Assembly: GCA_964518475.1 (NCBI GenBank)
Contig: CAZFGR010000018.1
Location: 1 to 30,753 of the forward strand
DNA length: 30,753 nucleotides
Origin: an uncultured Nitrososphaerota archaeon
GTDB lineage: Archaea > Asgardarchaeota > Njordarchaeia > Njordarchaeales > Njordarchaeaceae
Direction: 5' to 3'
Made by a program: the position numbers and the translations under genes
Shown: piece after piece, positions 1 to 30,753 of the stretch
Position numbering within the stretch: the first letter of the stretch is position 1
Layout of the letters: each line of letters starts with the position of its first letter
Notes under the pieces: model-generated
What the model saw: the letters and a program-made list of their open reading frames with translations, nothing else
Database searches by the model: none
Told to the model about the DNA's origin: nothing

Positions 1-61
1 AGGCTTAGAAGGCTGAACGGGACAAGGGGCAAAAAGATAAATTTGAAACAAAGCCAAATGT

Positions 62-883
62 TTATGCTTTAGTTAAAGACAGCAGATGTAATTTTAAAAC
101 TATTCTCAATGTTTCTAGATAGAAAAGGGGTGAAGTAGGTTGCACTTCGGGGTTTTTATCCTGATGTATACTGTAAATAGCTGGAAGCTTATTTTTTAGG
201 TCTCTAACCAATTTTAAAATGCTTGGGGTTTTATTTGTTGCATAAGAATAAGCGAGTAGGGACCATTTGATAGCTTCCATACTATATTGGTAGGCTTTTC
301 TATACAAGGGAGCAATGAATAAAGCTCCCATAGCTAGGAGAAAATTCATTACAAAACTTTTCAAGATATCACTTATTGAACTCTTTAAGAGATTCTTGGA
401 GACACGTAATTCTCTAAAGGGGTCTTCCCCGTATAGTATCTTGTAATTATTCAGTATTGTATATAGGACTGCTCGTTTGGGAGCTAAGAGTCTTGATAAA
501 ATCTTATTGCTGCCAAATATATTAGGGAAGTTCCACGAAATAAAATCGCTTTCACGGCAAATAAATCCAGAAATCTTCATACCAGTGTTTCTTTTCACAC
601 TCCATAATATCTTTGACAAGAACGTAGAGTTACTAAAATTTCCAGTGAGCTTTTCTGAGAGAATAAAGAATACTTTACGAACCTTCGCGATCTCCTTATT
701 AGGTACGTCATTAGATACAATAAAAAGAATGTCAATATCTGAGTTCTTGTTGGCTTCGTTGCGAGCAAAACTTCCAAATAGTATGATGCTTTTTATATTT
801 TCTTTCCCGATGATTTGCTCAACAACTCTTTTACTTAAGAATAAGTATTTGTCGAGATCTATGCTGTTTTCAATGAAATTCAC
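62..883 (-). CDS. Nucleotidyltransferase (Pol-beta/MNT-type N-terminal domain) with helical C-terminal extension
   Basis: Motif ILFGSFARNEANKNSDIDILF matches GSxARxxxxxxSDxD; 273 aa is longer than a minimal MNT. Confidence 0.8.
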   Translation of the reverse strand: MNFIENSIDLDKYLFLSKRVVEQIIGKENIKSIILFGSFARNEANKNSDIDILFIVSNDVPNKEIAKVRKVFFILSEKLTGNFSNSTFLSKILWSVKRNTGMKISGFICRESDFISWNFPNIFGSNKILSRLLAPKRAVLYTILNNYKILYGEDPFRELRVSKNLLKSSISDILKSFVMNFLLAMGALFIAPLYRKAYQYSMEAIKWSLLAYSYATNKTPSILKLVRDLKNKLPAIYSIHQDKNPEVQPTSPLFYLETLRIVLKLHLLSLTKA

Positions 884-975
884 CTAGGGAGTCCTCTGAT
901 GACTATTGTTTATTGTTGTTTAACCCTTTAATGCTTAACTAGAAATTGGAATTAAATGTTTTGCTCTAATAGCTG

Positions 976-1743
976 GTGACGAAGATGATTAGAGCTGTAC
1001 TATTTGATTTTGGTGGCGTTCTTACAGAAACTTGTTGGGATTCTCAAATGATCGCTAGAATAACATATGACACATTAGTGAGTGAAGGCGTGACTCCCCC
1101 ACCAAACTTTATCGACATAATGTTACAAGTCATGGATGAGAGGCATAAACGTGTTCTTATAACAATGCGAGAGGAGACACTAGAAGAAATAGTTAGGGAG
1201 ACCCTGGATAGATGTGCTCTGTCCATAACAGATGAGATAGTAGAAAAAGCTGTGGAAAACATAGAGGAGGCACCCTTTTGCAAGCTTCGAAAAGAAACCC
1301 CATGGGTGCTCCGGAGTTTAAGAGAGATGGGTCTAAAACTAGGAATTATTTCTAATGCTCCTAGTCCATTCCCTAGGAAAATACTCCAGAGACACGGGCT
1401 CCTCGAATATTTTGATGCAGTGATAATATCATGCGAAGTAGGATACAGAAAACCACACCCAAAGATCTTTGAATTAGCTCTTGAAGAATTAGGCGTAAAA
1501 TCCGAAGAAGCGATCTTTGTGGGAGATGTATTAGAGATAGATATCCATGGTGCTCAAAAATTGGGAATGATAACCGTTCTAATGAGATATGGAGATCCGG
1601 ATTGGAAGAGAAGAGTTCATTACCTCAAGGAAATTATTCCCTATGATGGAGACCCAGATTATGAGATAGAAAACCTAGGAGAGCTACTAGATATTGTCAA
1701 ACAACTTTTGATGCGAGAAAATGCTAGAGAAAAAGTTCAGTGA
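976..1743 (+). CDS. HAD-superfamily hydrolase (subfamily IA)
   Basis: Motifs VLFDFGGVL, IISN, RKPHP, FVGDVLEIDI. Confidence 0.9.
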   Translation: MTKMIRAVLFDFGGVLTETCWDSQMIARITYDTLVSEGVTPPPNFIDIMLQVMDERHKRVLITMREETLEEIVRETLDRCALSITDEIVEKAVENIEEAPFCKLRKETPWVLRSLREMGLKLGIISNAPSPFPRKILQRHGLLEYFDAVIISCEVGYRKPHPKIFELALEELGVKSEEAIFVGDVLEIDIHGAQKLGMITVLMRYGDPDWKRRVHYLKEIIPYDGDPDYEIENLGELLDIVKQLLMRENAREKVQ

Positions 1744-1746
1744 ATA

Positions 1747-1799
1747 CATAAGCGTAGGTTGGAAATCATATTTGCTTATGCTTGCTACACTTTTCTTCT
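1747..1799 (+). terminator. Possible hairpin/T-rich terminator after the HAD gene
   Basis: CATAAGC (1747-1753) / GCTTATG (1774-1780) inverted repeat followed by a pyrimidine run. Confidence 0.3.
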
Positions 1800-1896
1800 G
1801 ATGAATATTTCCCAAAGTAATTGGTAAGAGCTATATATTAGAAGGCTTTAATCGTTCATAGGATTTTATTTTTGGTAGGAAATTGAAAAATCTTCT

Positions 1897-3798
1897 TTGG
1901 TGATGGTTTTGGATCTGAAATCTATTCTAACTTCTCCTAGTGGTAAGGAATACGTATTAATGGGTAATGAGGCTATTGCTAGGGGGGCTATTGAGTCAGG
2001 AATAAAATTAGCTACTGCTTATCCTGGAACCCCGAGTACAGAAATTGTGGAATCTCTCGCACTTGTTGCTGATGAATTAGGGATTCATGTCGAGTGGGCT
2101 GTTAATGAGAAGGTAGCTTTAGAGATTGCTCTTGGTGCCGCTTTTTCTGGTGTTAGGGCATTGGTAGCTATGAAAGCTCCGGGTGTTAATGTCGCACTTG
2201 ATGCATTAATGAGTGCTTCGTACTCGGGAACCATTGGAGGTCTCGTCATAGTTGTTGCTGATGATCCTGGCCCTCATACTACCCAGACTGAGCAGGATAG
2301 TAGGTGGATCGCCAAAATGACTTGGCTTCCTATGATAGAGCCCTCAGATCCAAGGGATGCGAAGGATCTTGTAAAGAGAGCTTTTGAAATCTCTGAAGAA
2401 CTTGAGCTTCCAGTTATTTTTAGGACAACTACTAGGATAAACCATTCCTCAGCAAATGTTGTATTAGGAGATATACCGACGATTGATAGAGAGCCTTTCT
2501 TTAAGAAAGATCCATTGAGATATGTTAGAGCATCAATGAAGGGGAACAGAGAGAGGCACTCTTGGTTATTAAAGCAATATGAGAAAGCGAAGAAATTCGC
2601 GGAGTTTTCAGAATTCTGTGAAGTTGAGGGCAATCCAGAATCTGAGTTAGGAGTGATAGTCTCCGGAGTCTCGTATACTTACCTCAGGGAACTTGTAGAG
2701 AAATATACCCTAACAGAGAAACTTAGCATTCTTAGGTTAGTAATGACTAATCCTCTTCCAGAAGAAAAAATAACCGAGTTTCTAAAGAATAAGAAGAAAG
2801 TTCTTATTCTAGAGGAACTTGATCCCTATCTGGAAACATTTGTGAAAAAGATTGCTTTCGAGAATGGCTTGAGGGTAGAGATTCTTGGAAAAGAGAATAA
2901 TACGTTACCGTATGTAGGAGAATACACGCCTGGAATAGTTCTTAAGGCCCTATCAGTTCTACTAGGTGGGGAATTAGGGAAGAAAAATATCAGGGAGGAA
3001 ATAATAAGGCGGGCTAAAGAAATTGTTCCACCAAGGACTCCTCCTATGTGTCCCGGGTGTCCTCACATTGGCTCCTATATGGCTTTAAAAAGAGCTATTA
3101 GAGAACTCGGATTTAAGGAAGAGGATGTAGCGGTTTTTGGGGATATTGGTTGCTACGCGCTGAGTTTTCAGCCACCTTTTAAGGCTATATGGACAGAACA
3201 CTGTATGGGTGCTAGTATTGGAATGGCTGCTGGACTCAAGTATGTAGGCTCTAAGCAAAAAGCGGTCGCCACAATTGGAGATTCCACGTTTTTCCATATG
3301 GGAATACAGCCTCTTATTGATGCAGTTCAGCATGGTGCGAAAATTACTGTTCTAGTCTTAGATAATGGAACGATTGCTATGACTGGTCACCAACCTCACC
3401 CTGGAAGCGGCTACACAGCCACTGGTAAGAAATCACCTAGAATATTGATCGAGGACATAGCTAAAGCTGCGGGAGTAAAATTCGTGAGGGTCGTAGATCC
3501 TTATGATCATGACGCTGCAGTGAAGACTATAAAAGAGGCTTTGGAATACGAGGGATTGTCAGTAGTTGTTCTGAGACGATTATGCGCTATTGTTGCTCGT
3601 AGAATGGGCTTAAGAGAAACGCCTTATCATGTTGATCCTAATAAATGCGTGGGATGTAAGCAATGTATTATGCAGACAGGTTGTCCCGCTATATTCTGGC
3701 AGAAAGATACCAAGAAAGCTCGGATAGAGGAGGAACTGTGTTTTGGTTGTGGATTATGCACATATGTTTGTCCTGTAAATGCAATAGTTAGGGAGTGA
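1897..3798 (+). CDS. iorA: Indolepyruvate:ferredoxin oxidoreductase alpha subunit
   Basis: GNEAIARG, YPGTPSTE, NEKVALE, CPGCPH, GDIGC, GDSTFFH (TPP binding), AMTGHQPHP, two C-terminal CxxCxxC..CP ferredoxin motifs; true start may be a few codons downstream. Confidence 0.95.
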   Translation: MVMVLDLKSILTSPSGKEYVLMGNEAIARGAIESGIKLATAYPGTPSTEIVESLALVADELGIHVEWAVNEKVALEIALGAAFSGVRALVAMKAPGVNVALDALMSASYSGTIGGLVIVVADDPGPHTTQTEQDSRWIAKMTWLPMIEPSDPRDAKDLVKRAFEISEELELPVIFRTTTRINHSSANVVLGDIPTIDREPFFKKDPLRYVRASMKGNRERHSWLLKQYEKAKKFAEFSEFCEVEGNPESELGVIVSGVSYTYLRELVEKYTLTEKLSILRLVMTNPLPEEKITEFLKNKKKVLILEELDPYLETFVKKIAFENGLRVEILGKENNTLPYVGEYTPGIVLKALSVLLGGELGKKNIREEIIRRAKEIVPPRTPPMCPGCPHIGSYMALKRAIRELGFKEEDVAVFGDIGCYALSFQPPFKAIWTEHCMGASIGMAAGLKYVGSKQKAVATIGDSTFFHMGIQPLIDAVQHGAKITVLVLDNGTIAMTGHQPHPGSGYTATGKKSPRILIEDIAKAAGVKFVRVVDPYDHDAAVKTIKEALEYEGLSVVVLRRLCAIVARRMGLRETPYHVDPNKCVGCKQCIMQTGCPAIFWQKDTKKARIEEELCFGCGLCTYVCPVNAIVRE

Positions 3799-3804
3799 TG
3801 AATT

Positions 3805-4398
3805 ATGGAGGAGTTTAATATTGTTATTGCTGGAGTAGGAGGCCAAGGAGGGCTTACACTAAGTAGAATAATAGCTTATGCTGCCCTTTTTGATGAATAC
3901 ATGGTCAGAGTTGGAGAGACCCTAGGAATGTCGCAGCGAGGAGGAGCAGTGACAAGTTTTGTTAGATTTGGAAAGAGAGTTTTTGCTCCCATAATCCCGG
4001 AGGGTGGAGCTCATTTAATGATTGGTCTTGAACCAGTTGAAGCGCTAAGGAATATCAATTTTGTTAGTGACGAATCGATAGTGCTACTTAATGAGTATCC
4101 AATGGAGCCTCTAAGTGTGAACATCGGTATTGCCGATTACCCCTCAAAAGATCATATTCTTGAACTATTAGAAACTGTTGCGCGGAAAGTCATTATACAT
4201 AACTTCTATGAGGAGGCTAAGAAACTAGGAACAACACGGATAATGAATGTTATTATGCTGGGATATGCGATTGGTCGCGGTCTTATTCCGCTAAGCGAGG
4301 AAAGCGTCGTAAAAGCTATTAAAGCCGTTGTACCAGAGAAGTATGCTGATCTAAACATTAGAGCTTATAACCATGGTAAAAAACTTGCAGAAGGATGA
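3805..4398 (+). CDS. iorB: Indolepyruvate:ferredoxin oxidoreductase beta subunit
   Basis: GVGGQG, GMSQRGGAV, LEPVEALR; 6 nt downstream of iorA. Confidence 0.95.
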   Translation: MEEFNIVIAGVGGQGGLTLSRIIAYAALFDEYMVRVGETLGMSQRGGAVTSFVRFGKRVFAPIIPEGGAHLMIGLEPVEALRNINFVSDESIVLLNEYPMEPLSVNIGIADYPSKDHILELLETVARKVIIHNFYEEAKKLGTTRIMNVIMLGYAIGRGLIPLSEESVVKAIKAVVPEKYADLNIRAYNHGKKLAEG

Positions 4399-4416
4399 AG
4401 GATAGGGGGCCATTAG

Positions 4417-5655
4417 ATGAAGCCACTATTCATTCCTTTTTCCTCAACTTTACAGGAAAGAAGTGTTGAAATAGTCACTGCTCAATACGTAGAGAAGCTC
4501 AGGGGGCTTTATGAAAGAACTCTTCCAGTAATAACTTCTGTGGAAGATCTGAATAAGTACGAGGGAGAGATTAGGAGAGCGCCTCTTATTTTCGCCTTGG
4601 CGTGTACTGGGGGAACAAGTAGGTTAATGATAGCATTGGAAAAGTTTAGAAGACCTGTTGTTATTCTTTCACATGGGAAACAGAACTCATTACCGTCAGC
4701 TCTCGAAGCACTTCATATGCTCAGACTGAGGAAATATCCAGTTACATTGGTTCATGACTTGTCTTCTCGATCATTGAGAACTTTGAAGAAATTATCGACT
4801 ATTGGAGAAGCTCTACATGATCTCTACTCTGCAAGGATTTTGTTAATAGGTGCGAGTGAAGATTGGTTAAGATCCGAAAACTATGATATAGAGCGAATTA
4901 CCGAGTTGTTTGGAGTTAATATTGAATGGGAGCCACTGGAGGCTTTTGTGGAAAAAGTCTCAAAAGCAACAAAAGATGAAGACTTCATACAATACTTTAG
5001 CAGATTACCTAAAGCCGAGATCAACAATGAAGCTATAGAAGATAGCTCAAGAATATATGTAGTAACGACGGAATTGATGCGTGAAAAAAGTGCTGGAAGT
5101 ATTGGCATACGGTGCTTCCCGATAATTATGAAAACGAAGATAACACCGTGTCTTACTATTTCTAGACTGATAGACGAGGGAGTACCAGCGACCTGTGAAG
5201 CTGATTTATCAGCGAATATACTAATGATTCTCCTGATGAGAATAAGTGGGGCCCCAGTCTTTATGGGTAACACTGTAGATATTAAAGAGAGCGAGGTTGT
5301 GTTTGCTCACTGTACAGTCTCCACTAAGTTTGCCAGAAATGTTGTTTTGAGAAAGCACTTTGAGACTGAATGGAGCGTTAGTATAGCAGGAATGCTTGAA
5401 GAGGGCGATACCATAACCTTTGCTAGATTTTCACATGATCTCAGGAAATTACTGGCTGGTAAGGGAAAGATAGTCAGAGGGATACCTTGGTCCGAGGAAT
5501 TCTGTAGAACACAGATATTAGTTAGCGTTGATGGAGATGCGTCAAAAATTATTAGAGAACCAGTAGGAAATCATTTCGTCATTGCTAGAGGGGATTATCT
5601 AGAAGAACTAAGGATATTAGCAGAGCTTTTTGATATAAGATTCGAAAAAATATGA
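4417..5655 (+). CDS. L-fucose/L-arabinose isomerase-like protein (COG2407-like), substrate unknown
   Basis: TGGT, NSLPSALE, RCF, PCL, CEAD, AHCT, HFET, CRTQ, GNH motifs typical of the FucI-like family. Confidence 0.8.
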   Translation: MKPLFIPFSSTLQERSVEIVTAQYVEKLRGLYERTLPVITSVEDLNKYEGEIRRAPLIFALACTGGTSRLMIALEKFRRPVVILSHGKQNSLPSALEALHMLRLRKYPVTLVHDLSSRSLRTLKKLSTIGEALHDLYSARILLIGASEDWLRSENYDIERITELFGVNIEWEPLEAFVEKVSKATKDEDFIQYFSRLPKAEINNEAIEDSSRIYVVTTELMREKSAGSIGIRCFPIIMKTKITPCLTISRLIDEGVPATCEADLSANILMILLMRISGAPVFMGNTVDIKESEVVFAHCTVSTKFARNVVLRKHFETEWSVSIAGMLEEGDTITFARFSHDLRKLLAGKGKIVRGIPWSEEFCRTQILVSVDGDASKIIREPVGNHFVIARGDYLEELRILAELFDIRFEKI

Positions 5656-7761
5656 GTGATGGTAACGCCTGAGTTAATAACTTTTTCTCCCCAACCTTTG
5701 GTGTACGAATTAAATAGCAAATATCTACAATATTCTTCAATCATGGTGTCTACTGTGTCACGCAATAATTGCAAAGCAAGGTTTAATCCGAGGGAACATA
5801 TTCAACGGATCATTAGGTTTCTCATATCAAGGAACAGAGAGGTTATCGAGGAACAATTAAGCTACCTAGGTACCTATGATCCAGCGGTTTGGGAATCGAT
5901 AACAAGAGGTTTCCAGAAGGTAATAAACTTCTCAAGGCTTGCATCTCAAATCTTAGAAGATGAAACTGTGATTGACTGGGCACAGGAAACGTTATTAAGG
6001 ATCTTCAGGAGCTTGTCATCGATTGTTAGAAAAGCACAGAATCCGGTGCATGAAATAAGGGGTCTTGCAAAACTAGCAAGAGGGGCTATTCTTATAATTC
6101 CCCAAGAAACTATCCTGTTATTGTCAGAGGCTGTTAAGAAGCTGGAAAGCATTGAGGATTTAGAAGAACGGGTTAGAAGCGCTAGCTACTTGTTGTTTGA
6201 GATAGGATACATGTTAAAGAAGCGTGGATCCGTATTTTCTCCCGAAAAAATACCGCATACCTATATTTCCCAGTTAGAAAAAATTGCAAAAGAGATTGCT
6301 GAAAAAGCCTTAAACTGGGTCTCATATATCTCTTCCCCAACAGTACGAGCGAGAACATTAGCCTTTTTGTCTGAAGGTATGAGAAATTTGAACATTGTCA
6401 TACAACAGGGAGAATATGGGGTTAAATGGCTTGATACCAATGAAGCCGAAGCTATGGCTTCTCTTGCCCTGAAAGAAGCAGAGAATGTGGATGAAGAATA
6501 TGAAAAAGCTATGATAAAGGTCTATGTTGGCTATCTCTTTGCTTCTCTTTCCTACGACCTCGCGAGTAGAGGAGAGGAACTGTTTAACGATGCCTTAAAG
6601 ATAGCCCTAGAACTGATCAGAAAAGATCCTAGAAAAGCAGGAAGAATAATTGGAGAGATAGGGTACTGTAAGGCATTTCTTGGCGATGATGATACCGCAG
6701 AAACGCTGTTTGAAGAAGGGGTAGCGACATCTCTTAAATGTCCAGATTGGGAAGGAATACTAACTGCTCTTAATATTGCTGAGTCAGCAGCAAGGGCTAG
6801 GATGTATAGAGTGGCTGCGGAATTGCTTGAAGATCACATATTACAGCTAATAGACAATCTTAAAGATAGAATAGAAGCGGCGGCATTAAAAGGGGTGGCT
6901 GCAGATATTATTGCATGGATAGATTCTAATTGGGCTGCAAGGCTAGCACAAAATGGAGCAGAGGAGTTATGGACTTTTCATCCATTAAGTATCAGCAAGG
7001 GAGAACACCTATATTTAATAGGCTTAGCTTCTGCTAAATCAGCTTTTGCAGAACCAGACGCTAGCTGGCGTTATCTGGATTTTCTCCTTACACTTTTAAG
7101 AGAGGATGTTTGGTTAGATAGAGAATTCGTGGAGAGTATTTCTCCCTTTTGGCTAGGTAAGGCATATTCCGCCCTAGTACCGATTCCTAGACTACTAAGA
7201 GTGTTTAAGAAAGCATTATTAGAGACCTTAAGTAGCATGGAAAACTCCTATGGTGAGGAAGTATTAGCAAAGATATTGATTGAGGTAGCTCGTGGTATAG
7301 GAAGATCTGATACAAAATTTGCAAAAGAGTTGCTGGATAGAGGAATAATGTTGTCTCTTGATAAGCCCTCGGAGCCAACTCTTCTTGGTAAAGCTTTGAG
7401 AGTAGCTGAAGAAATTGATTCGCCACTAACTGAAGTACTGCTTAATGAAATTCAGAGAAGAGCGGAAATGAGGGAATTTCCATCGGATGTGATAGACTAT
7501 TTAACCAAAGCTATAGAATCGGCAAGAACATCGAAGGGAGCTACAAAACTAGCTCAAGCTTCAGTAGACATAATATATGAAGTCAATCCACAGAAAATTT
7601 CTCCAGAGAAATTGAAACGTTTTCTTAGAGTCTTAAAACTCATTGATCCAAGCTGGGCCTCTGAAGTAGCTCTCATGATAGAAGAAGAAAGAAATACTTC
7701 TCTAAGCAGATCGGAAAATCAGACGACCGTTAAGAAGGGGGTAAAGGAGAAGAAAGCATGA
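5656..7761 (+). CDS. Large alpha-helical repeat (TPR/solenoid-like) hypothetical protein
   Basis: 701-aa open frame rich in A/L/E/I with recurring helical patterns (e.g. AVKKLESIEDLEERVRSA, ALKEAENVDEEYEKAMI); the true start may be the ATG at 5743. Confidence 0.65.
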   Translation: MMVTPELITFSPQPLVYELNSKYLQYSSIMVSTVSRNNCKARFNPREHIQRIIRFLISRNREVIEEQLSYLGTYDPAVWESITRGFQKVINFSRLASQILEDETVIDWAQETLLRIFRSLSSIVRKAQNPVHEIRGLAKLARGAILIIPQETILLLSEAVKKLESIEDLEERVRSASYLLFEIGYMLKKRGSVFSPEKIPHTYISQLEKIAKEIAEKALNWVSYISSPTVRARTLAFLSEGMRNLNIVIQQGEYGVKWLDTNEAEAMASLALKEAENVDEEYEKAMIKVYVGYLFASLSYDLASRGEELFNDALKIALELIRKDPRKAGRIIGEIGYCKAFLGDDDTAETLFEEGVATSLKCPDWEGILTALNIAESAARARMYRVAAELLEDHILQLIDNLKDRIEAAALKGVAADIIAWIDSNWAARLAQNGAEELWTFHPLSISKGEHLYLIGLASAKSAFAEPDASWRYLDFLLTLLREDVWLDREFVESISPFWLGKAYSALVPIPRLLRVFKKALLETLSSMENSYGEEVLAKILIEVARGIGRSDTKFAKELLDRGIMLSLDKPSEPTLLGKALRVAEEIDSPLTEVLLNEIQRRAEMREFPSDVIDYLTKAIESARTSKGATKLAQASVDIIYEVNPQKISPEKLKRFLRVLKLIDPSWASEVALMIEEERNTSLSRSENQTTVKKGVKEKKA

Positions 7762-7808
7762 ACTATTTATTATTAATGATGAACTTGACATAGTAGTTAT
7801 TTATTGGT

Positions 7809-8177
7809 TTGCTGAGTACGGGTAGTGGAGAAGTGAGTGATAAAAAAGTAGCAAATATACTAGCTAAGGCAAGAAGCATGGACAAAACGTTAGCTAGAAG
7901 GATTGAAAGGTTTCTGGATTCTATTCTGCGTATTGAAACAAATAGTTTTGATCCTTTATCAGTGCATAGATCGTGGTGGTTATTAAAGAAGTATGTTAGA
8001 GAAAATTTTTTTGATAAGAAGAGAGTTAAGGAAGGAAAAATTATCTACAAGATATTAGTAGGTTTAAATCAAGTGATGCATAGGCTTCTTGAAGATCTTC
8101 CTAAAAACAGTCCTAAAAGACGCTATATAGAAGAAATTACAGACTGTATAGAAAATTTCTTGGAGGAACTAGAGTGA
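7809..8177 (+). CDS. Hypothetical helical protein
   Basis: Open frame whose stop overlaps the next start (GTGA); more likely start is the GTG near 7833. Confidence 0.6.
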   Translation: MLSTGSGEVSDKKVANILAKARSMDKTLARRIERFLDSILRIETNSFDPLSVHRSWWLLKKYVRENFFDKKRVKEGKIIYKILVGLNQVMHRLLEDLPKNSPKRRYIEEITDCIENFLEELE

Positions 8178-8857
8178 GTGAATGGCTGAATGATCTTTTT
8201 CTAATAGTCAAGAACAAGACATATGAACTTTTTAAGGAGCTTAAGGATAGCCTAGGTAATAGTTGGATAGAGGATTTAGTGAAGAAGTATGGGGCCGAAT
8301 CAAAAATTCCATGGATTGAACGAAGATTTTACCTTTTTAGATTAATAAGAGAGAAAGCGAAGCATTTCAAGAATAAGTTATCTGATGCGCGAGAAGCATT
8401 TGCTGCTTGGCTTCTCTTTAAGAAGGAATTGTTAGATCTTTATAATTTTACTGAAAAAGATTTGAATGAAGCTCTCGAAACATTAGGGAAGCTTCACGAA
8501 GAGAGAAAATATCCGCAAGGAATGTTTGTATGGAATCCTTCAAGAGGGGAATACAAGAGGATATTTTTGCTAAGCCAGTACGGCGTGCAGGAAGATATTG
8601 AAGCTATAGAGAGGGCTCTCGACCTCGGCTATTATATATACCCTTACCTGAAAGATATCTCCTCTCTAGTCCTTTTAGCACTCATTTTACCTTCTTTGGA
8701 TGTCGAAAATAAGAAAATCTACTTAAAGGAGGCGAGATTCGCTTTAAAACTTGCTAAACTAGCTGATTTCTGGTACTCATTAGTTGAGAAACGGGAAGCG
8801 CCAGATAAAGAACATTGGAGCTTTTGGGAGAAATTTCTTCGTGAAATGGAAAAATAA
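8174..8857 (+). CDS. Hypothetical protein
   Basis: 227-aa ORF with a GGAGG RBS-like sequence upstream, 4-nt overlap with the previous gene; no motif recognised. Confidence 0.7.
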   Translation: MSEWLNDLFLIVKNKTYELFKELKDSLGNSWIEDLVKKYGAESKIPWIERRFYLFRLIREKAKHFKNKLSDAREAFAAWLLFKKELLDLYNFTEKDLNEALETLGKLHEERKYPQGMFVWNPSRGEYKRIFLLSQYGVQEDIEAIERALDLGYYIYPYLKDISSLVLLALILPSLDVENKKIYLKEARFALKLAKLADFWYSLVEKREAPDKEHWSFWEKFLREMEK

Positions 8858-8891
8858 ATATAAAAAGGTAAAATGTTTATGAAAAAAGATT

Positions 8892-9455
8892 CTACGCCTC
8901 AAATTTCTTTAGAGTATCGGGAGCTAGAGTAAGGAAGTGACCTTCGCCTAAATAATAGACATGAAGAGCTTTTTTAGGGTCAAGAAGGGCTCTATCATTA
9001 ATGATAATGCCTTCTCTGTACCAAGCAGTTACTATTTCACCGACAAATAATACGTGATCGCCTACTGAATATTCTTTAACTACTTTACACTCTAAAGCCG
9101 TCAGGCTTTCTTCAATTATGGGGGCTTTTACTTTTGAGGCTTTTTTCTTTGTTAAGCCGAATGCCTTAAACTTATCTATTTCAGCACCAGAAGTTAGGCC
9201 AGTTTTCCAAACTTTTTCAGCTAATTCGAATGGGAGGAAGTTTACGCAAAAATCTCCGTTCTCCTTAATTAATTGGTAAGTATATCGCCTAAGAGCTACC
9301 GAAACTCCGTAAAGAGGAGGTTCGAATGAGAGATATGTATGCCAACTTGCAGCCATAGCGTTTGCTTTTTCGTAAGTACCAGCCGTGATAATTACTGTGA
9401 GTTTTGGATATGTTAGGTGATATGAGTACCGTGGATCGTGTAGCTTTTTAAGCAT
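8892..9455 (-). CDS. Flavin reductase-like / flavoredoxin family protein
   Basis: NAMAASW, SFEPP, GLTSG..DKF, LECKV, GDHVLFVGEI. Confidence 0.9.
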   Translation of the reverse strand: MLKKLHDPRYSYHLTYPKLTVIITAGTYEKANAMAASWHTYLSFEPPLYGVSVALRRYTYQLIKENGDFCVNFLPFELAEKVWKTGLTSGAEIDKFKAFGLTKKKASKVKAPIIEESLTALECKVVKEYSVGDHVLFVGEIVTAWYREGIIINDRALLDPKKALHVYYLGEGHFLTLAPDTLKKFEA

Positions 9456-9464
9456 AAGTTCTAT

Positions 9465-10778
9465 TCACCTCAAATGCTCGGACAATAATTTTCCAAGCTT
9501 AATTATACCCTCTTCTATTAGGTTTTCTGGTAAGTAACTGTAACTTAGTCTCATAGCATTCTCAGGGATTTCTTTTAGTGGCACTATTTCTCGCTTATCT
9601 GGGTCATACATATAACCAAACTGAGGAAGCGGATAGAAGGCAGCTCCAGGTACATAGCTCACATCGTTGGGAATTGCTACCTTTTCTAGGAACACGCTGG
9701 CATTAAAAGTCTTATTAGCTGACTCCCACCAGACAAAGAAGCCGCCGGTGGGATCTGTCCGAAAACCTTCTGGGAAATGCTCATCCATTGTCTTTGTCAT
9801 TACTTTGCATCTTCTCTCGTAACCCCTAATAGTCTCTGGCAGAACTTTATCAATGTATTTTTCGTAGTAAACCTTTAGGATTACTTGATTTATTGTTGGG
9901 GAAGTTAGATCGATGTACCCCTTAGATTTGAGGAAGTTATCAATTAATTCATCTGGTATTACGCAGTAACCTATCCTGAACACCGCAGCTTCCTTTGATG
10001 TTGTTCTTAAATACGCTACCCATCGATTCTCCTTATCAAACGATTTTATAGGTGGTAAGGGTTTCTGGAACTGTATATCTCTATAAGCAGCATCTTCGAC
10101 GAGTAAAATTTTGTTCTCTTCGGCAATTTCGTATAGTCTCTTTCTCCTATTCATTGGTAAAGTTGTTCCTTTAGGATTATCAGAATCGGGAATGACGTAA
10201 ACTATGTCTGGAACTCTCTTAAACGTCTCTATGCTTTTCTTGATAGCTTCCTCCACATACTCGGGAATAATACCCTTATCATCCGATGGAACGGTTACTA
10301 TACGGGCACCAAAACGCATCATTGGTCCTAGGAAGCCTAGATACGCGGGAGCGGGCGTTATTACAACGTCTCCAGGATCTATTAGGATATCACCAAGAAT
10401 GAATAGCGATTGTTGAGAACCCGTAGTTATGATTACTTTATTCTTAGCTTCTTCGTCATCGCTAGGTAATGGGATGTTATCTCTTTCCCTCAACCTCTTC
10501 GCAACGACTTTCCTTAATGGATCGTATCCTGCTGTTTTTTCATAGTTGTACTGATTTATTACTTCAAAATACTTTTTCTCCTGAAGAAGCTTTAATTGCT
10601 CTTGACTAACTTCTTCTAGTATCTTAGCAAAAGTTTCTAGAGGCAGAATACCGGGTTTTCCGCCTGCAAAGTAGTACTTAACGGTGAATTTTAGTAGGCG
10701 TCTGATTTCTGATTCTGGAATAAGTTCAGTCCAGGCAGAAAGTGTATACCTTACATCTTTAAGCCCCATATACATCAC
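9465..10778 (-). CDS. PLP-dependent aminotransferase class I/II (aromatic amino acid/2-aminoadipate type)
   Basis: FAGGKP, ITTGSQQ, NPKG, EDAAY, TTSKE (PLP lysine), RIGY, GGFFVW, RLSYS. Confidence 0.9.
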   Translation of the reverse strand: MMYMGLKDVRYTLSAWTELIPESEIRRLLKFTVKYYFAGGKPGILPLETFAKILEEVSQEQLKLLQEKKYFEVINQYNYEKTAGYDPLRKVVAKRLRERDNIPLPSDDEEAKNKVIITTGSQQSLFILGDILIDPGDVVITPAPAYLGFLGPMMRFGARIVTVPSDDKGIIPEYVEEAIKKSIETFKRVPDIVYVIPDSDNPKGTTLPMNRRKRLYEIAEENKILLVEDAAYRDIQFQKPLPPIKSFDKENRWVAYLRTTSKEAAVFRIGYCVIPDELIDNFLKSKGYIDLTSPTINQVILKVYYEKYIDKVLPETIRGYERRCKVMTKTMDEHFPEGFRTDPTGGFFVWWESANKTFNASVFLEKVAIPNDVSYVPGAAFYPLPQFGYMYDPDKREIVPLKEIPENAMRLSYSYLPENLIEEGIIKLGKLLSEHLR

Positions 10779-11043
10779 GAGGGAGACCTAATTTCAAAAA
10801 TAAATTATTTTTCACGTTTTAAAAAGAACAGATATAGACTATGGCAAGTTTTCCCAGATTGAGAAATAATGATTTGCAATCTCCCGAAAAGTTCGTTAAA
10901 ATTTATGCAGATGCGGCTTTATATTCGAAATTTCCAATAATCTCTACTGCTGGTTTAAAATATCCCTTGTCTCAAGACTTCTATATCTCTCTGGTATAGA
11001 GCACAAAATATGAAGTAATAAAAATAAGGCTTTCCAAGCGTCC

Positions 11044-11814
11044 TTGCTTGAATATCTAGGGCTGATGATTTTGTCGTTAGAGGATTTTCTAAATATTGAA
11101 GAAAGCGCTAAATACAGGGTATTAGAGAACCCAAATCCTTGCGAGATAGTAGATTCTCTAAAAGCTCTCAAAACGTCATACGTTATAACAATCTTCGCTG
11201 AGTGTGAAGCATTTTATAAGGGGAGGGCTCAGAGTTCCTTAGATAGAGGTGAAAGGCTGATCATTATAAAGCCGGATGGTACATTATTGATTCATGATGC
11301 GAGAAATAGAGAGCCCAGAAATTGGCAACCACCAGGTAGTCTAGTTACGTTTCATTGTGATAGGGGTTTACTCGTTATTAAAAGTAAAAGATATAATCCA
11401 AGGGAAGAAGTTCGAGTACTTTGCTTCTCTGTACACTTAGTAATTTTTGCGAGACTTGGTAGTGCTGGCTTTTCATTAAAAGGATCAGAGAAAGAAATGG
11501 CTAAAATGATTAGTCAAAATCCATCGCTGATCGAAGAGGGATTAAGAATCATTAAGAAGGAGGCCAAAACGCCTTACGGTTATGTAGATTTATTAGGAGA
11601 GGATTCTAAGGGTAGGTTAGTGGTTATAGAATTGAAGAGAGGAACGGCTCAAGTAGAGGCGGTCTATCAACTACTGCGTTACGTCGAGTTTTTCCGAGAA
11701 GTAGCAAAAAGAGAAGTGAGGGGGATATTAATAGCACCCAAAATTTCCAAGAATGCTATACTAATTCTGAGGCAACATGGATTAGAATATAAACGTGTAA
11801 GGACGAATCTCTGA
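11044..11814 (+). CDS. nucS: Endonuclease NucS/EndoMS
   Basis: YKGRA, IIKPDGTLLIH, PRNWQPPG, VDLLGED, VIELKR, QLLRY; start possibly at 11065-11071. Confidence 0.95.
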   Translation: MLEYLGLMILSLEDFLNIEESAKYRVLENPNPCEIVDSLKALKTSYVITIFAECEAFYKGRAQSSLDRGERLIIIKPDGTLLIHDARNREPRNWQPPGSLVTFHCDRGLLVIKSKRYNPREEVRVLCFSVHLVIFARLGSAGFSLKGSEKEMAKMISQNPSLIEEGLRIIKKEAKTPYGYVDLLGEDSKGRLVVIELKRGTAQVEAVYQLLRYVEFFREVAKREVRGILIAPKISKNAILILRQHGLEYKRVRTNL

Positions 11815-11838
11815 ATTACTACTTGACTCCATTGAAGC

Positions 11839-12387
11839 TTACGGGGTTTTTCTTCCGTATTCTTCGTAGTGAACAACTTCTTCTAGAGGATATCTTCCCC
11901 TAGGAGGTGGCTGCTCAGCTGGTTTTCCTAGAGGAATAATCGCCACTGGTCTTACATCAGGTGGAATATTCAATATTCTTTTTACTTCTTCTTCCCTAAA
12001 TGCTCCAACCCAACAAGTCCCATATCCTAAGGCATGTGCGGCTAGGAGCATATTTTGGGTCGCTGCTGCAGTATCTTGGATACAGTAAAGTGTTTCGCCA
12101 CGCTCGCCGTATCTACTAGCTGTTCTCGGAATATTAGCACAAACAACAATTACGACGGGAGCTTCTGCTATAAAACGCTGATTTAAAGCAGCTCTAGCGA
12201 TTGCTTCTTTTCTTTCTGGATCTCGTACAACTATGAATTCCCAAGGTTGAAGATTACCAGCGCTAGGAGCCCATCTAGCAGCATCTAGAATCTTGTTTAA
12301 ATCTTCTTCTTTAACTGGATCTGGTAAGAATTTTCTAATACTTCTTCTAGTTTTTATGCACTCAAAAACATCCATTGTCATCACCAA
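11839..12387 (-). CDS. Nitroreductase family protein
   Basis: RRSIRKF, APSAGNLQPWEF, QNMLLAAHALGYGTCWVG. Confidence 0.95.
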   Translation of the reverse strand: MVMTMDVFECIKTRRSIRKFLPDPVKEEDLNKILDAARWAPSAGNLQPWEFIVVRDPERKEAIARAALNQRFIAEAPVVIVVCANIPRTASRYGERGETLYCIQDTAAATQNMLLAAHALGYGTCWVGAFREEEVKRILNIPPDVRPVAIIPLGKPAEQPPPRGRYPLEEVVHYEEYGRKTP

Positions 12388-12428
12388 AACTATTGAGGAT
12401 TAAATGAATATATTTAAAACTAAGGAAT

Positions 12429-12498
12429 CACCATCAGGAGAGGTCAGCTTCGTCATCCCCGCGGATAGTGGGTCAGCTGGAGCGCCCACATCATGATA
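12429..12498 (-). ncRNA. Box C/D guide sRNA (candidate 1)
   Basis: Minus strand reads ATGATGT-gggcgctccag-CTGA-cccactatccgcgggg-ATGACGA-agctgacctctc-CTGA, i.e. C, D', C', D boxes with 11-12 nt guides; possible terminal stem UAUCA/UGGUG; GC-rich island in AT-rich spacer; TTATAA about 26 nt upstream. Confidence 0.8.
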
Positions 12499-12521
12499 CT
12501 ATATTACATGATACTATATTA
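12492..12521. repeat. Perfect 15-bp tandem duplication CATGATACTATATTA x2
   Basis: Read directly: 12492-12506 and 12507-12521. Confidence 0.9.
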
Positions 12522-12563
12522 ATTATAAGTATATTTAGAGTAAATGTCTCAAGTTCCATATCT

Positions 12564-13400
12564 TTAAATATTACAGATTCTGTCTAAACCATTTGTTAAT
12601 ACTTCCGCTAATTTGGGAATATAATACACGTTATAAGGCACATAAAGATATTTCTCACTTCTATTCTCAACCGCCTTCAAGAAAATCATTTTGTGGAATC
12701 GAGGTAATGAGTAAACATGCGTTCTGTGAACATTTTCGAGGCGTCTAAGAATTTTTCTAAGGAGAGTAACATAAATGTTTTTTTCATCTTCACTAACTTT
12801 TTCTGGGGGATAATCATAGTGAGCGGCCGGAAATAGCGTCTCTATCTGGGCTGGAACAAGAACTAGTGGTTCTGAAACGATATAAACCTGTACATATTTA
12901 GAAAGCTCTCGCTTATGCAACATTCTTCTAATCTTAAGTTGCATAAAGCTTCTACTATATGGCTTATGTTTCGAGCAGGGAAGATATAAAGCAATGGGAA
13001 ATGGTATTGGACGCCAGATCTCTAATAAATATTCATGATATATCCTAATTAAGGGGTGTGTAAACAAGTTATCTCCTTTAAGCAATATATCTCCAGGCTC
13101 TGCAAATATGTAGCTACATATTTCATTATGGTCAGTACGACCCCAAAGGCGAACGAGATAGTAGCCCCGAGGAGTGAGCTCGATCCATGAATCATCATCG
13201 TTTGAGAATTCGTAAATCAAAACTAGTTTAAATAGAAGTTTTGTGATCTGCGTTACCTCGTTTTCGGAAAGACCTGTTTTCTCAGTTAATTTCTCAATAA
13301 GATTTCTTTTCGGGATGTATTTTTCTTTGACAAAAACGTGGAGAATTTCAAGGACGTTTTCATCATTAAGCAACTTACTTAATAATTCGCTCTGTTTCAT
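12564..13400 (-). CDS. Winged-helix + DUF5591 (ArcS catalytic-core-like) fusion protein
   Basis: C-terminal LYLPCSKHKPYSRS...VSEPLVLVP..E..FPAAHYDYPP matches the ArcS/DUF5591 signature; N-terminal ~85 aa has a helix-turn-helix/wing pattern ending WIELTPRG. Confidence 0.8.
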   Translation of the reverse strand: MKQSELLSKLLNDENVLEILHVFVKEKYIPKRNLIEKLTEKTGLSENEVTQITKLLFKLVLIYEFSNDDDSWIELTPRGYYLVRLWGRTDHNEICSYIFAEPGDILLKGDNLFTHPLIRIYHEYLLEIWRPIPFPIALYLPCSKHKPYSRSFMQLKIRRMLHKRELSKYVQVYIVSEPLVLVPAQIETLFPAAHYDYPPEKVSEDEKNIYVTLLRKILRRLENVHRTHVYSLPRFHKMIFLKAVENRSEKYLYVPYNVYYIPKLAEVLTNGLDRICNI

Positions 13401-13402
13401 GA

Positions 13403-14530
13403 CTAATTTCCTCGATTCTCATTATTGATTAAGTATATTAGGAGATCCCTCTGTCGAATCTTATCTACATTACTCCAGATTTTTCTGATTTCTTCGGGAG
13501 AGAGCTTAGTAATATAAAGGGCAAGATCATATAATGTGCGAAAGCTTCCTGTTTTGGGAGGCATATACTTGGCCCAGTGAAGTATAACCCATATATTGAA
13601 GATAGCTCTATTCTCAAAAGTGCTGAAAACTGTTCTGTACAAAAACTCCTCTATAGTTTTTTTATCATATTTTGAAAGATGAAATGGAAAATGATCGATA
13701 CCGGAAATAATATCTATTAGCCTATTTAGTTCATCCCGAGAAAGCTTCTTTTTACCAAAATTGATCTCTCTATTTGTCACGTGTCTCTCCCCACCCCATG
13801 GAAGAATTATCTTTCCATAAGCTGCTTTTATACGCCAAGACGCGGAATCGGCAGAGCCTATCCTCAAGGCTCGTAAGATAGAGATTGTAGTAGCTGACCC
13901 TACCCCCATCACGTGTATTTTTTCTCTACCAACTTTAGTAGCTACATACTGGAGAGAAAGTATACCTTTTAGGCGCGACTTCTTTGTTCCTCTGACAGAC
14001 ATTAAGGGAGGCACGAATCCTCCGAAAGCTATTCTTTCACAACTAAACTCCTCCATATAAGTCTTTAGAAGATAGTCATATTCGTCAAGATTGGGTGAAA
14101 AATGGATAACAGGGATTATTGTCTTATCCGGAAATTTCCGCAACAAGTATTCGAAATTTTCAATGTTTTTGCGAATCTTTTTCTTTCTAATATGTAGTGG
14201 GTCGCCTGGGAGAGTAGGATAATCCAAGGATATATAGAAATCCGCATTTATCTCCTCATATATTCTAGCAACCTTCTCGACCGGAGTATTGAGACCTTTC
14301 CGCATTATCTGATAACCACCACTATCTACCCATAATCTAATGTGAGGAGCAAGTTCAAGAAAATTTCTGATGCCTCCACGCGCCTTTATCTTAGCCATAA
14401 TGCCCTTTTTCATCAATAACTCATACGAGCTGATCATCACATCTGTTACAGTATCGGGGAATACTTTCCATGGCTTGATATTTGAAAGTAAAATGTCACC
14501 TATGACAATCGTTGGATGCTCTCTAGACAT
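13403..14530 (-). CDS. tRNA-guanine transglycosylase-fold protein (TGT/DpdA-like paralog)
   Basis: VDSGGYQ, SLDYP, PVIH, AFGGFVP, IHVMGVG, ADSASW motifs; only one Cys seen, so no CxCxxC Zn site; no PUA domain. Confidence 0.85.
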   Translation of the reverse strand: MSREHPTIVIGDILLSNIKPWKVFPDTVTDVMISSYELLMKKGIMAKIKARGGIRNFLELAPHIRLWVDSGGYQIMRKGLNTPVEKVARIYEEINADFYISLDYPTLPGDPLHIRKKKIRKNIENFEYLLRKFPDKTIIPVIHFSPNLDEYDYLLKTYMEEFSCERIAFGGFVPPLMSVRGTKKSRLKGILSLQYVATKVGREKIHVMGVGSATTISILRALRIGSADSASWRIKAAYGKIILPWGGERHVTNREINFGKKKLSRDELNRLIDIISGIDHFPFHLSKYDKKTIEEFLYRTVFSTFENRAIFNIWVILHWAKYMPPKTGSFRTLYDLALYITKLSPEEIRKIWSNVDKIRQRDLLIYLINNENRGN

Positions 14531-14833
14531 TATTTTTCCCCAAGAATGCTCAGAAGAAACGTGTCTGGGATGAACACTCCCTAAATTGCATTTAAAAAGC
14601 TTTGTATCATCTGAAGCTCAATGAACTACGCATTTTTACTTTCAATGGAGTGTATTAACGTTTGTGCAATAAGGTATAGTATCGGTACAAGCGAGTGGGA
14701 AATTGGAATTCTCTGAAGAAAATGAGCTATAATCCTAGCTCTAAATAGTAAGTGTGTAAAGTTTATTAAAAGAAAAAAAGGTGTTTTGTTTCGAGCGTTG
14801 GTGAAAAAACAAATTATCGAAAGGTGAATTATT

Positions 14834-15067
14834 ATGGCACCATTCAAGGTAAAGGTAAACCCCGAGACCTGCATCGGCTGTGGAGTATGCGTCTCTATGG
14901 CTCCAGACATCTTCGAGATGGGTGAGGAAGGAAAATCCACAATAATTGAGAAATGGAGATCTGGCGACAATCCTTACGAGGGAGAAGTAACCGATGAAGG
15001 ACTAAAGGATGCCGCTAAAATGGCTGCGGACAGCTGTCCCACAAACTCCATAACAGTTGAGGAATAA
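14834..15067 (+). CDS. fdx: Single-cluster [4Fe-4S] ferredoxin
   Basis: CIGCGVC...CP; AGGTGA RBS upstream; T-rich run at ~15125-15149 downstream. Confidence 0.92.
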   Translation: MAPFKVKVNPETCIGCGVCVSMAPDIFEMGEEGKSTIIEKWRSGDNPYEGEVTDEGLKDAAKMAADSCPTNSITVEE

Positions 15068-15213
15068 AAAACTGCTGAACATTAACTGACTAGATAGAAA
15101 TCGAAACTAAAAAAGAGTCTCTGTTTTCTATTTCTCCTTTTTTCTTTAGTAAACCAGCATCTTTATATTCTTGGAAAATTTTCTTCGTTCTAAGCATTAG
15201 CTAATTTTTCAAC

Positions 15214-15894
15214 GTGGTTAGAATGTGGGAGGAGCGACATGGAGTAACAATGGCTTTTCGTGAGCAATTCAGGAGAGCTCCTGCTACATTCACTATTATG
15301 CTCCTATGCTCGATAATGCTCATAATTGATTATTTAACTGGAAGATTTTTATTAATTAGATTCGGTCTTTTCCCGTATCTTCTCTTACGGGGAGTTCAGA
15401 TTGAGAGATTGGTTACTAGCATTTTTCTCCATGAAGACTTCATTCACTTATTCCTAAACATGTGGGGACTATACGTTTTTGGAATCCCAGTAGAGAGAGA
15501 GCTAGGTACAATTCGTTTTCTTTTCATATATTTCCTTTCAGGGATCCTAGGGAACATAGTTTTCTCATTCATAGCTGTCTACTGGTATCACTTACCACTC
15601 CTAACAGTGGTTATTGGGGCCTCGGGAGCTATATCTGGAATTCTAGCAACGTTTGTGGTGTTTCATCCTAGAGCGAGACTATTAGTTTTTATATTTATAG
15701 CATTCATCCCTATGACAGCAATAAAGTTTGCTATTTTCTTCCTTGCATTGCAGTTACTATACATGTTAGCTCTAGGGCCTTCAGCAGGTATAGCCTTTTC
15801 AGCCCACATAACCGGATTCATCGTAGGGTGGATTATTGGGAAATACTACTATAGGGTGTTCTGGAGAAGAAGATATGTTTACCATATTTGGTAG
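15214..15894 (+). CDS. Rhomboid intramembrane serine protease
   Basis: FLHEDFIHLFLNM, GASGAISG (catalytic Ser), AHITG (catalytic His); multiple TM helices. Confidence 0.93.
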   Translation: MVRMWEERHGVTMAFREQFRRAPATFTIMLLCSIMLIIDYLTGRFLLIRFGLFPYLLLRGVQIERLVTSIFLHEDFIHLFLNMWGLYVFGIPVERELGTIRFLFIYFLSGILGNIVFSFIAVYWYHLPLLTVVIGASGAISGILATFVVFHPRARLLVFIFIAFIPMTAIKFAIFFLALQLLYMLALGPSAGIAFSAHITGFIVGWIIGKYYYRVFWRRRYVYHIW

Positions 15895-15950
15895 TCAGCT
15901 CTTCTCCTGATCTTCATTCATTCTTCCGCGAAGGGGATCGTCATCATCCT
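15893..15950 (-). ncRNA. Box C/D guide sRNA (candidate 2)
   Basis: Minus strand reads ATGATGA-cgatccccttcg-CGGA-agaatga-ATGAAGA-tcaggagaagag-CTGA: perfect C and D boxes, two 12-nt guides, 53 nt from C to D; AAAAAGCTTTTAA BRE/TATA about 25 nt upstream. Confidence 0.85.
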
Positions 15951-16254
15951 AAAAGAACTAAGTAATCATAGTTAAAAGCTTTTTAAGTCTCTTGCAAAAT
16001 TTCTCCAATTCTTATGCCGAATTAAATGATAGTTACTTTATGGATACATCAAGCTTTTCCGGTTAAGTGATTCGGCTTATGCCTAAGGAACACTAAGGAG
16101 AGCGACTAGGGAACATTAGGAGAAGTAACTTGAATAATCAATAAATGTTATAAAGTAGCTTTTCTTCGAGTCTTAAGGAGTTATTTTAAGTAGTGAATAA
16201 TGAATTATTGGAATTTCAAGTGAGGAGGTTATATGATTCTATAGGTGCTGAGAT

Positions 16255-17964
16255 TTGAGAGAGGATCGTATAATAAGCTATATTTTTCACGATGGTACAG
16301 GATTACTGGTAGAGCTTCGAGAGAGAAGGATAAGAGATCCTATATACGGATATATTTACTTATCTCCAATAGAACGTGTTATTGTGGACTCTGATCTTGT
16401 ACAAAGATTGAGAAGTGTTAGGCAGTTGCAGGTTGCTCACATAGTATATCCTAGCGCTACACATACGAGATTCCATCATAGTTTAGGAGTTATGCATCTT
16501 GGAGGAATGTTTGCTTTTAATTTGATAGCTAATACTGTTGCTAAGCTTGGCTTTAAATTGAAAGAGCTTGGAATAAGGGATGCGAGGGACCTTTTCTCTA
16601 TTATGGAAGGAGTTCGTTTATCTGGGTTATTGCATGATCTTGGACATGGGCCTTTTTCTCACGCGTTTGATTCTGCAGTTATAAAGGAGAGCAAAAAGCT
16701 TTACGAGGCCGGAATATATAATCATGAAGTCCTAGGATATAAGCTATATCAAATATATCTCAGAGATCTTATTCGCCAAGAAACCACGAAAATAAATGAT
16801 GTGTTAGATCCCGATGTTGTTATAGAGACTATGGACTATATCTTAGCTCCTCACGAGCTTATGGGAAATATGAGAGGAACTAGAGGAATTATCAAAATAC
16901 TGAGAAGAGTTATTAGAGACGCTTTTTTCTCAGCCGATATTCTAGATTTCATCCTTAGAGATTCTTATTATACAGGTGTTATAGAATACGGAACTGTTGA
17001 TTATAGGAGACTAATAACTAATGCGTACTTAATCCCACCAGAGTCTCCCTGGGGTGAATTTGAAATAGTTTTTTCAGATCGAGTTAGAGATACTATAAGA
17101 AACGCACTATTTTCTAGGTTCTGGCTCTACAACAGTGTGTATCTACACAAGACTGTAAGATTATTCGAGCGAGATCTAAAAGAACTTATGGGATTGCTGA
17201 GACCGGTGTTTGAGCAGATAATATTAGAAGCCGTAGAAAGGGGGCACAAGGACGATTTTCTAAGGTTAACAGATGATAATTTGTTGGAATATTTCCCAGA
17301 GAAGTATTTAGAGAAAGATAGTGATGAGAGAAAGAAGGCTGAAGAGATAATATCAGCTATAAAGAGAAGAGAGAAGAGATGGAAACTATTACATGCTGAA
17401 GAAGTCTCACTCAAACCTGAAATTAAGGATAAGGTCGATAAGGTACTACACGATAATAAAGAGAAACTAAAAGATCCCACAGAGTTAAGAGCATATTATG
17501 AGGAGAAGGAGCGAGAACTAGGGGAGTTGATAAGAGAGTTAAAGGAACGAGTAGCGAGGATTATTAAGAAGTACCATGATGAAATCAGAGAAGAGGATAT
17601 CTGGATAGATCTTCCGCCAATAAAATTCGTTCCAATAATATCACATGCATTAGTAGAGGGAGAACCAGTTATTAAGTTCATTACTACTGTTCCAAAGAAG
17701 CTAAAGGAGACAAAGAAGCTGAAGGAGAATCTCCGTAACTTTATAAAAGAGGAGAGAATAGGAGAACTGCTTTACGCGTGGCCTCAAATAATAACTCCTA
17801 TGAGGATTTATATAAGGAAAAGCAAAGAGCTAGAAAGGATTTTTGGGAGGTTAAAAAGGGCTATGAATCAGTTTATTCAGACAAAAGATTATGCTAATCT
17901 TCGAGATCGAATAATAGAGTTACAGTACATGATAGCAAGACTAGAGCTACCAGAAACGGCTTAA
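16255..17964 (+). CDS. HD-domain phosphohydrolase (SAMHD1/YwfO-like dNTP triphosphohydrolase)
   Basis: IRDPIYG, QRLRSVRQL, HTRFHHSLG, LLHDLGHGPFSH, HE, DILDFILRD, VYLHK. Confidence 0.9.
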   Translation: MREDRIISYIFHDGTGLLVELRERRIRDPIYGYIYLSPIERVIVDSDLVQRLRSVRQLQVAHIVYPSATHTRFHHSLGVMHLGGMFAFNLIANTVAKLGFKLKELGIRDARDLFSIMEGVRLSGLLHDLGHGPFSHAFDSAVIKESKKLYEAGIYNHEVLGYKLYQIYLRDLIRQETTKINDVLDPDVVIETMDYILAPHELMGNMRGTRGIIKILRRVIRDAFFSADILDFILRDSYYTGVIEYGTVDYRRLITNAYLIPPESPWGEFEIVFSDRVRDTIRNALFSRFWLYNSVYLHKTVRLFERDLKELMGLLRPVFEQIILEAVERGHKDDFLRLTDDNLLEYFPEKYLEKDSDERKKAEEIISAIKRREKRWKLLHAEEVSLKPEIKDKVDKVLHDNKEKLKDPTELRAYYEEKERELGELIRELKERVARIIKKYHDEIREEDIWIDLPPIKFVPIISHALVEGEPVIKFITTVPKKLKETKKLKENLRNFIKEERIGELLYAWPQIITPMRIYIRKSKELERIFGRLKRAMNQFIQTKDYANLRDRIIELQYMIARLELPETA

Positions 17965-17968
17965 AGAG

Positions 17969-18469
17969 CTATTTCTTTATTTCCATCAGAATCTTTTGAG
18001 TCACCGCTGATGCCGCGGTTTCTCTCTTCTCAACTTCGCCTCGATACAAATCTTTTGCTATTTTATCAATGTCTCCTAGAGAAAAATTCTCTAGGATGTA
18101 ATTCAGTATTGTTTCAACGTCTTTTAAGAATTCATTTAATGGTGTTTTCTGGTAATTGTTGAGGATCTCTAAACCCTTAACGGCTACTTGAAATCCAACA
18201 TCAGTTTTCACTATTAACCTATTATTTATCATGTTAGAGATTATCCTAACAATGTCCCGAGATTTTAACCCTAGACGGGATATATTATCTACTCTAAAAT
18301 CTAGATATTTATCGGCCAAGTTTCCAATATTTCTCTTAAGCACATGCTTTACTAAATACAATGTATTGCTTATGTCTTCTATCAATATCTTGTTTGTTGT
18401 GAGCGGTTGCTTTTCGTTGAAGATTTTGAGCATGAGTAAGATAGATGCTTTTATTGCGTCATAGGTCAC
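17969..18469 (-). CDS. Winged-helix protein, possibly YwgA/DUF4065-like
   Basis: Pattern TLYL...F....GLKSRDI..IISNM...LI...FQVAVKG resembles the LYL..F..GPYS..L..L..LI..Y.LT.KG family pattern. Confidence 0.55.
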   Translation of the reverse strand: MTYDAIKASILLMLKIFNEKQPLTTNKILIEDISNTLYLVKHVLKRNIGNLADKYLDFRVDNISRLGLKSRDIVRIISNMINNRLIVKTDVGFQVAVKGLEILNNYQKTPLNEFLKDVETILNYILENFSLGDIDKIAKDLYRGEVEKRETAASAVTQKILMEIKK

Positions 18470-18636
18470 TCTGGATCACCAGCCAAGGGAGGTTTTACCT
18501 ATCATTTTTAAGGTGATGTTATCTTCGAAACACAGACTAAGAGACGTAACGGAAAGAGAGTTAAAAGTTTTGTCTCTCTTAGGATTCCTATACTCCCTCA
18601 CCAAAAATGGATTAAGAGAGGTAAGCGTGAGTGAAT

Positions 18637-19050
18637 CTAAAATTCTTGAAAAACACGAGATATGGGTTCATCTCCTATGGCGATTTCGAGTTTTAGAAAA
18701 TAACCAAAGGGCGTGACGTGCACATCAAAATTCTTGTGTGAGAGCTTCTCCGCTATTCTACTGATGATAGCTTCAGCTTCTTCTGGACTCGCCTTGCTAC
18801 TGGATAGGTGGGCAAATGAATGTAATACTATTCTTCGAGACTCCGTTTTTCTTGCATACCAACTGAGAATCCTTACGGCTCTCTCAACGACTTTCTTGGC
18901 TTCTTTAACATCCTTTTCTTCAACATGAATGAATGCTACTGGAACATCTTTAGCCTCCCACTGTTTACCTATAATAGATTCATTATTTCCAAAGCTCTTT
19001 CTTCCTACACGGTAGCGAAATTTTTTCGTGTACAGAAGGAGGATTCGCAT
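18637..19050 (-). CDS. Free-standing archaeal-type threonyl-tRNA synthetase editing domain
   Basis: MRILLL, FIHVEEKD, IVLHSFAHLS, PFGY; 137 aa with no catalytic domain. Confidence 0.88.
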   Translation of the reverse strand: MRILLLYTKKFRYRVGRKSFGNNESIIGKQWEAKDVPVAFIHVEEKDVKEAKKVVERAVRILSWYARKTESRRIVLHSFAHLSSSKASPEEAEAIISRIAEKLSHKNFDVHVTPFGYFLKLEIAIGDEPISRVFQEF

Positions 19051-19139
19051 CCTTCTTTCCCACTATACGAACATTTAATCCATATCTTTCACTATTTTTA
19101 GAAGATATGAATACCTCTGATCTATGAGGGCTATTCTTC

Positions 19140-20396
19140 ATGATTGATGAAACTATTTACTATGCAAAACCGTTTGTGAGACAAGAGATCTATGAATTCT
19201 CCAAAAACAGGTGGGTTGCTATTCATTGTAAAGCCAAGGATAAAAGTGGTAGACAAGTTCTAATTAGGTATCTGAAGAATAAGCCGTTGGTAATTAATAA
19301 GCCAGAAGATATCGGAGTAATAATGAATAGGTTTAGAGCTTTAAAACCAAGAACTTTTTACGCGACAGCTAATATCTATAAAGATCTCTCAACCAAAGAT
19401 AAAGTACTTGATTACTACAATAATGTGATAGCAAAAACGCCGACATGGGATATTGATAGTAGCATAGAACAGTGGGACTGGACTCTAAAGGTAGGAGAAA
19501 TAATAGTCGAGGCGCTAGCCAGAGAGGGGGTAACAGAGTCGGTATATCTAAAATGGTCTGGTAATGGCTTACATATTCATATTCATGAAAAAGCTTTCTC
19601 TAATAATGTATACGCGGAAATAAAACCACTCGATTTAGCGTATGCCGTAGTAGAATATATTTTGAAGAAATTTCGAAAAGATATAGAGAAGATAAGTGAA
19701 AGAGCGCCAAAACCTATCAAAGTTGAGAATTTAATGGATCCTCAGAGAGTCTTTACAGCACCTATGAGCCTCCATAGGGAACTTGATGTAGTATGTGTAG
19801 CTTTTAAACCAGATGAGATGGGTGATTTTAATCTTTCTTGGGTAGATCCTAGAAAACCAAGGCATAATCCTAATTGGAGGAAATTTGTTGAGGGAGAAGC
19901 CGACGAATTAGCGAGAAAAGCCTTCAAAGAAATAGGACCGTACACAATTAAGTCAGAATCTGTCAAATTACGAGAGATAGAAGAGAGAATCCAAGAAGTA
20001 ATAGAAAGTGCAAAGAAAGAACAGCCTAAACCAGTTCAAGCTTTAGATTTTTCTCTCGAGCAACTAAAATTCAATCCTACGCCACCTCCAATTCAGGGAG
20101 GGAGAGAATTTTCTAAAGGACCTATTGAAGCATTCCTGAAAATAGAAGATATTCTAAGTCATTTTGCTTTAGGGAATATTTCTCTGGATCACGCTATAAG
20201 AGCGCTGAATTATGCTAGATTCGCTATTATTCCTTATCAAAAATATCCAAAGGAAGCAATTGAGAAACTAGATAAGCTCTATGATGAAGCTGTGAAATTA
20301 TTAGTGAAATTAAGAACACCAGAAAGAGTGAAGCAGTGGTTAGAGCAGCGAGGCTATAGGAAAGTGGTAAAAAGACTTGATGAGTTCTTTAAATAA
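19140..20396 (+). CDS. Archaeo-eukaryotic primase (AEP) superfamily protein with C-terminal helical domain
   Basis: Motif I WDID, motif II KWSGNGLHIH, motif III-like MDPQRVFTAPMSLH. Confidence 0.8.
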   Translation: MIDETIYYAKPFVRQEIYEFSKNRWVAIHCKAKDKSGRQVLIRYLKNKPLVINKPEDIGVIMNRFRALKPRTFYATANIYKDLSTKDKVLDYYNNVIAKTPTWDIDSSIEQWDWTLKVGEIIVEALAREGVTESVYLKWSGNGLHIHIHEKAFSNNVYAEIKPLDLAYAVVEYILKKFRKDIEKISERAPKPIKVENLMDPQRVFTAPMSLHRELDVVCVAFKPDEMGDFNLSWVDPRKPRHNPNWRKFVEGEADELARKAFKEIGPYTIKSESVKLREIEERIQEVIESAKKEQPKPVQALDFSLEQLKFNPTPPPIQGGREFSKGPIEAFLKIEDILSHFALGNISLDHAIRALNYARFAIIPYQKYPKEAIEKLDKLYDEAVKLLVKLRTPERVKQWLEQRGYRKVVKRLDEFFK

Positions 20397-20477
20397 GATA
20401 AGCAGAAATGCCTGTACGTCACTTGTTCGTCAAAACATAAATCAACTACCATATTGATTCCCTAGCACATCTTTCTC

Positions 20478-21398
20478 TCAGATTTTTATCGATGAGAGGA
20501 TTCTTTTTCCAATGATTTCTAAGAATTTGGGGGTAATTTTATCAAAATCCATTAATGGAATTTCTACGATCGGTATGGAGCGGCTCTTTATAAGGTTTTC
20601 GAGTTTCGCTATATTGCTTCTTTGGCTTTTTAGCCGATTAACTAAGTAGCCCTTAGACTTAAGTGAGGCTTGGAGTACCATATTTAGGATTAGTCCGCCA
20701 ATATGTATTTTGAAAAGGTCTAGATCCCTAATAATGCGTTTGGTTATTTCTATGCTCAGAGAATCTGGGGTCGTAATCACTAATGCTCGGTGATCAGAAC
20801 TATTGAGCATCTCGAATATGTTCTCAGCAAGCTCTCTCCACTCCATAATTAACTTAAGAGGTGACTTAGTTTTCCTCTTTCTGAGAGATCTGATAAAGCC
20901 TTTTAGCCTCATATACATTTTTGCAGCATCGCCTAAGTGCGAATAAAACTGTTTCTCAAGCCATAATAGTCTTAATGCATCCCCTGCTGCTGGTAGATCC
21001 CATACAATATACTCAAAATCTTCTTCTTTGTAGAATTCGTAAAGTACGTAGAGCATGAATTCATCACTAATTCCAGGGGCTCCAGCGATATAATCGATAA
21101 TCTCTCTACCTACTGGGAGAAAAGCCGATATAACTTCGTATACTTCATCACCAAAACGCTTCTTCCACAAAGTAATAACATCTTCTGGTGTAACTTCATA
21201 GATGTATAGAGAGGGGAGATTCGGGACTTGAAAAAGTCCTTGGCAATTAAGATTAAAAATTGATGAAATGGTAGGAGCAAAATCCATAGTTAGTAATAGG
21301 GTTTTATACCCATCACGAGCAAGACAATAAGTAAGAGAAGAAGCACATGTAGACTTGCCGACTCCACCCTTGCCCCAAATAGAAATTATTTGAACCAC
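20478..21398 (-). CDS. ArsA/GET3-family ATPase (single domain)
   Basis: GKGGVGKST, PGISDEF, WDLPAAGDALRLL, LILN. Confidence 0.88.
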   Translation of the reverse strand: MVQIISIWGKGGVGKSTCASSLTYCLARDGYKTLLLTMDFAPTISSIFNLNCQGLFQVPNLPSLYIYEVTPEDVITLWKKRFGDEVYEVISAFLPVGREIIDYIAGAPGISDEFMLYVLYEFYKEEDFEYIVWDLPAAGDALRLLWLEKQFYSHLGDAAKMYMRLKGFIRSLRKRKTKSPLKLIMEWRELAENIFEMLNSSDHRALVITTPDSLSIEITKRIIRDLDLFKIHIGGLILNMVLQASLKSKGYLVNRLKSQRSNIAKLENLIKSRSIPIVEIPLMDFDKITPKFLEIIGKRILSSIKI

Positions 21399-21528
21399 GT
21401 TATTTCCTCCTCAAACAGGTAGTTATTCCGCACTAATGTATTTTCTGAGTCAACGATATGCATTCTCGAAATCTTCTGGTTTTTAGCAATCCCGTTATTC
21501 GCATTAAAATTGATAGCAATTTTTATTT

Positions 21529-21987
21529 TTGCATATGTTTTTATTCATATCGGTGAAATCAATGCTCGAACAACCTTTGAGAAGACGACTGTTGTTAATA
21601 GTTAGCATCCTGATGATCGTTTCGAATATCGGTTTATCAACGGTCTCTTGGAGGGTTATTAGAGAAGCTTCAATACTAGCTTTCGGACACACTCTATTAG
21701 CTACGAGTGTTAGTTATCTCGCTCAATTCGCGATAAATCTATTACTAATAGCGGGCATTATGCTTCTTCTCTATGCTACGGTTAAAAGTTTTAGTAAGCT
21801 ATTTGGGGAAGACATTGTTGGTAAGAGCTTAGTATTGGCAACCATAGGGCTGATAGCAAGTTTCTTGCTGCTCCTATTGATATCCATTACAGACCAATCT
21901 TGGATGGACTATGCCAAATACATTAGTATCCAAGTGGTGAGTTATGCTGGATTGATGACGTATAGGGCACTTACTTTCCAGCCCTAG
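21529..21987 (+). CDS. Small hypothetical membrane protein (about 4 TM)
   Basis: Four hydrophobic stretches; start uncertain (GTG 21553 or ATG 21562). Confidence 0.6.
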   Translation: MHMFLFISVKSMLEQPLRRRLLLIVSILMIVSNIGLSTVSWRVIREASILAFGHTLLATSVSYLAQFAINLLLIAGIMLLLYATVKSFSKLFGEDIVGKSLVLATIGLIASFLLLLLISITDQSWMDYAKYISIQVVSYAGLMTYRALTFQP

Positions 21988-22732
21988 CCACTATGTAAAA
22001 GATTTTTTCAGAATACGGATTCTCATACTCAATTACTTCCCAACCAGTTTCAGAAAGCATACTGATTAATTCTTTCAACGAGTAGATTAAAATACGTGCT
22101 TCTGCGTGACCAAGAAAAAGCATCCTATTTTCAACAGTTCTATAAAATGACCAATCAATACGAAGCCTTGACTCATCTTCTATGAAATTCATTTCTACCC
22201 TAACGGCAAAATCCCCAAAAATAAAGTGACCTGGTAAGTTCAGTGAACAGTAATCCTTGATTTTTTCACGCAGTATCAAGTCATACAACACGAGTAATCC
22301 CATAGGTTTAACGATTTTTCCTACTCTTGATAATATCTCCTTATCAGTTTCTGGTTCGTAATAACCTAGGCTTTGCCAAACTATGATGACAGCGTCAAAC
22401 TTTTTGTTCACGATTTCATCGACTTGTCGAGCATCGCCTAGAATGAAAAATGTTTTAGAGGACACATTATATTTCCTAGCGTTTTCTCTAGCTTTCTTTA
22501 TAAAGAATGGTGAAAAATCCACGCCAGTTACTCTATATCCTTTCTTGGCTAGAAAGATGCTTATTCTACCATCCCCACACATAAGATCTAGAATATCTCC
22601 TCGTATCACGCCGTACTTAGCGAGTAAAGAAGATATTTTCTCGGAATCTTTATTAGCATTTCTCCACTTTATCTGTGAAAGAATCCAGAAGAGATTTGCC
22701 TTATCAATAAATGTTTTAGTAGTCCATTCCAT
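21971..22732 (-). CDS. Class I SAM-dependent methyltransferase
   Basis: ILDLMCGDGR, VTGVDFS, GDAR, FDAV, KPMG. Confidence 0.9.
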   Translation of the reverse strand: MEWTTKTFIDKANLFWILSQIKWRNANKDSEKISSLLAKYGVIRGDILDLMCGDGRISIFLAKKGYRVTGVDFSPFFIKKARENARKYNVSSKTFFILGDARQVDEIVNKKFDAVIIVWQSLGYYEPETDKEILSRVGKIVKPMGLLVLYDLILREKIKDYCSLNLPGHFIFGDFAVRVEMNFIEDESRLRIDWSFYRTVENRMLFLGHAEARILIYSLKELISMLSETGWEVIEYENPYSEKIFYIVARAGK

Positions 22733-22776
22733 AGTGGGACCATCGTTAAGAGAGTTCTTTTAATGGTAATATCCTG

Positions 22777-23526
22777 TTAGATATCAATAATAATTTCTTT
22801 ATGATTATGTTTCCAATAAGCGAATTCTTCGGGGACATTCTTTGGTCTACCTTTCACGAGCAAATATTTTTTCACTTTCTTCGTCACCGCAATAACTCCT
22901 CCGGGGAAATGTTCTTTTGTCCAAATATTTTTTAATAGCTTAGCGCTAGCCTTTGCACAATGTATTAACCAAGCTGGAGAATCGGGGCAGTCGAAAAAGA
23001 AAGCATTACGAGGAAGTTTTCCTTCTCCAATCTCTATAAGTGCTTTATAAGTCGCTAAACGGTAAGCTCTTACATTTAGGATTACGATAATCCATTCGAA
23101 ATGATATTTGGAGAGTATTCTCTTCAAACCTATTTTGACATAATAAGCATGCTTATAGAGGTTCTCGAAGTTATTTCTAACGAATTCGATCCAACTTGGT
23201 TTTATGTCGTGGCCTTTTACTCTTATCATTTCTTCTGGAGTCGCTAGAACAACAGCTCCTAATCTTTCTTTATCGTTATTCGGGTCCTTAAAGGTTATTA
23301 TAGAGTCCACTGCTGCAAACTGGATTCTTGAAAGATCTATTTTCTCGCGAGAATATATTCGGAGAATAATCTCCCAGCTTTTGCTCTCGAAGTAATTCCC
23401 ATTCTTAGCGCCTGGATTACATGGTAAAATTAGGAGTGTATCGCTTTTCATAGGTCTTCGCTCCAGAGATGCTCTAGGTCTTAAAAATGAAAACTTATAA
23501 GTTGCTATAAAGACAATTCTATGCAT
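22777..23526 (-). CDS. Hypothetical protein, possibly diverged DUF5591/ArcS-core-like
   Basis: LLILPC...YFESKSW...F...DS...LGAVV...EE...GHDIKP follows the order of DUF5591 motifs; true start is likely the internal MKSDT. Confidence 0.5.
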   Translation of the reverse strand: MHRIVFIATYKFSFLRPRASLERRPMKSDTLLILPCNPGAKNGNYFESKSWEIILRIYSREKIDLSRIQFAAVDSIITFKDPNNDKERLGAVVLATPEEMIRVKGHDIKPSWIEFVRNNFENLYKHAYYVKIGLKRILSKYHFEWIIVILNVRAYRLATYKALIEIGEGKLPRNAFFFDCPDSPAWLIHCAKASAKLLKNIWTKEHFPGGVIAVTKKVKKYLLVKGRPKNVPEEFAYWKHNHKEIIIDI

Positions 23527-23627
23527 GTGTTTTGCTAGAGACTTAAAAAAATGATCAGGAAGGTTTGAGCGGGAAATGCATAGTGATCAAGGAGTTTCCT
23601 CAAGGATGTTAAGCAAGGGGGCTATTA

Positions 23628-24824
23628 ATGGTCGACATACGAGAATATCTAAGAGAGTTCATACGGCAAGAAAGGGATATTCTATTGGGTTTATCAGTAG
23701 ATATCACAGGACTGTTTGCTGGGTTTACAGCAACGCTTCTTCTTCCATATCTCAGTAAGGTTGAGTGGATTCTTCTTGTAATACCTATTCTTCTCACAGT
23801 TAGAGGGGCCGTAAATGGCGTGTTTTCTGGGAGATTAACAACTAGTTTGCACTTAGGAGTTATCTATCCCCATCTCTATAAAAACACGATCGAGTACTAC
23901 TCCTTGCTTGCAAGTGTCTTCTTCCTAGGGATTATGAACGGTTTAATAGCTTCTTTCATCATCGGTATTTATTTATGGGATCCCACAAAATTCCTAATTA
24001 GTTCTATTGTGATAGTCACTCTCTTTTTCATAGCAACAACTTTTTCATTACTAGTAACCAGTTTGGTAGGGTTTTTAGCGTTCAGATCTGGATTAGACCC
24101 AGACGTTATCGTCTATCCCATTATGTCAACAACAAATGACGTATTTGGATCTCTCTTTCTTTTAGTGGTAATTATTTTACTAGAACCGTGGAATCCTATC
24201 AATTGTTTAATTAGGGGAGCTCCCGTAATTGCCTTAGTAGCATTACTGCTCGCTATCATCCTTAAGAAATACTGGGAAATGAGTGTTTTCAGAAAAACAT
24301 TGACGGAGTCGTATATGGGGGTTATTTTTTCTCTCATTCTTTCAAGCTTAGCTGGTTATGTTCTCTCGCTTCTCAAAGACAAGATAATAATTTTTCCCGG
24401 AATCTTAGTGGCTTTGCCAGCAATGATGGATACTATAGGGGATGTAGGATCAATAATAGCATCAACGATTACGACGAAACTTCATATAGGAGAAATAATG
24501 CCTGATTATACTTCTAAGAATTTTCTACGAATACTCATCCAACAGAGTCTCCCCGTGATTCTCCCTATGATATTTCTAGTCCTGCTTTATGCTGGCCTAG
24601 CGTCTTTTATGACGAGACTAAGTCTTGTAGACTTTCCTTTTCTCCTCATGATATACTCCATTACCGGTATTATTGCGTATTGTGCAATATCTGTCCTTGC
24701 CTTAGCGATAGCGATAATTACATTTAGATATGGTATAGACCCTGATAATGTCTCGATACCGATTATCACGGCAACAGCGGATTTATTAACCGTAACTACA
24801 GTATATCTGATCGTATCTGTTTAG
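23628..24824 (+). CDS. MgtE/SLC41-type divalent cation transporter (duplicated membrane domain)
   Basis: RGAVNGVFSGRLTTSLHLG / GDVGSIIASTITTKLHIG and GLDPD..P..T.ND / GIDPDN..PIITATAD repeats. Confidence 0.9.
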   Translation: MVDIREYLREFIRQERDILLGLSVDITGLFAGFTATLLLPYLSKVEWILLVIPILLTVRGAVNGVFSGRLTTSLHLGVIYPHLYKNTIEYYSLLASVFFLGIMNGLIASFIIGIYLWDPTKFLISSIVIVTLFFIATTFSLLVTSLVGFLAFRSGLDPDVIVYPIMSTTNDVFGSLFLLVVIILLEPWNPINCLIRGAPVIALVALLLAIILKKYWEMSVFRKTLTESYMGVIFSLILSSLAGYVLSLLKDKIIIFPGILVALPAMMDTIGDVGSIIASTITTKLHIGEIMPDYTSKNFLRILIQQSLPVILPMIFLVLLYAGLASFMTRLSLVDFPFLLMIYSITGIIAYCAISVLALAIAIITFRYGIDPDNVSIPIITATADLLTVTTVYLIVSV

Positions 24825-24930
24825 ATTTTAGATTAAATAAAATAATGGAGGATCCTTCGCTACATATTTGCTCTAAAAGTAGATATAGAAAAAGCATTTA
24901 TTTCAGTGCTTCTCGATTATTTGATGAGGG

Positions 24931-25821
24931 GTGGAGACGATGAAGGTTGCAGTAGATTGTTTAGAGTGTTTATTTCACCGTGCTTTAGTGCTTACAAGGG
25001 ACATGCTCAAGCTCTCTCCAGAAGCGACCGTTGAAGCATGTAAGAAAGTTCTTCGCCTCCTGTTAAAAGAATTTAACCTAAATCAAGTACCTGCATGGCT
25101 TGGAACAAAGAGAGAAAAAATATTGCAGAGAGTACTTAAGGATCCGGATCCTTACAAAAAGTTTAAAGAAGAAACCACTATGTTGGTTATGAGACTTTGG
25201 AAAGAGGTTAGAGACAGATTTTTGGAGGGAGATGGTTTCGATACCTTTAGAAGACTATTACTTGCAGCGGCGGCAGCAAACTCGATAGATCCTTTTATTT
25301 TAGGTTATGACTTGAACCTTGATAATTTTCTGGAACAAGTAGCTAGTGCAGAGAAAAATCTAAGAATGGATCAATCAAGGGATCTTTGGAAAGATTTGTC
25401 CACGGCTAATAATGTACTGTATATTCTTGACAATGCGGGAGAGGCAGTAATAGATCTGGATGTAGTTCGGTTTATTAAGGAAAAACTCGGTAAGAAGGTA
25501 ATAGTAGCTGCTAGGGAGAAGCCCGTTCTCAACGATATTACCGTAGAAGAGGCCAAAAAACTAGGCTTTGGAGAAATCGCCGATAAGGTAGTTCCCGTGG
25601 GCTGGTTTATCGGTGTCTTCTTTAATGAGTTTGTAAATACTGAATTTCTGAAAACATTTGACGCTGCAGATCTGGTTATCGCGAAAGGAATGGCAGCATA
25701 CGAGAGCATGACAGAATATACATTCGAAAAACCAGTATACATAATCCTAAAAGCCAAGTGTAATCCAGTAGCTTCTCATATAGGAGTACCTCGTGGGAGT
25801 TATGTAATAAAAAGAATATGA
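24931..25821 (+). CDS. DUF89/ARMT1-like damage-control phosphatase
   Basis: DCLEC, ANSID, LDNAGEAVID, LND, AKGMAAYE, KAKC. Confidence 0.9.
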   Translation: METMKVAVDCLECLFHRALVLTRDMLKLSPEATVEACKKVLRLLLKEFNLNQVPAWLGTKREKILQRVLKDPDPYKKFKEETTMLVMRLWKEVRDRFLEGDGFDTFRRLLLAAAAANSIDPFILGYDLNLDNFLEQVASAEKNLRMDQSRDLWKDLSTANNVLYILDNAGEAVIDLDVVRFIKEKLGKKVIVAAREKPVLNDITVEEAKKLGFGEIADKVVPVGWFIGVFFNEFVNTEFLKTFDAADLVIAKGMAAYESMTEYTFEKPVYIILKAKCNPVASHIGVPRGSYVIKRI

Positions 25822-25836
25822 TAGATAAATACAAGC

Positions 25837-26013
25837 TCATCCCCAATAGCGTTTTTCAACTTTAACCCGTAGATTTCTCCCTAATGACTCTCTTAAGGAA
25901 GGATTATTAATCAAATTTCTCAAAAGCTTTTTCTAGTTCGCTTGTGTTACTAGTGTGGAATAATTTATCGCATCTACATAGTTCCTAAGCATAGCCCTAA
26001 ATTTTGGTATATT
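25837..26013 (-). pseudogene. Decayed C-terminal remnant of a GT4 glycosyltransferase
   Basis: Manual translation across frameshifts: NIPKFRAMLRNYVDAI / IIPH / SNTSELEKA / LRNLINNPSLRESLGRNLRVKVEKRYW, matching the GT4 C-terminal consensus; adjacent to a flippase. Confidence 0.65.
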
Positions 26014-26123
26014 GATACAAATTTTTGAATCATTTCAGAAAGTAAATTCTCTGAGCAATTATTTTTTATAGAATTGTTTAGTAAAGAATTATCTGTTCCC
26101 TAGAGTTCGGTGGGGGCTCAATA

Positions 26124-27698
26124 GTGGAGATGGTGGAGAGTATTTCGGAAGGAGCGAGAATAGCGCGAGGCACTTTTTGGTTAACGATGGGCAACCTAAT
26201 AGGTACAGGTATTTCAGCATTCGCCACCATCCTGATCGCTCGTTTCCTCGGCCCAAGTAACTATGGGATATACTCAGCAGCTCTAGCTCTCCTAGCAATA
26301 TTCGCTGCTGCGGATCTTGGTATTAATAGAGCAGCCACTTATTATATTTCAAAAAAGAGGGGGATAGGTGAAGATTACTACAGGTATATCATTGTTTCCT
26401 TAGGAGGAGCGCTTCTTTCTGGCATCGTGTTCTTAGGGATAATTTCTCTATTGGCTCCTCAAATTGCAGAAATAATATTTCAAAAAAGCTACTTGGCGCC
26501 GCTTTTCTATGTAGTAGCAATCATAGTTTTCTCAACAGCGATCACTAGGGTAGCTCAGGGTATACTACTCGGTCTAGAAAAATTCGAATTTATGGCTATG
26601 ATATCCATATTTTCATCCATTATTCGAAACATTTTTGCCATTCTCTTTATATTGATGGGTTTACAAGCTTTTGGAGCGATAACTGGACAGGGAATTGGAT
26701 ACTTTTCAGCCATGATACTGGCTGTCTCGTTGGTGTTTTTCTCTACGAGGAGAATTCGGCGAGAAAACAATGAATTGCTGCTTTCTGAAACTCTGCGTGA
26801 ATTATACTCTTACTCCCTCCCTTTAGCCATGACAATATTCGCTACAGCAATCTTTCAACAGTTCTATAACATATTAGCGGCACGCTCACTAAGTGATTTC
26901 GTATATGGTAACTTTTCGGCAGCATGGCTAGTTTTTGGTGCTACGCTCATGTTTCCTACAGCATTAGCCTCAGCGTTGTTTCCATCTCTATCCAAGCTAG
27001 CTAGTAAAGATAAAACGGTGGTATCTAGTAGTTTCTCTATTGCGACTAAATATGCCTCATTGATTCTCCTGCCCATAGCGATAGTTTTTATAGGCGTTCC
27101 CGATGAGCTAATAATGTTCTTCTATGGTCCAGAATATTATATGGCCGGATACTTCCTCCGCATACTCTCAACAGTTCTCCTATTATGTGTAATAGGTTTC
27201 GGAGTCATTAATCCGGCTCTTTTAAGTCTTCAAAGAACGAAAACCATAGCTATTATCTCGCTTATTGCAATAGTCGTCAGCTATGCTTTCATTACGATCT
27301 TTATAGGTTCAATTTCGGCATTATCTCTGATCATTGGCATTATAATCATGTATGCGCTAACTGTAATTCTGGGGTTTATTATTCTATGGCATGATTATGG
27401 AGTTACAATTGAGGTTTCTTCTTCCGTTAAACTACTCGTTGCGGCGATAGCTGGCCTAGCAGTTATATACTTTGTGAAGAATCTTTTCAGTAATATATTG
27501 CTATCTATGGGAATCTCAGCAATAATGGGAATCTCGATCTACCTAGCTCTAGCATCTATTTTAGGATCCCTTAACGAGAAAGATTATGGAAATCTCAGAA
27601 CATATTCAAGAGGAATTCCAATCCTCGCCCCAATCCTCTTACTAGCAATAAACATCATGGAGAAAACCTATCGATTAATCAGGGATCAACTATCCTAA
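26124..27698 (+). CDS. MOP-superfamily flippase (Wzx/RfbX/AglR-like oligosaccharide transporter)
   Basis: ARFLGPSNYGIY, DLGI, YSLPL, YGNFSAA, ALFPSLS, YGPEY; about 14 TM helices. Confidence 0.88.
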   Translation: MEMVESISEGARIARGTFWLTMGNLIGTGISAFATILIARFLGPSNYGIYSAALALLAIFAAADLGINRAATYYISKKRGIGEDYYRYIIVSLGGALLSGIVFLGIISLLAPQIAEIIFQKSYLAPLFYVVAIIVFSTAITRVAQGILLGLEKFEFMAMISIFSSIIRNIFAILFILMGLQAFGAITGQGIGYFSAMILAVSLVFFSTRRIRRENNELLLSETLRELYSYSLPLAMTIFATAIFQQFYNILAARSLSDFVYGNFSAAWLVFGATLMFPTALASALFPSLSKLASKDKTVVSSSFSIATKYASLILLPIAIVFIGVPDELIMFFYGPEYYMAGYFLRILSTVLLLCVIGFGVINPALLSLQRTKTIAIISLIAIVVSYAFITIFIGSISALSLIIGIIIMYALTVILGFIILWHDYGVTIEVSSSVKLLVAAIAGLAVIYFVKNLFSNILLSMGISAIMGISIYLALASILGSLNEKDYGNLRTYSRGIPILAPILLLAINIMEKTYRLIRDQLS

Positions 27699-27856
27699 CC
27701 TTTCACCACTAACTAAGTATGAGTCTTGAAAAGAATAACCCTCCGATCGTAAAAAGATGAAGGCAGTAACATAATACTTTTAGCAACGATTAAAGCTGTG
27801 TTATTTAATTTCTAAGAGAAGACTTTTGAAGCAGGTAATTATCAGGAGGGTTCTTC

Positions 27857-29008
27857 GTGAATGTCTTAATAATCGATCCTCGCACAGGTATAGGGGGCGA
27901 TATGCTTGCAGGAGCGTTAATTAGCTTAGGAGTAAATGTTTCTCGCGCGATACAAATATTGGAGGAATTTGGAGAGATCCATATTAAGCGACTTCCAGAA
28001 GGAATAAAAATTGAGACGGTACCGAAACTGGATCACTTAACAATGGATGAAGCTCTGGAAATAATAGAGAAGAGTTGTGAGAGATTAAACATAAAAGGAG
28101 TTTTTAGAGATTTCGCCTTGAAGGCAATCAAAATCTTATTCGAAGCGGAAGAGAATGCCCATAAGACATTTAACATAGGCACGCTAGCACATTTACACGA
28201 AGCATCGGATGTTATAATAGACACAATACTAGTTGCTTTTTCCCTCCAATACATAAATCCATCCGAGATTTATTGTCTTTACCCGGTATATTATGGAGGA
28301 GGAACAGTGAGATTTTCGCATGGAGTTTTCGAAGCTCCAGCTCCAGCCACTAGATACATTATAAGGAAATACAATATTCTAGTTGAAAAAGGCCCCGTGG
28401 CCACAGAATTATTAACGCCAACTGGTGCAGCTCTTCTAGCAGCTCTTGATCCATTGTATGTTCATCGTAAGGACTGCAGAAAGAACTTCGAGATCTGGGC
28501 TACAGGGAGAGGGCTTGGTACTAAGGAATTACCAATTCCTAATGTTCTCTCAGTATACCTGGCTAGGAAGAGAGAAGGTATATTCTTGGAGAAAATAGTT
28601 GAATTAGAAACGAATATTGATGATGTCTCACCTGAAATAATAGGAGATATCTTTAGGGATATTCCAGAAGCCTTGGATATTCATGTCATCCCAATAATCT
28701 GTAAAAAGAATAGACCAGGATACTTACTGAGAATATGGTGCTACGAAGAGGACGAAAAAACGATAGTCGAAAAGCTCTTCAAACTCATTGGAACGCTAGG
28801 AATTCGAAGATATGTTGTCGAAAGATATGTTAAGCCCCGATGGGTAAAGGTTAAGAAGATTAAAATAGGAGACAAAGAATTCAGGATACGCTTCAAGAAT
28901 TCAAAACCAGAACACGAAGACCTAGTTAAAATAGCTCATGAGACGGGTCTCTCAGTTCTAGAATTGGAAAGAATGATTCTTAGTGGTGATATTGAGGTAC
29001 TAGAGTAG
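27857..29008 (+). CDS. larC: Nickel pincer cofactor biosynthesis protein LarC
   Basis: GIGGDMLAGAL, HLHE, SHG..PAPAT, ELLTPTGAA, ETNIDD, KKNRPG, TLGIR, PEHED. Confidence 0.92.
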   Translation: MNVLIIDPRTGIGGDMLAGALISLGVNVSRAIQILEEFGEIHIKRLPEGIKIETVPKLDHLTMDEALEIIEKSCERLNIKGVFRDFALKAIKILFEAEENAHKTFNIGTLAHLHEASDVIIDTILVAFSLQYINPSEIYCLYPVYYGGGTVRFSHGVFEAPAPATRYIIRKYNILVEKGPVATELLTPTGAALLAALDPLYVHRKDCRKNFEIWATGRGLGTKELPIPNVLSVYLARKREGIFLEKIVELETNIDDVSPEIIGDIFRDIPEALDIHVIPIICKKNRPGYLLRIWCYEEDEKTIVEKLFKLIGTLGIRRYVVERYVKPRWVKVKKIKIGDKEFRIRFKNSKPEHEDLVKIAHETGLSVLELERMILSGDIEVLE

Positions 29009-29107
29009 TATCAAGTGATAGTAAATCGGGACTAAGACACTTAAGAACCCTTACTAGAAAACTAGAGACCTCGAATTTAAAATACGCCACACTAGATTTA
29101 CTGGTTA

Positions 29108-29902
29108 TTATGAGTCACTTTTCCGCGAAGAATTTCTCTGATAAATCTTTCTAATTATTAACGCCGCTAAATAGCCAGCTCCAAAACCATTGTCGATATT
29201 AACAACTGCGACACCAGGTACGCAGGAATTTAACGCTGATAACAACGCTGAAAGTCCACCAAAACTAGCTCCGTAACCCACACTAGTGGGAACAGCTATA
29301 ACTGGGGCATCTACTAACCCAGCCACAACCGAGAATAGAGCAGCATCCATACCTGCGCAAACAATTACTACATCACATTTTCTGATCTCTTCCAAGTGAT
29401 CAAATAATCTATGAACCCCAGCCACTCCTACATCATATACCCTAATAACATTTGCTCCAAAGAATTCAGCGGTAATAGCTGCTTCCTCAGCGACTCTAAT
29501 ATCGGCGGTGCCTCCTGTTACTACAGCTACGGAGCCCATCTTCTTAACTTCTCTTCCCTTTATAGTTATTACCCGAGCCTCCCGATAATATTTGACACCC
29601 TCTATATCTCTCAATGCATTATAGGTCTCCTCATTAGCCCTAGTTATCAAGATATTTCTCTCAAAATGGAGAAGCTCTAGCACTATCCTCCTAACTTGAT
29701 CAGGACTCTTTCCCTCCGCTAAGATGACCTCGGGTAATCCCTTCCTAAGGGATCTTCCAGTATCAATTTTTGCAAAAAACAGATCCCTGTAAAGCAATAG
29801 CTTTAACTCAGCAATAGCTTCATCAATACTAATCGCACCATCTTTAACCTTCTCCAAAATATCGCGTAGTTTCTCCATCTGATGAAACCCCAAAGAAACC
29901 AT
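29108..29902 (-). CDS. larB: Nickel pincer cofactor biosynthesis protein LarB
   Basis: RKGLPEVI..GK, GTAD..VAEEA, DVGVAGVHRL, AGMDAAL, PTSVGYG, LNSC, VVNIDNGFGA; likely start is the ATG of MEKLR. Confidence 0.95.
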   Translation of the reverse strand: MVSLGFHQMEKLRDILEKVKDGAISIDEAIAELKLLLYRDLFFAKIDTGRSLRKGLPEVILAEGKSPDQVRRIVLELLHFERNILITRANEETYNALRDIEGVKYYREARVITIKGREVKKMGSVAVVTGGTADIRVAEEAAITAEFFGANVIRVYDVGVAGVHRLFDHLEEIRKCDVVIVCAGMDAALFSVVAGLVDAPVIAVPTSVGYGASFGGLSALLSALNSCVPGVAVVNIDNGFGAGYLAALIIRKIYQRNSSRKSDS

Positions 29903-30039
29903 AGCATCTCTGGATAATTATAAATCGACGAAATCTCTACTAGAAGCCCTGTATTAAAACCTACTCTAAAATATTATAAAATTATTATAAAAAGAAACAG
30001 CAATGACCAAAAAAGAAAGGAGTATCGTTCTCGATTCTC

Positions 30040-30213
30040 ATGCGATATTAACTAGGGATATCTCTCCTAACGCATTATTGGGCTGTGGAGAGTGGTTATG
30101 GTGATCGTAGGGATCTTGATCATATTGAGGATGGTGGGCGGTTGGAGGGTGCTGATCCTAGCAAGGTGAGTGGTAAGGCTAAGAAGCGTGGCGCACCCCA
30201 GTTAATATCGTAT
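30040..30213. repeat. 18-bp imperfect inverted repeat pair enclosing the rtcB fragment
   Basis: ATGCGATATTAACTAGGG (30040-30057) and CCCCAGTTAATATCGTAT (30196-30213), 16/18 complementary. Confidence 0.85.
30076..30204 (+). pseudogene. rtcB: Isolated internal fragment of an rtcB coding sequence (43 codons)
   Basis: YWAVESGYGDRRDLDHIEDGGRLEGADPSKVSGKAKKRGAPQL matches the archaeal RtcB segment WAV..GYG...DL...E..G...GADP..VS..AK.RG..QL that precedes GSLGSGNH. Confidence 0.85.
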
Positions 30214-30258
30214 CCTATTCCTCCCGCGCTTCTTGTCAAAAATCACAAAATACCTAAA

Positions 30259-30362
30259 TGTTGCTTAACTAAGCAACAGTTTTAACCCCACAAAAATCAG
30301 GAGTTTTAAGGAATCATCAAACTCCCCCAATATAATGATAGATTCTTTTCTGTTGCTTAGTT
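30259..30362. repeat. Palindrome and 13-bp inverted repeat built from TGTTGCTTA
   Basis: TGTTGCTTA-AC-TAAGCAACA at 30259-30278; AACTAAGCAACAG (30267-30279) / CTGTTGCTTAGTT (30350-30362). Confidence 0.8.
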
Positions 30363-30407
30363 TTATATATCTATTCTGGTATATTCTACCTTCAGGAGTA
30401 GAATATA
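30361..30407 (+). promoter_or_regulatory. Putative rtcB TATA box with a downstream 10-bp inverted repeat (operator-like)
   Basis: TTTTATATA at 30361-30369; TATATTCTAC (30380-30389) N8 GTAGAATATA (30398-30407). Confidence 0.5.
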
Positions 30408-30440
30408 ATGTAGTTGAAAATGTATTTTTGGTGATTATTT

Positions 30441-30753
30441 ATGGCTGGCACTCCGATTGATTTTACCCGAGATCAGCTCTATAGAGTACTCAAAAAAATT
30501 AGGACAAATGTCTATGAGATTCCAGAGACGTTCCGTAACTACATGCATGTCCCAGTAAGAATCTACATGACAGAGAAGTTACTGAAGGAAACAGAAGACG
30601 GAGCGATCCAGCAAGCAATGAACGTAGCCTCGTTACCAGGAATAGTTAAATGGTCAATAATGCTACCAGATGCACACTGGGGCTACGGATTTTGCATAGG
30701 AGGAGTCGCAGCCTTCGACATCGAAGAAGGAATCATAAGCCCAGGAGGAATAG
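30441..30753 (+). CDS. rtcB: RNA-splicing ligase RtcB, 5' part (runs off the window end)
   Basis: Manual translation MAGTPIDF...MHVPVRIY...[11 protein letters not shown]...[28 protein letters not shown]; GGTGA RBS upstream; absent from the ORF track because there is no stop in the window. Confidence 0.95.

What the first reader, a model, noticed from the sequence alone, without database searches (positions are those of the whole stretch)
12564..14530. TGT/DpdA-like transglycosylase coupled to a winged-helix-ArcS(DUF5591) fusion: candidate cellular 7-deazaguanine/archaeosine DNA-modification module
Seen: two co-oriented genes 2 nt apart. The first keeps both TGT catalytic Asp motifs (DSGGYQ, DSASW), the base-binding Asp (SLDYP) and a GGFVP loop. 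It has His where tRNA TGTs usually have Gln (PVIH), no Cys Zn site and no PUA domain. The second has the ArcS PCxxxKPYxxS core but lacks the RNA-binding ArcS domains and instead carries an N-terminal wHTH-like domain. Established: arcTGT inserts preQ0 at tRNA G15 and has a similar GGxVP pocket; ArcS acts on preQ0 in archaeosine synthesis; DpdA paralogs insert 7-deazaguanines into DNA in bacteria and viruses. Inference: loss of RNA-binding modules plus gain of a DNA-binding fold suggests preQ0 insertion and conversion (e.g. to dG+) in DNA, or another non-canonical target, without the dpdB/dpdC partners, which are not in this window.
Basis: partly seen in the sequence, partly recalled or inferred. 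Interest (0 to 1): 0.85.

Follow-up and report, generated by a model that had tools for sequence, protein, structure and literature searches.

The report
Archaeal DpdA-like / ArcS2-like DNA-modification gene pair
Two adjacent genes in a Njordarchaeales-type archaeon are cellular relatives of the base-swapping and base-finishing enzymes that some archaeal viruses carry and that are linked to 7-deazaguanine in viral DNA; in related genomes they sit in one operon with a NurA-HerA nuclease/translocase module, so they most likely mark the cell's own DNA as part of a defence system rather than modify tRNA.

Summary
Two minus-strand genes lie 2 nt apart. The first (375 aa) has a TGT fold, both catalytic Asp, no Zn site and no PUA domain. 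The second (278 aa) is a winged-helix domain fused to a DUF5591 (ArcS core) domain.

The genome has a separate canonical TgtA. In a tree the 375-aa protein falls with archaeal-virus (STSV, SIRV) and Queuovirinae DpdA proteins, apart from TgtA and from ArcS N-domains. STSV1/2/4 carry the same adjacent pair, and STSV-2 DNA is reported to hold dCDG.

New here: the pair belongs to a larger conserved set. One Desulfurococcales contig has TGT-like, DUF5591, NurA, HerA and a ~1400-aa NTPase on one strand. A congeneric genome has HerA, giant NTPase and TGT-like contiguous. This genome has NurA-HerA-giant on another contig. One congener keeps TgtA and lacks all four system genes searched. Another locus adds a queuosine-precursor transporter and a DUF328 (DpdC-family) gene.

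No QueC, QueD, YhhQ, QueF-like or RaSEA was found, so the base would have to be salvaged.

Best reading (about 0.6): this is the modification arm of an archaeal Dpd-like system that puts 7-deazaguanine into DNA. It is a new variant of a known kind. No chemistry was tested.

The parts
13403..14530 (-). TGT-superfamily, DpdA-like transglycosylase (375 aa). It is Zn-less, has no PUA domain, and is basic (pI 9.75).
   Evidence: AF2 pLDDT 91.4 with a TGT TIM barrel; Foldseek top hits are arcTGT 1iq8/1j2b, bacterial TGT and DpdA 7ui4. The family profile hits 1iq8 at 1.3e-14 with the DSG, LDxP, GGxVP and DSA motifs aligned. It is 35% identical to the STSV TGT-like proteins, E 8e-33. It sits in a clade with viral DpdA at 100/98 support. 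It scores far below the TgtA and DpdA model cut-offs (31 vs 350 bits; 19 vs 200 bits).
12564..13400 (-). wHTH-DUF5591 protein (278 aa), an ArcS2-like nitrile-modifying enzyme candidate. It starts 2 nt after the first gene and is presumably co-transcribed.
   Evidence: It is 37-39% identical to STSV2_16, STSV1 ORF19 and STSV4 ORF9 over aa 109-275, E 2e-22.
13122..13400 (-). Winged-helix domain (aa 1-93) of the 278-aa protein.
   Evidence: DSSP pattern H-H-b-H-H-b-b. VIA Z 9.2-10.6, rmsd 2.0-3.4 A over 74-88 residues, to MepR (5f6f), MarR (3voe), CzrA, CadC, TubR and YodB, all aligned to model range 1-96; AspA (4rs8), STIV F93 (2co5) and BpsR (6pco) also score Z 9.8-10.6 but at rmsd 4.6-4.9 A. 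pI 5.4.
12576..13046 (-). DUF5591 (ArcS C1 core) domain, aa 119-275, with the PCSKHKPYSRS motif at aa 141-151.
   Evidence: PF17884 at 56 bits. ArcS alpha models match aa 101-220. VIA Z 15.2 to AF0587 (2q07) over model range 119-275. The profile hits 2q07 at 8e-14.

Best explanation
The pair is the modification arm of an archaeal, Dpd-like 7-deazaguanine system that acts on DNA.

Proposed steps (all inferred):
1. The 375-aa enzyme is a Zn-less TGT-fold base-exchange enzyme of the viral/archaeal DpdA clade. It swaps guanine in double-stranded DNA for a salvaged 7-deazaguanine, most likely preQ0.
2. The 278-aa enzyme then converts the 7-cyano group, as viral ArcS2 does. The product could be dG+, a lysine adduct, or an amide/carboxy form. 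Its DUF5591 core would do the chemistry, and its winged-helix domain would tether it to DNA or to a partner.
3. The mark is presumably read by a NurA nuclease, a HerA-like translocase and a ~1400-aa STAND-like NTPase. In this genome these lie on contig C5; in relatives they are in the same operon as the pair.

Shown: homology, fold, conserved catalytic residues, gene linkage and co-occurrence. Inferred: DNA as the substrate, the identity of the base, and a restriction role for the NurA-HerA-NTPase module.
For: 1. Nearest named homologues are the adjacent, same-order pair STSV2_15/STSV2_16, also present in STSV1 and STSV4. STSV-2 DNA is reported to hold dCDG, and the phage nt-1 DpdA2 + ArcS2 pair makes dG+ in E. 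coli DNA (PMC10516641).
2. Tree: cellular TGT-like proteins, STSV/SIRV/SBRV proteins and the phage Seurat TGT-like protein encoded beside FolE-QueD-QueC (its relative CAjan has a validated DpdA) form a 100/98 clade. It is apart from TgtA (100/100) and from ArcS N-domains. The archaeal-virus proteins nest inside the cellular family.
3. The active site is kept. D69, D103 and D228 align with the catalytic and base-binding Asp of arcTGT and DpdA. GGFVP matches the Val-Pro loop that Gedara et al. tie to preQ0 rather than preQ1.
4. DNA-machinery linkage. L079 has [TGT-like][DUF5591][NurA][HerA][1478-aa NTPase] on one strand. L016 has [HerA][1477 aa][DUF5591][TGT-like][queuosine-precursor transporter, 184 bits][DUF328/DpdC family]. 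L022 and congeneric G004 have NurA-HerA-giant-TGT-like contiguous. A HerA-like gene is adjacent to the TGT-like gene in 17 of 80 loci.
5. The own genome has NurA-HerA-giant on C5, with HerA 58% and giant 32% identical to the L022 proteins.
6. Within the genus, TGT-like, short DUF5591, HerA-like and giant are all present in 6 of 7 genomes and all missing in G005, which keeps TgtA. G007, G010 and G013 also have TgtA but no DUF5591.
7. A separate canonical TgtA is present. Neither protein has a PUA or other tRNA-binding domain.
Against: - No modification chemistry was tested, and the STSV2 enzymes themselves have not been assayed.
- No QueC, QueD, YhhQ, QueF-like or RaSEA was found in this 91%-complete MAG, and no QueC in any of the 14 genomes of the order that were searched. 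The source of the base is therefore unknown.
- The genus has no other ArcS-type enzyme, so the DUF5591 protein could serve preQ0-tRNA.
- The Zn site, which is conserved in bacterial DpdA, is absent.
- The family profile hits arcTGT (1e-14) better than bacterial DpdA (0.012).
- The winged-helix domain is acidic.
- In most Thermoproteota loci the TGT-like gene stands without DUF5591 or HerA.
- In this genome the two arms lie on different contigs of a MAG with 5.8% contamination.
- Related genomes are not independent samples.
Confidence: 0.6

Rival explanations
1. The pair is a non-canonical tRNA archaeosine pathway. The DUF5591 protein is this lineage's ArcS substitute and acts on preQ0-tRNA made by TgtA. 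The TGT-like protein is either a second tRNA transglycosylase for another position or a scaffold, as in a split ArcS.
For: The genus lacks canonical ArcS, QueF-like, Gat-QueC and RaSEA, yet has TgtA. Public annotations call the family 'tRNA-ribosyltransferase'. The literature notes that in some archaea the ArcS Nt and C1 domains are encoded separately. In G022 a distant family member lies next to a canonical ArcS. Ignicoccus carries the wHTH-DUF5591 gene in a housekeeping neighbourhood.
Against: The TGT-like protein keeps both catalytic Asp and clusters apart from ArcS N-domains and from TgtA. ArcS models do not match it. TgtA-bearing relatives G005, G007, G010 and G013 have no DUF5591. There is operon linkage to NurA, HerA and the giant NTPase, and there are viral homologues. 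No PUA domain is present.
Confidence: 0.2
2. The TGT-fold enzyme acts on DNA but does not insert a 7-deazaguanine. It could be a glycosylase, or a base-exchange enzyme for another purine, working with NurA-HerA in repair or in attacking foreign (for example modified viral) DNA.
For: No preQ0 synthesis or known transporter genes were found in the genome or the order. The gene is tightly linked with the NurA-HerA end-processing machinery. The chromosomal synteny is stable and housekeeping-like. A 2025 preprint title and abstract, seen only in a search listing, report antiviral DNA glycosylases that target modified bases.
Against: The base-binding Asp and the preQ0-type GGxVP loop are conserved. 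The gene is coupled to DUF5591, whose only known chemistry is on the preQ0 nitrile. In L016 a queuosine-precursor transporter and a DpdC-family gene lie next to the pair. The genome's own TgtA also needs an external preQ0 supply, so salvage must exist anyway.
Confidence: 0.12
3. The pair is a domesticated or decaying viral remnant with no current cellular role.
For: Viral homologues nest within the family. The family is patchy across Thermoproteota, found in 23 of 151 genomes.
Against: Both frames are intact and their catalytic motifs are invariant. GC is 37.3% against 38.4% for the window. The flanking synteny is identical in another species at 76% protein identity. No viral genes are nearby.
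Confidence: 0.03

Closest known systems
STSV1/STSV2/STSV4 (Bicaudaviridae-type Sulfolobus viruses) DpdA + ArcS2 pair (STSV2_15 / STSV2_16)
   Same: The two families, gene order and tight adjacency are the same. Identity is 35% for the TGT-like protein and 37-39% for the DUF5591 core. The DUF5591 core stands alone without Nt, C2 or PUA domains. The host lacks 7-deazaguanine synthesis genes, as this genome does.
   Different: This pair is cellular, chromosomal and syntenic across species. The TGT-like protein has about 65 extra N-terminal and 55 extra C-terminal residues. The DUF5591 protein has an added winged-helix domain. The pair is associated with NurA, HerA and a giant NTPase.
Bacterial Dpd system (DpdA/DpdB/DpdC modification plus DpdD-K restriction)
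   Same: It uses a TGT-fold DNA base-exchange enzyme with the same Asp/Asp/Asp/His active-site positions and a preQ0-type loop. A second enzyme acts on the nitrile. ATPase and nuclease genes are linked as a presumed restriction arm.
   Different: No DpdB (ParB-like) was seen at this locus or in its neighbours. A DpdC (DUF328) relative was found only in the relative locus L016. The Zn site conserved in DpdA is missing. The DpdA model scores 19 bits against a cut-off of 200. The second enzyme is DUF5591, not DUF328. The restriction candidates are NurA, HerA and a STAND-like NTPase.
BRC (BREX-related capture) systems: HerA/FtsK + TGT + GNAT + PglZ + DUF6079 + STAND + DUF4007 (NAR 2026, PMC12839542)
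   Same: A HerA/FtsK translocase is linked to a TGT homologue that is proposed to mark self DNA. A large AAA/STAND NTPase is present. Some members are archaeal.
   Different: No PglZ, GNAT, DUF4007 or DUF6079 match was seen here. NurA and DUF5591 are present instead. I could not check whether the BRC TGTs belong to this family.
Canonical archaeosine pathway (TgtA + ArcS-RaSEA)
   Same: It shares the TGT fold and the DUF5591 catalytic core with the PCx3KPYx2S motif.
   Different: Both proteins score far below the model cut-offs. There are no PUA, C2 or Nt domains. No RaSEA was found. TgtA is encoded separately. The tree separates the family from TgtA and from ArcS-Nt.

Membership tests
TGT superfamily (PF01702 fold) | (beta/alpha)8 TGT barrel | tested here: met
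   AF2 pLDDT 91.4. The Foldseek list shown is filled with TGT, arcTGT and DpdA entries (191 matches at E <= 0.001 in all); the best are at E 4e-10, TM 0.6.
TGT superfamily (PF01702 fold) | Catalytic Asp pair plus base-binding Asp | tested here: met
   D69 (DSGG), D103 (LDxP) and D228 (DSA) are invariant in 32 family members and align with the corresponding motifs of 1iq8.
TGT superfamily (PF01702 fold) | Structural Zn site CxCxxC...H | tested here: not met
   There is only one Cys (C164) in 375 aa.
arcTGT / TgtA (TIGR00432) | Score above the curated cut-off (350 bits), and C-terminal C1/C2/PUA domains | tested here: not met
   It scores 31 bits and has no C-terminal domains. A separate 514-bit TgtA lies on contig C3.
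Bacterial DpdA (NF041059) | Score above the cut-off (200 bits), and the Zn site conserved in the family | tested here: not met
   It scores 18.9 bits. The profile hits 7ui4 only at E 0.012. No Zn ligands are present. Conservation of the Zn site in DpdA is taken from PMC10164549.
Bacterial DpdA (NF041059) | Active-site set D95/D130/H181/D256 and the preQ0-type GG(M/V)VP loop | tested here: met
   The equivalents are D69, D103, H143, D228 and G170-G171-F172-V173-P174 by profile alignment. The own TgtA also has His at the H143 position, so that residue does not discriminate.
Viral/archaeal DpdA clade (STSV, SIRV, Queuovirinae DpdA1-type) | Monophyly with the viral DpdA proteins to the exclusion of TgtA | tested here: met
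   The clade has 100/98 support, and the archaeal-virus proteins nest inside the cellular family at 100/100. The Seurat branch is long, so its placement is unsure.
Viral/archaeal DpdA clade (STSV, SIRV, Queuovirinae DpdA1-type) | Inserts a 7-deazaguanine into DNA | not testable with these tools
   This needs LC-MS/MS or an in vitro exchange assay.
ArcS (NF040592 / NF053620) | Score above the cut-off, and the Nt + C1 + C2 + PUA architecture | tested here: not met
   It scores 55.8 and 50.8 bits against cut-offs of 440 and 600. Only the C1 (DUF5591) part matches.
ArcS (NF040592 / NF053620) | Motif PC-x3-KPY-x2-S-x2-H | tested here: inconclusive
   PCSKHKPYSRSFMQ is present, but the final His is Gln. 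P, C, K, P and S are invariant in the short family.
ArcS (NF040592 / NF053620) | RaSEA (radical SAM beta subunit) partner | tested here: not met
   The best TIGR01210 hit in the genome is 37.8 bits against a cut-off of 212. The MAG is 91% complete.
ArcS2 (viral stand-alone DUF5591) | DUF5591 core without RNA-binding domains, encoded next to a DpdA | tested here: met
   The difference is an extra N-terminal winged helix.
Winged helix-turn-helix | a1-b1-a2-a3-b2-b3 fold | tested here: met
   VIA Z 9.2-10.6 to MarR, ArsR, PadR, TubR, AspA and F93 over model residues 1-96. Nucleic-acid binding itself was not tested, and the pI is 5.4.

The most novel reading that the evidence does not exclude
Njordarchaeales and several Thermoproteota run a so far undescribed cellular restriction-modification-type system. 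Salvaged preQ0 is written into chromosomal DNA by a Zn-less DpdA-like enzyme. It is finished by a wHTH-ArcS2 enzyme, possibly to dG+ or to a lysine-adduct base not yet seen in DNA. Unmarked DNA is destroyed by a dedicated NurA / HerA / ~1400-aa STAND NTPase machine. This system would be the cellular source of the DpdA-ArcS2 pairs of Sulfolobus viruses.
Probability: 0.35. Interest if true: 0.85.

Novelty: new variant of a known kind. Interest (0 to 1): 0.72.

Why it matters
7-Deazaguanine DNA modification is established in bacteria (Dpd) and in phages and archaeal viruses. I found no description of a cellular archaeal system in the papers searched.

This locus, with its relatives, gives a concrete five-gene candidate system. 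Its family members occur in cultured archaea (Pyrobaculum, Thermoproteus, Vulcanisaeta, Ignicoccus), so the prediction can be tested by DNA nucleoside mass spectrometry.

It would also:
- explain where the STSV/SIRV enzymes came from;
- address the puzzle of 7-deazaguanine in DNA of organisms that lack preQ0 synthesis;
- add a NurA-HerA-based reader or effector to modification-dependent defence.

Tried and rejected
- **Heterocomplex prediction.** The TGT-like and wHTH-DUF5591 proteins were submitted with alignments. The job gave no verdict (score 0.00), so it says nothing about binding.
- **Split ArcS idea.** The idea that the TGT-like protein is a split ArcS N-domain was rejected. ArcS models do not match it. 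Canonical ArcS loci in relatives were not hit by the family profile at E <= 1e-10. ArcS-Nt forms a separate clade.
hhalign against the short DUF5591 family gave probability 1.3% and there is no Pfam hit. It is not supported.
- **Pyrodictiaceae radical-SAM neighbour as QueE.** Only generic radical-SAM scores were found (QueE model 28 bits against a cut-off of 260). It was not accepted. The Ignisphaera radical-SAM neighbour is the lipid synthase Tes and is unrelated.
- **PADLOC.** It gave no significant system-level match for either window protein (DpdA 15.5 bits) or for the giant NTPase.
- **Giant NTPase family.** Pfam shows only an N-terminal AAA_22. The Atlas feature search gives STAND/ATPase_2-like leads only.
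- **Canonical HerA.** Whether the C5 HerA is the canonical repair HerA could not be settled. The genome has at least 4 HerA-like paralogues, and none reaches the model cut-off.
- **Papers not held.** Phillips 2010, Phillips 2012 and Thiaville 2016 are not in the library. Statements about them rest on citations in PMC10516641 and PMC6884629.
Full report
**Observation**

The window carries two minus-strand ORFs, 13403-14530 (375 aa) and 12564-13400 (278 aa), separated by 2 nt. In the first protein these are DSGGYQ 69-74, SLDYP 101-105, PVIH 140-143, GGFVP 170-174 and DSASW 228-232. That protein has a single cysteine, so there is no Zn site. In the second protein PCSKHKPYSRS lies at 141-151.

Pfam gives nothing for the first protein at E <= 0.01. 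NCBIfam gives only weak TgtA (31 bits, cut-off 350) and DpdA (19 bits, cut-off 200) matches. The second protein matches DUF5591 (56 bits) and the central part of the ArcS alpha models, far below their cut-offs.

GC content is the same as the surroundings. Neighbouring genes are ordinary: ferredoxin, rhomboid, nitroreductase, NucS and an aminotransferase. Their order is identical in another Njordarchaeales genome whose orthologues are 76% and 55% identical.

**Folds**

AlphaFold models are confident (pLDDT 91.4 and 93.0).

- The first protein is a TGT barrel. The best Foldseek matches are arcTGT, bacterial and eukaryotic TGT, and the DNA preQ0 insertase DpdA.
- In the second protein, residues 119-275 superpose on AF0587, a split-ArcS C-terminal protein (Z 15.2).
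- Residues 1-93 of the second protein are a winged helix, with Z 9-10.6 to MarR, ArsR/SmtB, PadR, TubR, pNOB8 AspA and STIV F93.
- The winged-helix domain is mildly acidic (pI 5.4), whereas the TGT-like protein is strongly basic (pI 9.75).

**Genome inventory**

The MAG is 2.33 Mb, 91% complete and 5.8% contaminated. Named relatives are Candidatus Njordarchaeales/Njordarchaeota.

- It has a separate canonical TgtA (514 bits, 710-aa frame on contig C3).
- It has no canonical ArcS. The only real DUF5591 hit is the window gene.
- No true QueC, RaSEA, QueF/QueF-like, YhhQ-type transporter or QueD was found.
- None of the 14 genomes of the order that were searched has a QueC scoring above 40 bits. 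Other families of the phylum have QueC at 170-206 bits and canonical 650-700-aa ArcS proteins.
- TgtA is present in 29 of the 31 genomes searched.

**Closest relatives**

tblastn against phage and virus genomes finds the Sulfolobus viruses STSV4, STSV2 and STSV1 as best hits for both proteins. The TGT-like protein matches at 35% identity (E 8e-33) and the DUF5591 core at 37-39% (E 2e-22). In each of these viruses the two genes are adjacent and in the same order. Rudiviruses (SIRV, SBRV1) and 32 Escherichia Queuovirinae phages also match the TGT-like protein.

Published work names the STSV2 proteins DpdA and ArcS2. It reports dCDG in STSV-2 DNA although the host lacks Q/G+ genes. It also shows that phage nt-1 DpdA2 + ArcS2 yields dG+ in E. 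coli DNA (PMC10516641).

A maximum-likelihood tree of 43 sequences gave these results:

- All cellular TGT-like proteins, the five archaeal-virus proteins and the phage Seurat TGT-like protein (CPT_Seurat33, encoded beside FolE-QueD-QueC) fall in one clade (100/98).
- That clade is separate from TgtA (100/100) and from ArcS N-terminal domains.
- The archaeal-virus proteins nest inside the cellular family (100/100).
- The Seurat branch is long, so its exact position is unsure.

The family keeps D69, D103, D228 and the Gly-Gly-x-Val-Pro loop as invariant positions. By profile alignment these correspond to the catalytic and base-binding residues and to the preQ0-selective loop described for arcTGT and bacterial DpdA. 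The Zn site, stated to be conserved in bacterial DpdA, is missing.

**Gene linkage beyond the window**

A scan of one genome per species returned 112 relatives, and 80 loci were kept. The family is common in Thermoproteales and Desulfurococcales as well as Njordarchaeota.

- DUF5591 is directly downstream of the TGT-like gene in five of the 80 loci, and also in L016.
- A HerA-like DUF87 ATPase is adjacent to the TGT-like gene in 17 loci.
- L079 (Desulfurococcales) holds [TGT-like][DUF5591][NurA-like][HerA-like][1478-aa protein] on one strand.
- L016 holds [HerA-like][1477 aa][DUF5591][TGT-like][queuosine-precursor transporter, 184 bits][DUF328/YaaA family]. DUF328 is the family of DpdC.
- L022 and the congeneric genome G004 hold NurA-HerA-giant-TGT-like contiguously.
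- The window's own genome encodes NurA (375 aa), a HerA-like protein (551 aa, 58% identical to the L022 protein) and a 1397-aa AAA/STAND-like NTPase (32% identical) as an operon on contig C5.
- PADLOC matches this HerA to defence-associated HerA and to DndH models.

**Co-occurrence**

In the genus, six of seven genomes have the TGT-like, short DUF5591, HerA-like and giant NTPase genes. The seventh (G005) lacks all four and keeps TgtA. G007, G010 and G013 also keep TgtA without any DUF5591.

Ignicoccus islandicus and a Pyrodictiaceae MAG that carry the wHTH-DUF5591 gene also carry an unlinked TGT-like gene.

In a sample of 151 Thermoproteota genomes, 23 have the TGT-like gene. Of nine genomes with short-frame DUF5591 hits, six are among those 23. 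In three of these six the gene is directly downstream of the TGT-like gene, and in one it is 2.5 kb away. Related genomes are not independent, so these are descriptive counts, not statistics.

**Interpretation**

The pair is homologous to the viral DpdA-ArcS2 pair. It is phylogenetically distinct from the tRNA enzymes and has no RNA-binding domains. It travels with DNA-processing machinery and, in one lineage, with preQ0 salvage and a DpdC-family gene.

The most economical reading is a Dpd-like system that puts 7-deazaguanine into DNA.

A comparable idea has been published for 'BRC' systems, where a HerA/FtsK translocase and a TGT homologue sit with BREX-like parts (PMC12839542). Those systems have PglZ, GNAT and DUF4007 and do not mention NurA or DUF5591. 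The related Dnd/HerA paper mentions neither TGT nor NurA. I therefore class this as a new variant of a known kind.

**Main uncertainties**

- The substrate, DNA or tRNA, is inferred.
- The base source is unknown because no synthesis or known transporter genes were found.
- The product of the DUF5591 step is open. RaSEA is absent, and the viral precedents give dG+ in one case and dCDG in another.
- The function of the acidic winged helix is open.
- The two arms lie on different contigs of a MAG.

The tRNA alternative remains alive at about 0.2, because this genus has no other ArcS-type enzyme.

Noticed in passing
own genome contig C5 (L102:8602-15581, minus strand); outside the window: There is an operon of NurA (375 aa), a HerA-like DUF87 ATPase (551 aa) and a 1397-aa AAA/STAND-like NTPase. 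Homologues of all three are fused into one operon with the TGT-like and DUF5591 genes in other archaea.
   Followed up: yes
whole genome and 13 genomes of the same order: TgtA is present in 13 of the 14 genomes of the order searched (not found in G012). No QueC was found in any genome of the order searched. QueD, YhhQ and QueF-like were not found in this genome. tRNA G15 modification here must rely on salvaged preQ0 through an unknown transporter, or on something else.
   Followed up: partly
window 22777-23526 (-) and 21971-22732 (-): The gene noted earlier as a 'second DUF5591-like' gene shows no detectable relation to the short DUF5591 family (hhalign probability 1.3%, no Pfam hit). Its downstream neighbour is a class I SAM methyltransferase. 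The same gene pair is conserved in the related genome L011/L012.
   Followed up: partly
L104 (SIRV2) 1182-3322: In SIRV2 the TGT-like gene gp13 directly follows gp14, which is annotated as an amino-acid permease. This could be a base or precursor importer for a virus whose host lacks 7-deazaguanine synthesis.
   Followed up: no
L114 (G022:C275) 435-3533: A distant member of the TGT-like family (116 bits) lies convergent to a canonical 655-aa ArcS in another genome of the phylum. This hints that the family and ArcS-type enzymes are linked in more than one architecture.
   Followed up: no
window 12576-13046 (DUF5591 domain model): Foldseek lists family-3 uracil-DNA glycosylase SMUG1 structures (TM 0.32-0.36, probability above 0.9) among matches to the 278-aa model. 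The aligned range is not given. The alignments span 222-252 columns, so they are not the small wHTH domain alone. If they rest on the DUF5591 domain, the ArcS core may share a UDG-like alpha/beta fold.
   Followed up: no
window 24931-25821 (+); L073:7910-8821 and nine other Pyrodictiaceae loci: An ARMT1-like damage-control phosphatase gene lies about 1.5 kb upstream of the TGT-like gene in ten Pyrodictiaceae loci. A homologue also lies about 10 kb from the pair in this window. This may be coincidence.
   Followed up: no
own genome contig C3 (L001:724-2856, minus strand): The canonical TgtA of this genus is unusually long (about 710 aa, against 582 aa for the P. horikoshii entry and about 520-570-aa open frames in other families of the phylum). 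It has His rather than Gln at the position aligned with PVIH.
   Followed up: no

Follow-up and report, generated by a model that had tools for sequence, protein, structure and literature searches.

T-even phages carry free-standing homing endonucleases, Seg and Mob, which spread by intronless homing with co-conversion of their flanks, and the HO enzyme of yeast is a free-standing LAGLIDADG enzyme derived from an intein. In the icd gene of E. coli, the elements e14 and phage 21 lie inside a protein gene for which they supply a replacement end. Templated insertions, on a smaller scale, occur at the junctions left by microhomology-mediated break repair or template switching (MMEJ and MMBIR). The tRNA-splicing ligase RtcB is among the listed hosts of inteins (PMC4760082). 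In the open-access literature we found RtcB inteins but no description of free-standing endonucleases for the RtcB sites.

Here we describe a patch of copied rtcB DNA that lies upstream of an intact rtcB gene in an archaeon, together with the corresponding loci of sister organisms, in which two free-standing LAGLIDADG genes (HEG1 and HEG2) stand near rtcB. The window, that is, the whole stretch of 30,753 nucleotides that was analysed, is contig C18 of metagenome bin G000 (121 contigs, 2.33 Mb, 91% complete, 5.8% contamination), and the labels C5, C39, C55 and C85 denote further contigs of the same bin. L034 is a 135.7-kb contig from another assembly that holds larB, the patch, a 490-aa rtcB and the genes downstream.

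With the RtcB inteins that contain LAGLIDADG domains, these loci share the same two target positions in rtcB (GYGF/C and DIN/C, the slash marking the insertion point) and homologous endonucleases; unlike in those proteins, there is no intein here, the endonucleases of the sister loci have no Hint parts and are encoded on their own, upstream of the promoter, and the window itself retains only an endonuclease relic of about 110 nt. As with Seg, Mob and HO, an endonuclease gene adjoins its presumed target and flanking gene sequence travels along, but the archaeal cassettes seem to bring a promoter with them as well as a replacement 5' segment, with the displaced 5' fragment left upstream, and cleavage by them is putative. 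The likeness to e14 and phage 21 lies in partial duplicates of the target gene beside an element and in a target gene that stays intact. In contrast to those elements, the sister loci duplicate the 5' end and promoter of the gene and have a MerR-HTH serine recombinase and an extra inverted fragment, and in the window the element is missing. Finally, short direct and inverted copies of nearby DNA, microhomologies of a few bases, filler and mismatches near the junctions liken the patch to MMEJ and MMBIR products, although a segment of 125 nt is long for such insertions and the likeness to these pathways is here one of sequence.

The features between larB and the window end are listed below, where intein site a is F84/C85 (GYGF/C) and site b is N109/C110 (DIN/C), both in the numbering of the window's RtcB, and where seg1, seg2 and seg3 are the segments of the patch.

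29108..29902, minus strand: larB-like gene (AIR-carboxylase fold), an ORF; PF00731 is recorded for an identical product
29903..30039, no strand: spacer U, AT-rich, between larB and the patch
30040..30057, plus strand: seg1, which forms the left repeat arm and copies rtcB codons 106-111 (YDINCG) in direct orientation, degenerate, 15/18
30058..30078, no strand: filler of 21 nt without significant match to rtcB or the genome
30079..30203, plus strand: seg2, a direct copy of rtcB codons 166-207, 125/125 identical to C5:238-362
30196..30231, minus strand: seg3, copied in inverted orientation from rtcB codons about 100-110 (33/36) and including the right repeat arm
30232..30345, plus strand: HEG2-type relic, the last ~35 codons of a free-standing LAGLIDADG gene, with a secure core at 30286-30322 and outer limits (30232 and 30345) drawn from weaker similarity
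30256..30281, no strand: palindrome of 26 nt inserted in the HEG2 relic, an insertion relative to the sister locus L056
30349..30440, plus strand: conserved rtcB promoter and leader block, homologous to the sister loci
30362-30369, plus strand: TATA-like TTTATATA, assigned by sequence reading
30441..30753, plus strand: rtcB codons 1-104, with the ATG at 30441; the gene runs off the window and the rest is on C5 (C5:56-1212)
30692/30693: intein site a (F84/C85), inside the rtcB 5' part
from 30744: start of the in-gene site S, cut by the window end

The left neighbour, larB, is transcribed away from rtcB. The last 55 nt of the window (30699-30753) are the same as C5:1-55, and the joined contigs C18 and C5 encode a complete RtcB of 490 aa, residues 165-207 included; L034 is identical to this joined sequence at all 6902 compared positions and reads straight through the position of the contig break. 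The initial annotation had raised the possibility that rtcB is scrambled or split and needs reassembly, but because the gene is complete, contiguous in L034 and contains the displaced WAVE...GAPQL segment, this idea is refuted. Reading the gene past the window, as that annotation had proposed, also revealed that the in-gene segment is 100% identical to the patch copy over 125 nt. The contig break of the window's assembly falls between site a (+6 nt) and the recombinase crossover described below (-3 nt), in the 26-nt repeat, and its position in site S may hint at population variants.

The G/T-rich third codon positions noticed in the upstream fragment are confirmed and stem from its parent segment in rtcB. 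Within the gene, the third-position G+T share changes from 0.05-0.30 (codons 61-120) to 0.85-0.95 (codons 121-200), against a genome-wide ORF median of 0.50; the switch from A/C-rich to 85-95% G/T is sharp, at about codon 119, and both sides of it lie outside the 5-95% range of the genome. The sister organism's copy of rtcB has the same switch, and relatives show a similar but weaker trend. Pairwise identities of the 5' and 3' parts of rtcB revealed no clear discordance between the window organism and the sister organism, and on these comparisons the composition switch could not be tied to cassette transfer.

Most of what had been read from the patch itself was borne out. An RtcB segment does lie upstream of the gene (30076-30204 aligns with RtcB residues 165-207, 42/43 identical by tblastn); its homology stops 237 nt before 30441, in agreement with the distance of about 240 nt to the ATG given at first; and the end at PQL does fall inside the right arm of an 18-nt inverted repeat that brackets the fragment (30040-30057 and 30196-30213, 16/18 complementary, with 138 nt between the arms). 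The perfect 125-nt match cannot have arisen by chance. The inverted repeat exists because both arms copy the DNA encoding the RtcB active-site motif GYDIN/CG: the intein-homing site of rtcB is present here once in direct and once in inverted orientation. The left arm begins at G105/Y106, the boundary at which the sister locus has the serine-recombinase junctions J1 and J2, and for its exact core of 11 nt we estimate ~0.003 chance occurrences in this intergenic region. The core of seg3 (30199-30224) is a perfect 26/26 inverted copy of in-gene codons 102-110 (GGIGYDINC); seg3 ends at the N109/C110 intein insertion point (...AACTG, that is, N109 plus two bases of C110) and overlaps the end of seg2 by a 5-nt microhomology, CAGTT. 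The pieces of the patch all originate no more than about 300 nt from site b, occur in both orientations and are joined by microhomology and filler. The outer 7-nt pairing said to extend the repeat (30018-30024 with 30216-30222) is present, but it includes one G-T pair and is of the size expected by chance.

Local alignment of spacer U with rtcB on both strands gave scores no better than those of shuffles, and short-word BLAST of spacer U and the 21-nt filler against the genome and the sister loci gave chance-level matches only. One public assembly annotates as a gene an ORF of 66 codons with a GTG start (30085-30285). This ORF fuses the rtcB copy with the inverted site and the HEG2 relic, and most likely it is no gene.

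Contigs C39 and C55 carry further rtcB pieces, with 83-88% DNA identity to the rtcB of the window organism. C55 encodes HEG1 (C55:78-977, minus strand), a LAGLIDADG protein of 299 aa. A search of 5.8 billion proteins gave as its closest relatives the endonuclease domains of RtcB inteins (E down to 2e-48). The matched inteins sit at ...DIN/C...HN/CGVR, that is, between N109 and C110, and the intein-bearing RtcB proteins returned were those of Methanocaldococcus infernus, Methanococcus aeolicus, Korarchaeum and Bathyarchaeia among others. Protein P0007 has a second intein at GYGF/C, between F84 and C85, and of the P0007 inteins the best match to HEG1 is the DIN/C (site-b) intein (36%, E 4e-40). 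The GYDIN/CG DNA is the site at which the site-b RtcB intein homes; it is also predicted to be what HEG1 targets, and it adjoins the crossover site of the serine-recombinase element. HEG1 has other free-standing relatives (P0002-P0006), which were found in ORFan islands, not near rtcB.

In the sister locus L027, C55 continues into the intact rtcB of a sister organism from the same metagenome (83% identical), and a perfect 360-bp inverted repeat of codons 106-224 (L027:5099-5458 and 6974-7333) surrounds HEG1, the promoter and codons 1-105. The model that fits this repeat best is a serine-recombinase inversion, attP x attB in a duplicated 5' copy. C39 shares 55 nt with the sister rtcB up to codon 105-106 and then diverges; past this point come a serine recombinase of the MerR-HTH/resolvase type and element genes over about 16 kb, among them a tyrosine recombinase, a giant ORF with a lectin domain, a P-loop ATPase and a ribbon-helix-helix protein. 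The junctions J1 and J2, in C39 and C55, share a GG(T) core. C39 (1-11070) and C55 (1-6628) join end to end into a ~18-kb mobile element with the rtcB 5' region, and a search of viral contigs with the ATPase of the element returned no match. The two contigs differ from the window organism (83% DNA identity; coverage 36 vs 23 in another assembly) and are probably contamination of the bin from a different, related organism.

In L056 the same RtcB protein as in L027 is encoded, but here its gene follows another free-standing LAGLIDADG gene, HEG2 (L056:3494-4570, 358 aa), whose product is 56% identical over 346 residues (E 3e-132) to the endonuclease part of the GYGF/C (site-a) intein of P0007. 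Upstream of HEG2 lies A0 (L056:2599-2949), a displaced promoter with codons 1-84 that ends within 1 nt of F84/C85 and that shares with the current 5' part about 80% DNA but about 93% protein identity. A0 occurs in two lineages, being found also at L068:5005-5256, where it ends at F84, and the A0-HEG2 module is present in seven assemblies. Every context recovered has a HEG2-like gene (64-100% identity) at the 5' end of rtcB, among them that of G003, a genome of the same genus, whose rtcB is 100% identical to that of L066 in codons 1-109 and 99.8% identical in codons 121-490. Intact free-standing endonuclease genes are present in L027, L056, L066, L067 and L068; a search of genome contigs with HEG2 gave no match. 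Upstream of A0, L056 also has a CRISPR-like array whose period is about 72-75 nt, along with a PaREP1 gene (L056:14-1533).

L068 comes from a more distant organism and is a single scaffold, with a serine recombinase that is 72% identical. Its order is A0, HEG2, promoter with codons 1-106, serine recombinase, a 12.5-kb element, antisense codons 107-201 and a HEG1-like gene, and inverted rtcB fragments start at codon 106-107 in two lineages. The rtcB behind HEG2 in this scaffold reads GYGF-VVGG, not GYGF-CIGG, at site a (L068:7190-7215), a change that may represent escape of the target from the endonuclease. Judged from the loci recovered, the 5' end of rtcB is in these archaea a hot spot at which two endonuclease genes, derived from inteins but free of them, and an element with a recombinase are found, and the rtcB fragments of the sister loci break either at the intein sites or at the recombinase crossover. 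The breakpoints coincide with the intein insertion points F84/C85 and N109/C110, the putative cleavage sites.

Homology of the window to both sister loci begins exactly at 30349, the left edge of the promoter block. To the left of this edge, 30286-30322 aligns with the 3' end of HEG2 (L056:4505-4541) with a score of 47, compared to 16.7 +/- 2.3 for shuffles (0/2000 reached it), and a protein-level search for HEG remnants in the window found a 9-residue match only. Because the relic is homologous to HEG2 and its spacing to the promoter is collinear with L056, we infer that an ancestor of the window organism had HEG2 upstream of rtcB. Most of HEG2 is gone from the window, where a relic of ~35 codons is all that stands beside the target in place of an endonuclease gene, and the patch abuts the deletion point. 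Element genes like those of the att-duplicated elements in the sister loci are absent between larB and rtcB. The palindrome inserted in the relic (30256-30281) carries, in both orientations, a motif that also stands at the left edge of the promoter block, with a perfect inverted match of 13 nt to 30350-30362, and may be a further small templated insertion or else an operator. A match of ~36 nt to 30247-30282, with unrelated flanks, was seen in other contigs of sequencing runs X1 and X2.

The initial annotation had suggested comparing the locus in relatives. A search of the other 13 genomes of the order, several of them only 66-90% complete and 2 without an rtcB match, did not find the patch, and the 11 with rtcB matches show no extra pieces.

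We favour, with some confidence, the explanation that the patch is a non-coding scar of break repair and template switching, put together from three copied stretches of the cell's own intact rtcB when HEG2 was lost, and from its sequence it is probably functionless. A double-strand break at or near the GYDIN/CG site would have been followed by error-prone repair synthesis with template switches, in which one stretch would have been copied up to the broken end at N109/C110 and synthesis would then have restarted on the opposite strand at codon 207 via the 5-nt microhomology AACTG/CAGTT, and HEG2 would have been removed in the same event. The origin of the pieces, their two orientations, their joins by microhomology and filler and the stop of one of them exactly at N/C form the pattern expected of a break at the homing site with re-primed synthesis. 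Because the locus now has no endonuclease or recombinase gene, it is the coincidence of breakpoints that links the patch to such a break. The perfect identities over 125 nt and 26 nt could reflect gene conversion or selection instead of recency. The early suggestion of a cassette bounded by inverted repeats or a recombination scar therefore holds for the scar but not for the cassette, whose ends the arms are not.

The left boundary at G105/Y106 would fit a recombinase crossover at least as well as an endonuclease cut, and for this reason an eroded recombinase junction is the main rival. The patch would then be the relic of a serine-recombinase event, namely an attR-type junction with duplicated rtcB DNA that was later eroded by deletion and inversion, and the model element would have a recombinase with MerR-HTH and resolvase domains and a crossover at the GG in codon G105. 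The start of the left arm within 1-2 nt of J1 and J2 in C39 and C55 agrees with such a history, as do the same architecture in another organism on one scaffold, with an rtcB fragment from codon 106-107, and the outer fragment ends (codons 201 and 224), which are close to the patch end at codon 207. However, no element gene is present at the locus, the flank left of the arm is unlike either attP arm, the expected GG is missing, the fragment is direct here and inverted in both element-bearing loci, and rtcB pieces are missing around relatives of the recombinase elsewhere. Nor does such a history account for the end of the inverted copy at N/C, and we consider this origin unlikely.

Readings that give the patch a present role, or that deny its existence, fare worse against the same data. 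A functional RNA or small protein, whether a sense decoy, a 125-nt antisense to the rtcB mRNA or an RtcB-derived peptide, seems very improbable to us: perfect identity over 125 nt would suit antisense pairing with the mRNA and the 66-aa ORF was called by one gene caller, but the patch is flanked by two divergent promoters and precedes the rtcB TATA box, GTG is the only start of the ORF, whose tail is HEG2-relic sequence in shifted context, and the search of the other 13 genomes of the order yielded no further copy. The patch does not fold better than shuffles (z = -1.56), the covariance models of Rfam 15 gave 0 matches to it at E <= 1, and a tRNA search found none, so the regulatory or decoy RNA proposed earlier gains no support. 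The fragment was also supposed to loop out on a long stem, whereas the minimum-energy fold leaves the two 18-nt arms unpaired with each other; they could pair as a 14-bp helix with one A-C mismatch and 3 G-C pairs, without bulges, and the original observation that there is no canonical bulge-helix-bulge stands (two 3-nt bulges with a 4-bp helix do not occur at the boundaries). Also very improbable, in our view, is an active inversion switch in which flipping of the promoter and first 101 codons turns full-length RtcB off. The 26/26 inverted repeat (30199-30224 and in-gene codons 102-110) does flank the promoter, the window's assembly does break inside the in-gene repeat, and a sister locus does have its perfect 360-bp inverted repeat around HEG1, promoter and codons 1-105. 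Against a switch, no cognate recombinase is nearby (relatives in the bin occur only on C39, on C85 and at C5:82.5 kb, the last two being the nearest), the L034 assembly is continuous across the region, the OFF state would be costly for an archaeon with many spliced RNAs in which rtcB is probably essential, and no strand-changing joint was seen among contigs on the region, which were independent k=31 contigs from the run that best represents the locus and drop rare variants. Inverted joins at microhomologies are typical of amplification chimeras and the source is a metagenome bin with 5.8% contamination, yet a chimera of assembly or amplification is hardly credible given that the patch is identical in three assemblies and that junction-contig depths of 24-42 match the surroundings. 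One independent contig of 2721 nt spans 29400-30203 and with it the left junction (0 mismatches, depth 42), another of 187 nt spans 30174-30360 and with it the right one (0 mismatches, depth 24.5), and runs X2-X4 cover the patch in part; with the locus contiguous in L034, the early suspicion of an assembly artefact is dispelled as far as assemblies show.

Beyond the scar itself, the comparison of these loci suggests a broader reading, which we put forward tentatively and hold at somewhat below even chances, that the rtcB 5' end is subject to a homing cassette in this genus and its neighbours, with the patch as a stage of its decay. An endonuclease freed from its intein would travel with a promoter and a 5' gene segment that ends at the old intein site, so that an essential gene would be invaded without splicing and the displaced 5' fragment would be left behind. 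The serine-recombinase element would piggy-back on the site, and the perfect 26-bp inverted repeat may still permit occasional inversion of the rtcB promoter segment. We found no description of a homing cassette such as these sequences suggest.

For annotation, these results advise caution: the 66-codon ORF should not be counted as a gene, and C39 and C55 should be treated as belonging to the rtcB locus of another organism. The patch is most likely junk, and its value is that of a footprint of the loss phase in the life cycle of a homing endonuclease in an archaeon. It also led to the intact sister loci, in which two intein-type endonucleases stand outside inteins and beside the gene of an essential tRNA-splicing ligase. 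If the homing cassette is confirmed, the odd mosaic features of rtcB would also be accounted for, and a spare 5' gene end would be a third way, besides introns and inteins, for homing endonucleases to live in an essential gene.
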